Of a stretch of DNA of 64,000 nt, positions 1-64,000 are shown one piece after another. The position numbers and the translations under genes were made by a program. Numbering within the stretch: the first letter of the stretch is position 1; each line of letters starts with the position of its first letter. Below the pieces are notes generated by a model. That model did no database searches and had not been told where the DNA came from. It was given only the letters and a program-made list of their open reading frames with translations. The DNA comes from a bacterium (GTDB lineage Bacteria > Zhuqueibacterota > Zhuqueibacteria > Residuimicrobiales > Krinioviventaceae): NCBI GenBank assembly GCA_963674595.2, contig CAXXFV010000016.1, forward strand, positions 256,001 to 320,000. The letters run 5' to 3'.

Positions 1-2
1 GT

Positions 3-317
3 ACAAGCTTTGCAGATATTTTTAAAAATAATGCAATGAAAAACGGTCTTTTACCCGTTACGATTGACGAAAAAGTGCAAAATCATCTATTCGAACTGTT
101 TGATAAAGATCAGCAAGCAGAACTGTTTGTCGATTTACAGAACCAGGAACTGGATGTTCCCGGTCATCAAAAGGTCCATTTTGAGATTGATTCTTTTAAC
201 AAAAACTGCCTGCTCGAAGGAATTGATCAGCTTGGCTTTTTACTAAAGACATTACCGGAAATTCAATCCTTTGAAAAAAAATATCCAAAACGAGTTAATA
301 CCCTGGAGATATTTTAA
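3..317 (+). CDS. leuD: 3-isopropylmalate dehydratase small subunit, 3' part (5'-truncated by window edge)
   Basis: Frame is open from base 3: TSFADIFKNNAMKNGLLPV...VDLQNQ...FEID...LLEGIDQLG matches the LeuD C-terminal half. Confidence 0.9.
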   Translation, partial: TSFADIFKNNAMKNGLLPVTIDEKVQNHLFELFDKDQQAELFVDLQNQELDVPGHQKVHFEIDSFNKNCLLEGIDQLGFLLKTLPEIQSFEKKYPKRVNTLEIF

Positions 318-324
318 CTATATC

Positions 325-348
325 ATTTAATTGAAAAAACAATTAAAT
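325..348. promoter_or_regulatory. Perfect 9-6-9 inverted repeat, candidate metalloregulator operator
   Basis: ATTTAATTG-AAAAAA-CAATTAAAT, 32 nt upstream of the znuA ATG. Confidence 0.4.
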
Positions 349-380
349 TGGAGGATTGTGTTACCTTTAAAGGAAATTAT

Positions 381-1259
381 ATGCTCAAAAGTTTTTTTTT
401 AACAATTCTTACACTCACAAATATTATATATGCCCAACCCCATTTTGTGACAACAATACCGCCTTTTCAATTTATAATTAAAGAAATTACCGGGGAACGC
501 GCGGATGTTTATTGTATTATCCCGCCGGGAGCTTCACCACACACCTATGAAATGAGAGCCTCTGACATGCGTAGTGTGGAAAAAGCGGATGCGCTTTTTA
601 TGGGAAATGAAAACCTGGACAGATGGGCGTTAAAATTTAAAACAAAAAAAAGATGTGAGCTTGTCGATTTAATTCCTGCCGAGTATCGGCTGGTTTTTGA
701 TAATCATAAAAGTCATTCTCATAAAGTACAAGGCCACAGCCACGATCATGATGGGGTGGACCCGCATTTTTGGTCTGATCCTTTAGCGGTTAAAGCAATT
801 CTGCCCGCCCTAACAGCATATTTATCAGAGTTGGACCCGCCGGGGAAGCCTGTTTATGAAGAAAATATGACAGCTTTTTCCGGGCAATTAGATTCATTGG
901 ATACACAAATAAAAACGTTATTGAAACCTGTAAAAGGTCATACTGTTATTTTGTCTCATCCCTTTTTTAGATATTTTTTTAACAGGTATGACCTGCATTT
1001 GGCAGGAATCGTTGAGATAGCAGCCGGTACGGAGCCGTCACCGAAGGATTTAGTTAAAGTGATTAAAATTATTAAAGATGAAAAGGTCAAGGCTATCTTT
1101 ACGCATCCGCAGCTTTCTGATCGTCCGTCACAAATTATCGCTGAAACTGCCGGCATTTTCTGTGTAATGTTGGATCCTCTTGGAGGTGTTGAAGGTAAAG
1201 CTTCCTATAAAGAATTGTTACTGGCTAATACCCATACAATTTTGGAGGCCCTTCAATGA
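381..1259 (+). CDS. znuA: Zn/Mn ABC transporter substrate-binding protein (ZnuA/TroA family)
   Basis: PGASPHTYE, His-rich loop HKSHSHKVQGHSHDHD, DPHFW, HPFFRYF; ATG381 follows AAGGA. Confidence 0.88.
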   Translation: MLKSFFLTILTLTNIIYAQPHFVTTIPPFQFIIKEITGERADVYCIIPPGASPHTYEMRASDMRSVEKADALFMGNENLDRWALKFKTKKRCELVDLIPAEYRLVFDNHKSHSHKVQGHSHDHDGVDPHFWSDPLAVKAILPALTAYLSELDPPGKPVYEENMTAFSGQLDSLDTQIKTLLKPVKGHTVILSHPFFRYFFNRYDLHLAGIVEIAAGTEPSPKDLVKVIKIIKDEKVKAIFTHPQLSDRPSQIIAETAGIFCVMLDPLGGVEGKASYKELLLANTHTILEALQ

Positions 1260-2002
1260 GCGAACATGTTATTGACATTCGTCAACTTTCTATAAAGTTT
1301 GGCGATCACCTGGCTTTGGACAAGATAAAAGTACAAATTGAATCAGGTGATTTTGTCGCCATTGTAGGTCCAAATGGGGCCGGAAAATCAACCCTTTTTA
1401 AAGTCCTGCTGGGTTTATTACAGCCGACTGAGGGGCAGGTAAGGATTTTCGACGAACCTGCCTATCGTGCACCAGCTCAGTGGATTGGATATGTACCGCA
1501 AATGAAAACATTGGACCGGAGTTTTCCTGCTCAGGCTGTTGAATTGGTACTTACCGGTTTAAACAGAAGATGGCCCTGGCGGAAAGAAAAGTCAGAATAT
1601 AAAAAAGCCATAGAAGCATTGGAACAGGTGAGCGCTGAACATTTGGCTACAAGACCTGTTGGAAGATTGTCCGGTGGAGAGCTTCAAAGAGTTTGTCTGG
1701 CCCGGAGTATTGTTCGTCAGCCAAAAATTGTTTTGCTGGATGAACCGGCAACCGGTATTGACGCCATCGGTGAAGCGGACATGTATCGTTTGCTGGAAGC
1801 CTATCAAAAGCAAAGCAGCGCCACAATTCTTATGATTACCCATGACTGGCATGCAGCAACACATCATGCTGATAATGTCTTGTTACTGAACCGAAAAAAA
1901 ATTAGTTATGGCCCGCCTTCAGTTTCTTTGGCTGAAGATAATTTGCGATTGGCATTTGGTCATATCGGACATAAACATGAATTGAAATTTTTAATGAAAT
2001 AA
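1256..2002 (+). CDS. znuC: Metal ABC transporter ATP-binding protein
   Basis: Walker A GPNGAGKS, LSGGELQR, LLLDEP-type Walker B (VLLDEP), THD; ATGA overlap with znuA. Confidence 0.9.
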   Translation: MSEHVIDIRQLSIKFGDHLALDKIKVQIESGDFVAIVGPNGAGKSTLFKVLLGLLQPTEGQVRIFDEPAYRAPAQWIGYVPQMKTLDRSFPAQAVELVLTGLNRRWPWRKEKSEYKKAIEALEQVSAEHLATRPVGRLSGGELQRVCLARSIVRQPKIVLLDEPATGIDAIGEADMYRLLEAYQKQSSATILMITHDWHAATHHADNVLLLNRKKISYGPPSVSLAEDNLRLAFGHIGHKHELKFLMK

Positions 2003-2003
2003 T

Positions 2004-2807
2004 ATGATAGAAATATTTTCTTTACCCTTTATGCAGAGAGCCTTGATTGGCGGAATCCTGGTGGCCTTTTTAGCAAGTTATTATGGAGTTTTTGTTGTCC
2101 AGCGGGGTTTGTCTTTTTTAGGGAGCGGACTTGCTCATGCCGCCTTTGGCGGTGTGGCTTTGGGAATCTTGTTAAGTGTGGAACCTCTTTGGGTGGCTAT
2201 TCCCTTTACTGTTTTTGTTGCCATTGCAATTGCCTGGTTAAGAGAAAGGACCAAGCTTGGCAGCGATACGGCAATAGGCATTTTTTTTGCCGTTTCAATG
2301 GCGCTTGGAATTGTTTTTCTTTTTATCAGACGTGAATATACGGATGATGCATTTACATTCCTCTTTGGATCTATTTTAGCGGTTACCACAAAAGATATTT
2401 GGATGTCCTTTGGAGTCGTTTTGCTGACCCTTTTTACCACTCCCATGTGGAAAAGATGGGCTTATGCGTCATTTGACCGGGAACTGGCATTAACAGACCG
2501 TCTTTCTGTTCTCAGAGACGATTATTTATTAATTATTTTTATTGCTTTAACAGTGGTCGTTGCTATTAAAGTTGTGGGTATTGTTTTAATAGCCGCATTT
2601 CTTGTTATTCCTGCTGCCACGGCTCGTCTTTTAGCCCAAACTTTTAAGGTAATGACGATTATTTCCGTGTGTTTTGGAATTTTGGGTGTTATAGTTGGAC
2701 TTGTTTTATCTTATTATCTTGACCTTCCCAGCGGCGCTGTGATAATATTATTTCAGGCAATTATGTTTTTTATTGTTATTTTTATCTCAGCGATTCGAAA
2801 TAATTAG
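2004..2807 (+). CDS. znuB: Metal ABC transporter permease (ABC-3 family)
   Basis: FMQRAL, LAHAAFGG, LFGSIL, VVGIVLIAAFLVIPAATA. Confidence 0.9.
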   Translation: MIEIFSLPFMQRALIGGILVAFLASYYGVFVVQRGLSFLGSGLAHAAFGGVALGILLSVEPLWVAIPFTVFVAIAIAWLRERTKLGSDTAIGIFFAVSMALGIVFLFIRREYTDDAFTFLFGSILAVTTKDIWMSFGVVLLTLFTTPMWKRWAYASFDRELALTDRLSVLRDDYLLIIFIALTVVVAIKVVGIVLIAAFLVIPAATARLLAQTFKVMTIISVCFGILGVIVGLVLSYYLDLPSGAVIILFQAIMFFIVIFISAIRNN

Positions 2808-2825
2808 TCCGGGAGTTGTTAACTA

Positions 2826-3122
2826 TTGGTTAATTTTAAAAAATATTTAATAATTTTTCTGGCACTATTTGTTGCTTTTCTGGTTGTTTATCAACCAGTT
2901 TTTCATAATCACCAGCCTGATTTTCGTGATCATGAAAGCTGTCCTTCAACATTGCTGGCAATATTATTTTCTGTTGACTCATTTCTGTTTATAAAGGTTT
3001 TTGTTCTTTTTCTGTTTGTCTTTTTTGATTTATTGTTTACACCAACATTTCAAAGATGTTCTTTTTTTATACCATTATTAAATTATAAAAGGGGTCCTCC
3101 CGCATATTGTGATGTTTTATAA
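2826..3122 (+). CDS. Small membrane leader protein with His/Cys cluster and C-terminal RGPP (DUF2946/CruR-like)
   Basis: SD GGGAG 2811-2815 and TTG start; N-terminal hydrophobic helix; FHNHQPDFRDHESC; ends KRGPPAYCDVL. Confidence 0.7.
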   Translation: MVNFKKYLIIFLALFVAFLVVYQPVFHNHQPDFRDHESCPSTLLAILFSVDSFLFIKVFVLFLFVFFDLLFTPTFQRCSFFIPLLNYKRGPPAYCDVL

Positions 3123-3152
3123 ATTTGTAAAATTTTACAACATATTAGGGAG
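3097..3152 (+). promoter_or_regulatory. mRNA hairpin sequestering the SD of the 3159 gene
   Basis: CTCCC(3097-3101):GGGAG(3148-3152), ATAT:ATAT, TGTGA:TTACA, TTTTAT:GTAAAA. Confidence 0.7.
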
Positions 3153-3158
3153 AAAAAA

Positions 3159-3614
3159 ATGCATAATTTTAAAAAATATATATCCGTATTTTTTTGTATT
3201 GGTGTGCTATTTGTTATCGGTTGCAGTGAAGATAATCCCGTTGAACCAACTGAAACTCATAATGAGGCTGAAGGATTAATCCTTCGAACTGATGGTCAGG
3301 ATTTGGTCATTGTAAAGGAAGGTACTGTAAAATCCGGACAGATCACTGTTAATGTAGATAGCCAAACACCAACAATTAAAGCTGTATTTTTAGATGAAGA
3401 TGATGACGAGTTTGAACCTCATGAAGAGGGCTCGTCGCTTGCTTTTGAGTTTGGAAGTAATGAAACAGCAGAAGCTGTTATGGTGGACGGTAAACAGTGG
3501 GAGTTTGTTGTTAACGGTAAAAAGGTCGGAACAACAACCCTGGTAGTTAAATTAATGCATGGAGATCACAGCGATTTTTTGACTCCTAACATAACTGTTT
3601 CTGTAACAGAGTAA
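3159..3614 (+). CDS. Lipoprotein with His motifs, probable metal-binding partner of the TonB receptor
   Basis: Lipobox VIGC; THNEAEG, PHEEG, MHGDHSDF; beta-rich. Confidence 0.65.
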   Translation: MHNFKKYISVFFCIGVLFVIGCSEDNPVEPTETHNEAEGLILRTDGQDLVIVKEGTVKSGQITVNVDSQTPTIKAVFLDEDDDEFEPHEEGSSLAFEFGSNETAEAVMVDGKQWEFVVNGKKVGTTTLVVKLMHGDHSDFLTPNITVSVTE

Positions 3615-3629
3615 TTTATTAAGGAACAC

Positions 3630-5846
3630 ATGATGCGTACAATAGTTCTTTTTACGCTTCTGACTGTTTCATTTGCATATACCGCAGTTCCTTCCTCAAC
3701 GGACCGGAACTGCGGTTCCTTATATGGCGTATTTCTCGATGCTGAAACAGGACAGGGAGTTGGTGGCATTCAGGTTTTACTGAATGAAATTAAACGATCA
3801 GGGGTTACACATGAAGATGGTCATTTTTTTCTACCGGCTATTCCAATGGGAACCTATACGGTACAGACATTTCGAATCGGTTATAAAAATATTGTCAAAA
3901 ATATTGCTATAAATCGATGTGATACAATCCGTGTTGAATTTCACATTTTTAAAGCTCCAATTATGCTGAATGCCGTTATGGTTGATGCAGAAGAGGAAAA
4001 TACACTTGATTTTGTTATGGATAAAAATCCGGTTGAGCTTGAAGGTAAACGACTGCGTCGCCAATTGGGACGGACAATTGCTGAAACCCTCGTCAACGAG
4101 CCCGGCATTGATCAAAGGACCATGGGACCCGCGCCTGCTCGTCCGGTTTTGCGAGGATTAAGCGGTGATCGTTTACTCGTATTGGAAGATGGTGAACGTA
4201 CCGGAGATTTATCTGCAACATCTGCTGATCATGCTGTTGTTATTGAACCGATGACTGCGGAGCGTGTTGAAGTTATTCGCGGTCCGGAGGCTTTGCTGTA
4301 TGGTTCCAATACCATTGGTGGTGTTATTAATGTCGATCGCGGTTATGTTCCTACAACGAACCTTGACCATTGGCATGGGACTGTTTCTTATCAGGGCGAA
4401 TCGGTCAATAATGGGCACAGTAGTGGAATCAAGGTTAATTTACCGGCGGGACCTTTTTCTATGCATGTTGATGCAAGCATGCGAAATACACAGGATATAA
4501 AAACACCTAAAAAGAAACTCTTGAATACCAGTATTATTACCAACAATGCTTCATTGGGCATGAGCATTGTAAGACCATGGGGCCTTTTAGGTGTTGCCGG
4601 TAGTTTGTATGATAGCGAATATGGTATACCGGGCGGTTTTATCGGTGCCCACAAGTCCGGTGTAGATGTTGAGCTGAACAGACGTCATTTTGAAGCAAAG
4701 TCTGAATTTTATTTTCAGAATGATTGGATAAAAAGAGTAAATGCCCGTTATAATTTTTCCAGATATTATCATCTTGAACGGGAAGCAAATGGTATTCCCG
4801 GAATTGAATTCGGTGTTTTAAATTATAATTTTTCATTGATGGCTCGTTTAAAAGACCATCCTCATTTTAAAAATGGTGAAGTTGGGCTATGGAGTGAATA
4901 TCGTGATTTTGCAGCCGGTGTGTATGCTTTTACTCCTCAAGCAGTTGAAAAGAAAATAGCTGGTTTTGCTTTCCAGGAGTTTATCTTGGGACGTTTTGGG
5001 ATAAAAGCGGCCCTTCGCTATGATGTGCTGCAAGTAATTCCTCAGCAGGAAAAGTATGATAAAAAAATTGGTTACATTCAAAACCGAAATTTTTCTGATT
5101 TTTCCGGTTCTTTTGCAGCAATATACGAAATAAATCGTCATTTACATTATGGAACGACGGTAATGAAAAGTTTTCGATCTCCAGGCATTGAAGAACTGTA
5201 TTCACGGGGACCACATTTAGCAGCTTATTCTTTTGAGATTGGAAATCCATCTTTGGGTAAAGAACAGGGTATAGGTATAGAAACCTTTTTACATTTTGAA
5301 GGGCAACCCGGAAATGCCCAAATAGCATTATTTCGCAATAATATATCCGGCTATGTTTTTCCCAAAAACACAGGTCAGTTGGATTACAGCACATTATTAC
5401 CTGTTTACCAGTATTCCGGATCTAATGTGATAATAGAGGGATGTGAATTGGCCTTTGAGTTGCTGCCCTGGCAGTTTATAGCTTTTTCCGGAAGCATGAG
5501 TTATGTTTATGGTGAAATGGATTCCGGAGAAGCCATGCCATTGATGCCCCCGTTACATGGCAAACTTGATGTTCAGTTACTGTGGAACCAAACAACAATT
5601 GGTTTTCGTGCAAGAGCAGCGGATGAGCAAACCAGGCTTGGACGTTTTGAAGAATATACCGCTGGTTTTACTGTTTACGATCTTATGGGGCAATATTTAT
5701 TAAATGTTGGTCACTATTTATCTTCAATAAATTTGACGATAGAAAATATTACCAACCAGGAATATCGAAAACATTTATCTCGTGTTAAGGCCGTTATGCC
5801 TGAACCAGGAAGAAATGTAAAACTATTATTTAGAATTTATTTTTAA
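3630..5846 (+). CDS. TonB-dependent receptor, ZnuD-like metal transporter
   Basis: N-terminal carboxypeptidase-like domain; plug RPVLRGLSGDR...SADHAV...VEVIRGPEALLYG; NITNQEYRKHLSR..PGRN; terminal Phe. Confidence 0.88.
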   Translation: MMRTIVLFTLLTVSFAYTAVPSSTDRNCGSLYGVFLDAETGQGVGGIQVLLNEIKRSGVTHEDGHFFLPAIPMGTYTVQTFRIGYKNIVKNIAINRCDTIRVEFHIFKAPIMLNAVMVDAEEENTLDFVMDKNPVELEGKRLRRQLGRTIAETLVNEPGIDQRTMGPAPARPVLRGLSGDRLLVLEDGERTGDLSATSADHAVVIEPMTAERVEVIRGPEALLYGSNTIGGVINVDRGYVPTTNLDHWHGTVSYQGESVNNGHSSGIKVNLPAGPFSMHVDASMRNTQDIKTPKKKLLNTSIITNNASLGMSIVRPWGLLGVAGSLYDSEYGIPGGFIGAHKSGVDVELNRRHFEAKSEFYFQNDWIKRVNARYNFSRYYHLEREANGIPGIEFGVLNYNFSLMARLKDHPHFKNGEVGLWSEYRDFAAGVYAFTPQAVEKKIAGFAFQEFILGRFGIKAALRYDVLQVIPQQEKYDKKIGYIQNRNFSDFSGSFAAIYEINRHLHYGTTVMKSFRSPGIEELYSRGPHLAAYSFEIGNPSLGKEQGIGIETFLHFEGQPGNAQIALFRNNISGYVFPKNTGQLDYSTLLPVYQYSGSNVIIEGCELAFELLPWQFIAFSGSMSYVYGEMDSGEAMPLMPPLHGKLDVQLLWNQTTIGFRARAADEQTRLGRFEEYTAGFTVYDLMGQYLLNVGHYLSSINLTIENITNQEYRKHLSRVKAVMPEPGRNVKLLFRIYF

Positions 5847-5865
5847 ATCCAATTCTGTTTTAAAT

Positions 5866-7659
5866 TTATTTTGCCAACAGCATTTTTATTGATTTACTGG
5901 TATTTCCTGTTCTCAGGTGACATATATATATTCCTGATGCTACCAAATTTCCATTTTCATCCAGTCCATCCCATTTGCTCATATAGTGCCCGGCAGGTTG
6001 ATAACAGTTCTCAAGAGTTCTTATTTCTTTTCCTGTTATGTCGTAAACGGCAAGATGAATGTCCATAGCATTGGGAATTTCATATTCAATTTGTGTTGAC
6101 GGATTAAATGGATTCGGGTAATTTTGTGCAAGCTGAAAACTAGTTGGAATGTTTTTATCTCCTTTATATTCCACGGATACATAGTTTGGTTCTGTTATTT
6201 CGTGATATTGATTGATATCGACATTTTTTAATACTTGTTTATATCCCAATGGCCATTTTATAGTGACCGAATCAATACTTGTTGCGAATCCGATTCCAAA
6301 ATGGACCCAGGGATTATACTGGTTAAAATGTTGATCTCCACATCGTGTTAACCGAATTTGTTTTTTATCGCCGGTATAAATTGTAACCAGACTACCGACA
6401 GCATCTTTGTTGGAAATTGTTCCTTCTAAAATAAAACCAACCCAATTGGCATCGTTTCCACCTTGATTTTCATAGAGTATATGTCCAAATTCTGGTGAAG
6501 GTATATAAATATCTAAAAATCCGTCGCGATTGAAATCAAAAAAACCACAGTTTTTTCGGCCTCCTAATTTGTCAATACCTGCAAATTCAGCAACATCTAC
6601 AAAAGTACGTACACCGGGTGATACCTCTATATTAGACAAGTAAAAGTCGGGACTTTGAGCATTGCCGCTATCAAGAAAAACATCCTGATCACCATCATTA
6701 TCTGCATCACCAAATGTGACACCCCGGTGAGCATATTGCATCCCGTTGAGTCCGGCCTGAAGAGAGATGTCATAATATACGCCGTCTCTATTTTCCCAAA
6801 GTTCGTTGTAATCCGGGCTATCTAAACGAGCTGTTACCTTGAAAAAATCAAGGTCACCATCGTTGTCATAATCAAAAAATCTTTTGTACCAGCAAGTGCC
6901 AATCTCGGCAAAGCCTAATTCTTCGGTTACATTGGTAAAAACGCCATTGTCATTTCTTAAAAAATTTGATTTACCGACCAAATCAGGATCACCGTCAAGG
7001 TCAAAATCCGTAAAAACGACCCGCCATTCTTCAGCAAGAGGTGTATTATCAAGCCCTGCTTCAGTAGCAACATTTGTAAAATGGTCACCGTCGTTTCGAA
7101 ATAGATACAAATTGTCATAACTTAGCTGACTGACAACACAATCCAGATCACCATCTAAATCATAATCAGCCCACCCGCAAATATTACAGTCCCATTCAAT
7201 TATGAATCCACCCGGTTTTGGGGCGATAAAACCCATTTCCTCAGAAACTTCGGTAAATACATTATCATCATTTCTGAGCAGGTGAATAGCATCGATAGTT
7301 GCCATGGAAAGGTCTTTGTCACCATCATTATCATAATCGGCCCACAATGTTGTCCGTGTTGACTTTTCCTGTAAATCTATTTGCTCTATTGGGGTTTGGT
7401 CTGTTATATCGGTAAAATGAACATTATTATTTGTGTATATTCTGCTATAACCCGGTTCCTGCCATCTTGTACAAAAAATATCCTGATAACCATTACGATC
7501 AATGTCTGCCAGGGCCAGACCTCCCTTTTCAAATGGTGGAAATCCAAGTCCCAGACTGATATTGTCGGCAACAATAAAATAGGTCAGTTCCTGTGCTTGA
7601 AGGGAAAAAGCTGAAAATAAAATGCAAAATTGGATAACTATGTAGCGAACTGTTTTCAT
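5866..7659 (-). CDS. Secreted FG-GAP/ASPIC-UnbV (CRTAC1-like) protein with FlgD-Ig/T9SS-like C-terminal domain
   Basis: Repeated DYDNDGDLD-type motifs, HFGIG...IKWP, NYPNPFNP...GIYICHL; ATG7659 follows GGAGG. Confidence 0.85.
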   Translation of the reverse strand: MKTVRYIVIQFCILFSAFSLQAQELTYFIVADNISLGLGFPPFEKGGLALADIDRNGYQDIFCTRWQEPGYSRIYTNNNVHFTDITDQTPIEQIDLQEKSTRTTLWADYDNDGDKDLSMATIDAIHLLRNDDNVFTEVSEEMGFIAPKPGGFIIEWDCNICGWADYDLDGDLDCVVSQLSYDNLYLFRNDGDHFTNVATEAGLDNTPLAEEWRVVFTDFDLDGDPDLVGKSNFLRNDNGVFTNVTEELGFAEIGTCWYKRFFDYDNDGDLDFFKVTARLDSPDYNELWENRDGVYYDISLQAGLNGMQYAHRGVTFGDADNDGDQDVFLDSGNAQSPDFYLSNIEVSPGVRTFVDVAEFAGIDKLGGRKNCGFFDFNRDGFLDIYIPSPEFGHILYENQGGNDANWVGFILEGTISNKDAVGSLVTIYTGDKKQIRLTRCGDQHFNQYNPWVHFGIGFATSIDSVTIKWPLGYKQVLKNVDINQYHEITEPNYVSVEYKGDKNIPTSFQLAQNYPNPFNPSTQIEYEIPNAMDIHLAVYDITGKEIRTLENCYQPAGHYMSKWDGLDENGNLVASGIYICHLRTGNTSKSIKMLLAK

Positions 7660-7829
7660 ATTGTCCTCCATTTGGCCAATGAATTTTTTTATAATATGGA
7701 ATTGTATTTTTATATACCTGCAAATGCACGAATTTTATATAAATCTAAAGTGTAAGGAAATACATTATTTTTAAGAGTATTAAATGTTACATATATAGAA
7801 AAGTCAAATCAGGATGGAGAGAACATTTA

Positions 7830-7919
7830 TGATCATTTTGATCAATTTGTATGAACTTTTTGATAAATTTACTTAATAATTATCCTCAAGTCAAGTTTTT
7901 TTATTGAACATTTTGTTCA
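7830..7919. promoter_or_regulatory. Three TGAWCA-N3-TGWTCA boxes
   Basis: TGATCAtttTGATCA 7830-7844; TGAACTtttTGATAA 7852-7866; TGAACAtttTGTTCA 7905-7919. Confidence 0.45.
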
Positions 7920-8031
7920 TTTTGCAGGTAAAAATTTTATGAAAGGGGGGAGTAGCTAAAAAAACTGGATTATAAGATATAATCAAATGTGAAATTTTAA
8001 TATTTAGATTTATTTTTAAACACCTAAAAAC

Positions 8032-8667
8032 TTAGGGAATCATTACGCCATCAATTGTCGCAGCCAACAGGTCCCCATGCCCATTGGCGTTATAATAACG
8101 GACAGGGCCAATGCCCTTTGCAAACCACCAAAATGATATACCGGCAAACATGGGTTTTAAAGTTGGCGATGTGTAAGAAAACGTTGTCCGCATTTTTATA
8201 CATTGAAGAAATGTACCTGCCGGCGTTTTAATATCTTCGATGGCATCAATTTCATATGCCAGGGAAATTTCAAGCTCTGTATTTAATGAATCATTACGTG
8301 ATTCTATACTGGTAAAATCCAGGTGTTCACCGATTTTATCGGAAAAAGGCGTAACAGGTATCGGCGGTGAAAAAGAAGTTTTTGGCAACAAACCTATTTG
8401 AGGATCAAAGACACTCCAAAATAATTGATTTTTATTTTTAACAAGCTCCTCTTCCCATAAGGGCGTGTTGGTGGAATCGTGATAAATTAATGTAAAAACC
8501 AATTTTCCATTTTTATCTTTATCAATTTTGTTTACTATGATTTTTTTTATGTTCCCGGAAAATGTCCATTCATTTCCTTTGGATAAAGGAAAATAAAAGT
8601 CAGGCTTGTGTTTGGGTGCACATTGTACTAAAAGAAATAATACTAAAACAGGGAAAAGACGTTTCAT
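8032..8667 (-). CDS. Hypothetical lipoprotein
   Basis: Lipobox LVQC; FPLSKGNEW, IKTPAGTF..C, WFAKGIG motifs. Confidence 0.65.
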   Translation of the reverse strand: MKRLFPVLVLFLLVQCAPKHKPDFYFPLSKGNEWTFSGNIKKIIVNKIDKDKNGKLVFTLIYHDSTNTPLWEEELVKNKNQLFWSVFDPQIGLLPKTSFSPPIPVTPFSDKIGEHLDFTSIESRNDSLNTELEISLAYEIDAIEDIKTPAGTFLQCIKMRTTFSYTSPTLKPMFAGISFWWFAKGIGPVRYYNANGHGDLLAATIDGVMIP

Positions 8668-8699
8668 ATTTTTGTACTTTTTAATAAATTAGTAAATTG

Positions 8700-9221
8700 T
8701 TATGATTTAAAATATTCTGTGCCTTCAATTTCTAAAATTTCTCCGATATAAACACGGTGGTAATCTTTGTTTGGATAATTTCTGTCCAGGCTTGCATCTA
8801 TAAATTGATTTGGGTCAATATTGTAAGCGCCAATAGTTTTACAGCCAATAATAAGACAAGCTTGATCAATACCCGGAGAGGTGGTTTTTTCACGTTTTAT
8901 TTTGTCAAGATTGCTTTGTTGGAATTTGTCGATATTTCGTCCGGATTGAGTCCCGCAAATAGAAAGGGCTTCTTTATATTCACCTGTAAAAAAGTTTACA
9001 GTAAAATCGTTATTGTTTTCCATATATGAAAAAGTATGTCGTGTTGGGCGCACATAAACAGAAAAAACTTTTTTGTGCCACAATACTCCCATTTGTGCCC
9101 AGGCAATTGTCATACAATTCGCATCATCCATCGTTCCGGCGCATAAAAGAGCGCCTCTTGAAAGGACTTTGGAAAAAATATTCAAATTCAATTCTGTCAG
9201 CTCTATACTTTTTCTATTCAT
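8700..9221 (-). CDS. Flavin reductase-like (FMN-binding split barrel) protein
   Basis: NCMTIAW, VRPTRHT, CGTQSGRNIDK, DYHRVYIGEI; ATG9221 follows AAGGAG. Confidence 0.85.
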   Translation of the reverse strand: MNRKSIELTELNLNIFSKVLSRGALLCAGTMDDANCMTIAWAQMGVLWHKKVFSVYVRPTRHTFSYMENNNDFTVNFFTGEYKEALSICGTQSGRNIDKFQQSNLDKIKREKTTSPGIDQACLIIGCKTIGAYNIDPNQFIDASLDRNYPNKDYHRVYIGEILEIEGTEYFKS

Positions 9222-9234
9222 AATAGTCTCCTTT

Positions 9235-10326
9235 TTATTTTGATGTTGATTCTTTTCGGATATCGGCAGCACGGTCATAGATTTCTTCCCGGCTTATTCC
9301 TGCGATTTCATACATGGCAAATATGTTTTCAAAAGGGGTTTCCGGCGGTATTGTGTGAGAAGCCGCTAAAATATAACCTCCTCCGTCGCTTGTCATATTT
9401 TTCAACAGTTCTTCGGTTGCTTTTTTTACCTGTGTAACTGTACCGTTAGGTAATAAATATTGGGTGTCTACACCACCCATAAATGCTATATCTTTGCCAA
9501 ATTCTTTTTTTAATTCAAAAGCATCCATGTTGGGGCAATTGCATTGGATCGGGTTTAAAACGTCCATACCGATTTCAATTAGATCCGGGATAATCGGGTA
9601 TAAAGCGCCACAGCAGTGATAAGCGACCCAGAGGTTATTCTTTTTACCAACATCCATAACACGTTTTAAATGAGGTTTTATCAGGGCTCGCCAGGTATCC
9701 GGATGCATAAATAACGACTGTTGTGAAGCAACATCATCACCGGTCCATAACCAGTCCAATGGGAGTTTTTCACAAGCTTCTGTAGATAAATGAACACCAA
9801 AGTCCGCACAACGTGCCAATAATTTTTCTGCCATGTGTGGTGCTGCAGCCAGGTCCAGCATGGCATTTTCCATACCTCTTAATCTGTTATACATTTCAAA
9901 AACACAGGGCGAAACATCACAACCTATGAAAAAATCCTTTTTATGTTCAATAACCGGCTGCATTTGTTCAAGCAGTTTGCCGGTCATTTTATATGGAAAT
10001 TCGTAATCACTAATCTGGGATTCATTGCTATTTTCAAGAGGTGAATAGGAAATTTGGTTAAAAGCCCCTTCTTTTGTCCATTTTATTCCCCAAAAGTCGG
10101 TGTGTGATTCACCGTTTTGTTCGTGTACGATTCCTTCCATGGCATAATTATTATTTATCCATGTCTGTTTAATATCGTTTCCCATTGCGTCTCCGACAAA
10201 TGCAGCGGGAATTTCCAGTTGTTGTCCTAATAGAATGGCTGTTTCAGGATGAAACCACATAAAAACGGGAATTCTGTCTGTTGGTTGTTTTTCTAAACAG
10301 GCTTTGACGCGGGTTTTGGGGGTCAT
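9235..10326 (-). CDS. Uroporphyrinogen decarboxylase-family (URO-D/MtaA-like) protein, copy 1
   Basis: DRIPV, LRGMEN, GDDVA, YHCCG, LNPIQ, GGVDTQ, GGYILAASH. Confidence 0.85.
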   Translation of the reverse strand: MTPKTRVKACLEKQPTDRIPVFMWFHPETAILLGQQLEIPAAFVGDAMGNDIKQTWINNNYAMEGIVHEQNGESHTDFWGIKWTKEGAFNQISYSPLENSNESQISDYEFPYKMTGKLLEQMQPVIEHKKDFFIGCDVSPCVFEMYNRLRGMENAMLDLAAAPHMAEKLLARCADFGVHLSTEACEKLPLDWLWTGDDVASQQSLFMHPDTWRALIKPHLKRVMDVGKKNNLWVAYHCCGALYPIIPDLIEIGMDVLNPIQCNCPNMDAFELKKEFGKDIAFMGGVDTQYLLPNGTVTQVKKATEELLKNMTSDGGGYILAASHTIPPETPFENIFAMYEIAGISREEIYDRAADIRKESTSK

Positions 10327-10515
10327 ATTTATCTCCTGGTGAATTCCATATTTTAAACATTATACAAAAATATTTTCAAATATTCCACTTTAGATTTTTA
10401 ATGTTTGTATTCTATAAAAATTTCAGTATGTTAAAAAGTATTAATCTAATCTAAAATTAAAAGATGAACTCCTTAAACCTTTCAATATCTATGACCCGTT
10501 AAAAAAGGAGAAAAT

Positions 10516-12621
10516 GTGTATATTCTGGGTTTCCATCTTGTTGATTGGCTGATAATTTGTCTCTATCTTGTTGGTATGATTTATATCGGCAAATGGGCAA
10601 GCCGAAAAATTACCAATACGTCTGATTTTTATCAGGGCGGACGAAGTTTTGGAAAAATATTATTTACCTTTTTAAATTTTGGGAACATAACAAATGCCGA
10701 CCAGGCCACCGGTGTCAGTCGGGAAATTTATCGACAGGGGCTGTCCGGCCTGTGGTTTCAAAATCTTGTACTTTTCATTACCCCTTTTTACTGGATTGCT
10801 GCTGTACTCCAACGTCGAACGCGTTACATAGCACCCGGTGATATTTATCTTCATCGTTTTGAAAGCCGGTTTTTAGCCGGACTGTTTGCCGTATACATTT
10901 TGCTTGTTGCTGTTTATGGTGGTTCTATGGGATTTTTGTTAACAGGTAAAACCATGAAAGCATTAATGGTAAAGCCTCAAACCGAATACACGCAAACCGA
11001 AAAAAATGCGGTGGATGGATTTCATCGGTACCAGGAATTAAAAGATAAACAGGGAATTACACCTTTGGATGAAACCGAGCTTGCAGAATATAATGTATTA
11101 CAAGAACAGTTTAAACAGGGCGAACTTCATCCTTATTTTTCTTATCTTAATTTAACAATCTTTTATTTCATTTACGCCTTAATCGTCGGAGCTTATACGA
11201 TTATGGGGGGCTTGTTTGCAGCGGTAGTAACGGATATTGTTCAGGGACTTTTGATATTATTTTTATCGATAATTCTTATTCCCCTGGGATTGATCAAATT
11301 AGGTGGATTTAGCGGTCTTCATGCTGCTGTTCCCGATTACATGTTTGAACTTTTTGGCTCCGCAGCTACTAGCGAATATACCTGGTATTTTGTCGCAGCT
11401 ATGGTCATTACCAACCTGATTGGTTTGCCGCCAAGAAGTTTTACGCTGGGCGGTTCGGCAAAGGATGATAACTCTGCACGGATTGGTATGGTAACAGGTG
11501 CTTTTGTAAAACGTTTTTTTATGATCGGATGGGCCTTGACCGGGTTGATTGCGGTGGGATTGTATAGCGGCCAAATTGCTGATCCGACGATGATTTGGGG
11601 CCACATGACCCGTGATTTGCTTGGCGTGGGTTTTATCGGGTTAATGGTGGCAGCTATTTTAGCCGCAAATATGTCCACAATTGACGCGCAAAGTATAGAA
11701 TGGTCTGCTGCTTTTACAAAAAATATTCTGTTACCTATTTTTCCCAACATTAAAGAAAAAACACAGGTCTTTGTGGGAAGAATTGTAATCATCTGCGTTC
11801 TTGTTTCTTCCATCTATTTTGCCAGAAAAGTAGATGATATTTTTGTTATGTTTAAATATGTTTTATCTATCGGAACGGTTATAGGACCGCCGTTATGGCT
11901 GGTTTATTTTTGGCGGCGGTTGACGACAAAAGCTGTTGCCATTCAAATGGTGCTGACAATTTTTACAACCGTTGTCATACCGAATGTTGCACCTAATTTT
12001 AATTTTGTTAGTAAAAATCCTGCTTTAACAGTTCAAACTGTTGAACGTGTTGACCTGGTTTCAACAAAAGCGTTACAGGAAGATGTGGATGCCGGCAATG
12101 CCTCACAAATCGGGCAGATAATTGAAAAAAGGGTTGTACATCCACCTTCTGCTGTCTTTTTTGACAAAGTTGTTCATGAAAATCCGGATGATCCGGATTC
12201 ACCTCTTGTAGGCAAGGGCGCATTTAAAAACCAGATTTACTATTGCTCCCTGCTCGGAGTCCCTGTTTCAAAGCTATCAAAAGCACAACTGGCTACTTTA
12301 TCGTTTATTTTTGACATTATTTTCCCATTTATTTTATTGTTTGGTCTCAGCTTAGTGACGCGAAAGAATTCGGATAAAGTATTAACAGAATTTTACTGTG
12401 CTATTCATACACCCACAGTTGCTGATCAAGAAGAAGATGCTAAGCGTTTGCAGGAAGCAATCCGTCATCCTGAAATTGTTGAACAGAAAAAAATATTCCC
12501 CGGAACAAACTGGGAGTTTTGGAAACCGGACCGCTGGGATACCTGGGGATTTATTATCTCGTGGATACTTGTTTTTATTGTTATTGCATTGTATATTCTT
12601 GTTATGAAGATTGGGGCCTAA
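10516..12621 (+). CDS. Sodium:solute symporter family protein
   Basis: DFYQGGR, YTIMGGLFAAVVTDIVQ, AAILAANMST; many TM helices. Confidence 0.88.
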   Translation: MYILGFHLVDWLIICLYLVGMIYIGKWASRKITNTSDFYQGGRSFGKILFTFLNFGNITNADQATGVSREIYRQGLSGLWFQNLVLFITPFYWIAAVLQRRTRYIAPGDIYLHRFESRFLAGLFAVYILLVAVYGGSMGFLLTGKTMKALMVKPQTEYTQTEKNAVDGFHRYQELKDKQGITPLDETELAEYNVLQEQFKQGELHPYFSYLNLTIFYFIYALIVGAYTIMGGLFAAVVTDIVQGLLILFLSIILIPLGLIKLGGFSGLHAAVPDYMFELFGSAATSEYTWYFVAAMVITNLIGLPPRSFTLGGSAKDDNSARIGMVTGAFVKRFFMIGWALTGLIAVGLYSGQIADPTMIWGHMTRDLLGVGFIGLMVAAILAANMSTIDAQSIEWSAAFTKNILLPIFPNIKEKTQVFVGRIVIICVLVSSIYFARKVDDIFVMFKYVLSIGTVIGPPLWLVYFWRRLTTKAVAIQMVLTIFTTVVIPNVAPNFNFVSKNPALTVQTVERVDLVSTKALQEDVDAGNASQIGQIIEKRVVHPPSAVFFDKVVHENPDDPDSPLVGKGAFKNQIYYCSLLGVPVSKLSKAQLATLSFIFDIIFPFILLFGLSLVTRKNSDKVLTEFYCAIHTPTVADQEEDAKRLQEAIRHPEIVEQKKIFPGTNWEFWKPDRWDTWGFIISWILVFIVIALYILVMKIGA

Positions 12622-12640
12622 ATTTGGAGTGGAGGAGAAA

Positions 12641-15040
12641 ATGAGTAAAAAGTATTATTTATATTTAATTCTGATTTTTATTGTTTCCGGGTGTGCAAAA
12701 CAGGAACCCGGTCCTTTTATCAGCCGTCATTCTGATAATTACAAAGTGGGTGATCAATGGTATTGCCCAATTTGTAACAAGCCGGTAAAAAATGGGGATC
12801 GATCGGGAATTGACCCCAATTTATGCCTTTCAGAATGGCATGACACTTTTTTGGATGCCGACTTTTTTGAACAAAAGATGAATAATATTTCTGATAAAGA
12901 ACTTTTTAAAAGTTTGCAAAAATCTAAAGAAAATCCGAAAGGGATTGATTTAGAAAAGGCAGAAAATAAAACGACGGCGTTACTTGATTATTTTAACAAA
13001 CGTAAAGACAATCATATTTTATACATGTACGACAAGTATGCTGTAATGGAATTAAAAACGATTGAAGAGTTTCTTAAAGAGGTTAAAAAAGATCCGCAAC
13101 GGAAACAAAAAATTATAGATAATGCCCTTACTTTTGCTCACCCGGATAGCGGTTATCGCTTGTATGGCCATAATTTTGGCTGGAAAATTAATTATCAATC
13201 CGAATGGAAAAACATTTCCGATTATAGTGTTAATGGATTGGGATTTTTACAAAAGTTATGTTTGGCGTGGCTTGTTACCAAAGATGATTTTTATAGAAAA
13301 AGTTTCGAGGACATGTTTAATCAGTGGTATGATCAAAAAGATAATATAAAACATGTTATGAAAGAGGATGAAATTAAAGTCTATGGCACTATTTGGTACG
13401 AACTGGCAACTGACGGTAGAATATACAGATTAATAGACGCTTTTCGGGCTTTTGGTGATCAGCTTGCACCTGATACCCGTATTAGATTGTTGAAGATAAT
13501 ATTGGGACAGGCCCGTTGGTTGTATGAATGTCTCTATCAAAATCCTTTTCATGCCTATAACTGGCAGACACACACAGCCGTTTCTTTACCATATGCTGCA
13601 TTAAATTTTTGTGAATTCAATGAATCGGAAAAATGGCTTGATGTCAGTAAAAAAAATATGGTGCAGCATTTCGAGCATGACTTTAATAAAGATGGTGGAT
13701 ACATTGAGCGAAGCAGCGGTTATACCAATTATGCTTTTGGAATGTTTTATCGTTTTATGCTTATTTTTAAATATTGGGCAAATGATGATTATTATTTAAA
13801 AACATATTTACCGAAACTGGAAAGGGTGTTTGAATTTACATCTCTTACTTTATCACCGACCGGTGTGAACTGTCCGTTTAATGATGATGGGCGTAATTTA
13901 AACTTGGCCAAGCTGGTTATTGAAATGGGTGATTTTCTTAAACGAGGTGATTTTATCGGTCCTGTCGAACATTTGTTGACAGATGAACAAAAAGCAAAAT
14001 TATCCGTTAAACCGATAAAACCAAAAGTTAAAAGTTTATTGTTACCGGATTCAAAATATGCTGTTATGAGAACAGAATGGGACCCAAAAGCCTATTTTAT
14101 GATGATTAATTATGGTGAGTTTAAAAATCACGGTCATTATGATATATTGGATTTTGAAATTTATGCAAACGGAATCCCCATTGCTGTTGACGCCGGTCTG
14201 GGTTTAATCGGTTACATCGATCCGCTTCATGTTCCGTGGTATAAAGTAAGCCGGTCCCATAATATGGTTACTGTTAATGATGCTAATTGTTATAAACGGG
14301 ATATTGCCGGTGAGGACGTTATCTGGTCAAGTCAGAATTTACTGGACTATTTTGCCGCCACTCACAGGGGATATGAAAAACACCAACAAACTATAAATAG
14401 ACGACATTTTGTTTTTGTGAAAAATGAATACTGGCTGATTTTTGACCAGATTGATACACCAAAGAAAAAGTCAAAACTGGATTGGAATTTTCATACACCG
14501 TTGCATATGGATGCCCTTGATAATGGTTATATTTCCAAAGAAACAAATGGTGCGGCTGTACTTTTTCCGGCTTCAGAAAATTTAGTGACACTGAAAATGA
14601 AAAAAACAGGCCGGGCCGATTTGCGCGGCATTGACGGTGAAGAACCAAACAGAGATATTGACTGGCTTATTTTCCGTAAAATGTCTATGGCAAGTTCTGC
14701 TGATGACCATTTTGGTGTCGTCGTTTATCCGGTTACCCCGGAAATGCAACTGTCAAAAAATAATATTGAACAGGAGATTACTTTTGATAAAATATTATTG
14801 GAACAGCCCGGAATTTATGCCTATAAGCTGTGTCATAATAATACGGCGGATATCATGATTTTTTCGGATGGTGAGGAACATCAGTTTACAGAAGATATAA
14901 AAGGTGATTTTAAATTCGGATGGTTTAGAAAAATCGGTGAAAATCCCACGTCAGCTTTTATTGTTCAGGGACAGAATTTTGAATGGCAAGACAAAATAGA
15001 AAGTAAACCGGAACGATCTGATTTTGAAATTGTGTTTTAG
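12641..15040 (+). CDS. Heparinase II/III-family polysaccharide lyase, lipoprotein
   Basis: Lipobox VSGC; NWQ, DGGYIERSSGY, HGHYD, SHNMVTVN; ATG12641 follows GGAGG. Confidence 0.82.
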   Translation: MSKKYYLYLILIFIVSGCAKQEPGPFISRHSDNYKVGDQWYCPICNKPVKNGDRSGIDPNLCLSEWHDTFLDADFFEQKMNNISDKELFKSLQKSKENPKGIDLEKAENKTTALLDYFNKRKDNHILYMYDKYAVMELKTIEEFLKEVKKDPQRKQKIIDNALTFAHPDSGYRLYGHNFGWKINYQSEWKNISDYSVNGLGFLQKLCLAWLVTKDDFYRKSFEDMFNQWYDQKDNIKHVMKEDEIKVYGTIWYELATDGRIYRLIDAFRAFGDQLAPDTRIRLLKIILGQARWLYECLYQNPFHAYNWQTHTAVSLPYAALNFCEFNESEKWLDVSKKNMVQHFEHDFNKDGGYIERSSGYTNYAFGMFYRFMLIFKYWANDDYYLKTYLPKLERVFEFTSLTLSPTGVNCPFNDDGRNLNLAKLVIEMGDFLKRGDFIGPVEHLLTDEQKAKLSVKPIKPKVKSLLLPDSKYAVMRTEWDPKAYFMMINYGEFKNHGHYDILDFEIYANGIPIAVDAGLGLIGYIDPLHVPWYKVSRSHNMVTVNDANCYKRDIAGEDVIWSSQNLLDYFAATHRGYEKHQQTINRRHFVFVKNEYWLIFDQIDTPKKKSKLDWNFHTPLHMDALDNGYISKETNGAAVLFPASENLVTLKMKKTGRADLRGIDGEEPNRDIDWLIFRKMSMASSADDHFGVVVYPVTPEMQLSKNNIEQEITFDKILLEQPGIYAYKLCHNNTADIMIFSDGEEHQFTEDIKGDFKFGWFRKIGENPTSAFIVQGQNFEWQDKIESKPERSDFEIVF

Positions 15041-15043
15041 TTC

Positions 15044-15066
15044 AAGGGCCCTTGCGGCCCTTTTTT
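15044..15066 (+). terminator. Intrinsic terminator
   Basis: AAGGGCC-cttgc-GGCCCTT followed by a T run. Confidence 0.8.
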
Positions 15067-15087
15067 ATTTTATTGCTTAAAATATTA

Positions 15088-16287
15088 TCAACCTTTATGT
15101 TGATCAATGATTTCAATACAATTGGCTTTTAGCTTTTTTAACAGGTCCTGCAGAATTTTCATATCCTGCTCGGAAATGCCTTTTGTTATTTTATTTTCCG
15201 TATTTTCAATAATTGTCCATAATTTACCAAGTGTTTCTATACCCATTTCTGTCATTGAATAGGTTGTCTGATTGTCGTTTTTGATATAACCTTTTTTTAT
15301 CAAAGGAGTGATAAAATCATTTATTTCATTATCTGTCAGGCCGAATTGTTTTTGAATATCCACAATATTCATTGTCAAATCACACTTTAACACCATCATA
15401 AAAATAATTTGTTTACTGGTAAATTCGGACACTTTGGTCAATTCCTTGTCAAGTGCCTGCTGGATCAACATACCAAGAACATTGATTTCTCTTCCCAATG
15501 TCGATTTTATCTTTTTTTCTATCATACCAATAGCCTGTTTTAATTTTAATTCATAAATACTTATGCCGGTCGCAACACCCACATTGAGACTTTCGACGTT
15601 GCTGTGCATCGGAATCTGGATTGTTATATCGGCGTTTTTGATAAACTCTTCTGCAGCACCGGTTGTTTCATTTCCTACAACCAACGCCACTGGTTTGTCC
15701 GGTATATCAGTTAAAGACTGGACCCTGTTTCCATAGGGTGTTGTTGTGATAATAAAGTAATTGTTTTGTTTTAGGAAATTTATAGTTTCTGTTGGAGAAT
15801 CAAATTTTTTATAATGTGTTGAAAAAACCTTGCCGCGCGACGCATCGATTGTTTTTCTGTGAAATAAATCAAAATTGTTTTCTGTGCCTGTTATAGAACG
15901 AATCCCAAAAGCATGACATGTTCTGATAATTGTCCCGATATTACCATAATCCTGCAGATTATCCAGAACAATTTCAAAATTCGTCGTCTCTTTTTTCTTA
16001 TTGTTTTGACCAACAGCTACAACAGGGACGAGGTGTTTGGTCCCGGTTACTTTTTTCAATAGTCCGTCGGAAACGTGAAATACATCAATATGCGGTGGAA
16101 TATTATCCGGCAGCTCAATTTTGTTATGCAGCAGAATATAATCAATGGATATATCGGCTTCCAGTGCCCATTGAATTGCTTCGAGGCCTTCTATCAAGAA
16201 CTTTCCTGATTCAATTCGCCCTTTTCGTGTGCTTAATTGCTGTGCAAGTTGAATTCGGCTGTCTTTTAAAGATTTAATTTCCTTCAT
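15088..16287 (-). CDS. SpoU/TrmH RNA methyltransferase fused to a C-terminal MarR-like winged helix
   Basis: LDNLQDYGNIGTIIRT, VGNETTG, IPMHSNVESLNVGVA; about 140 further residues with a MarR pattern (FTSKQ..LIKKGYI..MTEMG..GISEQD). Confidence 0.8.
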   Translation of the reverse strand: MKEIKSLKDSRIQLAQQLSTRKGRIESGKFLIEGLEAIQWALEADISIDYILLHNKIELPDNIPPHIDVFHVSDGLLKKVTGTKHLVPVVAVGQNNKKKETTNFEIVLDNLQDYGNIGTIIRTCHAFGIRSITGTENNFDLFHRKTIDASRGKVFSTHYKKFDSPTETINFLKQNNYFIITTTPYGNRVQSLTDIPDKPVALVVGNETTGAAEEFIKNADITIQIPMHSNVESLNVGVATGISIYELKLKQAIGMIEKKIKSTLGREINVLGMLIQQALDKELTKVSEFTSKQIIFMMVLKCDLTMNIVDIQKQFGLTDNEINDFITPLIKKGYIKNDNQTTYSMTEMGIETLGKLWTIIENTENKITKGISEQDMKILQDLLKKLKANCIEIIDQHKG

Positions 16288-16336
16288 CGGCTATGGCTTA
16301 TTATATGATGATTTTTATAATGTGAAAAAGTTTAAA

Positions 16337-16374
16337 TTTTGCCCCGATCATTTTCATCAAAAATCGGGGCAAAA
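16337..16374. repeat. Intergenic hairpin (12-bp inverted repeat)
   Basis: TTTTGCCCCGAT...ATCGGGGCAAAA; no canonical U tract 3' of the stem. Confidence 0.6.
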
Positions 16375-16378
16375 GATT

Positions 16379-17737
16379 TTACTTGTTATTGAGTTTTTTA
16401 ATTGCCATTTCTGCAGCTTTAATCAAAACATATTTGGTTGGTGCTGCTGTTAGAAGCGGATGAGTACCGATTTGATAGGATAACAATTCATATACCGTCA
16501 CTTCTTTTTGGATGGCAAGCCCGATAACATTAATTAGTTCACCGACAGATTTTCCACCGTAAATTTCACCACCTATAATGACACCACGACGAGTCGAAAC
16601 AATAAGTTTAACCAGTAATTCCGAACAGTCTTTAATAGCACCGGGGTGTCTGTCTGCGTCTTTGAATGTACCGGTAACAAAAGCAATGTTTGCTTCCTCA
16701 GCAGATTGTTCAATGGCGCCGGCTGACGCAAAGCTTTTACCGCCAATCTCGGTAGAAAAAACAGACAGTGTACCGACAAAATTTCTCAGGATATTTATAT
16801 TATATAGATTATAACCTAAAATTCGTGCTTCGGCGGTTGCTGTTGACGCCAGCATAATATAGTCGGTCCTTCCGGTAATGAATCCTGTTGTCTGCGCACA
16901 ATCACCGACAGCATAAATATCTTTTTTACCTGTACGTAAATAATTGTCGCAACGAATAGCATTGTTACTGTTAATTTCCAGCCCGGCCTCTTTTGCCAGC
17001 TCTGTATTGGGTTGATAACCAACGCTGGATATAACCAGATCCGCATCAAGTTCTTGTCCGCTTTCCAGTTTAACAGCTTTAACTTTACCGTTTTCTCCGA
17101 TTATTTCTTGTACTTTATTTCCCGTATAAAGTTTTATCGCTGTCGTGCGGATTGTTGCATCTGCAATTTCAGCAATGTCCGGAGAAAATGCTTTATAGAG
17201 ACAATATTTTTCCACTTCAACCAAGGAAACGGTTTTATCACTATATTTTGCCAACTGTTCTGCAATTTCTACACCAATAAAGCCGCCGCCGATAATTACA
17301 ATGTTTTTTGCTTCGTTGGTTTTTTGTTTTAACGATTCAATATAATCATAATTTTTTTTAATATATTCCACACCTTCCAGATCATACCCTTTAATAAATT
17401 TGGGAAGGACCGGGATTGAGCCTGTAGCAAAGACCAACTTTTGAAATTGAAAGTCCTGGCCGGATTCGGTTTTAACAATTTTCTTTTCAGTATCAACTTT
17501 AGTCACACTGTCAACCAGAACGTTACCACCTGCATCTACAAATGGTTTCGGCCCCATTTTATTTTCCGGGACTTCAATATCATGAAAAACATAAGGGATC
17601 CCACAAGGGACCAATCCTATTTTATCCTTTGTTATCATTAAAAATGTTTTTTCCGGATTTTGTTGTTTGCCGGTTACACCTGTAATAATACCGGACGGGC
17701 CGCTGCCAATAATAATTACATCATATTGTTTCATCAT
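16379..17737 (-). CDS. FAD-dependent NADH oxidase / CoA-disulfide reductase family
   Basis: GSGPSG, redox Cys in VPCGIPY, ATGS, GGGFIG, YAVGDC. Confidence 0.85.
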   Translation of the reverse strand: MMKQYDVIIIGSGPSGIITGVTGKQQNPEKTFLMITKDKIGLVPCGIPYVFHDIEVPENKMGPKPFVDAGGNVLVDSVTKVDTEKKIVKTESGQDFQFQKLVFATGSIPVLPKFIKGYDLEGVEYIKKNYDYIESLKQKTNEAKNIVIIGGGFIGVEIAEQLAKYSDKTVSLVEVEKYCLYKAFSPDIAEIADATIRTTAIKLYTGNKVQEIIGENGKVKAVKLESGQELDADLVISSVGYQPNTELAKEAGLEINSNNAIRCDNYLRTGKKDIYAVGDCAQTTGFITGRTDYIMLASTATAEARILGYNLYNINILRNFVGTLSVFSTEIGGKSFASAGAIEQSAEEANIAFVTGTFKDADRHPGAIKDCSELLVKLIVSTRRGVIIGGEIYGGKSVGELINVIGLAIQKEVTVYELLSYQIGTHPLLTAAPTKYVLIKAAEMAIKKLNNK

Positions 17738-18011
17738 TGCACTCCTGTTTATTCGATTCTTATAGAATTTTTTAAAATTATTAAATGAATCGGGATGAAA
17801 ATCAGATTATCTGTTTAGGAAACACATGGGGGATGCTTGATACAAAAAAATCCAATTAAACTCGATTTTATAAATAATTTAATGATTATAATTAATTAAA
17901 CAAGAATTAATTATATTGTATTTTGTTATCATTAAAAAGTTTAATTATTTGGCAAGTTTAAGCTTGACTCGCTTTGTTTTTTCTTTTAATTTACAAAATA
18001 TCAAGTATGTA

Positions 18012-18818
18012 ATGAGTGGTGAAAATATGACACATGAAAAAAGCGAAAATAATTTTTGGGGTGAGCATACATTATCTATGTCAACTCTTGAAAAATGGAC
18101 TTTTGGTTCTCAAATTATAACCGGTCTGGTAGATGATTCGGAATTAAAACTAACCAGTTATCCTGTGGAAGAGGAGCCGAAAAATGAGCCGGATTTGTCC
18201 TGGCACCGGTGGCCACTTACACAAACTCAACCGGTATTGTTGTTTGAGCCGGTTATGCCGGATCGTCCGGTCGTTATGCGGCCGGAATCTGTTTTTAATC
18301 TGGAAGCGGGACAAAAAGCTCGGATTTATATTCGCATTCCAATTTGGACACGAATCAGCCTTATGGAAGGCACCAAATCAAAAAAGCTGTTGGAAGTCCC
18401 TTCGGTCGTATTGTCCAATAGCTGGTTTGGTGATTTTTTTCATGGTGAATTATGTTTCAGTATTTCCTCCAGCATTCGTTCAACAGTTGAGCCGGACATA
18501 TCACGACCGTATATGGCAATTTGTCCTTTACTTTTAATTAATAAAGCAAAATCTGATCTTGTTGTTGAAAAGATGTGTTTAAGAATTACCTTGTTGTCTC
18601 TTTATCTTGTAAAAAATCAGTTGTGGACGGATGAAATGGTTATAACCTATAGCGGCAAAAATGAAATAAGCCAGGTTAATACAAGCGGTAAACCTCCGGT
18701 CTCTTTAAAAAAAGCTGTACAGTTGGCGAAACCGCGCAGCAACTCAAAAAAGTCACTTGTTGTTGCGACTTTTGGTGATTTGTTGGATTTTGCCGGTTTT
18801 GGTAACTTGAATAAATAG
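18012..18818 (+). CDS. DUF432-like protein
   Basis: PVMPDRPVV.RP, YIRIP, LSNSWFG...GELC; typical position upstream of mscS. Confidence 0.65.
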   Translation: MSGENMTHEKSENNFWGEHTLSMSTLEKWTFGSQIITGLVDDSELKLTSYPVEEEPKNEPDLSWHRWPLTQTQPVLLFEPVMPDRPVVMRPESVFNLEAGQKARIYIRIPIWTRISLMEGTKSKKLLEVPSVVLSNSWFGDFFHGELCFSISSSIRSTVEPDISRPYMAICPLLLINKAKSDLVVEKMCLRITLLSLYLVKNQLWTDEMVITYSGKNEISQVNTSGKPPVSLKKAVQLAKPRSNSKKSLVVATFGDLLDFAGFGNLNK

Positions 18819-18827
18819 GAAATTGTT

Positions 18828-19697
18828 ATGGAATTTTTACATAATTTAGATGTCTCTCTGACATCGGAAACGATGTTTAGAATTGTTCGCAGTGCAATTA
18901 TATTATTGTTCGGAATTCCAATTACATTTTTACTCAGCAGATGGCTCAAAAAATTACTGGGTAAAAAATTTACGCCACAACAATCCATGCTGCTGCAAAA
19001 AGTGGTAACTTATTCCGCTTCCTTTATCATGTTGATTATGATTTTAAACGAATTTCAGTTTAAACTGTCCACTCTGCTTGGCGCTGCCGGAATTATTGGA
19101 ATTGCCTTGGGTTTTGCATCACAAACCAGCGTTTCAAATGTTATCAGCGGACTGTTTCTCATTGCTGAAAAATCGTTTCAGGTGAATGATATAATCACTG
19201 TTGGTAGTACAACCGGAGTGGTGTTATCCATTGATGTTCTTTCCGTTAAATTACGAACGTTTGATAACCGGTACATACGTATTCCGAATGAAACGTTGAT
19301 TAAAACCGAAGTGATTAATGTGACCCGGTTTCCAATCCGACGGGTGGATGTCAACATTGGTGTTGCCTATAAAGAAGATGTTACGCAAGTACGACAGGTA
19401 TTAATGGATATTGCCAAAAAAAATCCATTGTGCCTGGATGACCCTGAACCGCTTATCATATTTTCCGGATTTGGAAATTCATCCATCGACTTTTTGTTTT
19501 TGGTATGGGCCGTAAAAGATGACTGGCTGAAGCTTAAAAATACAATTATGGAAGATGTAAAAAAGCGATTTGACCAGGAAGGCATTGAAATTCCTTTTCC
19601 GCATCTATCTCTATATAGCGGATCGGTGACGCAGCCGATTCCTATTCAGATTATTAAAGAAGATAAGAATGAAACATCGCTGGATGTTGAAAATTAG
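18828..19697 (+). CDS. mscS: Small-conductance mechanosensitive channel
   Basis: LLGAAGIIGIALGFASQ..SNVISG, RTFDN..IPN, FGNSSIDF, GIEIPFP. Confidence 0.9.
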   Translation: MEFLHNLDVSLTSETMFRIVRSAIILLFGIPITFLLSRWLKKLLGKKFTPQQSMLLQKVVTYSASFIMLIMILNEFQFKLSTLLGAAGIIGIALGFASQTSVSNVISGLFLIAEKSFQVNDIITVGSTTGVVLSIDVLSVKLRTFDNRYIRIPNETLIKTEVINVTRFPIRRVDVNIGVAYKEDVTQVRQVLMDIAKKNPLCLDDPEPLIIFSGFGNSSIDFLFLVWAVKDDWLKLKNTIMEDVKKRFDQEGIEIPFPHLSLYSGSVTQPIPIQIIKEDKNETSLDVEN

Positions 19698-19738
19698 ATA
19701 TTTTTAATAAAACCGATTATCTGTTCCGGGAGCCAAAA

Positions 19739-19987
19739 GTGACAAATAATTTATTAATAGATATTATAGGCTGGTTGGGTGCTGTTTTGTTGCTAACCGC
19801 CTATTTTTTAATTTCATCAAATAGAATTAAAGGGGCGTCAAAAAGTTATCAGATATTGAATCTTATTGGAAGTGGTGCACTCATAGTCAATTCTGCATTT
19901 TACCGGGCCTTTCCGTCTGCATTTGTTAATGTCATTTGGATCGGGATTGCCCTATATTCTCTTTTTGTATTTAAACAACAGCATTAA
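19739..19987 (+). CDS. Small 3-TM membrane protein (CBU_0592-like)
   Basis: IGWLGAVLLLTAY, YQILNLIGS, VNVIW. Confidence 0.7.
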   Translation: MTNNLLIDIIGWLGAVLLLTAYFLISSNRIKGASKSYQILNLIGSGALIVNSAFYRAFPSAFVNVIWIGIALYSLFVFKQQH

Positions 19988-20011
19988 GTTTTACACGAAT
20001 AAAGTATTGTT

Positions 20012-21199
20012 ATGTCTTTTGAGCTTTTAGATTTAATATTGCTGTTGGCTGCCGCCCAGGGATTTTTCCTCACGGTCCTGATTTTTCACAAACACAGACA
20101 ATTGTTCGCCAATCGCTTTTTGGGATCACTGATTCTGATTTATTCCATCATACTATTGCACCTTTTTTGGGGAGAATTGAATGTCAAGGTCACTCACCCG
20201 CTTGTAGTGGAAATGATAATCGGCATCGGTTTTTTAATGGGACCATTACATTTTTTATATGCAACATTTCTAGTTCATCGAAATCGCCTTTTTTCAAAAA
20301 AACACTGGCTGCATTTTTTACCTTTTTTATGTTATGAATGTATTTGCCTTGTTGCTTTTAAAAGTGGAAATAATTTTCCTTTCATCATTGAATCAAAACT
20401 TGTTTGGCCTATACCATTGGGGGTATTGTTGTACAATTGGCTGGTCATTTTTCAAATTTTAATATACATGGTCCTTACCGTGGTGTTGTTAAACAGATAT
20501 GCCGCCGGTATCCGGAATGTGTTTTCATCCATTGAAAAAGTTAAGCTGGATTGGCTTACAAAAATTACTTATTTGCCGTTTTGTTTTGCCGGTGTGTTTA
20601 TAATAGAAAACATTTTGTTATTATTTAAAATTAATTTTTCCAACTTTTTTACGTTATCCTCAACCTTGTTGGCTATTTATGTTTATGTTCTCGGGTACCT
20701 GGGTTTATTAAAATCACAGGTTTTGACAAGTGATGCTTTTACTGATTCCTTTTTTCAATCATCAGAAAGTAAAAGTGACATTACCGTTCTTTCGCAGCAG
20801 CAAAAAACTGAAAAATATGAAAAATCCGGTTTAACACAGGAACGGGCCAAACAGTATTTACAGAATCTTTTAGATTTGGTAAACCAGGAAAAACCTTATA
20901 AAGAAAGCAGTTTAACATTAAACCAGTTGGCGGAACGGTTGTCTATCTCTCCTCATAATCTTTCCGAAGTTATAAATACACAACTCGAACAAAACTTTTT
21001 TGATTTTATTAATTATTATCGGGTCAAAGAAGTTCAGGAAAAATTAGCAGATCCTAATCATTCACACATTAAAATTCTTGCAATAGCATTTGATGCGGGT
21101 TTTAATTCAAAAACATCATTCAATACAATATTTAAGAAATTTACCCACCAGACACCTTCCGAATATCGTGCAGCGATGCTGTCACAACCCACAACTTGA
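20012..21199 (+). CDS. Membrane-anchored AraC-family regulator
   Basis: About 7 TM helices, KYEKSGL linker, LSEVIN..NFFDFINYYRV, AFDAGFNSKTSFN..FKK..TPSEY. Confidence 0.9.
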   Translation: MSFELLDLILLLAAAQGFFLTVLIFHKHRQLFANRFLGSLILIYSIILLHLFWGELNVKVTHPLVVEMIIGIGFLMGPLHFLYATFLVHRNRLFSKKHWLHFLPFLCYECICLVAFKSGNNFPFIIESKLVWPIPLGVLLYNWLVIFQILIYMVLTVVLLNRYAAGIRNVFSSIEKVKLDWLTKITYLPFCFAGVFIIENILLLFKINFSNFFTLSSTLLAIYVYVLGYLGLLKSQVLTSDAFTDSFFQSSESKSDITVLSQQQKTEKYEKSGLTQERAKQYLQNLLDLVNQEKPYKESSLTLNQLAERLSISPHNLSEVINTQLEQNFFDFINYYRVKEVQEKLADPNHSHIKILAIAFDAGFNSKTSFNTIFKKFTHQTPSEYRAAMLSQPTT

Positions 21200-21250
21200 T
21201 CGCAAACCAGACTAAGGGGTAATTGACCTTTTATTATTTCAGGTGTATTT

Positions 21251-21313
21251 GTTCGAACCAACGGGATAGAACCTGTAATTTTTAAAATTTAGTTCGAACC
21301 AATGGGGCAGAGC
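21251..21313 (+). promoter_or_regulatory. Direct-repeat pair, candidate AraC operator
   Basis: GTTCGAACCAACGGGATAGAAC (21251) and GTTCGAACCAATGGGGCAGAGC (21292), 41 bp apart. Confidence 0.6.
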
Positions 21314-21454
21314 GATTTTTAAAATAATAAGTTGTATTTTTTTCGGTCAATCATTTCAACCAGGATTTCGTTTTTGGAAGACGGATGTACGGATATTCCG
21401 ATCTTTCAGATCAGGTTTTGGTAAAAATTTCTGATTTTATAAAAGGAATGTTTT

Positions 21455-23761
21455 ATGAAAAAAATATTTTATGCTTTTGTGTTTATGATTTTGTTAATCG
21501 TACCCAGTTTTGCTCAGGCACAAAAAACAATACATACCGGAGTAATCCGGGGTCAGGTTTTGGATGCTGAAGTAAAAACACCGTTAATCAGCACCAATAT
21601 AAGTATTCAAAATACATTAATGGGTGCTTCCTCTGATGCTGACGGCAATTTTGAAATAAAAAATGTCCCGGTGGGGACATGGTCTTTACGCTTTAGTTAT
21701 ATCGGTTATGAAACCGTTGTCAAGACAGATGTTATTGTTAAATCGAATCGGATTACAACCGTGAACGCGGAACTTGCCATGTCCAGTGTGGTTTTGGAAG
21801 GCGTTGTGGTAACAGGCGGTTATTTTTCCGAAACAAAAGATGAACCTGTAAGTGCTGTTAATTTTTCTTCGGAAGAAATTCGACGTGCCCCGGGTTCTGC
21901 CGGTGATGTCAGCCGGATTTTGATGAGTTTACCCAGCATTGCCAAAGTAAATGATCAAACCAATAATCTTATTGTTCGTGGCGGCAGTCCGACTGAAAAT
22001 GCTTTTTATGTAGACAATATTGAAATTCCAAATATAAACCATTTCCCGACACAGGGAGCATCCGGTGGGCCTATCGGATTACTGAATGTTGATTTTATTG
22101 ATGATGTCCGTTTTTATTCCGGCGGTTTTTCATCAAAGTATGGTGACAGGCTTTCATCAATTATGGATATTACTTTTCGTCAAGGCAACAGGAACGAGTT
22201 TGACGGTCAACTGGATTTGAATTTTACCGGATTCGGCGGTACAGTTGAAGGCCCATTGTTTAATAAAAAGGGTTCGTGGCTGCTGTCTGCCAGAAAAAGT
22301 TATCTGGATTATCTTGTGGATATGATTGATATCGGAACAAGTGTTGCTCCTGTTTATGGTGATGTTCAGGGAAAAATTGTTTATGATCTGAATTCAAATC
22401 ACAAACTCATGCTTTTGGGCATTTGGGGTGATGACCATAACAATCCGGGAAGGGATACCGCCATAGAAAATGATATGATTTATTATGGAAAACAGGATAT
22501 TTATGAAAGAACGACCGGCATAAACTGGAGGGCTTTGTGGAATAAAAACGGGTATTCAAATACGTCCCTGTCAGTTACCTCTCAGGATTTTAATGAAAAT
22601 AACTTTGAGACCAATTCCGGGTTTTTTCTGAGTCAAAATAATTCCAGCGAATACTCGTATAACTTTCGTCAGGTTAATCATTTTCGTATAAAAAACAGGT
22701 CTTCTGTTGAATTTGGTCTTGATGTCAAATATTTGAAAAATAAATATAATAATTATTTTGCAGAATATACGGACGCACTGGGAAATCCTGTTTCTTCTTT
22801 CAGGATAAATCAGACAGATGATTCCTATAAAACGGGTATCTTTTTAGACCTTTCTTTATCACCTATTCAACGCTTAAACACGACATTGGGTGTTAGAACG
22901 GATTATTTTTCCATGACGGAAAAGACACACGTCGCACCCAGGTTTTCTTTTTCCTATGCTTTAAGCAACAGAACATCCGTAACCGGCGCTGCCGGAATAT
23001 ACTATCAGGCTTTGCCAATGGTGTTATTAATTCAAAATGAAGAAAATAAAAATTTAAAAGACACCCAGGCGCGTCATTTAATATTGGGTTCAAGTCATTT
23101 GCTCACGGAAAATACCAGGCTGACATTGGAAGTATATCACAAGGAATATAAAAATTTCCCTATGGACCCTGCGCAACCAGGATTGTTCCTGATTGATGAA
23201 TTATATTATCAGTATGGTTTTTTTATGCAGCATGAACATTTGGTTGACACCGGACGTGGATATTCCAGGGGGATTGAGCTGGTGTTACAAAAAAAATTAG
23301 CCAGGGATGTTTATGGATTGGTGAGCGCCTCGTGGTTTCGTACAAAATATCAGGATTTAAATAATATCTGGAGAAACCGAGTTTTTGATAATCAAATATT
23401 GCTTAGTATGGAAGGCGGATATAAACCGAACAATAAATGGGAATTCAGCGCCAGATGGATTTTTGCCGGAGGAGCGCCTTATACACCATTTATCATCAGT
23501 GCGTCAAAAGAACTTGCCCGAATAGTGCTTGATGAAGACCGTATCAATGAATCAAGATATCCGAATTATCATTCTATGAATGTTCGTTTTGACAGGCGTT
23601 TTCATTTTAACCGTACCAATATTGTTACTTATTTTAGTGTATGGAATGCTTATGGCAGAAAAAATGTTGCCTCCTACTTTTGGAATGAAAAAGAGAAAAA
23701 GCAGGACACAATTTATCAATGGACAATGCTGCCGATTTTTGGCATAGAGTATGAATTTTAG
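21455..23761 (+). CDS. TonB-dependent receptor
   Basis: Signal peptide, FSYIGY domain, plug IVRGGSPTEN..NINHF, GGFSSKYGDRLSS, terminal EYEF. Confidence 0.9.
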   Translation: MKKIFYAFVFMILLIVPSFAQAQKTIHTGVIRGQVLDAEVKTPLISTNISIQNTLMGASSDADGNFEIKNVPVGTWSLRFSYIGYETVVKTDVIVKSNRITTVNAELAMSSVVLEGVVVTGGYFSETKDEPVSAVNFSSEEIRRAPGSAGDVSRILMSLPSIAKVNDQTNNLIVRGGSPTENAFYVDNIEIPNINHFPTQGASGGPIGLLNVDFIDDVRFYSGGFSSKYGDRLSSIMDITFRQGNRNEFDGQLDLNFTGFGGTVEGPLFNKKGSWLLSARKSYLDYLVDMIDIGTSVAPVYGDVQGKIVYDLNSNHKLMLLGIWGDDHNNPGRDTAIENDMIYYGKQDIYERTTGINWRALWNKNGYSNTSLSVTSQDFNENNFETNSGFFLSQNNSSEYSYNFRQVNHFRIKNRSSVEFGLDVKYLKNKYNNYFAEYTDALGNPVSSFRINQTDDSYKTGIFLDLSLSPIQRLNTTLGVRTDYFSMTEKTHVAPRFSFSYALSNRTSVTGAAGIYYQALPMVLLIQNEENKNLKDTQARHLILGSSHLLTENTRLTLEVYHKEYKNFPMDPAQPGLFLIDELYYQYGFFMQHEHLVDTGRGYSRGIELVLQKKLARDVYGLVSASWFRTKYQDLNNIWRNRVFDNQILLSMEGGYKPNNKWEFSARWIFAGGAPYTPFIISASKELARIVLDEDRINESRYPNYHSMNVRFDRRFHFNRTNIVTYFSVWNAYGRKNVASYFWNEKEKKQDTIYQWTMLPIFGIEYEF

Positions 23762-23806
23762 CTCGTACTAAATTAAATTTAAAAGGGGAATTCCAATCTT
23801 AACTAT

Positions 23807-23847
23807 AAACATGCCCCGGAGGTGGTGCTTTTCGGGGCATGTTTTTT
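23807..23847 (+). terminator. Intrinsic terminator
   Basis: AAACATGCCCCGGA...TTCGGGGCATGTTT followed by Ts. Confidence 0.8.
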
Positions 23848-23914
23848 GCTTTGTAAATTATCCAATTAATTCGTATTATTTTACAAATAAAATATTTATT
23901 TTTATATTGGAATT

Positions 23915-25324
23915 ATGAAGCTTTCACATAAAGTCCTTTTACTATTTTTGTTGTTCTTTACAGCGTTGTTTATAAGCCTGATGACCTTTCTACATTGGCT
24001 TGATATTCAGCAAAGTAAAGGGCATTTGGTTGAAAAGTACAATCGACTTTCTGCAAATGCCGCTGAAGATGCCAACCAAATGATCCAGAACCGAAATCCC
24101 GCCAATTTATATTATGTGTTGACATCCGGGTTGGAAAAAGAGATTGACCTTGGCTCTATAAAATTTCTTCGTATTGTAGAAAATAATGGCCAGGTGCTTT
24201 TTTCGATGAATATTAAAGAGGAGAAAAAGCAGACACAGCATGAATCAGATGTGGAGATATTTCACAAAACTGCAAATGACCAGCAATATTTACCCATTAC
24301 AATATTAAAAACAGAAAATGATCAGTCAATAATTGATGTGACGGTCCCTTTTAGAAATGATACGGGATTTTATATTTTACGTGCGGGATACGAATACCAG
24401 TTAAACGTCCCCATAAACTATCTTAACCTTCTTATTCTATTTTTGTTTTTAAGCAGTTTGTCCTTTGTATTGGTGGTGCTGATACAAAAACTTTTCATTG
24501 GCCCCATCGAAGTATTGACTTTTAGCGCCCGGCAGATTGCAAAAGGGAAAACCGATGATTTTTCTTTTGTTGCGAATCGAAATGATGAAATTGGGCATTT
24601 AAGAGGTTCTTTGCAGGAACTGGTGCGGCAGTTACGGCTTAAGCAGGAGGAACTCGCAGAAAAAGAGCGTTTGGCTGTTTTGGGAAAAGGGACAGGAAGA
24701 TTGACTCATAATATCAGCAATTTGTTGAATCCTTTGGATCATTATTTTAATAAAATTAACATGATCTTGAAAAAGGACAAAAAGTCAATTGCGATAAAGG
24801 AAGCCCTTGAACCCATCGAACGCCACGTTAATCTTATCCGAAACGATCTAAACCGGTTGAAAAAAGCCGTCCCTGATCAGCCTTATCGTGAATCTTATCC
24901 CTTGTCTGTGTTAATCGAAGCGGCTTTGGGTCGGGTTATTGTGCCGGAAAATGTCCGTGTGAAAAAGGTTTATGGCGGCAGTATTATTTACGCTATGGTT
25001 GATCCCGAACAGATGACAGAAGTGTTTTATAATATTATTCTTAATGCCTTTCAGGCTATGACCGAAAAAGGCGGTGTGCTTAAGATTAGGATTGTTCAGG
25101 AACAGAATAAGGTCCATGTTCATTTTAAAGATGATGGATGCGGGATTCCTCAAGATCAAATTCAGGATATTTTCCAATTTTTTATGACAACTAAAAAAAG
25201 CGGCATGGGGATAGGACTTTCGAGCGCGATGGAAATAGTCCGGCAGCATGGCGGTGTTATAAGCGTAGAAAGTTCTGAAGAATGGGGTAGTGATTTTAAA
25301 GTTTCTTTACCATTATCATCTTAA
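23915..25324 (+). CDS. HAMP-domain sensor histidine kinase
   Basis: 2 TM helices, RNDEIG HAMP, H-box THNISNLL, NIILNA, DDGCGI, FMTTK..GMGIGL. Confidence 0.88.
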   Translation: MKLSHKVLLLFLLFFTALFISLMTFLHWLDIQQSKGHLVEKYNRLSANAAEDANQMIQNRNPANLYYVLTSGLEKEIDLGSIKFLRIVENNGQVLFSMNIKEEKKQTQHESDVEIFHKTANDQQYLPITILKTENDQSIIDVTVPFRNDTGFYILRAGYEYQLNVPINYLNLLILFLFLSSLSFVLVVLIQKLFIGPIEVLTFSARQIAKGKTDDFSFVANRNDEIGHLRGSLQELVRQLRLKQEELAEKERLAVLGKGTGRLTHNISNLLNPLDHYFNKINMILKKDKKSIAIKEALEPIERHVNLIRNDLNRLKKAVPDQPYRESYPLSVLIEAALGRVIVPENVRVKKVYGGSIIYAMVDPEQMTEVFYNIILNAFQAMTEKGGVLKIRIVQEQNKVHVHFKDDGCGIPQDQIQDIFQFFMTTKKSGMGIGLSSAMEIVRQHGGVISVESSEEWGSDFKVSLPLSS

Positions 25325-25344
25325 TTTAAATGAGAGTGAGTTGG

Positions 25345-26742
25345 ATGATTGAAAAATTGAAAATACTTATAATTGAAGATGAAGAATATAACAGGACATT
25401 TTATCAGCAAATTTTGTCCGAAAGATGGGAAACGGTGGATGTGGCATCGACTCTTGCGGAAGGTGATATAAAAAGTAAACAGTTAAAACCGGACCTGGTG
25501 CTGCTGGATTTAAAGTTTGATCGTGATGAAAGTCGTGAAGGCCTTGAGTTTTTACAAAAATTAAAACGCGAGTGTCCTGATATTGAAGTAATTGTTATCA
25601 GCGGGTCGCGCCGGGATTCCACAAAAATAGAAGCTGTCATAAAATATGGTGCTTATGATTATCTGGAAAAACCGGTCCGGCGGGATGTTTTGCTGATGGT
25701 AGTGCATCGGGTTATGGAACGAATCCGGTTAAATGGTGAAAATATAAGACTGAAACAAAATCTGGCTCGTGCCAGAAAATTTGAAGGTTTTTTTGGTATG
25801 CTCGGACATTCGTCCCCAATGAAAGCTGTTTTTGAGAAAATAAAAAAGATTGCCCGTTACGACAATACCGTGTTAATTACAGGAGATACAGGAACAGGTA
25901 AAGAACTTGTGGCACGGGCAATCCACAAGTTAAGCGGTCGTTCGCCTTTAATTGCTATAGATTTAGGGACAATTTCCGAAGAACTGGCAGGAAGTGAACT
26001 TTTTGGACACGAAAAAGGTGCTTTTACAGGGGCTGTTGCGGAGAGAAAAGGTAAAATAGAAGCTGTTGCTGATGGTACGGTTTTTTTGGATGAAATTGAA
26101 AATATTTCACTGGATGTCCAACAAAAATTATTGCGTTTACTTGAGCAAAAAAGTTATCAGCGGGTGGGCAGCAATATTACAAAAACAACCGAAGCCAGAT
26201 TTCTTGTGGCGACGAATGTTGATTTGAAAGATTATGTTAATAAAGGACATTTTCGGGAAGACTTGTATCATCGTTTAAATGTGGTTAATATTCGTCTGCC
26301 GTCACTTAAGGAAAGGCAGGACGATATTCCACTGTTGGCAAATTATTTTTTGCACATTCATTGTAAAAGTTTGGATATGGATAAATCGTTTATACCGGAA
26401 ACACTAACCCTGTTAAAAGAATACTCCTGGCCGGGGAATGTGCGGGAGCTTAAACATTGTATAGAAGAGGCTTTAATTTTTGGTCTGGATGAACACTATT
26501 TGCTGCCTGAAGATTTCAAGTTTGAACCCAAAAAATCAAAAACAAAAAAAGAGAATGATAAAAGACCTGTGGCTGTAAATACGTTAAAACAGGTTGAAAC
26601 CGAAGCGAAAAAAGACGTTATTTTAAAAGCTTTAAATCAAACAAACGGTGTTATTGCCAAAGCAGCACGAATTCTCGATATAACACCCAGGCACCTGAGA
26701 AGGCTCATGGATGAATATACTATTTCTGACGGGACAAATTAG
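25345..26742 (+). CDS. Sigma54-dependent response regulator (NtrC/AtoC family)
   Basis: Receiver IIEDE/LLDL, GDTGTGKE, GAFTGA, FLDEIE, WPGNVREL, Fis HTH. Confidence 0.93.
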   Translation: MIEKLKILIIEDEEYNRTFYQQILSERWETVDVASTLAEGDIKSKQLKPDLVLLDLKFDRDESREGLEFLQKLKRECPDIEVIVISGSRRDSTKIEAVIKYGAYDYLEKPVRRDVLLMVVHRVMERIRLNGENIRLKQNLARARKFEGFFGMLGHSSPMKAVFEKIKKIARYDNTVLITGDTGTGKELVARAIHKLSGRSPLIAIDLGTISEELAGSELFGHEKGAFTGAVAERKGKIEAVADGTVFLDEIENISLDVQQKLLRLLEQKSYQRVGSNITKTTEARFLVATNVDLKDYVNKGHFREDLYHRLNVVNIRLPSLKERQDDIPLLANYFLHIHCKSLDMDKSFIPETLTLLKEYSWPGNVRELKHCIEEALIFGLDEHYLLPEDFKFEPKKSKTKKENDKRPVAVNTLKQVETEAKKDVILKALNQTNGVIAKAARILDITPRHLRRLMDEYTISDGTN

Positions 26743-26778
26743 TCTGACATGACAAAAAAGACCGGACATAAATGTCCG
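26732..26778. promoter_or_regulatory. Candidate enhancer (UAS) sites
   Basis: Perfect palindrome CGGACAT-AA-ATGTCCG 26763-26778; imperfect copy GGACAAATTAGTCT 26732-26745, 32 bp upstream. Confidence 0.6.
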
Positions 26779-26878
26779 CCACCGGGGTTCCTTGACCATA
26801 TTTAAAAATATTTTTATTTTATTTATTATAACTTGTTGTTTTTTATCTATCAAAAAAAAGTGATATTTTTTTCAAGTT

Positions 26879-26894
26879 TGGTACTCTCCTTGCT
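26879..26894 (+). promoter_or_regulatory. Sigma54 -24/-12 promoter of tonB
   Basis: TGGTAC-TCTCC-TTGCT with exact GG-N10-GC spacing. Confidence 0.75.
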
Positions 26895-27029
26895 ATATGT
26901 ATTGTGAAACGGCCTTGGGCTTTTGAAGCACATATATAAAAAATTTTTTCTGGCTTAACAATTGGTTCAAAACAAAAAGACCGTTTCATTTGTACGTTTT
27001 TAACGTCATTAAAAATTTGGAGGGACATT

Positions 27030-27671
27030 ATGATGAAAAATAGAATCGACCAAATCAAGTTGAACTATCAGTCAAATGTCGAACGATCCATGATTTTCGT
27101 TCTTTTATTTTTAACCTTCTTTTTTACCGCGTTTAAACGATCAAGTGTACAGATAGAAACAATTCCTGAATTAGGTTCAAATACGGTTGTCATTGAAATA
27201 CCTCCGACTGTTCAGAAGCCGCGTATTGAACGACCGCAAAGACCGGCAATTTTGATTCCCATTGAAGATGAAGATATGCCGGAAATGGCCACAATTGAAG
27301 ATACAGATATTAATTTAACAGACCTTGGTACGCCGCCGGAACCACCGAATGGAGATGATGTTGTCAGTCATTATTTTGTTGACTATGAGCAGGCACCTCA
27401 AATTGTCGGTGGCGTTAGTGAATTGGCAAAACATATAGAATATCCTGAAATGGCCCGCCGGGCCGGTGTTGAAGGAACAGTAGTTGTTGTGGTTTATTTG
27501 AGTAAAGACGGCAAGGTCGATAAAACAGAAATATTCAAATCTTTGGGTAACAACGGATGTGATCAGGTTGCTGAAAAAGCTGTTCGTTCGGTCAAGTGGA
27601 CACCGGCGTATCAGCGGGACATGCCCGTACCTGTCAGAATCAGCGTGCCGATAAGATTTGCTTTAAAATAA
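27030..27671 (+). CDS. tonB: Energy transducer TonB
   Basis: N-terminal TM, Pro-rich linker, YPEMARRAGVEGTV, WTPAYQ...VPIRF. Confidence 0.88.
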   Translation: MMKNRIDQIKLNYQSNVERSMIFVLLFLTFFFTAFKRSSVQIETIPELGSNTVVIEIPPTVQKPRIERPQRPAILIPIEDEDMPEMATIEDTDINLTDLGTPPEPPNGDDVVSHYFVDYEQAPQIVGGVSELAKHIEYPEMARRAGVEGTVVVVVYLSKDGKVDKTEIFKSLGNNGCDQVAEKAVRSVKWTPAYQRDMPVPVRISVPIRFALK

Positions 27672-27702
27672 ATTTGATGCTCTCCTCTTGTATAATGCGA
27701 CG

Positions 27703-27734
27703 AAAAAGGGCCGGTAAAACTACCGGCCTTTTTT
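27703..27734 (+). terminator. Intrinsic terminator
   Basis: AAAAAGGGCCGGTA-aaac-TACCGGCCTTTTTT. Confidence 0.85.
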
Positions 27735-27966
27735 ATTTGTGTAACTCCTTTTTTGCCTTTCTACAAGAATCTTACCAGAATAAAGAAATGTTTGTAAGAA
27801 AGTTTAAGAACTTTGCATTACAAGCTCATTTGTCGTGCCTATGGAAACAGGTATCCAGAGAAAAGTAAGGATTCTGGACAACCGCTTGCGCCATAATGAC
27901 AGGAAGGTTCGAATTTGATTTTCCCCTCTCCCTTGGAAATAAATTAAATATATTTACATATTTTTC

Positions 27967-27995
27967 TTGCTGAGAACAGAATTGTTTAGTATCAT
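27967..27995 (+). promoter_or_regulatory. Sigma70-like promoter (twin of the one at 32094)
   Basis: TTGCTG-17 nt-TATCAT. Confidence 0.5.
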
Positions 27996-28019
27996 GTATT
28001 TTAAAAATTATATTCAGAG

Positions 28020-29108
28020 ATGATTACAATAAAGGAAAATATGGATTCGAAACAACGAGTGATGACAGCAATATTACGGCAACAGCCGGACCGGGTTCCT
28101 CTTGATTTTAGCGCGAACAATGATACACTTTGTCGGCTAAAGGCAGATTTACAAATATCGGATTTACGTGGATTGTTAGAGTATTTACATGTCGATATTT
28201 TAGATATTCGGGGTGTGATTGACCCGGTATTTGTCGGGCCGATACCATATGAACATGTTAAAGATGGTATTAAAGAAAATTTCTGGGGAATGCGCACAAA
28301 AAAAATGGATACGGTAACCGGTGTTGAAGACAGTTACTGTGACTTTGTATTAGGCGGTTGTCAGACGGTAAAGGAACTGGAAGAGCATCTTTGGCCCTCC
28401 CCGGACTGGTTTGATTTTAGCCATATGCCTTCGCAGTTAGCGGAATGGAATGATTTTGCTGTTATGGCATCCGGAGCGAGTATCTGGCAGCACGCCTCGT
28501 TTTTGCGCAGTCTGGACAATTTATTAATGGATATGGCCGCCGCACCCGATATGGCCGAATTTATTATGGACAAATTTACCGATTTTTATCTCGGCTATTT
28601 TGATAAAATGTTTAAAGCGGCGGACGGCCGAATTGATATTTTTCGTATTGCTGATGATTTGGGAATGCAGGACCGCCTATTAATCAGTCCGTCTCAGTTT
28701 GATTTTTTTATAGCGCCACGATTGAAAAAACTGGTGGACCTTGCGCACAGTTATGATATCAAAGTTATGTTCCATTCTTGCGGGGCGATAGAGCCTTTAA
28801 TTTCAAAACTGATTGAAACAGGAGTGGATATACTGGATCCCATTCAGGTTAAAGCGGCTGGCATGCAGCCTGATGTTTTAAAAAAATTATATGGTGATCA
28901 AATTTGTTTTCATGGTGCAATTGATACGCAATTTGTATTACCCAAGGGAACACCAGCACTCGTTGCTGAAACAGTGGAAGAAATGATCAATGTCCTGGGA
29001 CGCAATGGCGGGTATATTCTCAGTCCGAGTCATGTTTTACAAACAGATGTCTCTACTGAAAATATCAAATCATTGTATTTGACAGCCAGGGAAAAGGGTG
29101 TTTATTAA
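28020..29108 (+). CDS. URO-D-family protein, copy 2
   Basis: PDRVPLD, ADDLGMQ, FHSCG, LDPIQ, HGAIDTQ, GGYILSPSH; start may be ATG28038. Confidence 0.85.
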   Translation: MITIKENMDSKQRVMTAILRQQPDRVPLDFSANNDTLCRLKADLQISDLRGLLEYLHVDILDIRGVIDPVFVGPIPYEHVKDGIKENFWGMRTKKMDTVTGVEDSYCDFVLGGCQTVKELEEHLWPSPDWFDFSHMPSQLAEWNDFAVMASGASIWQHASFLRSLDNLLMDMAAAPDMAEFIMDKFTDFYLGYFDKMFKAADGRIDIFRIADDLGMQDRLLISPSQFDFFIAPRLKKLVDLAHSYDIKVMFHSCGAIEPLISKLIETGVDILDPIQVKAAGMQPDVLKKLYGDQICFHGAIDTQFVLPKGTPALVAETVEEMINVLGRNGGYILSPSHVLQTDVSTENIKSLYLTAREKGVY

Positions 29109-29132
29109 AAGAATGAGTTAATATATCAGGTT

Positions 29133-29801
29133 TTAATTAAATTGTAATCCTATTGTTAACTGAAATTGGTTATATTGCCAAGTGCCCGTCAGGTATGGGG
29201 AAAACTTTTCAAATTTGTAATTTGTCATGCTAAATATATAATTTGCTTCACATAGTAAATAAAATTTTATAATTTTAAATTTTTTGCCGATTCCAAGGTT
29301 TAGGCCCGTTCCAAAGAGAGAGAATTTGTCTGATATTTCAAAATCACCATGATCATTGTAAATATTACTAAAATATTTATATTTAGCTTTTAAAACGAAA
29401 CCAATATCCAAACCCAGGAGAAAATAGGGCAGCCCCATCTTGTTTAAATCAACTTTTAACAAGATGGGTAAACTCAAATAGTTTAATTCTATTTCTTCAT
29501 CCAAAATATCTTCTGGTCCTGTATAAATTGTCCGTGTCAGCATATTCTTTCGAATGCTTATTTCATTAACAACTGAAAATTTATCAGATATAACGGTTTC
29601 ATTAAAAACGCCCGCAGAGTAACCTTGTGAGTAATTGATTTTGGGATAATCACCAGTAGGGATGGAAGCCCCATATTTTTCTTCTCTGAATTTACTATAA
29701 TTAAGTCCGAATTTTACGCCTTGAGAGAATTGATGTGAATAGGCATTTGTTTTCAAGATCAACAATACTAATACTGGAATAATATATCGTCTGGTCTTCA
29801 T
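29133..29801 (-). CDS. Outer-membrane beta-barrel (PorT-like) protein
   Basis: Signal peptide, GVKFGLNYS, LNYLSLPILLK, terminal IGLQFN. Confidence 0.75.
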   Translation of the reverse strand: MKTRRYIIPVLVLLILKTNAYSHQFSQGVKFGLNYSKFREEKYGASIPTGDYPKINYSQGYSAGVFNETVISDKFSVVNEISIRKNMLTRTIYTGPEDILDEEIELNYLSLPILLKVDLNKMGLPYFLLGLDIGFVLKAKYKYFSNIYNDHGDFEISDKFSLFGTGLNLGIGKKFKIIKFYLLCEANYIFSMTNYKFEKFSPYLTGTWQYNQFQLTIGLQFN

Positions 29802-29895
29802 TATTTTTACTCCTTATTCACACATCCATACACCTGTCTGGTTTTTATACATCCTTTACGAGAAAGGTTGTCGTATCGAATTTTTTTGCAACTGA

Positions 29896-30372
29896 TTATT
29901 GTTCCGTACATTCTTTTACCACAACCCCAAACAAAATCCGGTACTTGTTATTACTGATCCGAACTCGAACGGCAACAGAATCGTTTACAGCCCGACATTC
30001 CAATTGACCATTACGTTGCCCAGGATTACCCTAAGTTACTTTCATCTCTGGAGTGTCAAAAGGAACAAAAAGGTCAGCAATATGATCACCGAAAATGGCT
30101 GTCATTTCTTCATAATCGCCTGATTTTGTTCTGATTTGTATTAAATATCGATTATTTAAACCTACTGTGCTACTTTGAAGAATGCCAACTTTAAAATTGG
30201 CACCGATTACTATATATTGGGACCATATATAATCCTGGCAGTCTTTATTCTGGATTAAGGATAGCTTTGGATAATTTCCCTTGGAAAACTCTTCGCCAGT
30301 ATAAAGAAAATCCTGCCAGGTTGGTTGGCCGGTACTGCCTGTTAGTGTTTTGTGACAGAATGCGAACAAACT
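29896..30372 (-). pseudogene. Degraded gene remnant abutting IS3
   Basis: Frame is open from the IS end and continues 44 codons past the in-frame TAG at 30031-30033; no start or SD on this side of the IS. Confidence 0.45.
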
Positions 30373-30441
30373 TGACCTTTACCTAATATTGTAGACACAC
30401 CGAAAAGTTCGTATATTGTAACTAACTTTTGGAGGTGTGTA

Positions 30442-30744
30442 ATGAACGAACGAAAACCAAGAAGGACCTTTAGCAAAGAATTCAAAATTAAAACCGTTAA
30501 ATTGATCATTGATGGCCAACGACCATTAAAGGCAGTTTCCAGAGAATTAGATATACAACCAACAGTATTACGCAGTTGGAAACGCCAATATTTTAAAGAC
30601 CAGGAAGAAGCATTTCCTGGAAAAGGATATTTAAAGCCATCTGATCAGGAACTTTATGATCTAAAAAAACGAATCATTGACCTCGAAGAGGAGAATGAAA
30701 TCTTAAAAAAGGCAATGAGCATCTTCTCCAAACGACCGAAATGA
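30442..30744 (+). CDS. IS3 OrfA (HTH plus leucine zipper)
   Basis: RRTFSKEFK, LRSW, ENEILKKA. Confidence 0.9.
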   Translation: MNERKPRRTFSKEFKIKTVKLIIDGQRPLKAVSRELDIQPTVLRSWKRQYFKDQEEAFPGKGYLKPSDQELYDLKKRIIDLEEENEILKKAMSIFSKRPK

Positions 30745-31622
30745 AATATGAGTTTATATTTCTTCACCGCTCCAGATTTCGGTTGCTGAAGATGTGTCGA
30801 GCCTTTAAGGTCTCAAGGAGCGGATATTATGCCTGGCGAAGACGCGGTTGTAGTCAGCGTGAACTTGAAAATGAGAGATTGCTTAAGCTCATTAAACAGG
30901 TCCACGAACAAAGTCGATATATTTATGGCAGTCCGCGTATTACAGCCGAGTTAAAGTCAAAGAACCAAAGTTGCAGTAAAAATCGTGTTGCACGCTTGAT
31001 GCGAGAGAATAATATACGTTCAAAAATTAAGAAAAAATATAAAGCTACGACATATTCAAAACATAAATTTCGTGTTGCTGCAAATTTGTTAAAACAAAAC
31101 TTTCATGCTGAACAGCCGGACCAGATTTGGCTTTCTGATATTACTTATATCAAAGTCCGGAATCAGTGGATGTATCTGGTCGCGATTATGGATTTATTTT
31201 CCCGGCAGATTATTAGCTGGTCCTTGAGTCGTGACCTGTCTTTGGACTTTGTACTGAACGCTCTAAAGAAGGCTGTTATCAGTCGTGAACCGGAAAAAGG
31301 TTTAATCTTTCATTCAGATCGAGGTATTCAGTATGCAAGTATTGAAGTTAAAACATTTTTGAAAGAACATGGCATTATTCAAAGTATGAGTCGTAAAGGT
31401 GATTGTTATGACAATGCTGTTATGGAATCGTTTTTTAATACATTCAAATCAGAATTTTATTCTTTTGAGCGATTTGAATCCTTTCACGATGCTGAACAAA
31501 AAATCTTTGACTATATTGACATCTTTTATAATCACAAACGAATTCATTCAAGCTTGAATTATATTTCACCTGTTAACTTTGAAAAACAATTTAATCAAAA
31601 ACGAACTTATCTTTGTGTCTGA
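30741..31622 (+). CDS. IS3 OrfB DDE transposase
   Basis: YGSPRI, WLSDITY, HSDRGIQY, GDCYDNAVMESF, YNHKRIHSSL. Confidence 0.93.
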   Translation: MKYEFIFLHRSRFRLLKMCRAFKVSRSGYYAWRRRGCSQRELENERLLKLIKQVHEQSRYIYGSPRITAELKSKNQSCSKNRVARLMRENNIRSKIKKKYKATTYSKHKFRVAANLLKQNFHAEQPDQIWLSDITYIKVRNQWMYLVAIMDLFSRQIISWSLSRDLSLDFVLNALKKAVISREPEKGLIFHSDRGIQYASIEVKTFLKEHGIIQSMSRKGDCYDNAVMESFFNTFKSEFYSFERFESFHDAEQKIFDYIDIFYNHKRIHSSLNYISPVNFEKQFNQKRTYLCV

Positions 31623-32093
31623 TTTTTCGGGTAAAGTTCATAGTATGTTTTTTCATCATCAAGCACCTCTGTGAAATGAAAATACAGTATTTAACATAAT
31701 ATCCCGGACCCTTAAAAAAATGAATGAGAAAATAATTAATTAACAGCCCCGGATAAATTATTCCGTTAGACAACCAATTTTTATGTACAATTAGATTATA
31801 AATATGATCATTAAAACTCCCCATAGAGTTGTTATTTGGATAGTTATTGTTTTATAATATTTACATTTTCAGACAAAGTCAAGTATTCTTTACACATCAT
31901 TCCGGAAGGACCTCGCCGGAAGAAAAGAATGTCTATGGGAAAGGGAGTATTTTTTTAACATGAAAGCTCGTGTGGTCATGCCTGGGAGACAGGCATCCGG
32001 AGAAAAGTTTGGTTTCCGGATTGCCGCTTGTGTAATAATGTCAGTGAAGGGGCGGTTTTGTTGAATAAATTTAACCGTACCTGTATATTTTTC

Positions 32094-32122
32094 TTGATGC
32101 AAATGGATTTGTTTAGTATCAT
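32094..32122 (+). promoter_or_regulatory. Sigma70-like promoter (twin of the one at 27967)
   Basis: TTGATG-17 nt-TATCAT. Confidence 0.5.
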
Positions 32123-32167
32123 ATACCTTAAAAATACCTTGGTGTTATCCTAAAAAAGAGACCTGTT

Positions 32168-32740
32168 TTGATAAAAAAAGTCATTTTGTTTTTTTTCGTT
32201 ATCCCCCTTTGTTTTTCCTGTACCCAACAGCCCACTGTTGTTTTGGAAACAGACCAGGGAAGTATTGTCTTAGAGTTGTACCCGGAAAAGGCCCCGGTTA
32301 GCGTTGGTAATTTTTTAAAATATCTTGATGAAAAAAGAGCAGAAAAAGCAGAGTTTTTTCGGACCGTGACTTTGGATAATCAACCCAGGGACAGTATAAA
32401 AATTGAGGTCGTGCAGGCCAGATTACTAGTCGACAAGGATAAAATGCTTCCGTCGATTCCCCATGAAACAACAGCAGAGACCGGCTTGTTACATAAAGAC
32501 GGCACTGTTTCCATGGCCCGAGCTGAACCGGGTACGGCAGCACATCATTTTTTTATCTGTATCAATGATCAACCGCAACTGGATTTTGGCGGTAAAAGAA
32601 ATCCCGATGGACAGGGTTTTGCCGCTTTCGGGTGTGTTATAAAAGGAATGGAAGTGGTCCGTAAAATGCATCAGATGCCGGCAGAAGGGCAATATTTAAA
32701 AGAGCCTGTTTTGGTTAATTTGTTTAAGGCCGGCCCGTAA
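32168..32740 (+). CDS. Cyclophilin-type peptidyl-prolyl isomerase, lipoprotein
   Basis: Lipobox CFSC; APVSVGNFLKY, HKDGTVSMAR, FFIC, GFAAFG. Confidence 0.88.
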   Translation: MIKKVILFFFVIPLCFSCTQQPTVVLETDQGSIVLELYPEKAPVSVGNFLKYLDEKRAEKAEFFRTVTLDNQPRDSIKIEVVQARLLVDKDKMLPSIPHETTAETGLLHKDGTVSMARAEPGTAAHHFFICINDQPQLDFGGKRNPDGQGFAAFGCVIKGMEVVRKMHQMPAEGQYLKEPVLVNLFKAGP

Positions 32741-32822
32741 TATATGACAATCGTTCGTATATATTTGTGATTTGCGACTTTTATTAATATTGAACAGCGA
32801 AAATGGAAAAGTTGAGAAGAGT

Positions 32823-33947
32823 ATGATCCGTGAAATTGAAGCTAAAAAATTACTAACAAAACATAATAAAATAGATTCCTGGTTTCTCAGCCATTATAGT
32901 ATGAATATTTACCGGGGATGCGGCCATAATTGTCTTTATTGTGATGGCCGGTCTGAAGAGTATTATGCTGACGGTGAATTTGGTGAAGATATCGTGGTTA
33001 AAGTTAATGCCCCGGAGATATTAAACCGTGAGCTTGATCCGGAGCGCCGCCGTATTCCCTTAAAGAAAAGTTATTTATTGCTTGGCGGAGGCGTTGGAGA
33101 TTGTTATCAGGATGTTGATATAGAGTACCAACTGACCCGGCAAATTCTGGAAATTATTGAAAAATATGAGTGGCCGGTTCATATTTTAACCAAATCAACC
33201 CTTGTTTTACGTGATCTGGATATTATTAAGCGCATTCATGAAAAATCGGGAGCTATTGTAAGTTTTAGTTTTTCATCTGTAAATGAAAATTTGGGTTATA
33301 TTTTTGAATCGGGTGTGCCGACTCCTAAAGAACGTTTAAAAGCAATATCGAAACTGAGAAAGGCAGGCATTCCCTGCGGTATGTTTTTAATGCCGGTTTT
33401 ACCGTTTATTTCCGATACGCCTGGTGAATTAAAAAAGTCTTTAAAAGCAGCCCACAAGGCCGGTGTTGAATTTGTCTTTTTTAGCGGAATGACTTTAAAA
33501 GATGGACCGCAAAAAGATTGCTATTATGAACTTTTAAATGATTTCTTTCCACATCTAATTGCGGAGTATGATGTGATTTATCAGGGGAATAGGTGGGGTG
33601 AAGCTTCCGAGTCTTATTATCGTATGTTGAACCTTGCGTTTTACAATGCCATGAAAAAATTCAAGATTCCGAAACGTATTCCCAGAGAATTATTCCAGGG
33701 TATATTAAATGAAAATGATTATGTGTCCGTACTTTTGGAACATATTGATCATTATTTGACTGTTAAAGGTGAAAAAGCACCCTTTAGTTTTGCGGCGCGA
33801 ACGATTGCTCAATTGGAGGAACCTGTTTCCGAATTTCGCAATAAATTGCAGCGATTGCAGGGCGTGAGTCCGACCGCCGAACAACTGATTCTGGATATTT
33901 TAGACTATGGTACATGTCAGTATTATGAAATGCTCGTAAAAGAATAG
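32823..33947 (+). CDS. Radical SAM protein (SplB/Rv2578c-like) with C-terminal HhH domain
   Basis: YRGCGHNCLYCD, ILTKS..VLRDLD, MPVLPFISD; C-terminal LQRLQGVSP HhH. Confidence 0.82.
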   Translation: MIREIEAKKLLTKHNKIDSWFLSHYSMNIYRGCGHNCLYCDGRSEEYYADGEFGEDIVVKVNAPEILNRELDPERRRIPLKKSYLLLGGGVGDCYQDVDIEYQLTRQILEIIEKYEWPVHILTKSTLVLRDLDIIKRIHEKSGAIVSFSFSSVNENLGYIFESGVPTPKERLKAISKLRKAGIPCGMFLMPVLPFISDTPGELKKSLKAAHKAGVEFVFFSGMTLKDGPQKDCYYELLNDFFPHLIAEYDVIYQGNRWGEASESYYRMLNLAFYNAMKKFKIPKRIPRELFQGILNENDYVSVLLEHIDHYLTVKGEKAPFSFAARTIAQLEEPVSEFRNKLQRLQGVSPTAEQLILDILDYGTCQYYEMLVKE

Positions 33948-33948
33948 G

Positions 33949-35055
33949 CTATAGAACTTGTTTTAATGAACTATAGTTAAATTCATGGGCCGCTTCATAA
34001 AGCGCCAAAATATTTTCCAGCGGGGCATCATAGGGAATGCTGTTTTCCGGACTGATAATTAATCCTCCGTTGTAACCCACTGTTTTGATGCGTGTTTCAA
34101 CCTGACTTTTAACATCCTGAACCGTTCCGTTTGGAATCGTGTCCTGCACACAAATAGTGCCGTGAAATGTTAGTGAATTCCCAAATTTTTGTTTTATTTT
34201 TGCCGGGTCCATACAAGCCGATTGGATTGGATTCAGAATATCTATGCCGCAATCAATAAGCATGGGAATAATTTCTTCAATGTTACCGTCACTATGATAC
34301 AGGATCTTTACATCCGGATTGGCATTTTTAACAGCTTTAATAAGGTTTGTAAAACGCGGTACATCAAATCGTTCAAACATCGGCGCCGAAAACATCATAC
34401 CATTTTGGCCGGCCACATCGCCGACAACGGCGATAATATTATACCCTGCTTGTGCAGCCAGAACAGCTTTTTGCTGTTGAAATAAATAAAGCAGATCATA
34501 GAATTGTTCGACAAATCCCGGATTGATAACCATTTGCATCATTAAATTTTCATATCCGCATATATGCCAGGCCAGTTTAAATGGAAATTCGATTTCAGTA
34601 ATTGTGATATTTTGTTGAAAAGGTTGTAATGTTTTTGTTATTTCATCTGTCGAGGGGTAAATAACCTCCGGCAAATGCCATTCTTCAAGAGACTCTTTGC
34701 CGTTTAACGGTCCGTCTTTCCATTCCACATATTTACGGTCATCGCCGATTCGTCTGATAATTCCCCACTGGTCTTCAAACGTTTGTTTGTCATGAAAAAT
34801 ATACGATTGACCCTGCCCCGGAGCATCACCTTCCAGAATGCCATTGATTTGTTTTTCAAATTGCGGGTACCGGGCCGGTACCGGAATCCAGCGAAAATCT
34901 ATTCCCAGTTTTTGAAAAACAGTCTCAGTATCATCTGTTTTAAAATGTTCTTTCAAGGCCTGGATCGTTTCACTGCGGGGCCAAATCAAATCCAAAGGCA
35001 GCCTGTCCGGTATTTTATGCTCAAGTGTTAATCGAAATCTTTCATGTGGTGTCAA
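33949..35055 (-). CDS. URO-D-family protein, copy 3
   Basis: PDRLPLD, DQWG, GDVAGQ, YHSDG, LNPIQ, HGTICVQ, GGLIISP. Confidence 0.85.
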   Translation of the reverse strand: MTPHERFRLTLEHKIPDRLPLDLIWPRSETIQALKEHFKTDDTETVFQKLGIDFRWIPVPARYPQFEKQINGILEGDAPGQGQSYIFHDKQTFEDQWGIIRRIGDDRKYVEWKDGPLNGKESLEEWHLPEVIYPSTDEITKTLQPFQQNITITEIEFPFKLAWHICGYENLMMQMVINPGFVEQFYDLLYLFQQQKAVLAAQAGYNIIAVVGDVAGQNGMMFSAPMFERFDVPRFTNLIKAVKNANPDVKILYHSDGNIEEIIPMLIDCGIDILNPIQSACMDPAKIKQKFGNSLTFHGTICVQDTIPNGTVQDVKSQVETRIKTVGYNGGLIISPENSIPYDAPLENILALYEAAHEFNYSSLKQVL

Positions 35056-35152
35056 CGTCGTGTTCCTTTATGTTGTTTTTTCAGTTAACAAATATATAAA
35101 ATGTTTCCAGAAAAACAAACTGTTCCTGCATCCGACGCCTTAAAAGTGTAAA

Positions 35153-35494
35153 TTATTTAATTTCCGTATAACTGTCCGGAGCGAATTTTTCCAGCCACAA
35201 GTTATAAAGTGTATCCAGTTCGCTGTCCGGGTCTTTCTTTTTATCTTTTGTATCCAAAACGTCCAGAATTTCAAAGGAAATATTATCTGGTCCAAATTCA
35301 TTATACTGCTTTTGTAATTCCTTACAATGGTGGTTTCCCATACGCAACACGAATTTATATCGATTAAGCAGCGCATTTAAATTTTTGCTTTTACATAAAA
35401 ATATGTGTCCGCTTTTTATGCTTTTTATTTGAACAATACCCATAGGTATGTCGCTGTTTTTATAATCATTTTTTAATTGAGAACGGTCCTGCAT
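35153..35494 (-). CDS. Small GIY-YIG-like protein (degenerate)
   Basis: MGIVQIK..SGHIFL..SKNL...NR..F.L..G.H..KELQ..YN..G...FEIL; ATG35494 follows GGAG. Confidence 0.7.
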   Translation of the reverse strand: MQDRSQLKNDYKNSDIPMGIVQIKSIKSGHIFLCKSKNLNALLNRYKFVLRMGNHHCKELQKQYNEFGPDNISFEILDVLDTKDKKKDPDSELDTLYNLWLEKFAPDSYTEIK

Positions 35495-35510
35495 ATATAA
35501 CTCCAAATAA

Positions 35511-36098
35511 TTAAATTCCGAATGTTAATTTTTCATAATCAAAACTTTTATCTGTCAGCCAATAAATATCTTTTTCGCGTTTCATAAGCCCCAGATCAAT
35601 AAAATAACGTCGTACTGTGCAATAATCCTCGAAATAATTACCAATTGTTTCGTTAATTTGTTTTTCCGTATATTTTTTGTCTTTTTCAAACGCATGATAT
35701 ATTTTTTCAATGACGATCAGCCGTTTTTTATATTGGGCAGGCAGTTTTATCAGTTTCCCGTTTTTGTAAAATGTTTCAAGCACTTTTTCTTTGTATTTAT
35801 CAATTCGTTCCTGCTGCATTAGTTTTTCATAATTTTCAAAGGAAATTAAATTTTGCAGGGACAGGTTAAAGATTGATTTATTAATTTTGTAAATTACATA
35901 ATACTGTTGTTTCTCTTTAATGACCAGGTCTGCCTGTTCCAGTTTTTTTAAATGAAAAGAGACTGTTGACGGCGCAAGGTTTAATATTTGGGACATTTCT
36001 TCAACATAATGCGGTTTTTCTATTAAAACATTGAGTATCATCAACCGGGAGGTGTCGGCCAATGCTTTCATAATCTGAATGCTTTGTTTTATTGTCAT
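35511..36098 (-). CDS. ArsR/SmtB regulator fused to DUF2087
   Basis: KALADTSRL..STVSFHLKKL; C-terminal LPAQYKKR..YTEKQIN..DYCTVRRYFID. Confidence 0.85.
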   Translation of the reverse strand: MTIKQSIQIMKALADTSRLMILNVLIEKPHYVEEMSQILNLAPSTVSFHLKKLEQADLVIKEKQQYYVIYKINKSIFNLSLQNLISFENYEKLMQQERIDKYKEKVLETFYKNGKLIKLPAQYKKRLIVIEKIYHAFEKDKKYTEKQINETIGNYFEDYCTVRRYFIDLGLMKREKDIYWLTDKSFDYEKLTFGI

Positions 36099-36107
36099 AA
36101 TAACCTC

Positions 36108-36188
36108 ATTTGATTCTATTTTTATCGAATTAAATTTACGAATATATTTATTTTATGTCAATCTGTTTTTGCGTTTATCGAATTAAAT
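36108..36188 (-). promoter_or_regulatory. Promoter and operator of the ArsR-DUF2087 operon
   Basis: TTGACA(36161-36156)-17-TAAATT; 12-4-12 IR at 36108-36135; 15-mer TTTATCGAATTAAAT at 36121 and 36174. Confidence 0.6.
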
Positions 36189-36229
36189 CGCAAATTTTTC
36201 ACAAATGAAAAACAAGTTGATAAATTAGC

Positions 36230-36258
36230 TTGACATTTTTGGGTTTAATTTGTACTTT
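36230..36258 (+). promoter_or_regulatory. trp operon promoter
   Basis: TTGACA-17 nt-TACTTT. Confidence 0.7.
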
Positions 36259-36284
36259 AATCAAAATTTAAAAGTGAGAAAGTA

Positions 36285-36365
36285 ATGAAAAATTTAATTC
36301 CGACAATCTCTTTGCAAAATTGGTGGTGGCGTACAATAAGAAAAGGTGCGTCCCTGTCGGAATAA
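36285..36365 (+). CDS. trpL: trp leader peptide MKNLIPTISLQNWWWRTIRKGASLSE
   Basis: Three tandem TGG codons at 36321-36329, between the promoter and the terminator; absent from the ORF track. Confidence 0.9.
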   Translation: MKNLIPTISLQNWWWRTIRKGASLSE

Positions 36366-36387
36366 TACATATATATTAATAAAGTTT

Positions 36388-36422
36388 AACGCCGTGGATG
36401 CATCGCATTCACGGCGTTTTTT
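36388..36422 (+). terminator. trp attenuator terminator 1
   Basis: AACGCCGTGGATGC-atc-GCATTCACGGCGTT followed by Ts. Confidence 0.88.
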
Positions 36423-36427
36423 ATTTT

Positions 36428-36464
36428 AAGCGCTGTGAAAAAATAGAATCACAGCGCTTTTTTT
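36428..36464 (+). terminator. trp attenuator terminator 2
   Basis: AAGCGCTGTGA-10 nt-TCACAGCGCTT, T run 36458-36464. Confidence 0.8.
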
Positions 36465-36486
36465 GTTTAAACACGTGGAGAACAAG

Positions 36487-37983
36487 ATGACCCTGACTTC
36501 CTATGAAAATTTTTTAAACCAGATTAAAGAGAGTAAAATAGCCGCCGTTAGTACCGATGTTTTAGTTGATATGGAAACACCGGTTTCTACCTTTATCAAG
36601 GTCACCCAGGGTGACTATCGGTTTTTATTGGAAAGTGTTGAAAAAGGTGTGCAACGTGGACGCTATTCAATTATCGGTGATTCGCCGCTCGTGATATTCA
36701 AGGCTAAAAACCATTCAACAGAATTATTTGATGTTGTCAAGCAAACCGTAAAAAAGTTTGATGAAAATCCTTTCGATATTTTACAAACTCTTTTTAAAGA
36801 ATACGCCCATGAATCGCTGGTTGATATTCCGTTTATACACGGCGGTCTTTTTGGCTATTTTGGTTATGATACCATTCGCTATATTGAAAAGCTACCGGAC
36901 ACGACAAAAGATGATGTGCAATTGCCCGACATCCATGCATTTGTGCCCGGGCGTATCATCGTTTTTGATAACCTTGTTAACAAAATATCCGTTATTCGAT
37001 TTGTCATTCCGGGAAATGATCCGAAAAAAGACTACGATGAGGCTTTTAAGGAAATATCCGAAATTTGCAGAACATTAAAATCAGGTCAAATGTCAAATAA
37101 CGGGCATTCCAATCCCGTAAAAAATATTTCCTCAGGTTTTACCTCCAACGTTGAAAAGCAGGATTTTATTGAAATGGTGGAGAAAACCAAAAAATATATT
37201 CAACAGGGCGATATTTTTCAGGGAGTTTTATCACAACGACTTGAGGTTGAAACAGAGGCAGAGCCCTTTAATATTTACCGTGCGTTGCGTGTTATCAACC
37301 CGTCTCCCTATATGTATTATTTGGAAATGGACGATGTCAAGGTAATCGGTTCATCACCGGAAGCGCTTGTAAAACTGACAGACGGCCGTGTTTCCGTAAA
37401 GCCTATTGCCGGCACCCGTAAACGGGGAGCGAATGATGATGAAGATGATGCACTCATTCAGGATTTATTAAATGATCCAAAGGAGCGGGCGGAACATACC
37501 ATGCTGGTTGATCTGGGTCGAAACGACGTCGGACGGGTGGCTGAGTATGGCAGTGTTGCTGTTGAGGATTTTATGACCATTGAAAAATATTCTCATGTTA
37601 TCCATATCGTTTCAACCGTCTCCGGCCAATTAAGGCCAAAACAAAACGCTGTGGATGTTTTTAAAGCTTGTTTTCCGGCTGGTACGGTTTCCGGGGCGCC
37701 CAAAGTGAGAGCCATGGAAATTATCGAAGAACTGGAACCCACACGCCGGGCCATATACTCGGGTGCGGTCGGTTATTTTAATTTTAACGGCGATATGGAC
37801 GTGTGTATTGCTATCCGAACGATTTATTATAAAGACGGTAAGGCTTATTTACAGGCAGGAGCCGGTATTGTAGCCGATTCCGTCCCGGAGAATGAATATG
37901 AAGAAACGCTCAATAAAGCAAGAGGCCTGCTAAGAGCGATTGAATATGCTGAAGGAGGATTGGATGATTTTATTCATAGATAA
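36487..37983 (+). CDS. trpE: Anthranilate synthase component I
   Basis: FLLESVE, NPSPYM, GSSPE, PIAGT, EHTMLVDLGRND, GAPKVRAM; ATG36487 follows GGAG. Confidence 0.95.
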   Translation: MTLTSYENFLNQIKESKIAAVSTDVLVDMETPVSTFIKVTQGDYRFLLESVEKGVQRGRYSIIGDSPLVIFKAKNHSTELFDVVKQTVKKFDENPFDILQTLFKEYAHESLVDIPFIHGGLFGYFGYDTIRYIEKLPDTTKDDVQLPDIHAFVPGRIIVFDNLVNKISVIRFVIPGNDPKKDYDEAFKEISEICRTLKSGQMSNNGHSNPVKNISSGFTSNVEKQDFIEMVEKTKKYIQQGDIFQGVLSQRLEVETEAEPFNIYRALRVINPSPYMYYLEMDDVKVIGSSPEALVKLTDGRVSVKPIAGTRKRGANDDEDDALIQDLLNDPKERAEHTMLVDLGRNDVGRVAEYGSVAVEDFMTIEKYSHVIHIVSTVSGQLRPKQNAVDVFKACFPAGTVSGAPKVRAMEIIEELEPTRRAIYSGAVGYFNFNGDMDVCIAIRTIYYKDGKAYLQAGAGIVADSVPENEYEETLNKARGLLRAIEYAEGGLDDFIHR

Positions 37984-38527
37984 TTATGATTCTTTTACCT
38001 ATAACCTGGTACAATATACCGGTTCTTTCGGACATGAGGTGCATGTTGTTCGAAATGATTCGGTAACAATAGCGGAAATAGAAAAATTAAATCCGAAAAA
38101 GATCATTGTTTCGCCCGGTCCCGGATACCCTGTTGACGCGGGAATTTCTATGCAGGTTATATCACATTTTAAAGATCGGTGTCCGATCCTGGGTGTATGC
38201 CTGGGGCATCAGTCTATTGCCGAGGTGTTTGGCGGTAAGGTTGTTCCGGCACAAGAACTGGTACACGGGAAAAGCAGTTTGATATTTCACGATGGCAAAT
38301 CTGTCTTTGAAAATATAACAAATCCTTTTACCGGCGGACGTTACCATTCTCTGGTTGTTGAAAAAGATTCTTTACCGGATTGTCTGCAAATAACGGCTGA
38401 AACAAAAGACGGTTTTATAATGGGAATTCGTCATAAGACATTTCCGGTTGAAGGTGTGCAATTTCATCCGGAATCGGTTTTAACGGATGAGGGTTTGAAA
38501 ATAATGCAAAATTTTTTGAATCAATAG
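37964..38527 (+). CDS. trpG: Anthranilate synthase component II
   Basis: IDNYDSFTYN, SPGPG, GVCLGHQ, QFHPES. Confidence 0.95.
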   Translation: MILFIDNYDSFTYNLVQYTGSFGHEVHVVRNDSVTIAEIEKLNPKKIIVSPGPGYPVDAGISMQVISHFKDRCPILGVCLGHQSIAEVFGGKVVPAQELVHGKSSLIFHDGKSVFENITNPFTGGRYHSLVVEKDSLPDCLQITAETKDGFIMGIRHKTFPVEGVQFHPESVLTDEGLKIMQNFLNQ

Positions 38528-38538
38528 ATGAGGTTGTC

Positions 38539-39558
38539 ATGATTACAAAGATATTGGAAAAACTTGGTGATAAACAGGATTTGACGGAAAAAGAGACTAT
38601 TGCTGTTATGCAGTGCATTATGGACGGTCAGCTTTCGTCGGCGCAAATTGCAGCATTTTTAATGGGGTTAAAAATTAAAGGTGAAACCGTGGATGAAATT
38701 GCCGGTTGTGTGCAGGTTATGCGAAGTCGTGCCAAAAGCATTAAAGGTCCTGACTCTGTTATTGATACCTGCGGGACCGGAGGAGATAAATCTTCAACAT
38801 TTAATATTTCTACGGCGTCTGCGCTTGTAGCCGCAGCAACGGGTATTCCAGTGGCCAAACATGGGAACCGTTCTGTATCCAGTTTGTGCGGCAGCGCCGA
38901 TGTTTTACTGGAACTGGGTGTAAAAATTGATTTGACTCCTGAACAGACCGAGAAATGTTTGCGTGAAACCGGTATTGCCTTTTTGTTTGCACCGGTTTAT
39001 CATACTTCCATGAAATATGCTGCCGAACCACGAAGAGACATGGGTGTTCGAACAGTTTTTAATATTTTGGGTCCCATGTCCAATCCCGCCGGTGCTAAAC
39101 GACAGATCATTGGTACTTTTAATTTACAAACAGCGGAAAAAATGTCCCAGGTTTTGCAAAAAACCGGCAGTGAACATGTTTTAATCGTTCACAGCAAAGA
39201 TGGTTTGGATGAAATCTCTCTGTCGGACGAAACAACTGTTTTTGAAATGAAAGGGGATTCCATCGACAGGTTTCAATTTGCACCGGAAGATGTTGGTGTA
39301 AAAAGACAATCACTTGATCAAATAAAAGGAAACAATGCAGCCGATAACGCTTCAATTATAGAGATGATGTTGAAAGGTGAAAAAGGAGCCTATGCGGATG
39401 TAACGGCGCTTAATGCCGGTGCTGCGATTTATATAGGCAAAAAAGCGGAATCGATCAAACAGGGAGTTGATATGGCTTTTGACACCATTTATTCAGGTAA
39501 GGCATTGGAAAAATTTGCTAGTTTGCGGGAATTTACGCAGACTGTCGGACAATGTTAG
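38539..39558 (+). CDS. trpD: Anthranilate phosphoribosyltransferase
   Basis: DTCGTGGD, KHGNRS, GSADVL, DGLDE. Confidence 0.95.
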   Translation: MITKILEKLGDKQDLTEKETIAVMQCIMDGQLSSAQIAAFLMGLKIKGETVDEIAGCVQVMRSRAKSIKGPDSVIDTCGTGGDKSSTFNISTASALVAAATGIPVAKHGNRSVSSLCGSADVLLELGVKIDLTPEQTEKCLRETGIAFLFAPVYHTSMKYAAEPRRDMGVRTVFNILGPMSNPAGAKRQIIGTFNLQTAEKMSQVLQKTGSEHVLIVHSKDGLDEISLSDETTVFEMKGDSIDRFQFAPEDVGVKRQSLDQIKGNNAADNASIIEMMLKGEKGAYADVTALNAGAAIYIGKKAESIKQGVDMAFDTIYSGKALEKFASLREFTQTVGQC

Positions 39559-39568
39559 GGGATGTTGC

Positions 39569-40363
39569 ATGACTATTTTGGATAAAATTACAAAACAAAT
39601 TGCAGAGAATTTACCGGACCGTAAAAAATCCTTACCTGTTGCCAGGCTCCAAAGTGAAGCGGAGCAGGTTGTTAAAGATAAAAAACCGAACCGTTTTTCT
39701 CAGGCATTACTGGCCGCAGATATGGCAATTATTGCTGAGGTAAAAAAGGCTTCACCCAGCAAAGGCATTATTTGTCCTGATTTTGATCCTGTCAGCATTG
39801 CCCAGGAATATCATAAAGCCGCAGTGAATGCCATATCCGTTTTAACAGAAGAAAATTTTTTTCTGGGTCGCCTGGATTATTTAAAGCAAATCTCGGAAAT
39901 TACAAACCTGCCGTTATTACGAAAAGATTTTATTATTGATGAATATCAGATATATGAGGCCGCATATTACGGGGCTTCGGCGCTTTTATTGATTACGTCT
40001 GTTTTGTCGGATGCTCAGCTAAAAGATTTCCGGATTTTGTGTGATGAGTTGAACCTGGATGCCCTGGTGGAAGTGCATGATTTAAGTGAGGTTGAAAAAG
40101 CATCAAGGTCTGGTGCAAAAATAATCGGCATTAATAATCGTAATCTGAAAACATTTACTGTGGATTTAAATACGAGTTTGAAATATGTATCGGAAATTCC
40201 GGAATCTGTTGTTAAGGTCAGTGAAAGCGGTATTTTTTCTGCTCAGGACATTGCCCTTTTAAAAAATGCCGGTTTTAATGCTGTTTTAATAGGTGAAAGT
40301 TTGATGCGTAAAAAAGACAGAGCTGCCTTTGTTAACGAATTAAGGGGTAATGTATGTGGATAA
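39569..40363 (+). CDS. trpC: Indole-3-glycerol phosphate synthase
   Basis: IAEVKKASPSKG, SVLTE, LRKDF, GINNRNL, SESGI. Confidence 0.95.
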   Translation: MTILDKITKQIAENLPDRKKSLPVARLQSEAEQVVKDKKPNRFSQALLAADMAIIAEVKKASPSKGIICPDFDPVSIAQEYHKAAVNAISVLTEENFFLGRLDYLKQISEITNLPLLRKDFIIDEYQIYEAAYYGASALLLITSVLSDAQLKDFRILCDELNLDALVEVHDLSEVEKASRSGAKIIGINNRNLKTFTVDLNTSLKYVSEIPESVVKVSESGIFSAQDIALLKNAGFNAVLIGESLMRKKDRAAFVNELRGNVCG

Positions 40364-40956
40364 AAATGTGCGGTATAACCCGGTTGGAGGATGCAAAGTT
40401 GGCTGTTGATATGGGTGCAGATTGTATCGGATTTATTTTTGCGCCCAGTCCCCGGCAAATAACCCCCGAAAAAGCATGTTCCATATCAATGCGAATTGGA
40501 AATATTAAAAAAGCAGGTGTTTTTGTGAACGAGGACCCAACTGCTGTAAAAAATATTCGTAATTTTTGTGAACTTGATATTGTTCAGCTACATGGAAACG
40601 AGTCCCCAGAATATTGTCAGGCAATTGGCGGGAAAATTATCAAAGCTATTCGTGTTAAAGAGAAACAGACATTGGAAAATATGCAATACCCGGGTGTCTG
40701 GAAAATACTGTTGGATACATATCACCCGAAACAGGCTGGTGGCACGGGAAAACGGATTGATGCGGATTTGCTTTCAGAAATTAATGATTTTTCACAAATA
40801 ATTATGGCCGGCGGCATTAATGCGGATAATGTTTTGGAGGTGATTGGAAAATATCAACCATTTGGAATCGATGTAAATTCCGGTGTTGAAAGCGCACCCG
40901 GAATTAAAGATAAAAATAAGGTGATGGAACTTTATAACAATTTGAGGAAAAAATGA
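40354..40956 (+). CDS. trpF: Phosphoribosylanthranilate isomerase
   Basis: [31 protein letters not shown]. Confidence 0.95.
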
Positions 40957-42122
40957 GAAAACAAGGATATTTTGGAGAGTTCGGTGGTCAGTTTGTGCCT
41001 GAGTTGCTTATCCCTGCTTTGCTGGAATTACAGGAAGCCTATGAATATTATTCGAAACAGGATGATTTTCAAAGGGAATATAGGGAATTGCTGGCCAATT
41101 ATGCCGGGCGTCCAACGCCGCTTTTTCATGCGTTAAATATGGAAAATCTGTGTAACGGCGCAAAAATTTTACTGAAAAGAGAAGACTTGAATCACACAGG
41201 TTCTCATAAATTAAACAATTGCATTGGCCAGGTTTTGCTGGCGAAAAAAATGGGTAAAGAAAGCATTATTGCAGAAACCGGCGCCGGTCAGCATGGTGTT
41301 GCTACGGCCACGGTGTGTGCTCTTTTAAATATGCAATGCCGGATCTTTATGGGCAGGGAAGATACAATTCGCCAGGAATTGAACGTTTCCAGAATGCAGC
41401 TTTTGGGTGCAGAGGTTATTCCGGTAGATTCCGGTACCAAAACACTTAAAGATGCTGTTAACGAAGCCATGCGGGAATGGATCCGGTGTGTAAAAACAAC
41501 CCATTTTACAAGCGGGTCTGTGATTGGGCCCCATCCATTTCCAACACTGGTGCGTGATTTTCAGTCCGTAATTGGTAATGAAGTCATACAACAATTGCCC
41601 CAGTATGGTGTTGATGTTCCGGATGTTATTATTGCTTGTGTAGGCGGCGGCAGTAATTCTATGGGAATTTTTTATCCCTTTAAAGACAGTTCTGCCCGTT
41701 TAATTGGTGTTGAGGCAGGAGGCAGGGGGAGTAAAATTGGTGACAATGCTGCTTCCATTAATTTTGGTGAACCGGGTGTTTTTCACGGTAAAAAGAGTTA
41801 TTTTTTACAGGACAAAAACGGGCAAATTGCACCGGCACATTCTATTGCTGCCGGACTTGATTATCCCGGTGTCGGGCCGGAACACGCTAATTTTCATGAT
41901 ACGAAACGGGCGGAATATGTAACCATTTCTGATAAAGAGGCTGTAGAGGCATTTCAAATGTTGTCGCGTACGGAAGGTATAATTCCGGCACTGGAAAGTT
42001 CACATGCTATTGCTTATGCGTTAAAACTGGCTCCAACGTTATCCCCTGATGAGACAATTGTGGTCAATTTGTCCGGTCGTGGCGATAAAGATTTTATTAA
42101 CCTGAAACATAATGTGGTATGA
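40953..42122 (+). CDS. trpB: Tryptophan synthase beta chain
   Basis: [38 protein letters not shown]. Confidence 0.97.
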
Positions 42123-42922
42123 GGCGAAAAATGAACCGAATTGATAAATGTTTTGCAGATTTGAAAAAAGAGAATAAAAAAGCACTAATTACTTTTATTA
42201 CCGCCGGTGATCCGGATTTAGCGACAACGTTGGACATTATGAAAGCCCTGGCTGATAACGGCGTTGATATTATTGAATTGGGTGTTCCGTTCTCCGATCC
42301 GATTGCAGACGGACCCATCATTCAGGCCTCTACTGTGCGGGCTTTGAAAAATAAAATTACAATTCATGATATCCTCAAGCTGGTTACTGACTTTAGAAAA
42401 ACACACCAAACTCCGGTCGTTTTGATGGGATACCTCAACCCAATCCTGAGGTTTGGACCAAAAGATTTTTTTACAGAAATGAAACAGGCCGGTGGTGACG
42501 GCGTCATCATTGCTGATTTACCCTATGAAGAGGGTGAAGAGTATGAAGAATTGAGAAAAGAGTTTGATATTTCTCTTATCTATCTTTTAGCACCTGAAAC
42601 AGGAACCGACCGCACAAAAAATATATTAAAAGCATCCAGTGGATTTGTTTATTGTGTGGCGCATTATGGTACGACCGGAACGGATGAACAATTCGACCAC
42701 GAGGCTGTCAAGTCGGTTATCACCTCATTTAAAAAGATGACCCAATTGCCGTTGGCTATTGGATTTGGGGTTTCGTCGGTTGAACAGGCCAAATTATTTT
42801 CTCAATTTGCCGATGGAGTTATTATTGGCAGTTGGTTGATTAACGAGCTACAAAAGTCAGATGATAAAGCACAAACAGCAGCCCAATTTGCTCTTGCTGT
42901 AAAAAATGGTATAACCAGGTAA
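42119..42922 (+). CDS. trpA: Tryptophan synthase alpha chain
   Basis: [34 protein letters not shown]; start may be 42131. Confidence 0.95.
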
Positions 42923-43020
42923 TATAAAAATCGTTTTTTGGGGAATAATTTGAGATTGGATTTGATTTAAACAATTAAATTTTTATATTTGATTTTACAC
43001 CGATAAAATTGAGGTTAAAC

Positions 43021-43833
43021 ATGGTTGAATGGTTTAAACAATCTGATCCGGTTTTACAGGCATTATTAGCGACTTTGTTTACATGGTTTGTGACGGCTGC
43101 CGGCGCTGCTGTCGTTTTTATGTTTAAAACAATTAATCGTAAAGTGTTAGACGGCATGCTGGGTTTTGCAGCCGGTGTTATGATTGCCGCAAGTTTTTGG
43201 TCTCTTTTGGCACCCGCAATTGAAATGGCTGAAGAATCTGGCGGCTTGCCCTGGATTCCGGCTACGGTTGGTTTTTTAATCGGAGGCGCCTTTTTATATG
43301 CCATTGATAAAATACTACCGCATTTACATATCGGTATGCCGAGATCCGAGGCTGAAGGTATTAAAACAAGCTGGCAACGTAGTGTTTTACTGGTTTTGGC
43401 AATAACATTACATAATTTTCCTGAAGGATTAGCTGTCGGAGTTGCTTTTGGTGCTGTCAGCGCCGATTTACCATCTGCATCTTTGGCCGGTGCTATCGCT
43501 CTGGCAATTGGTATTGGTATACAAAATTTTCCGGAAGGAGCAGCCGTATCTATACCGTTAAGGCGGGAAGGATTATCGCGGTTTAAAAGTTTTTGGTACG
43601 GTCAAATGTCCGGGGTTGTTGAACCCATTGCCGGTGTATTGGGAGCAACGGCTGTTATTCTTGCCCGCCCGATTTTACCCTATGCTTTGGCTTTTGCTGC
43701 CGGTGCAATGATTTATGTTGTTGTTGAAGAGTTGATTCCTGAATCACAACTGGACACAAGTACCGATGTGTCTACAATAGGCGCTATGCTTGGTTTTGCC
43801 GTTATGATGACGTTGGATGTCGCGTTGGGCTAA
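43021..43833 (+). CDS. ZIP-family (GufA/ZupT) metal transporter
   Basis: GFAAGVM, HNFPEG, QNFPEG, EELIPE. Confidence 0.9.
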
Positions 43834-43853
43834 TAGATGAGAATGTCGATGGT

Positions 43854-44366
43854 ATGAAACGAAATATTATGACACTTTTTTTGGGGGCTTTTATGGCTGT
43901 TTTTTTTATGAAATTTGTTTTTAAAGAACCGGTGAAACAATGGCAGCCTGCTTTTGAGGATATACAATTTCACAATTTTGATTATGCTTTGGATACGGCA
44001 TTTAGAGATGTTTGTGATAAAGATATTGATCTTTCGGGTGCATTGCCGGACAGCCTTTCACCGGCCTGCAAAGGAATTATAAAACTGAAATATTATTTCC
44101 TTCCAATGATTAAGGTCCGACAACTGATTTATGAGGCGGACCGGCTTTGTTTTTTTAATCAGTTTCAAGATGCTGCTGAAAAACTTGAATCTGCCCGAGT
44201 TCTGTTATTCCAAAATGCACAATTTGGCGATATTGAGTATAAAAAAGGAATCAATGAATTGATAATTTTAATTGATGATATGATTCATGATGTCAAAAAT
44301 GAAAATATTATTACCAGGGAAAAGTTTTTACAGCTTGCCGATTATGTGAATAAAATTCTGCAATAA
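43854..44366 (+). CDS. Hypothetical membrane-anchored helical protein
   Basis: 170-aa ORF with an N-terminal hydrophobic segment; no recognised motif. Confidence 0.55.
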   Translation: MKRNIMTLFLGAFMAVFFMKFVFKEPVKQWQPAFEDIQFHNFDYALDTAFRDVCDKDIDLSGALPDSLSPACKGIIKLKYYFLPMIKVRQLIYEADRLCFFNQFQDAAEKLESARVLLFQNAQFGDIEYKKGINELIILIDDMIHDVKNENIITREKFLQLADYVNKILQ

Positions 44367-44574
44367 AACCAGGTATATGTAAAATTTGGGCTTTTAAACT
44401 CACCTGCATATTTTTATTTTAAACCACCATAGTTCCGGATTAATCTCCATTCATTACATTTAAAATGAAATAGTTACGTTCTTAAATTTAAAAGTTATAG
44501 CTTGTTATTTCAGGTAAAAATTTTTAATTTTATACGCTTTTGCCACATTTGAACTTTTAACATGGAATATTACT

Positions 44575-46197
44575 ATGAAAGTGCTGACATTGATTTTCAG
44601 CCTCCTGGTCGTTTCGGTTTATGCGGGCGATAAACCTGTTGAACTTTTGGATCGTATCCATCTTGTTCCCTATCCTGAAAAAGTTGAGTATAGTGAACAA
44701 AAAATTCTGTTACCCGCTAAAGTATCTGTTTTTGGAATTTCTGATGATAATTCAATGAAGCGGACTAGAGAAACGATTGATAACATGTTTGAAATGGTCC
44801 CGAATATTTATTATGATTATAATGGAACAAACGAATATAAAATTAAATTCGTCCTGTCGACTGACGTAAAACATCCCGAAGGGTATCGGCTTTCAATTAA
44901 TGATGATCAAATTAAAATATCTTATTCTTCAGAGGCAGGTGCTTTTTACGGAGCTCAAACCCTTTACCAGATATTTACATTTAGTTATCATGGTGTTGAC
45001 ATGCTGCCCGGCTGGCATGTTCCGGTTGAAAAAGATGGTTATGATAAAAAATATTTACCCATTCTTGAAATTGAAGATAAGCCCCAATATAAAATTCGGT
45101 CTTTTATGGTTGATATGGGGCGTTCCGTTTTTCCGATGCCTTATTTAAAACATATTATCCGTCTTATTTCCCATTTAAAATTAAATACATTACATATTCA
45201 TTTGTATGATGATGAACTGAATGGATTTCGCTTTTCCACCTTGCCTTTGGGAGAGGAAAATCCTTTTGCAATGGATGCTGATGGCTTGAAGGAACTGGTT
45301 CGCTACGCCCGGTCCTATCATGTCACCATTATCCCGGAACTGGAATCCTGGGGGCATGTTGCCAGTATTGTTTATCATTATCCCGAACTTTACGGGGCAA
45401 AGGGTATGTATGGCGGGGCATCATTTGGAATAGGTGAAAAAACCTATAATTTACTTGAAAAAATGTATGATGAGATTCTTTCATGCCTGGAAGACGAAGC
45501 ACAAATTCATGTCGGATTGGATGAGGCCAAGTGGGCTGTTTTAAAGGGAGAAGAAGACAAAGGGCATTCGCCGGAAAATATGGTGGGTAGAATCTATCAA
45601 ATCCTGCAAAATGCAGGGGAGAGGCAGAATAAAAAAGTAACCATGCATCTTTGGGCGGATCATGGCGGACGACCCGTGCCGGATGAGATAAAAGATAAAA
45701 TTGTTCTTCAACCCTGGAAATACAAAGCATCTGATGAACAGGAAATCGTCCGTTCCCTGGAAAAGTATGGTCAGGAAATTACCCCGATTATGATGGGCGG
45801 CGGAATAAGGTCTGACTGTTTTAACGGTGATTTTGGTGCTACACGTGTTTGGAGCCAACATGGAAGAAAGTATTCAAATGTTTTGGGCGCTACAATTTGT
45901 CTTTGGGGAACGAATGATATATCCGGCAGACTTGTTGGAATTTATACAGGCGCGGATTATATCTGGTCTCCCGATACACCAAAATTACTGGCAGATGATC
46001 CCTTTGATGAAGATTTACGATCAAAGGTTAACAAAGCCATGCGAAATTGGCAGAAAATTTTTCCGGATGCATTGTCTGAAAATTTAGACCAGGACCGGGG
46101 GCCGGAAGTCCTTTTAGGCAAATATGTATGGCCTCCGTCTACAAGTAAACCGGTTGCTCCAACAGCAGTATGGAAATATGACGGTCCTTTAAAATAA
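44575..46197 (+). CDS. GH20 family glycoside hydrolase (hexosaminidase-like)
   Basis: LVPYP, EGYRL, GAFYGAQTL, DMGR, KLNTLHIHLYD, IIPELESWGH, catalytic HVGLDE. Confidence 0.82.
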   Translation: MKVLTLIFSLLVVSVYAGDKPVELLDRIHLVPYPEKVEYSEQKILLPAKVSVFGISDDNSMKRTRETIDNMFEMVPNIYYDYNGTNEYKIKFVLSTDVKHPEGYRLSINDDQIKISYSSEAGAFYGAQTLYQIFTFSYHGVDMLPGWHVPVEKDGYDKKYLPILEIEDKPQYKIRSFMVDMGRSVFPMPYLKHIIRLISHLKLNTLHIHLYDDELNGFRFSTLPLGEENPFAMDADGLKELVRYARSYHVTIIPELESWGHVASIVYHYPELYGAKGMYGGASFGIGEKTYNLLEKMYDEILSCLEDEAQIHVGLDEAKWAVLKGEEDKGHSPENMVGRIYQILQNAGERQNKKVTMHLWADHGGRPVPDEIKDKIVLQPWKYKASDEQEIVRSLEKYGQEITPIMMGGGIRSDCFNGDFGATRVWSQHGRKYSNVLGATICLWGTNDISGRLVGIYTGADYIWSPDTPKLLADDPFDEDLRSKVNKAMRNWQKIFPDALSENLDQDRGPEVLLGKYVWPPSTSKPVAPTAVWKYDGPLK

Positions 46198-46208
46198 GAT
46201 ATTAAGAT

Positions 46209-47378
46209 TTGATGAATTCTGATATAATATATTTTGACAATGCCGCTACCTCATGGCCAAAACCGGATTGTGTAAAGGAGGCCATAGTCCATTTTTTAAC
46301 TGATGTTGGTGCTAATCCGGGACGTTCCGGGCACAGGATGTCTGTTGATGCTTCCAGAATTGTTTTTGAAACAAGGCAGGCGATTGCTGATTTGTTTCAT
46401 GTTACGGATGCTTTAAGGATCACTTTTGCTGCCAATATCACCGAAGCCCTGAATTTAGCTCTTTTGGGTTTATTACAACCGGGTGATCATGTCATCACAA
46501 GCAGTATGGAGCACAATTCCATGATGAGGCCTTTGCGTGCTCTTGAAAAAAACGGCATAGAACTGGATATCGTACTGTGTTCTGACACCGGAGAAATGGA
46601 CCCTCAGGATTTTTTACCACGGATTAAATCAAATACGAAATTAATTGCACTCAACCATGCTTCCAATGTTTGCGGAACGATTTTACCGATTAACGAGGTT
46701 GGGAAAATAGCCCGTGAACACGGACTGCTTTTTTTGGTTGATACGGCACAAACAGCCGGTTCCATTCCCATTGATATGGAAGAGAATTATATTGACCTGT
46801 TGGCCTTTACAGGGCATAAAGGTTTATATGGTCCGACCGGTACCGGCGGGCTTGTCGTCGGAGAACGTGTAGATATAAAAAAGTTAAAACCGCTTAAAAG
46901 AGGCGGTACCGGAAGCCGGTCGGAATCTGAAGAACACCCGGCCTTTTTACCGGATTTACTCGAAAGCGGAACACAGAATGTTGTTGGTATTGCCGGTTTA
47001 GGCGCTTCTGTACGCTGGTTGTTAGACCAGGGAATAGATAACATATACAAACATAAGCAAAATTTGTGTGAATATGCTTTGCACCGCATTTCAAAAATTG
47101 AAAATGTAAGAATATATGGAACTCAATCTGCTTTAAAACAAACAGCTACACTTTCCTTAAATGTCGAAAATATGGATCCTGCAAACGCAAGTTTACGGCT
47201 GGATGAAGAGTTTAATATTATGACACGTGTTGGTTTACATTGTGCACCTGCCGCCCATAAAACATTGGGCACTTTTCCCGAAGGCTCAATTAGAATGAGC
47301 ATGGGATACCTGAATAACGAACCGCAAATTGATCTCGCCGTCAATGCTCTGGAAATATTAAGCAGGGAAGACCAATGA
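46209..47378 (+). CDS. Cysteine desulfurase / selenocysteine lyase (class V PLP enzyme)
   Basis: YFDNAATSWPKP, EHNS, DTAQ, TGHKGLYGP, RVGLHCAP. Confidence 0.9.
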   Translation: MMNSDIIYFDNAATSWPKPDCVKEAIVHFLTDVGANPGRSGHRMSVDASRIVFETRQAIADLFHVTDALRITFAANITEALNLALLGLLQPGDHVITSSMEHNSMMRPLRALEKNGIELDIVLCSDTGEMDPQDFLPRIKSNTKLIALNHASNVCGTILPINEVGKIAREHGLLFLVDTAQTAGSIPIDMEENYIDLLAFTGHKGLYGPTGTGGLVVGERVDIKKLKPLKRGGTGSRSESEEHPAFLPDLLESGTQNVVGIAGLGASVRWLLDQGIDNIYKHKQNLCEYALHRISKIENVRIYGTQSALKQTATLSLNVENMDPANASLRLDEEFNIMTRVGLHCAPAAHKTLGTFPEGSIRMSMGYLNNEPQIDLAVNALEILSREDQ

Positions 47379-47599
47379 AACCAAATTTTTCCGTCATTCT
47401 TGTACCATCTACACACCATGCTATGAAAGCAGAGAGTATACTTTTGCAAGCCGGTGTTTCTTATAAACTGGTACCTGTACCCAGGCATATACATTCGGAT
47501 TGTGGTGTGTGTGTTAGAGTTTTTAAGGCAGACATGGAGAGAGCAAAAAGTCTATTAAAAGACAACAATATAGATATTGAAGGTAGTTTTGATTTGTAA
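47375..47599 (+). CDS. DUF3343 (putative Se/S carrier)
   Basis: STHHAMKAE, PVPR.I.SDCG. Confidence 0.8.
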   Translation: MKPNFSVILVPSTHHAMKAESILLQAGVSYKLVPVPRHIHSDCGVCVRVFKADMERAKSLLKDNNIDIEGSFDL

Positions 47600-47652
47600 A
47601 AGAGAAAAAATTAAGATATCTTTTAGTTTAATTTCTATAATCGGAGGTAGTT

Positions 47653-48006
47653 ATGGAACAGGTTAAGGCAGATGGAAAAGTTTTGGTTGTTTCAAGTGAC
47701 ATTATGGGTGATGGAGATATTGAACTCGGAGGTATTTTAATACGTAGTTTTTTCCATACATTACTAGAATCCGAAATATTACCCAACTCAATTATATTTT
47801 TTAACACCGGAGTAAAGTTGGTTGCAGGAGGTTCACCGGTTCTTGAAGATTTGAAATTTCTTGAACAAAAAAATATAGATATTTTGGCGTGCGGCACCTG
47901 TTTGGGGCATTTTAACTTGAAAGATAAAATAAGCGTTGGACACATTTCCAACATGTATGAAATTTCTGAAACAATGCTCAAGGCCGGTAATATTATAAAC
48001 CTCTAG
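47653..48006 (+). CDS. YedF-like DsrE-domain selenium metabolism protein
   Basis: MGDGDIELG.ILI, FFNTGV, ACGTCL, GHISNMYEI. Confidence 0.8.
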   Translation: MEQVKADGKVLVVSSDIMGDGDIELGGILIRSFFHTLLESEILPNSIIFFNTGVKLVAGGSPVLEDLKFLEQKNIDILACGTCLGHFNLKDKISVGHISNMYEISETMLKAGNIINL

Positions 48007-48191
48007 TTTTAAGTTTAAAAATACTTGGCAGAATCTTGCTATTATTTGTCGCTGCTTTATTAAACTGGTTTTTTTTGAATAACTTGGGAAATCCTGTTGA
48101 CTGAGTTTTATTTAAATCTCTGGTTTAACTTTTGTACAGCTACTCTAAAGCAAATTCCGAAACAAGCTCGCTGTGAAATTGGAGATGAAAT

Positions 48192-49772
48192 ATGCTCAAA
48201 AGATTATTGTTTTTTATCCTTTCACTTGTTGTTTTATATATCATAGGATTTATTGGCAATGCATTTCTTTTTATTTTATTTCTAAACGTTACTTTTTTAT
48301 ATCTTTTATATTTTATCACATGTGAAACTTGTATATATTTGAAAACTAAAGGTCAGGTACAAAAGGCAGTTATTGTTTCCCTCTTGTTTTTAATATTAGT
48401 GGGTTGGATGTTAAATCATTTTATGTTGCCGGACAAGTTTCACCCGGTTAGTGTTGCAGGAAATATAGGAATTTTTCTGTTTACGTTGTTTTTAGGGTGG
48501 AGTATCTGGAAAAAAAGTAAAAAAAGTTTATTGATTACCGGTTCTGTTATCTTTGTATTATTTATATTTATTCTCACCATTTACAAGTCAGTCGGCCAAC
48601 CACAGGCAAAAACAGATCCGGGGCTTGCTGTTCAATCCATACCTTATTTGTCCTATGTTGTTAATGATAAACAAGCTGAAAAAAATGGCGTCATAAAAAT
48701 TGATACAAATCTTGTTTATAATGGAGTTAATCTTTACATTCCTTTTCTGCGTTCAAATGCATTGCTTTTGGATATGAATGGCAATGTTTTACACACCTGG
48801 AATGTGAAAAGGAATTCTCCCACCTGGTCTTATGTTACAATGCTTAAAAATGGCGATTTGTTAAGCAGTAATAAAGATGATATGTTGCTGCGGCTTGATT
48901 GGAATTCGAATATAAAGTGGGAAAAGAATATTCGTTGTCATCATGATATTGCTGTTGCAGAGAATAATGATATTTACGCTTTATCGCGTAAGGATACACT
49001 GGTTTTTGTTTATGGCATTCCCATGCCGATGTTAAATGATTATATTACGGTTTTATCAAGTGACGGGAAAATTAAAAATGAAATATCACTGTACAATGTT
49101 TTAAAATATACGGTATCTTTTAAAAATGTAAAAGAGATATACAAGTGGATGATAAATCCGTTGAACTGTATAAAAATTATTACAAATAAAGTTAAGAACG
49201 GTTTTATTTTTTACAATGACACTGTTTTTGATGTTTTTCATAATAATACGGTAACAATTATAGATAAAGATGTAGAGGGGCTTTGTAAAAAGGGAAATGT
49301 TCTCATTTCCAGTCGCCAGAAAAGTACGGTGGGTATTGTAGACATTGGCGCTGAAAAATTGGTATGGAGTTGGGGACCCGGAATCATCAACAAACAGCAT
49401 CACCCTACATTTTTGGAAAACGGCCACATTTTGATTTTTGACAATGGATGGGTAAAAAAACGATCCAGGATTGTTGAGGTGGATCCTTTAAAAAGAAAAA
49501 TTGTGTGGGAATATGTTGAAAAACCTCCGGAATTGTTCTACTCTTCTACAGCAGGTGCAAGCCAAAGACTGCCAAATGGTAATACGTTGATAACGGAAAG
49601 CGCAAAAGGACGGGTTTTTGAAGTTACTGCTGATGGTGAAATTGTTTGGGAATTTTTCAATCCTGAAAGGAGAAAAGATGGAAAAAGAATTGTAATTTAT
49701 CGTATGGAACGTATTACAAATCCTGATGAATACCCGGTATTAAAAAAAATTATGCAAAATAGAATATCTTGA
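48192..49772 (+). CDS. Membrane-anchored arylsulfotransferase (ASST)-like beta-propeller, copy 1
   Basis: About 4 TM helices, CHHD, FHNN, ISSR, QHHP, IFDNG, QRLPNGNTLITE. Confidence 0.78.
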   Translation: MLKRLLFFILSLVVLYIIGFIGNAFLFILFLNVTFLYLLYFITCETCIYLKTKGQVQKAVIVSLLFLILVGWMLNHFMLPDKFHPVSVAGNIGIFLFTLFLGWSIWKKSKKSLLITGSVIFVLFIFILTIYKSVGQPQAKTDPGLAVQSIPYLSYVVNDKQAEKNGVIKIDTNLVYNGVNLYIPFLRSNALLLDMNGNVLHTWNVKRNSPTWSYVTMLKNGDLLSSNKDDMLLRLDWNSNIKWEKNIRCHHDIAVAENNDIYALSRKDTLVFVYGIPMPMLNDYITVLSSDGKIKNEISLYNVLKYTVSFKNVKEIYKWMINPLNCIKIITNKVKNGFIFYNDTVFDVFHNNTVTIIDKDVEGLCKKGNVLISSRQKSTVGIVDIGAEKLVWSWGPGIINKQHHPTFLENGHILIFDNGWVKKRSRIVEVDPLKRKIVWEYVEKPPELFYSSTAGASQRLPNGNTLITESAKGRVFEVTADGEIVWEFFNPERRKDGKRIVIYRMERITNPDEYPVLKKIMQNRIS

Positions 49773-49796
49773 AATTTTTAAATAATTGGAGAATGA

Positions 49797-51380
49797 ATGT
49801 ATAAAAAACTTGTAATTTTACCCGTTTTAATTGCAATCTTGTATTTAATAGGATTTATTGGCAATGCATTTCTTTTTATTTTATTACTAAACGTTTCTTT
49901 TTTATATCTTTTATATTTTATTACAAGTGAAACATGGTCGTATTTAAAAACTAAAAGCCAGGCACAAAAGGCTGTCGTTTTTTTTCTGCTTTTTTCTCTA
50001 TTAGTGGGCTGGTCATCGAATCATTTTTTATTTCCCGACAAGTTTCACCCGATAAGTATCGCTGGAAATGCAGGGATTTTATTGTTTGCTTTATTTTTAG
50101 GGTGGGGTATATGGAAAAAAAGTAAAAAAAGTTTGGTGGTTACCGGTTCTGTTATCTTTGTATTATTTATATTTATTCTCACAGTTTGGAAGTCTGTCGG
50201 CCAACCACAGGAAAAAGCAGATCCGGGGCTTGCCATACAATCCATACCCTATTTGTCTTATGTTGTAAATGACAAACAAGCTGATAAAAGTGGTGTTATT
50301 AAAATTGATACAAACCGCGTTTGTGAAGGATTTAATGTTTATAATTCATTTCGAAAACCTGGAGCTTATTTGGTCGATATGACAGGTACCGTTTTACATA
50401 AATGGCTTCCTAAACAATCGCATCCGGATTGGTTTTATGTTACGATGGCCAAAAATGGTGATTTGTTAGTAGGAATCAGAGATATTGAGCTTTTGCGTCT
50501 TGATTGGGATTCGAATGTTATTTGGAGAAATGATATTCGTTGTCATCATGATATTGCCATAGCTGAAAATAATGATATTTATACATTGTCACGAAAAGAT
50601 AAAATATTTTTTATGTACGGTATTCCAGTGCCGATATTAAATGATTATCTTGTTATGTTATCGCCTGAAGGAAAAATAAAAAAAGAGTTTTCTTTATATA
50701 ATATACTGGAATATAGATTGTCTTTTGAAAATATAAAAAGCATATATTCATGGATGCTTAATCCATTGAACTGTATACAAATTATTAAAAACAAGTTTGA
50801 AACCGGTTTTGTTCTATATCATGATATACCGTTTGATGTATTTCACAATAATACGGTAACAATAGTTGACAAGGATGTGGACGGATTTTGTAAAAAGGGA
50901 AATATTCTTATCTCCAGCCGGGATATGAATACGGTGGGTATTGTGGACCTTGAAAGTGAAAAGTTGATATGGAGCTGGGGCCCAAGAATAATAAATAAAC
51001 AACACCATCCTACATTTTTGGAAAACGGTAATATTTTGATTTTTGATAACGGCCGGATAAAAAAACAGTCCAGAGTTATTGAACTTGATCCCATAAAAGA
51101 GGAAATCGTATGGGAATATAAAGACAATCCCCCGGAGCAATTTTTCACATCCTCCATGGGCGCCAGCCAGCGGTTGGAAAACGGCAATACTTTAATAACG
51201 GAAAGTGCTAAGGGACGTGTTATTGAGGTGACACCGGATAATGAAATTGTTTGGGAATTCCTGAATCCGGACAAAACAGAGGACGGTAAGAGAATTGTCA
51301 TTTATCGTATGCAGCGTATTACCGATCCTGAGAACTATCCGGTTTTGGAAGAATTTAACGATGTTGTGCCGGAAAAGTAA
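49797..51380 (+). CDS. Membrane-anchored ASST-like protein, copy 2 (tandem paralogue)
   Basis: Same motifs; colinear with copy 1. Confidence 0.78.
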   Translation: MYKKLVILPVLIAILYLIGFIGNAFLFILLLNVSFLYLLYFITSETWSYLKTKSQAQKAVVFFLLFSLLVGWSSNHFLFPDKFHPISIAGNAGILLFALFLGWGIWKKSKKSLVVTGSVIFVLFIFILTVWKSVGQPQEKADPGLAIQSIPYLSYVVNDKQADKSGVIKIDTNRVCEGFNVYNSFRKPGAYLVDMTGTVLHKWLPKQSHPDWFYVTMAKNGDLLVGIRDIELLRLDWDSNVIWRNDIRCHHDIAIAENNDIYTLSRKDKIFFMYGIPVPILNDYLVMLSPEGKIKKEFSLYNILEYRLSFENIKSIYSWMLNPLNCIQIIKNKFETGFVLYHDIPFDVFHNNTVTIVDKDVDGFCKKGNILISSRDMNTVGIVDLESEKLIWSWGPRIINKQHHPTFLENGNILIFDNGRIKKQSRVIELDPIKEEIVWEYKDNPPEQFFTSSMGASQRLENGNTLITESAKGRVIEVTPDNEIVWEFLNPDKTEDGKRIVIYRMQRITDPENYPVLEEFNDVVPEK

Positions 51381-51476
51381 AAATATATAAATCCAGTGAT
51401 TGTACAACGATTCATACCCTCTGGACAGGGCAACATGAGGGCTGGTTATTTATATTTACGAAAAACAAGTTTTTAT

Positions 51477-51517
51477 TTTTCTATGCCTGGAGATGGGGAT
51501 TCCCCGGGCATAGAAAA
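51477..51517. repeat. Hairpin between convergent genes
   Basis: TTTTCTATGCCTGG...CCGGGCATAGAAAA; possible terminator or 3' stabiliser. Confidence 0.6.
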
Positions 51518-51529
51518 TGTCTTTTAATT

Positions 51530-52009
51530 TTATTTCATTTTTATATTTTCATAAACTTTAAATTGATCAAGCATATTTTCCATGCTTCCTTTATCCATTT
51601 TGGGATAAGCCATGATTTGAAATGTCGCTTTATAATCGGGTATTTTTACTCGAATAAAGGACATGGATAAATTCGGGGAGCCCAGGTAAACAGTTTCATA
51701 ATTTTCTCTCATATAGGAGGTTACATTTTTAAAGTTATTGTCTGTTTTGTAATCATTAAAATTTTTTTCAGGGCTTAGGCTGATATTCAACATGCCGCTA
51801 TTACAACTGAATATGGCTTTATACTTCCTGTCTTGGACTGTTTGATCTTGTGCCTCATTTTCAATGCCCGCGCAGTTGTAATTTTTTAGTGATAGGGAAT
51901 TCATCCAATTGGTGAATTTTTCAAATGAATAAAGTGCGGTAAAATCCTGTGCATATACAGAAGCGAAACAGCAAACAAACACAAGAAGGAATGGGATGAT
52001 TTTTTTCAC
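51530..52009 (-). CDS. Hypothetical secreted protein
   Basis: GTG52009 follows AAGGA; signal peptide ending ASVYA-Q. Confidence 0.6.
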   Translation of the reverse strand: MKKIIPFLLVFVCCFASVYAQDFTALYSFEKFTNWMNSLSLKNYNCAGIENEAQDQTVQDRKYKAIFSCNSGMLNISLSPEKNFNDYKTDNNFKNVTSYMRENYETVYLGSPNLSMSFIRVKIPDYKATFQIMAYPKMDKGSMENMLDQFKVYENIKMK

Positions 52010-52202
52010 GATATAATCCTTTCTGTAATTTAAAATGAAAATCCTCAAATACATCGATTTCGTTATTAGCCCTAGTATATTAATTCGTATAAGAGGATTA
52101 ATTGCTTCAAAGTGATGGGGTATTGATTTACTGAAAAACTGGTTTTTAATAAACCATCTTTTGTTTTGGCTGGTCCTTCGGCTCCATCACCTTGGGAGGA
52201 TC

Positions 52203-52231
52203 AATATAAGAATTAAGCCCCAGTATGTCAA
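52203..52231 (-). promoter_or_regulatory. Near-consensus sigma70 promoter
   Basis: TTGACA-17 nt-TATATT. Confidence 0.7.
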
Positions 52232-52338
52232 ATAGTCCTTATGGTTGGTACATATAAAGGCATTTTTTTTACCCCTTTTACTTAGAAGAAATTCCAGGCG
52301 ATCAGGAATTTCGCTGTCAGGCATAGGGCCGGATTTTT

Positions 52339-53708
52339 TTATTCATGCTGTATGGTTTCTATGGGATTGCTCATCGCGGCCATCAATGTTTTTGAACAAG
52401 CCACAGTTCCCACAATAATCAACACCACTAAACTTCCCGGAAATAAATCACCCGGATTCAAGTCTACACGATAGGCAAAGTTTTTCAAAAAACCGCTGAC
52501 AATAAAATAGCTTGCCGGTAAAGCTATAAGATTTGCGATGATGAACAGCAACATGAATTCGCGGTTAAGAATATTGAGAATTTGACCGACCGATGCACCG
52601 AGTATTTTTCGAAGGTGTTAAAAGTTGGTAAAAACAGGTTCGTCAGCAGCAAACCGATAATAAAGGCAAGGCCGCTAATTAAAGCCGATTCAAACCAAAA
52701 TTGTTTAACAAGCTGCGAGCGCTGTGCACCCAACACTTTGCGTATGCCGACCTCTGTAAATCGGCCTGAAGAACCTCCAACTGTCAGGGTGATAAAATTA
52801 AAACAAGCCATTAATAATATGAGAGTGGCGATAATGGTTAGTATGTATAAATATTTTCGATTGTTAACGGGCTGCAAACCGGAACTGCCGGTTTCGTCAC
52901 CAAGATGATAGTCACTGAGCGGCTGAAATTTTAGTCCCTTTTGCGGCGTATCAAAATATCCGGCTGTTAAATCGATTTGCATGTGTTTTGCAAAAAACGG
53001 TCCCAGTTTTTGTGCAAGGTCATCGATTCGGCAGTTTTCAGATAAACGAATAAAACCGGTTATAAAGTATTTACCCCAATCGTTAAAAGCTGCTGCATGT
53101 TGACCGTGTTTTAGGTTTTCAAAGGGGAGGAGGATTGAAAACTGAATGCTGGAATTATCCTGAAGTAGCCCGGTAATCCCGCGAATGATGTACGATTGTG
53201 CGTGCGTTCTGTGGTTTAAGGTAATTGTTTTACCGATCGGGTCCTCATCTCCAAAATATTTATTGGCTGTTTCTTTGCTCAATACAACGGAAAAACGCTC
53301 TGTTAAAACCTGGTTTGGGTTGCCTTTGGTTAGGGGGAAATGAAACATTTTAAAAAAGTCCGGGTCCGCATAGGTGAGCTTTGTTTCAAAAGAGTTTCCA
53401 TCGACGTTGACAACTCCGTCATCAGAGTATATTCGAACAGCTTGCTCAATTTCAGGGTATGCTTTTGTCAGTTCCGGAAGGAGGGGAACGGATAAACTCG
53501 GAACATCGATAGTTAAAACATCCGGCAGAACGCGATAAATGAATTGGGATTTATGATGAAATTTGTCAAAAGAAAGTTCGTGCTTTAGAAAGAACAAAAT
53601 GAGTGTACAACAGGCAATGCCTATTCCGAGTCCAAAGATATTAATACCGGAATGTATCTTGTTTTTGAATATACTCCTAAAGGCGATTTTAATGTAATTC
53701 GTAATCAT
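52339..53708 (-). pseudogene. MacB/FtsX-type ABC permease with out-of-frame internal deletion
   Basis: N-half (INIFGLGIG..ADPDFF..EVGIRKVLGA..FLPTFN) jumps at about 52612 into the final FtsX segment RKILGAS...NPIETIQHE in another frame. Confidence 0.82.
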
Positions 53709-53932
53709 TCAGGAATCTCCGTTGACAGTCTATAAAATGTAAATAATCTGGAGTTTATATCTCAAGAGAGAGTTACATAAGGGATGGTTATTGTTCTCTT
53801 TTTTAGAATACCACACCTTGATTTTACTATATCCATTGGGAGAAACCTCCAGGACGATTACATTTTTTTATGCCCATATTAAGAACAATCGATTTGAATT
53901 ATAAACAATGTACGCCAAAGCTACCTTTGTAA

Positions 53933-55120
53933 TTATGATGAAATTGAACTCAAACTTTTACGAAGAACAAAATAACCAGTAATGCCCGAAGCTAATGATC
54001 CCAATATTATACCTAGTCTTTCATCAAATAAAAGATTTACCCCTGTCTCTTCAAATGCGAGCGAACCGATAAAAAGGCTCATCGTAAATCCCACTCCACA
54101 TAACGCTGCCGCACCATATAATGACCCCCAGGACATCCCATTGGGTAAATTAGTGGCTTTTATTTTTATAGCAATCGAACAGAATCCTAAAATTCCAATT
54201 TGCTTACCCAGAAACAACCCCAGCGCAATGCCTAAAGGCACATTATGAAAGATTTCTTGTACACCTAAACCAACGACTTTTATTCCGGCATTAGCAAATG
54301 CAAAAATGGGTAATATAACATATGCTACTACTGAATGTAAATCGTGTTCCATGCTTTTTAACGGAGAATAGTCATTTTTAGTTTTTGACTTGATTGGAAT
54401 AAACATTGCCAGCATCACTCCAGCCAGGGTGGCATGAACTCCCGATTTCAACATAGCAACCCACATTACAATTCCGATTGTTATATATACACTTTTTGAT
54501 TCGATGTTTTGTCTGTTTATTAAGAATAAGACTGGAATACAGCATACAACAACTAAAAGTGCAATGCTGGATATTTTTTCGGTATAAAAAATGGCGATAA
54601 TGATTATTGCGCCTATATCATCAAAAATCGCCAAAGATGTCAGGAATACTTTAATACTTGTAGGAACTTTTGATCCCAATAAGGACAATATGCCCAGAGC
54701 AAATGCAATGTCTGTTGCTGCCGGTATGGCCCAACCTTTCATCGCCGTCGCATCACCAGCGTTGAAATAGATATAAATGAGTGCAGGAATTAGCATCCCG
54801 CCTATCGCACCAACACCGGGAAGGATTATGTTTCTTTTGTTCGATAATTCACCTTCAATCATTTCTCGTTTTAACTCAAGGCCTATGAGAAAAAAGAATA
54901 CGGCCATCAGGCCATCATTAATCCACAATATCAACGGTTTTGCAATTTCCAAGGCGCCTAGTTGAATTTGAACAGGTGTTTCTATTAAAAGAGCATAATA
55001 TGCTTGCAGAGGGGTATTCGCCAGTACTAAAGCTGTTAACATGGCCATCATAAGTAAAATACCACCGGACGATTCCAGTTTTAAAAATTTTGTTATAAAT
55101 GTTTCTTTAGACTTGTCCAT
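53933..55120 (-). CDS. nhaA: Na+/H+ antiporter NhaA
   Basis: WINDGLM, ATDIAF, AIFDD, SGVHAT, FAFANAG, GFTMSLFI. Confidence 0.95.
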   Translation of the reverse strand: MDKSKETFITKFLKLESSGGILLMMAMLTALVLANTPLQAYYALLIETPVQIQLGALEIAKPLILWINDGLMAVFFFLIGLELKREMIEGELSNKRNIILPGVGAIGGMLIPALIYIYFNAGDATAMKGWAIPAATDIAFALGILSLLGSKVPTSIKVFLTSLAIFDDIGAIIIIAIFYTEKISSIALLVVVCCIPVLFLINRQNIESKSVYITIGIVMWVAMLKSGVHATLAGVMLAMFIPIKSKTKNDYSPLKSMEHDLHSVVAYVILPIFAFANAGIKVVGLGVQEIFHNVPLGIALGLFLGKQIGILGFCSIAIKIKATNLPNGMSWGSLYGAAALCGVGFTMSLFIGSLAFEETGVNLLFDERLGIILGSLASGITGYFVLRKSLSSISS

Positions 55121-55172
55121 TTTACCCTCTACTTTTTTAAACCGAGATTGATTTTAAAATGTGAACTGCCTG

Positions 55173-55919
55173 TTAAAAATGTAAAATCGCTCCAACGGAT
55201 GCATAATGAATCAATGCAAAGTTATACACGGTGTCATTATCGGCGCCGCCTTCTAGTATTCTGTATCCGGCTTTAATATCTATTTTATCGGAAATATTAA
55301 AAATTAATGCGGTGAGAACATCTTCAGCGCGGCCTTGTGGTGCGGCGAGGGCATCACCGTCCACCCATAATGCAAATTTATTAGTAAACTTTAATAACAG
55401 TCTAAAATGAATTATCGGTACAAAACCGATATTCGTTTTTTCAGTTTCTAAACCATTTCCTTTGACGGCAATTTTGGCATCGCGAATTTTGGCGGTAAAA
55501 CCTATTCCCATATTAATTTTTTCTTTACGCAGAAAGTCGTATCTGTAAAATACTCGATAGGAATTGAACATGTATGTCGTTTTCAATGGTGACTTGGCCG
55601 GAAATGTTTCTCCATTGAAAAATAGGTCACGGTATAGCTGTCCGGTTGACTGAATGGACAATGGTGCAAAGAGGCCGCCAAAATGATGACGATTATTAAA
55701 ATTATAGATTATTCTAATTCGGTAGAAAATGCCTGGGTCAGCATCAAGCTCCTCTGAAAGAGAAAATAAAGTTCCCTTGTCCCCGGGAATTCGAACATCG
55801 TTATAGCCACTATTAATAACGCCTGTTTCAATGTCAATATCAATTTGTGAAAAGGCTTTCAGGGACTGTAATAAAAGAATGACTGATAACACAAGTGAAA
55901 AGATGATGTTTTTTTTCAT
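55173..55919 (-). CDS. Hypothetical outer-membrane beta-barrel protein
   Basis: Signal peptide, alternating beta strands, terminal Phe. Confidence 0.6.
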   Translation of the reverse strand: MKKNIIFSLVLSVILLLQSLKAFSQIDIDIETGVINSGYNDVRIPGDKGTLFSLSEELDADPGIFYRIRIIYNFNNRHHFGGLFAPLSIQSTGQLYRDLFFNGETFPAKSPLKTTYMFNSYRVFYRYDFLRKEKINMGIGFTAKIRDAKIAVKGNGLETEKTNIGFVPIIHFRLLLKFTNKFALWVDGDALAAPQGRAEDVLTALIFNISDKIDIKAGYRILEGGADNDTVYNFALIHYASVGAILHF

Positions 55920-56049
55920 ATCGTTCTCCTTATATCTATCAATTGAATATTACGTATTCTGTTAATTGGGCGCAAGGGATTTTTCTATAAATTTTATAAT
56001 GAAATAAATCTTATTGGTAATCCCCTTGTCAGATTGTAAAAAGCACAAT

Positions 56050-56769
56050 TTACCCCTGAAACATGTCCGTCATTTTTTCATAAAAGAGCTGTGTGATTTC
56101 TTTGGAGGAAAGGTGTTGAATGGTGTGCCAGGAAACAGGGGCGCCGAATTGCAGCGTCATTTTCCCGGGTTTGATTAATAAACTGCCTTTACGGTTTATG
56201 TTATAAGCGCCTGTCATAATAATGGGGACAATATCCACCTCGGCTTTTTGGGCCAGGGTAAAAGACCCGCGTTTAAAAGGTTTTATATCGCCGTCCAAAG
56301 TTCTGCCTCCCTCGGGGAGGATCAGTACGGACGTGCCGTTATCGATTTTGCTTTTGGCATTGTGCAGGCTTTTTACCGCGTTACGGGCATTGGTACGGCT
56401 GATGGGGATCATACCCAGGCGGCGGATCAACGGACCGTAAATGGGCCAGTTAAAATGTTCATCAAGTTCCACGCCGCGTACAAAATTGGGGATCATGCCG
56501 TAAAGAACAAATCCGTCAAAAAGATTAACATGGTTGGACAGGAACAGGTAGGTGTTTTCCTTTTTAATGTGGTCCAAACCTTTTACATCAATTTTTATAA
56601 AAAGGGCCCGTATCAGTAGCCGGCACCAGGCTTTGATAAACGGATCAAATTTTTTCGGATTTATAAGAAATGTCAACAGAATGGTGACAAATACACTGGG
56701 CAGAAAAACACATAATCCACTTGTCCATAAAAATATGGAAATCAAATTTTCTTTTAATCTTTTCATCAT
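56050..56769 (-). CDS. plsC: 1-acyl-glycerol-3-phosphate acyltransferase family
   Basis: NHVNLFD (HX4D), LPEGGRT, FKRG. Confidence 0.85.
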   Translation of the reverse strand: MMKRLKENLISIFLWTSGLCVFLPSVFVTILLTFLINPKKFDPFIKAWCRLLIRALFIKIDVKGLDHIKKENTYLFLSNHVNLFDGFVLYGMIPNFVRGVELDEHFNWPIYGPLIRRLGMIPISRTNARNAVKSLHNAKSKIDNGTSVLILPEGGRTLDGDIKPFKRGSFTLAQKAEVDIVPIIMTGAYNINRKGSLLIKPGKMTLQFGAPVSWHTIQHLSSKEITQLFYEKMTDMFQG

Positions 56770-57653
56770 TTATCAAATATTTTAATTTTTTGTGGAAGAA
56801 CAGAGACTGTTATAGGGGTTTGGCCTGTAAATTCACCGTCCGGCGTTAATATTTTGGCTTCGCCGGGACGAAAAACGAATTCTTTGCCTGTGAATGTTTC
56901 GGCTTGGGGCATGGTTAAATGGGTGCCTTTAAAAATTTTCGGCAACGCTGATAAAAGACCGGTGCGGGAAATTTTGTTTAATAAAACCACATCCAGCAGG
57001 CCGTCATCAATTTTTGCCTGAGGGGCCATAATCATATCGCCGCCGGTTTTAGTCGAGTTGCTTATTTCAACAAAAATATTATCACGCTTGTAGGGAATAC
57101 CATCGATTTCAAATTCGAGCTGAAAAGATTTTAAATTTGCTGTTATAATAAAAACAGCAATAACATAGCTCAAAGCGCCCCATCTTTTATACTGTGATGC
57201 TTTTTTGGCAACGTCCGAAACAAAACCGAAACCGAGGATGTTGATAAAATAAAAAGAGCGGTCAGGACAAACACATTTCCCCAGGTCAACCTGTCGTGTT
57301 TTGCCGTTTATAATGTTATGAACGGCGTCATCCAGAGATTCAATGCTTAAATCTTTTGAAAAAGAGTTGCCGGTCCCAACGGGAACAACGCCTAACGGCA
57401 CCGGAAGATTATCGTTTCCGCGCATCATGCCGTTTATAACTTCAAATAATGTTCCGTCACCTCCCAGGGCGACAATACCATCCCACGGACGATTTACTTC
57501 CTGTTGAGCAATTTCGGTTAAATGACCGGCATATTCTGAATATCGGCATTCAACTTTAATGTCTTTTTCTTTAAAAGCTTTCAGCGCTTTTTCGGCGACA
57601 ATTTTTCCCTTTTTTCTTCCGGCAAGCGGATTTACAAGTAAAAGCAATTTCAT
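56766..57653 (-). CDS. Diacylglycerol kinase family (YegS/BmrU) lipid kinase
   Basis: NPLAG, GGDGT, PVGTGN, DDGLLD, DGE. Confidence 0.9.
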   Translation of the reverse strand: MKLLLLVNPLAGRKKGKIVAEKALKAFKEKDIKVECRYSEYAGHLTEIAQQEVNRPWDGIVALGGDGTLFEVINGMMRGNDNLPVPLGVVPVGTGNSFSKDLSIESLDDAVHNIINGKTRQVDLGKCVCPDRSFYFINILGFGFVSDVAKKASQYKRWGALSYVIAVFIITANLKSFQLEFEIDGIPYKRDNIFVEISNSTKTGGDMIMAPQAKIDDGLLDVVLLNKISRTGLLSALPKIFKGTHLTMPQAETFTGKEFVFRPGEAKILTPDGEFTGQTPITVSVLPQKIKIFDK

Positions 57654-57984
57654 GATGAACTCGGTTTTTTGTGAATGGATTAAAAGGCCGGTTAAAGGTT
57701 GAATTTAATGACTGACACAGGCGGCATATCTTAAGTTTAAAAAAATTACATGATTTTGAATCAATAATAATAGAATAAAAAAGTCAAAAACACAAGTAGA
57801 AATCAAAAAAAATATGATTCTATTTTTTAAAATTGTGTGGAATATTGGTTAGGATTTTTTATTATTTCCAAACAATATATTTTTAAAGTCGAAAATTCTT
57901 GGCTTTTACAGGATAAATGCCTAAATTGCCTTAATTTTTAAAATTATAATTATTATGTATTGGTATTTTAAGGAAACGTAAATT

Positions 57985-59427
57985 ATGAATCGAAAAGGAT
58001 TTCTGTTGTCTGCAGCGCTAATGCTGACTTTATCAGTAGCTGCTTTCGCCGGTGAGCATGGTGGCGCTCATCACAGCGGTCCAAATTTAGGTGAGATATT
58101 ACCTTTGTGGAGTGTTATTCCCTTTGTTGGTATTTTATTGTCAATTGCTCTTTTTCCTTTGTTTGCAGAGAAATTCTGGCACCATCATTTTGGAAAGATC
58201 TCCGCTTTTTGGGCTTTACTTTTTGCTATCCCCTTTGTTATTGCCTATGGACATTCGGCCCTTTATGAAATATTTCATATCTATTTGATTGACTATATTC
58301 CATTTATTGTTTTGCTATGGGCCTTGTTCACAGTTTCCGGTGGAATTCTCGTTAAAGGAACATTAAAAGGAAAACCGGTAACAAACCTTGTCATTTTGAT
58401 TATTGGAACTGTCATTGCTTCATGGATTGGAACAACTGGTGCTTCCATGGTATTAATTCGTCCTATTTTGCGTGCTAATTCGGGACGTAAGAATAAAATG
58501 CATATTGTCATCTTTTTTATTTTCCTCGTTAGTAATATCGGTGGTTCACTGACGCCTTTGGGTGACCCGCCATTGTTTTTAGGCTTTTTGCACAGCGTGC
58601 CTTTTTTCTGGACTTTTCACCTTTTCAGTGAAATGCTTTTTGTTGTTGTTATTCTCTTGGGATTGTTCTTTTTACTGGATACCATTTTATATAATAAAGA
58701 CAAAAAGGCCGGTAATATTGAGGAAGATAATTCCGAAGTTATGCCGATTCGCATTGAGGGATTGCACAATTTGCTCTTTTTACTTGGTATAATCGGTGGT
58801 GTTTTAATGAGCGGTTTGATCCACATGGGTTCTGTAACGGTTCTTGGTGTACACATGGAAATTCAAAATATTTTACGTGATGTTATTTTAATATCAATGG
58901 GACTTTTATCTCTTAAAACAACCCGAAAAGATATCCGGGAAGGTAATGAATTTACCTGGTTTCCAATTCAGGAGGTTGCCTATCTTTTTGCCGGTATTTT
59001 TATGTGTATTATTCCTGCGCTTGCCATGTTAAAGGCAGGATCGCACGGTGCGCTGGCTTTTATCATCGAAGCTGTAAAACAACCCTGGCATTACTTTTGG
59101 ATCACCGGTTCATTATCAAGTTTCCTGGATAATGCCCCAACCTATTTAACATTCTTAAATACGTCTCTTGGTAATTTTTATGCCGGTTTACCTGAAAAAG
59201 AAGCAGTTGCCAAACTTATTGCTGAGAATGCAATATACCTGAAAGCAATTTCAACCGGTGCAGTATTTATGGGAGCAAATACATATATTGGAAATGCACC
59301 CAATTTTATGGTTCGTTCCATTGCTGAAGAATCCGGCTTAAAAATGCCGAGTTTCTTTGGCTATATGTTATGGTCTGTTTTGATTCTTATTCCGGTCTTT
59401 TTGCTTGTTACTTTAGTGTTCTTTTAG
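57985..59427 (+). CDS. IT-superfamily Na+/H+ antiporter or citrate-type transporter
   Basis: GTTGASM, SNIGGSLTPLGDPPLF, SSFLDNAPTY, YIGNAPNFM. Confidence 0.82.
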   Translation: MNRKGFLLSAALMLTLSVAAFAGEHGGAHHSGPNLGEILPLWSVIPFVGILLSIALFPLFAEKFWHHHFGKISAFWALLFAIPFVIAYGHSALYEIFHIYLIDYIPFIVLLWALFTVSGGILVKGTLKGKPVTNLVILIIGTVIASWIGTTGASMVLIRPILRANSGRKNKMHIVIFFIFLVSNIGGSLTPLGDPPLFLGFLHSVPFFWTFHLFSEMLFVVVILLGLFFLLDTILYNKDKKAGNIEEDNSEVMPIRIEGLHNLLFLLGIIGGVLMSGLIHMGSVTVLGVHMEIQNILRDVILISMGLLSLKTTRKDIREGNEFTWFPIQEVAYLFAGIFMCIIPALAMLKAGSHGALAFIIEAVKQPWHYFWITGSLSSFLDNAPTYLTFLNTSLGNFYAGLPEKEAVAKLIAENAIYLKAISTGAVFMGANTYIGNAPNFMVRSIAEESGLKMPSFFGYMLWSVLILIPVFLLVTLVFF

Positions 59428-59441
59428 ATTGTAGAATAAAT

Positions 59442-59475
59442 AAAAAACCCCGATCATTTGACCGGGGTTTTTTTT
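59442..59475. terminator. Bidirectional intrinsic terminator
   Basis: AAAAAACCCCG...CGGGGTTTTTT between convergent genes. Confidence 0.85.
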
Positions 59476-59488
59476 ATTTATCAGAAAT

Positions 59489-59938
59489 CTATAAATATCG
59501 GATCAGTGAAACTTCATCACAATCGGGAAACTTGGGGCAATGTAAACAGTCTTTCCATACTTTATGGGGCAGGTCTTTTTTATCAATATCATCAAATTCT
59601 AATTTTTTAAAAAATTCAGGTTTATAGGTCAATGTAAAAACTTTGGGTAGTTCCAGGTCTCTGGCATCCTGAATTAAAAATTCGACAATATTTCGTCCCA
59701 GTCCTTTGCCTACAAAATCCGGTGCAATGGCAAGCGACCGAATTTCGGCAATGTCATCCCACACCACATGAAGAGCACCGCAGCCAATGATCTTTTCTTC
59801 ATTTTTTATAACAATATAGTCCCTTAATGAATTGTAAACATCTGCCTGAGAGCGCCCCAGCATTTCACCTTTGGCGGCGTAAAAATTTACCAATTTAACG
59901 ATTTCAGGGACATCTTTAATTTTTGCTCGATTTATCAT
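59489..59938 (-). CDS. argA: Short GNAT-type amino-acid N-acetyltransferase
   Basis: AEIRSLA, GKGLG, VFTLTY, LPHKVWKDCLHCPKFPDCDE; last gene of the arg operon. Confidence 0.8.
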   Translation of the reverse strand: MINRAKIKDVPEIVKLVNFYAAKGEMLGRSQADVYNSLRDYIVIKNEEKIIGCGALHVVWDDIAEIRSLAIAPDFVGKGLGRNIVEFLIQDARDLELPKVFTLTYKPEFFKKLEFDDIDKKDLPHKVWKDCLHCPKFPDCDEVSLIRYL

Positions 59939-61134
59939 TTTTTTCTCACTTGTTGAATTGCTTTCACAAATTTAGATACAGCCATATCAATGTGCTGTTT
60001 TTCGATAATTAAAGGAGGTAAAAAACGTGCCGTATTATTGCCTGCTTTACAAATTAACAATCGCTGATTTAAACATTCTTTAATAATGTTCTGCGGATCA
60101 AAAGAAAATTCAACGCCCAGCATAAGTCCTGTGCCTCTGACCTCTTTGATTTCCGGATAATCAGTTTTAAGCTGTTCCAGTGATGTTTTTAAATACGCAC
60201 CCATTTCTTTTACATTTTTTAAAAAGGCCGGTTCAGAAATTATCTGGATGACTTTTTCGGCAACGGCCGTTATCAGGGGGCCTCCGCCGAATGTTGAGCC
60301 GTGGTTCCCGGGCTCTATGTATTGTGCGGCTTTATTATTCATTAAAATTGCTCCTATAGGTAAACCGCCGGCGAGTGGTTTTGCTATGGTCATAATATCG
60401 GGTTGAATATTATATTGTTCATAGGCGCAAAATGTACCTGTTCGCCCGATACCGCACTGGATCTCATCAAAAATTAATAAACAATTAAACTCGTCGCATA
60501 ATTTTTTCAATTCGACAAGAAAATCTTTATCTGCTGCAAAGATACCGCTTTCACCCTGTATGGGTTCGATAAGAACAGCACAGGTATCATCACTAATCAA
60601 ATTTCGCACAGAATCAATATCATTAAACTCGGCAAAGTTAAAGCCGGGAACGATTGGATGGAACCCTTCCCAGAATTTTGGTTGTCCGGTGGCGGATACA
60701 GCCGCATAGGTTCTGCCGTGAAAAGAGTTTCTAAAAGTGATAATGTTTGATGCTTTTTCACCTTTTGTTTTATATCCCCATTTACGGGCGATTTTGATGG
60801 CCCCTTCCATTGCTTCTGCGCCGCTGTTACTGAAAAAAACTTTGTCGGCAAAGGTATGTTTAACCAATAGTTCTGCTGTTTTAATTTGCGGCTCATTATG
60901 GTATAAATTGGAACAATGCCATAGTTTGTCCGCTTGTTTTTTTAAAGTATCTGTTAATACAGGGTGTTGATATCCCAAAGCGTTTACGGCAATTCCGGCA
61001 ACACAGTCGAGATATTCGTTTCCCTCTTTGTCATACAAAAAGACACCTTTGCCGTGGTCCAGAACAAATTCCGGTCTGCTATAGGTGTTTAAAAGTACGC
61101 CTTGCGCTAATTTATTTATTTCAATTGAATTCAT
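59935..61134 (-). CDS. argD: Acetylornithine aminotransferase
   Basis: GIAVNALG, NSGAEA, SFHGRT, EPIQGE, DEIQCG, AKPL. Confidence 0.92.
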   Translation of the reverse strand: MNSIEINKLAQGVLLNTYSRPEFVLDHGKGVFLYDKEGNEYLDCVAGIAVNALGYQHPVLTDTLKKQADKLWHCSNLYHNEPQIKTAELLVKHTFADKVFFSNSGAEAMEGAIKIARKWGYKTKGEKASNIITFRNSFHGRTYAAVSATGQPKFWEGFHPIVPGFNFAEFNDIDSVRNLISDDTCAVLIEPIQGESGIFAADKDFLVELKKLCDEFNCLLIFDEIQCGIGRTGTFCAYEQYNIQPDIMTIAKPLAGGLPIGAILMNNKAAQYIEPGNHGSTFGGGPLITAVAEKVIQIISEPAFLKNVKEMGAYLKTSLEQLKTDYPEIKEVRGTGLMLGVEFSFDPQNIIKECLNQRLLICKAGNNTARFLPPLIIEKQHIDMAVSKFVKAIQQVRKK

Positions 61135-61137
61135 TTA

Positions 61138-61911
61138 TTATTCCTTAATCATTGTTCCGTTTTCCGGTGGTTTTTCCAACAGATTTGTCAATGTGTTTTC
61201 ATTTTGCCATTGGGCAATATAAACCCGTTTTACACCGTCTTTTATTGCCTTAAAGATGGATTCCATTTTTGCAACCATACCATCTTTAATAATTCCCTGT
61301 TGAATCAGTTCCTTGCCTTCGGAAATTGTCAACTGCGATAATGTTTTGTCACCGGATTTGACGCCGGGAACGTCCGTAAAGTAAACCAGATCGGTACATT
61401 GCGCAGCAACAGCAACGGCTGCGGCTGCCGTATCTGCATTGACGTTATAGGATTGTCCTATTTCATTTGTGGAGACCGGTGAAATGACGGCCACTTTATC
61501 CTTTATGATTTTTGTCAAATGTTCGGCATTTACCTGTTTTATTTGCCCGACAAAACCATAGTCTTTATTGTTTTTACGATAAGGTTCCACAATAATCATG
61601 TTGTCTGTTTTACCGGACATTCGTTCCGTTGTAACACCGTATTTTTCCAGGAAATCAGCAATTCGTTTGTTCACTGTGTTGGAAAGGACATCTTCCACAA
61701 TTTCCATATCCTCGGCGCGGGTGGCACGGATACCGTCAATAAATTCAAAAGGGCGGTCCGCTGCTTTTAACGCATTTGAAATCTCTACGCCGCCGCCGTG
61801 AACGATAATGAACTGGGAATCCGGCATGTTTTGAATAGCAGTTGCCAGTTCTTTAAATCCCTGTTCTCCTTCCAAGGCACGTCCGCCGATTTTTATTAAT
61901 ACTCTTTTCAT
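61138..61911 (-). CDS. argB: Acetylglutamate kinase
   Basis: KIGG, VHGGG, GFVG, NVNAD, TDVPGV, GMVAK. Confidence 0.92.
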   Translation of the reverse strand: MKRVLIKIGGRALEGEQGFKELATAIQNMPDSQFIIVHGGGVEISNALKAADRPFEFIDGIRATRAEDMEIVEDVLSNTVNKRIADFLEKYGVTTERMSGKTDNMIIVEPYRKNNKDYGFVGQIKQVNAEHLTKIIKDKVAVISPVSTNEIGQSYNVNADTAAAAVAVAAQCTDLVYFTDVPGVKSGDKTLSQLTISEGKELIQQGIIKDGMVAKMESIFKAIKDGVKRVYIAQWQNENTLTNLLEKPPENGTMIKE

Positions 61912-62933
61912 CAGGCTATTCCTGCCGTTTCTTCAAATCCGAGCATGATATTCATGTTTTGTACGGCCTGCCAACTGGCGCCTTTGCCGATGTTATCAAT
62001 GGCCGAAAATAATATAACCGTGTTGGTGTCGGGCACAGCGGCGGCGCTTATAAAACAAAAGTTTTTATTAGCCGGCATTTTAGCTGACGGCGGTTGATTT
62101 TCCAGTACCTGAACAAAGGGTTCGTTTTGATAGGCTTTTGTTAATATGTCCAAAACCTGTTGTGTCGATTGGCTGGTTTTTGTTTTGACATAAATTGTCG
62201 AAAACAGTCCTCTGCTTATTGGTGTCAGATGCGGGGTGAAAATGACGTTCAATTTTTCATTTCCGAACTTGAACAACTGGTCTTCCATTTCACCAACATG
62301 CCTGTGGACCCGGCCAAATTTATAGGGCGTCAGGTTTTCATTGGCTTCCACATAATGTGTCATTTTAGTTGGTGATTTTCCTGCACCGGAAACACCTGAT
62401 TTTGCATCGACTATAACCGGGTCTTGTGTTAAAAGTCCGGCTTTTGCCAAAGGAATCGTTGCCAGCAATACGCTCGTCGGATAACATCCGGGATTCCCTA
62501 TAATATCAGCCATTTTAATTTTTTCTCTGTTCCATTCCGGTAATCCGTATGCTGCGTTTTGCAATAATTCCGGATCGGCATGGTCCATTGCATACCATTT
62601 TTTATATTCTTGCGGATCGTCAAAACGAAAATCTGCTCCGAGGTCGACAACTTTACAGGATTTGGAAAAAACCTGGGCCCACTTTACAGACTCTCCTGCG
62701 GGAAGGCATAGAAAAACAAGGTCGACCTTTTCATTCGCAGAATCATTGACGGATTGAAATTTCATATTCTTATAATAGGGCAAAGAAGGAAAAATGTCCG
62801 TTACGTTTTTTCCTGCTTCGCTTTCTGATGTAACAAAAGAAACATCGGCATTGGGGTGCCAGGCAAGAATCCTTAAAAGTTCTTCACCGGTATAACCTGT
62901 CGCACCGATAATACCAATTTGTTTTTTATTCAT
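61911..62933 (-). CDS. argC: N-acetyl-gamma-glutamyl-phosphate reductase
   Basis: GATGYTG, YGLPE, NPGCYPT, SGVSGAG, DNIGKGA. Confidence 0.95.
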   Translation of the reverse strand: MNKKQIGIIGATGYTGEELLRILAWHPNADVSFVTSESEAGKNVTDIFPSLPYYKNMKFQSVNDSANEKVDLVFLCLPAGESVKWAQVFSKSCKVVDLGADFRFDDPQEYKKWYAMDHADPELLQNAAYGLPEWNREKIKMADIIGNPGCYPTSVLLATIPLAKAGLLTQDPVIVDAKSGVSGAGKSPTKMTHYVEANENLTPYKFGRVHRHVGEMEDQLFKFGNEKLNVIFTPHLTPISRGLFSTIYVKTKTSQSTQQVLDILTKAYQNEPFVQVLENQPPSAKMPANKNFCFISAAAVPDTNTVILFSAIDNIGKGASWQAVQNMNIMLGFEETAGIA

Positions 62934-62950
62934 ATTAAAAAATCCATAAT

Positions 62951-63799
62951 CTATTTGTTATTGTTGATAATACTGTTTTTCTCCAAAAGATGAGAAAGTT
63001 CTTTTGACTTGTTTGTTGCTGTTTCAACTGCGCGAATAAGCATGGGACGAAGACCGCTTGATTCCAACTCTTTAATGGCTGAAATAGCGGTTCCGCCGGG
63101 CGTGGTAACCTGGTCTTTTAAAACGGCCGGGTGAACGCCCGTTTCACGGACCAGCTTGGCTGAGCCGAGAACCGTCTGTGTGGCCAAACGTGTCGCAACA
63201 TCTCTGGGTAAACCCATCATAACGCCGCCGTCTGTTAATGCTTCAATAATCATATAAATATAGGCGGGACCACTGCCGCTCAATCCGGTGATAATGTCCA
63301 TTTGGTATTCGTTTACAACTTCAACTTCGCCGACTGCTTTAAAAATTTGAATGGCTAATTGTTTGTGTATTTCTGTGGCAAACTCTCCCAGACAAATTCC
63401 GGACGCACCTTCGTCAACCACAGCCGGAATGTTGGGCATAACCCGAACGATCGGATTGTTTTTTTCAAGCGCTTTGTTATAGGTTTTTGTTGTAATACCG
63501 GCAAGAATTGAAATAAGTAATTGCTCAGAGTTTAATTCCTTTTTAATCTCCGATAACACATCACCAATTGTTTGCGGTTTTACACATATAAGAATAATAT
63601 CGGCATTTTTTACGGCCTTTTTGTTATCGCTTGTTATATTTACGCCCCATTTTTTTTGAATATATTCAAGGCGCTCTTCACGAATGTCTGTTGAAATAAT
63701 ATTTTCAGGATTTGTTAACTTTGATTTTAGGAGACCTCCTAAAAGGGCCTCAGCCATGTTTCCGGTTCCGATAAAGGCAATTTTTTTACTAAATAACAC
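62951..63799 (-). CDS. proC: Pyrroline-5-carboxylate reductase
   Basis: GTGNM, VKPQ, RVMPN, LSGSGPAY, VTTPGGT. Confidence 0.95.
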   Translation of the reverse strand: MLFSKKIAFIGTGNMAEALLGGLLKSKLTNPENIISTDIREERLEYIQKKWGVNITSDNKKAVKNADIILICVKPQTIGDVLSEIKKELNSEQLLISILAGITTKTYNKALEKNNPIVRVMPNIPAVVDEGASGICLGEFATEIHKQLAIQIFKAVGEVEVVNEYQMDIITGLSGSGPAYIYMIIEALTDGGVMMGLPRDVATRLATQTVLGSAKLVRETGVHPAVLKDQVTTPGGTAISAIKELESSGLRPMLIRAVETATNKSKELSHLLEKNSIINNNK

Positions 63800-63808
63800 G
63801 TTAATCTC

Positions 63809-64000
63809 CTAAGTTGTATATTCCGCATTTATTTTTACGTAATCGTATGTCAGGTCACAGGTGTATACGGTTGCTTCAGCACTGCCTGAACCCAGTGATA
63901 CGTTAATTTCGATTTCTTTATTTTTTAATGCAGCAAACATTTTTTCTTTATCATATTTTATCGCCTGGCCGTTGTCGGCAACAGGAATGCCCGCAAATGT
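63809..64000 (-). CDS. argJ: Ornithine acetyltransferase, 3' end (truncated by window edge)
   Basis: Reads ...TVYTCDLTYDYVKINAEYTT*, the ArgJ C-terminal signature; absent from the ORF track. Confidence 0.9.
   Translation of the reverse strand, partial: TFAGIPVADNGQAIKYDKEKMFAALKNKEIEINVSLGSGSAEATVYTCDLTYDYVKINAEYTT

Follow-up and report, generated by a model that had tools for sequence, protein, structure and literature searches.

A candidate metal-sensing arrest leader of the CruR/CutF kind ahead of lipoprotein and TonB receptor genes

What is the role of a 98-codon open reading frame (ORF) that lies in the middle of a metal uptake operon, between the genes of a ZnuABC-type importer and those for an outer-membrane receptor? 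We analyzed this locus within a window of 64,000 nt (contig CAXXFV010000016.1, 256,001-320,000 of the forward strand, GCA_963674595.2); all coordinates are positions within this window. [quoted passage not shown]

The candidate leader ORF and its genomic context

The ORF is located directly after znuA/C/B-type genes, is transcribed in the same direction and precedes genes for a lipoprotein and a TonB-dependent receptor; hence it stands immediately 5' of metal-homeostasis genes and on their strand (Table 1). The gap of 36 nt between its stop codon and the next ORF consists almost entirely of a hairpin. The substrate-binding protein of the operon contains 7 His within residues 111-140 (His count). 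Such a His-rich loop is typical of zinc-specific ZnuA proteins; other ZnuA-family binding proteins carry Mn or Fe. Its best NCBIfam match was AztC, while the best match of the receptor was ZnuD with 145 bits, far under the 950-bit cut-off, and all NCBIfam matches of the metal-transport proteins here stayed below cut-off. The sensed metal is probably zinc. For the lipoprotein no significant Pfam family was found, and its nearest ESM Atlas cluster is named 'Lipoprotein family protein' (score 0.97). A possible internal promoter (TTGACC-16-GATAAT) is present at 2719-2746; promoter-like sites in this region were no commoner than in shuffled sequences. No Rfam family matched within positions 1-8000. 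A repeat search over 2780-3220 listed nothing, and a script detected a 16-nt repeat.

Table 1 Features of the leader locus (window coordinates)
Feature	Position	Strand	Basis
znuA-type substrate-binding protein with His-rich loop	348..1259	+	Pfam PF01297, E 1.1e-64
ABC ATPase, znuC-like	1256..2002	+	PF00005; NCBIfam MntA/AztA/ZnuC-like matches all below cut-off
ABC-3 permease, znuB-like	2004..2807	+	PF00950, E 1e-69
GGGAG, SD of the leader ORF, 10 nt 5' of TTG 2826	2811..2815	+	sequence reading
Leader ORF, 98 aa, TTG start, unannotated HNH...C...R-x-P-P family	2826..3122	+	ORF call, homologues, profile
N-terminal hydrophobic helix, codons 2-21, predicted signal-anchor/TM1	2829..2888	+	AlphaFold2 helix 2-21, pLDDT 86-88
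Proposed metal-binding loop, codons 27-39, H-N-H-Q-P-D-F-R-D-H-E-S-C	2904..2942	+	alignment; AlphaFold2 non-helical loop between two helices
Second hydrophobic helix, codons 40-70, predicted TM2, length-conserved linker	2943..3035	+	AlphaFold2 helix 40-70
AGG GGT CCT CCC = R89-G-P-P, proposed arrest motif	3090..3101	+	sequence, alignment; RGPP/RAPP arrest precedent (PMC12992588)
CUCCC anti-SD within the Pro-Pro codons	3097..3101	+	sequence, fold
Interrupted 22-bp hairpin closing on the SD of the next gene	3097..3152	+	fold, pairing probabilities
Perfect 16-nt palindrome TTGTAAAATTTTACAA; hairpin left when a ribosome holds the 5' arm	3125..3140	+	sequence, pairing probabilities
GGGAG, SD of the lipoprotein gene	3148..3152	+	sequence, fold
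Lipoprotein, 151 aa, lipobox ...VIGC, uncharacterised family	3159..3614	+	ORF; same family downstream of leader in many loci
TonB-dependent receptor with N-terminal CarboxypepD_reg domain	3630..5846	+	PF00593, PF07715, PF13715

An earlier note, made from the sequence of the window, had given 2811 as the start coordinate of the candidate leader. The ORF is real, whereas this start is not: GGGAG at 2811-2815 is the SD sequence of the leader itself, so 2811 is not a start codon, and the first possible start of the open frame is the TTG at 2826. The elements assigned to the 98-aa peptide, i.e. a hydrophobic helix, HNH-x6-H-x2-C, a second hydrophobic stretch and RGPP encoded at 3090-3101, are all present. 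In the numbering of the leader the motif reads H27-N28-H29-x6-H36-x2-C39, with D32 inside x6, and forms a His3/Asp/Cys ligand set with a hydrophobic stretch on either side. Two lysines (K5-K6) precede the N-terminal hydrophobic segment, a predicted signal peptide or N-in/C-out anchor. In the AlphaFold2 model both helices are confident and the loop connecting them contains the ligands, and the second hydrophobic stretch is predicted to be a transmembrane helix. R89-G90-P91-P92 is followed by six residues (AYCDVL) and the TAA stop codon at 3120-3122; judged from the sequence, this would place an R-A/G-P-P core close to the C-terminal end of a small protein with a localisation signal, with Pro-Pro for the P and A sites of the ribosome. 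The spacing from C39 to R89 amounts to 49 residues. No Pfam or NCBIfam family was found for the leader.

An unannotated family with conserved ligands and R-x-P-P

A word-index protein search with the single leader protein matched itself only. At E <= 4.1e-5, 18 places in 41 related genomes matched the leader, all in open frames without stops. The locus search with a narrower 10-sequence alignment yielded 12 loci, and the family profile matched 54 of the 167 genomes of the phylum. Among 1.84 billion representative proteins, 13 further proteins of 87-104 aa were found. Members occur in metagenome-assembled genomes (MAGs) titled KSB1 or Ignavibacteria. The leader is thus a member of an unannotated family, and since neither Pfam nor NCBIfam holds a model for it, Pfam-based surveys miss such leaders, if our reading is right.

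Co-conservation of the HxH and RGPP motifs, which the earlier note had put forward as a check on collected homologues, was borne out, as were the other comparative checks named there. H27, H29, D32, H36, C39, P91 and P92, and nothing else, were invariant in all 20 aligned sequences, and R89 was conserved to at least 90% in the same alignment; within the family, conservation is confined to the HxH...C ligands and R-x-P-P. Among 73 distinct members the C-terminal motif was RAPP in 50, RSPP in 13, RGPP in 9 and KAPP in one, and R/K-[AGS]-P-P was 1-42 residues away from the stop (median 3-4). A single Cys is present in 54 members, C-P/S-x-C in 17, and two more (L065 and L077) read CPAC. The leader of the window, with C39-P-S-T, has a single Cys and, as the earlier note had stated, no CxxC; still, it is not fully CxxC-less, as its Cys is the first one of a CPxC that is still present in sister members. 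The spacing from the first Cys to the Arg was 46-49 in the 54 single-Cys members and mostly 52-53 in the CxxC members, while the linker sequence itself was unconserved. The most hydrophobic 19-residue stretch (Kyte-Doolittle) had a median of 2.46 in the single-Cys subfamily.

The R[AGS]PP motif was almost excluded from long proteins of this genome. In the 3,452 ORFs with 250 aa or more, RAPP, RGPP and RSPP occurred 0, 1 and 0 times, with 6.7, 7.0 and 6.8 expected, i.e. once in total versus about 20 times. The control motifs AAPP and RAPG occurred 5 times (10.7 expected) and 10 times (11.1 expected). The genome holds five small hydrophobic ORFs which end in R[AG]PP and precede TonB receptors or a ZnuA-type operon.

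The genes downstream of family members were read from the first residues of the ORFs in 61 loci, with a sample verified by Pfam. They encode a lipoprotein and a TonB receptor, a TonB receptor alone or, in other loci, an outer-membrane protein, a ZnuA-family binding protein and ABC-3 permeases. Binding proteins adjoining the sister subfamily had no His-rich loops.

Pairing between the proposed stall codons and the downstream SD sequence

In the minimum-energy fold of 3080-3175, CUCCC (3097-3101) paired with GGGAG (3148-3152) in an interrupted stem of 22 bp, in agreement with the stem of about 20 bp that had been proposed from the complementarity of the Pro-Pro codons to the SD. With -18.7 kcal/mol (z = -1.96; 7 of 200 shuffles were as good) the stability of this hairpin is only modestly above chance. 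In the free RNA the SD at 3148-3152 was paired with a probability of ~1.0, and opening it costs 5.4 kcal/mol. When the bases up to 3111 were made unavailable, corresponding to cover by a ribosome, the pairing probability of the SD was 0.15-0.34. The computation also showed the hairpin opened by any ribosome terminating at 3120-3122. Plain translational coupling would use the same hairpin. Moreover, CCUCC:GGAGG complementarity follows almost automatically from Pro-Pro codons and any SD, and with the SD core fixed and the flanks shuffled, 18% of the shuffles paired as well as the window (fraction 0.18, not significant).

In the family, the pairing of stall codons and SD recurred within the single-Cys subfamily of the window. 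Here, the Pro-Pro codons or the next few codons paired with the downstream SD in the minimum-energy structures of 15 of 17 folded loci, over gaps of 36-202 nt. In folds that included a further 120 nt upstream, 17 of 27 non-redundant single-Cys loci had their SD partners between -6 and +18 nt relative to the P-site codon, versus ~2.6 expected from the share of the sequence. Cognate duplexes of this subfamily had a mean of -14.6 kcal/mol, which none of 50,000 permutations reached, compared with -10.3 for non-cognate ones, and with the SD core fixed and the flanks shuffled 11 of the 27 loci were at or below 0.05. The first Pro codon was CCU in 18 of 34 loci (7.8 expected). Ten of the 27 loci, chiefly ones whose gaps measured 190-620 nt, showed no SD pairing. 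In the sister CxxC subfamily, masking beyond the CCUCC:GGAGG core was not seen (3 of 15 loci versus 1.5 expected; mean z of -0.25 in flank shuffles; permutations 2,376 of 50,000). Since this subfamily has no masking signal, the output mechanism is not uniform across the family. Altogether, the SD is predicted to be sequestered by a 5' arm within reach of a stalled ribosome, which is significant for the subfamily and not for the window alone.

The palindrome at 3125-3140 is perfect, as previously noted, whereas the separate riboswitch-like alternative fold ascribed to it did not hold up: it folds into a small hairpin of its own only when a ribosome holds the 5' arm of the large one. As a repeated operator, e.g. 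a Zur box, the palindrome was rejected, with 5 matches of at most 3 mismatches in the window versus 3.5 expected, and as a genome-wide operator likewise, with 15 matches versus 13 for a control pattern. The hairpin was also rejected as an intrinsic terminator; it is followed by GAGAAAAAAA, there is no U run, and the terminator scan listed nothing at 3097-3152.

Relation to known arrest peptides, proposed mechanism and alternatives

CruR (Bp2923, DUF2946/PF11162) of Bordetella pertussis is an upstream ORF of the TonB-dependent transporter BfrG (PMC9426467). DUF2946 proteins have a conserved CxxC metal motif; in CruR, C90 and R139 are separated by a spacing of 48, RAPP stands 45 residues after the second and 48 after the first Cys (within one or two residues), and this spacing matters for regulation (PMC9426467). 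Its arrest is relieved by metal and the output runs via Rho-dependent termination in a 162-nt gap (PMC9426467). Like CruR, our leader is a small ORF that lies upstream, begins with an export or anchor segment, contains a Cys metal motif and has R-A/G-P-P near the stop; ~48 residues separate the first Cys from the Arg, a TonB receptor gene region follows directly, and metal would be expected to turn the importer down. In contrast to CruR with its CxxC, it has one Cys in H-N-H-x2-D-x3-H-x2-C-P-x-x, its linker is a predicted transmembrane helix, and a 36-nt gap with an SD-masking hairpin takes the place of the 162-nt gap with Rho-dependent termination. Furthermore, it is encoded mid-operon behind znuACB, the metal is probably Zn rather than Cu, and its family occurs in KSB1 and Ignavibacteria MAGs rather than in Proteobacteria.

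The resemblance to CruR and CutF suggested by the earlier note gained strength from the Cys-to-Arg spacing (46-49 versus 48) and from one relative, L041 (CPIC), which reached 20.1 bits with PF11162 (E 1.1e-3, below the 23.7-bit cut-off) and E 1e-4 with the family profile. A search with this relative found nothing. None of 20 family members matched PF11162 at E <= 10, the genome of the leader itself contained no match, and none of the 167 genomes of the phylum had one above the cut-off of 23.7 bits; in plasmid pMOL30 no PF11162 match was found either.

In the cutFOG operon of Rhodobacter capsulatus, Cu induces stalling on CutF, and the stall in turn melts the stem-loop covering the next ribosome binding site (RBS; bioRxiv 10.1101/2025.02.05.636593). 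The CutF peptide was not detected in vivo and there was no complementation in trans (PMC9973294). As proposed for our leader, an exported nascent peptide senses periplasmic metal, and a stall at a C-terminal proline motif melts the RBS-shielding stem-loop. CutF, however, relies on CxxxC, a PPP motif and EF-P dependence, whereas the leader has RGPP and His/Asp/Cys ligands, and the Cu-bound stall of CutF switches on a detoxifying oxidase, whereas the target here is an importer and the polarity presumably reversed. SecM (upstream of secA), ApdA and ApdP share with the leader an R-A/G-P-P (or RAGP) core at the peptidyl-transferase centre and an N-terminal signal, and with the proposed mechanism that a pull on the chain releases the arrest and that the following gene is regulated (PMC12992588 and work cited there). 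They monitor Sec/YidC and have no conserved metal ligands, in contrast to the metal-type motif at a fixed distance in the leader. [quoted passage not shown] 2025, PMC12992588), a class which like the leader combines a localisation signal, C-terminal R-A/G-P-P and a downstream TonB receptor. In the E. coli system most Streptomyces peptides of that study were translated mainly to full length, and ribosomes of E. coli may not stall on motifs of this kind. The main text of that paper contains zinc 0 times and does not describe the motif of the leader; its source-data gene lists may include the family. The Zur regulon of Caulobacter, as listed, includes DUF2946 genes, for which no mechanism is given there (PMC4176598). 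In the literature searched, a characterised zinc-responsive arrest peptide was not found; the supplementary lists of PMC12992588 and PMC9973294 may contain family members.

From these precedents we infer by analogy that RGPP arrests ribosomes in the leader. The first helix would target the nascent chain to the membrane, and the 13-residue loop H27-N-H29-x2-D32-x3-H36-x2-C39 would be exposed on the periplasmic side. About 50 residues further on, the ribosome would arrest at R89-G-P-P, with codon 3096-3098 (Pro) occupying the P site and codon 3099-3101 the A site. Because the anti-SD CUCCC (3097-3101) is made of the stall codons themselves, a stalled ribosome would hold the hairpin 3097-3152 open and free GGGAG at 3148-3152, allowing translation of the lipoprotein gene and with it of the TonB-dependent receptor gene. 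Metal bound to the loop, most likely Zn(II), would release the arrest, either because the loop folds or because membrane entry of the second helix becomes easier and exerts a pull on the chain. The hairpin would then re-form, and the outer-membrane uptake module would be turned down at sufficient periplasmic metal, independently of the upstream ZnuABC. Membrane topology, metal identity, direction of the response and release by pulling force are parts that we infer only. More tentatively, the leader may be a force sensor, in which Zn on the loop of a two-helix membrane hairpin alters the insertion pull of the second helix and so the lifetime of an EF-P-refractory RGPP arrest; the transcript would then be split into an always-translated inner-membrane ZnuABC half and a zinc-gated outer-membrane half, and for this purpose the genome would draw on two or more unrelated families of His-rich R-x-P-P leaders.

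The TTG start codon and the absence of PF11162 matches among 20 members count against this mechanism, and several other explanations have to be weighed against it. The leader could sense metal as CruR does but act on transcription, so that release of the arrest uncouples translation and leads to Rho-dependent termination or polarity, SD masking being secondary. CruR works in this way before a TonB transporter (PMC9426467), and both the members with gaps of 190-620 nt without SD pairing and the CxxC subfamily without masking signal would fit. We nevertheless regard such an output as improbable here, since the hairpin fills almost the whole 36-nt gap, where a Rho loading site would hardly fit, and the SD pairing is specific to the single-Cys subfamily. 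Similarly low is the probability we give to a small, stable two-helix membrane protein that assists the uptake system as an accessory subunit binding metal or as a chaperone; R-x-P-P would then do no more than slow translation, and the hairpin would be one of ordinary translational coupling. The AlphaFold2 model with its ligand-bearing loop, the position inside rather than at the head of the operon and the opening of the hairpin by a terminating ribosome agree with a stable protein. Beyond the ligands and R-x-P-P, however, the length and not the sequence of the linker is conserved, and a ruler therefore fits better than a folded subunit; the near-exclusion of R[AGS]PP from the long ORFs and the anti-SD on stall codons, which is far commoner than by chance, also argue against it.

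The arrest leader could further have the described architecture and the opposite polarity, with metal prolonging the stall and switching the downstream genes on, as Cu-induced stalling of CutF would suggest (bioRxiv 10.1101/2025.02.05.636593). This is unlikely, because the downstream genes encode import components (a TonB receptor here, ZnuA-type importers in sister loci) and induction of importers by metal would run against homeostasis; CruR, the precedent linked to an importer, is relieved by metal (PMC9426467). Somewhat less doubtful, yet still not favored, is a signal other than zinc, either another metal (Cu, Ni, Co, Cd, Mn or Fe) or the redox state of the one Cys. Some proteins of the ZnuA family bind Mn or Fe and no NCBIfam match reached its cut-off, sister members carry CPAC, a copper-type CxxC, and His-only CutF-like clusters are linked to Ni/Co genes (PMC9973294). 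On the other hand, the ZnuA of the window has a His-rich loop, an invariant Cys in a ligand set with His and Asp speaks against Mn or Fe, and the best receptor match, though a weak one, is ZnuD.

Most likely, the leader is a metal-responsive switch of translation and a variant of the copper-sensing CruR/CutF leaders. It is compact and easily mutated, with five ligands, a membrane-helix linker of fixed length and stall codons that double as anti-SD, and hence suits tests of how a signal passes from outside the membrane to the ribosome. Metal-sensing arrest peptides have been shown experimentally for copper only (CruR and CutF). If our reading is true, the principle would extend to a second metal and to little-studied uncultured bacteria, and a translational layer would act on zinc uptake beside Zur-type transcriptional control.

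The leader ORF, its gene row and its RNA

The 98-codon leader ORF lies in a single row of genes, all on the same strand (table). Neither the leader ORF nor the lipoprotein gave a significant family in Pfam or NCBIfam searches; the top NCBIfam match of the receptor was the zinc receptor ZnuD, with 145 bits against a cut-off of 950. The leader starts at a TTG (2826) that is preceded by GGGAG at 2811-2815. The coordinates in the earlier note were otherwise right, but position 2811, taken there as the start of the leader, belongs to this Shine-Dalgarno (SD) sequence and not to the start codon. The product comprises a hydrophobic N-terminus, the motif H27-N-H29-Q-P-D32-F-R-D-H36-E-S-C39, a long hydrophobic stretch and R89-G-P-P (codons 3090-3101), after which 6 residues remain before the stop. 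An AlphaFold2 model, built from a 20-sequence alignment of the family (A1; mean pLDDT 74.9), has helices at residues 2-21 and 40-70 with the ligand loop between both, and residues 71-98 form an unstructured tail.

The RNA from 3080 to 3175 folded into an interrupted 22-bp stem (-18.7 kcal/mol; z-score -1.96; 7 of 200 shuffled sequences fold equally well), in which CUCCC at 3097-3101, within the Pro-Pro codons, pairs with GGGAG at 3148-3152, the SD of the lipoprotein gene. The HNH...C motif, the RGPP ending and the CUCCC:GGGAG pairing, all claimed before from reading the sequence, were thus borne out by the sequence and this fold. In constrained folding, the pairing probability of this SD was about 1.0 in free RNA and the best structure leaving it free costs 5.4 kcal/mol more; with the bases up to 3111 occupied, approximately the cover of a ribosome with codon 91 in the P site, it was 0.15-0.34. 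The palindrome at 3125-3140 formed its own small hairpin only with the 5' arm of the stem occupied.

A promoter-like TTGACC-16 nt-(TG)GATAAT (2719-2746) was seen where the permease gene ends, about 65 nt upstream of the leader SD, and could provide a separate transcript for the leader and the outer-membrane genes, but promoter-like sites around this position were no more frequent than in shuffles. The 16 bases TAATTTTAAAAAATAT are identical at 2831-2846 and 3164-3179, where they encode the N-termini of the leader (V-N-F-K-K-Y) and of the lipoprotein (H-N-F-K-K-Y), and occur six times in the genome that holds the window. The lipoprotein belongs to an uncharacterised family with homologous ORFs in L010, L011, L013, L015, L027 and other collected loci, many of them with a D-T-D-H-D-H-A-E-A motif soon after the lipobox; its closest ESM Atlas clusters come from Ignavibacteriota and Balneolota (score 0.97). 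Convergent to the row, a 601-aa protein (5866-7671, minus strand) contains an ASPIC/UnbV domain as well as FG-GAP repeats and, at 25.4 bits (cut-off 27), weakly matches the C-terminal sorting domain of type IX secretion.

Features of the window and of other loci (L-numbers denote collected loci)
Feature	Location	Strand	Remarks
ZnuA-type binding protein	348-1259	+	Pfam ZnuA, E 1.1e-64
ABC ATPase	1256-2002	+	Pfam ABC_tran
ABC-3 permease	2004-2807	+	Pfam ABC-3, E 1e-69
Leader ORF, 98 codons	2826-3122	+	
Lipoprotein, 151 aa	3159-3614	+	
TonB-dependent receptor	3630-5846	+	Pfam Plug, beta-barrel and CarboxypepD_reg domains
Leader paralog (HNHEPDSKTHQDCPAH...RAPP)	L059:3247-3564		contig C23, same genome as window; 38 nt before TonB receptor
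Second His-rich family, 123-125-aa ORF	L079:1414-1788	+	same genome, outside window
Second His-rich family, 123-125-aa ORF	L081:3450-3827	-	same genome, outside window
Second His-rich family, 123-125-aa ORF	L081:2938-3309	-	same genome, outside window
385-525-aa protein	L063:2535-4109		
385-525-aa protein	L064:2542-3834		
385-525-aa protein	L072:2419-3669		
385-525-aa protein	L073:2556-3836		
385-525-aa protein	L049:740-1894		

Extent, conservation and neighbourhood of the leader family

Judged by its sequence relatives, the leader is a real gene with a family. A single-protein query of a word-indexed protein database returned no match beyond the leader itself; searching 1.84 billion representative proteins gave 13 other proteins of 87-104 aa, and when 41 related genomes were searched in six frames, 18 places matched (E <= 4.1e-5), each of them an open frame. 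Of 167 genomes from the phylum, 54 had matches to the A1 profile (36 among the 105 of high quality), and a pattern scan of public genomes yielded 12 loci, with record titles including candidate division KSB1 (2), 'uncultured Cytophagia' (5) and Ignavibacteria-type (3). Database members have no Pfam domain and are named 'hypothetical protein' at most.

H27, H29, D32, H36, C39, P91 and P92 are invariant in the 20 sequences of A1, and N28 and R89 are conserved in at least 90%, at a mean column identity of 34%. All searches together gave 83 sequences, 73 of them distinct in the motif-to-motif core; these end in RAPP (50), RSPP (13), RGPP (9) or KAPP (1), 1-42 residues (median 3-4) before the stop. 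A single Cys (C-P/V/I/T-x-x), as in the window leader, was found in 54 correctly parsed members and C-P/S-x-C in 17, while L065 and L077 also read CPAC on inspection. Between the first Cys and the Arg lie 46-49 residues throughout the 54 single-Cys members, with 49 in the window leader, and mostly 52-53 in the CxxC members. This linker is not conserved in sequence; it is strongly hydrophobic in the single-Cys group, except in L047 and L054 from Ignavibacteria, where "group" denotes all single-Cys members; its most hydrophobic 19-residue stretch had a median Kyte-Doolittle value of 2.46 there, versus 0.82 in the CxxC group.

Neighbourhoods were assigned from the initial residues of downstream ORFs at 30 loci, 11 loci with 5-kb flanks and 20 more, and a Pfam scan of sampled loci agreed with the assignments. 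Three arrangements occur downstream of the leader: a His-rich lipoprotein ahead of a CarboxypepD_reg TonB receptor; a TonB receptor directly; or an outer-membrane-type protein of 385-525 aa without a Pfam family, then a ZnuA-family binding protein and a pair of ABC-3 permeases. As a rule, CxxC members show the last of these. The best NCBIfam match of the binding proteins at other loci was the zinc protein AztC, always below cut-off. A His-rich loop (7 His in 30 residues) is present only in the window ZnuA; the other binding proteins compared have 2-4. The 385-525-aa proteins, which have a signal peptide, mostly then a coiled-coil stretch, and no significant Pfam family, sit between the leader and the ZnuA-family gene at every complete CxxC locus and at the single-Cys locus L049, and may represent an undescribed outer-membrane metal channel.

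In the genome that holds the window, the 3,452 ORFs with 250 aa or more contain RAPP, RGPP and RSPP 0, 1 and 0 times (6.7, 7.0 and 6.8 expected from composition), that is one R[AGS]PP against about 20. Control motifs in the same ORFs were far less depleted or not depleted: AAPP 5 (10.7 expected), AGPP 7 (11.3), RAPG 10 (11.1) and RPPA 9 (6.7). Among ORFs of 60-200 aa with a hydrophobic N-terminus, six have R[AGS]PP within 15 residues of the end, compared with two for A[AGS]PP. The six are the window leader, its paralog at L059, three members of a second His-rich family and one doubtful RSPP ORF. At L059, strong CCCUUUCAAUU/AAUUGAAAGGG pairing to the SD of the TonB receptor is predicted (duplex -19.8). 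The second family is unrelated to the leader, has motifs of the type HxH...DG-x-V-x-H-x-H-P...H-T/N-H and ends in RAPP or RGPP; at L079 the gene downstream of the member encodes a 441-aa outer-membrane protein and is followed by those of a ZnuA-family protein and ABC-3 permeases, and at L081 two members stand in tandem upstream of a CarboxypepD_reg TonB receptor.

Recurrence of SD pairing across loci

Single-Cys loci were folded over a stretch that begins 15 nt upstream of the Arg codon and ends 14 nt beyond the next start, an 18th locus being omitted because it contained N. In 15 of 17 (gaps of 36-202 nt; exceptions L012 and L026) the minimum-energy fold joins the Pro-Pro or next few codons to the downstream SD. 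When the folds were extended by 120 nt of coding sequence on the upstream side, the SD core found its partners -6 to +18 nt from the P-site Pro codon at 17 of the 27 non-redundant single-Cys loci, where about 2.6 were expected from sequence share alone. Duplexes between the 36 nt that begin with the Arg codon and the last 33 nt up to the next start codon averaged -14.7 for cognate and -10.5 for non-cognate pairs (30 loci), and none of 20,000 permutations reached the cognate mean; none of 50,000 did so for 46 loci collapsed to 42 clusters, or for the 27 single-Cys representatives alone. CCU serves as the first Pro codon at 18 of 34 loci versus 7.8 expected from Pro codon use of the downstream gene (P about 6e-5; 12 of 46 loci with fewer than 8 Pro codons available were dropped). 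When flanks were shuffled with preserved composition and a fixed 6-nt SD core, 11 of the 27 single-Cys loci scored <= 0.05; the window locus scored 0.18, above this threshold.

The pairing recurs in the single-Cys subfamily, whereas in the CxxC subfamily no masking signal beyond the SD core was detected (2,376 of 50,000 permutations): 2 of 15 loci scored <= 0.05 in the flank shuffle (mean z -0.25), and SD partners were suitably placed in 3 of 15 versus 1.5 expected. A separate set of 15 CxxC loci plus L059, the single-Cys paralog from the genome that holds the window, gave p = 0.018. No such pairing was seen at the single-Cys loci whose gaps are very long (190-620 nt).

Relation to known arrest leaders and proposed mechanism

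CruR is described as an upstream ORF of the DUF2946 family whose CxxC lies at 90-93 and whose RAPP (139-142) stands 3 residues before its end; copper relieves its arrest, upon which Rho stops transcription within the 162 nt that separate it from the gene of the TonB transporter BfrG (PMC9426467). For CutF, binding of periplasmic Cu is reported to cause a stall at a PPP motif that melts a stem-loop shielding the cutO RBS, and His-only CutF-like clusters adjoining HupE/UreJ genes were proposed by the authors to sense other metals (PMC9973294; bioRxiv 10.1101/2025.02.05.636593). Fujiwara et al. 2025 showed that the arrests caused by RAPP and RGPP are the most robust and are refractory to EF-P; both motifs are under-represented in proteomes and over-represented at the C-terminal ends of small localised proteins whose genes lie upstream of TonB receptor genes, among others, and zinc does not occur in the text (PMC12992588). 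The genes listed in a paper on the Caulobacter Zur regulon include DUF2946 genes, one of them at the head of the zinc-efflux operon czrCBA, with no mechanism proposed where they are listed (PMC4176598).

At the sequence level, the window leader appears to match CruR and CutF in all respects but two: it has one Cys, unlike the DUF2946 family with its CxxC, and the DUF2946 profile PF11162 misses the leader family (0 of 20 members match; 0 of 167 phylum genomes exceed the cut-off of 23.7 bits). Three weak links nevertheless suggest that the leader family and DUF2946 are distantly related. CPAC is retained in sister members; an ORF at L041:1492-1800 (minus strand; HTHSDCPIC...RAPP) scores 20.1 bits on PF11162, below cut-off, and E 1e-4 on the family profile, and is a possible bridge between the two families; and the nearest named ESM Atlas clusters, leads only, have either PF11162, present in 24% of their members (score 0.90), or PF20558 (score 0.88).

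Family motifs, spacing, neighbourhood and recurrent SD pairing support, at the comparative level, the earlier proposal of an arrest leader, and we put the probability that the leader is a regulatory arrest leader at about 0.75. Arrest at RGPP would be the default state of leader translation. During arrest the CUCCC would be inside the ribosome and the SD free, so that lipoprotein and receptor are made; this unmasking is probably the output of the leader in the window locus. At a distance of about 50 residues, the ligand loop would lie just beyond the membrane with codon 91 in the P site, when the first half of helix 2 would be in the translocon, and metal binding would release the arrest by force. 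We lean towards such metal-relieved polarity because the targets are importers and because of the CruR precedent, and slightly favour zinc as the sensed metal. The leader is of interest for the arrest-peptide and metal-homeostasis fields, although the principle is already published for copper.
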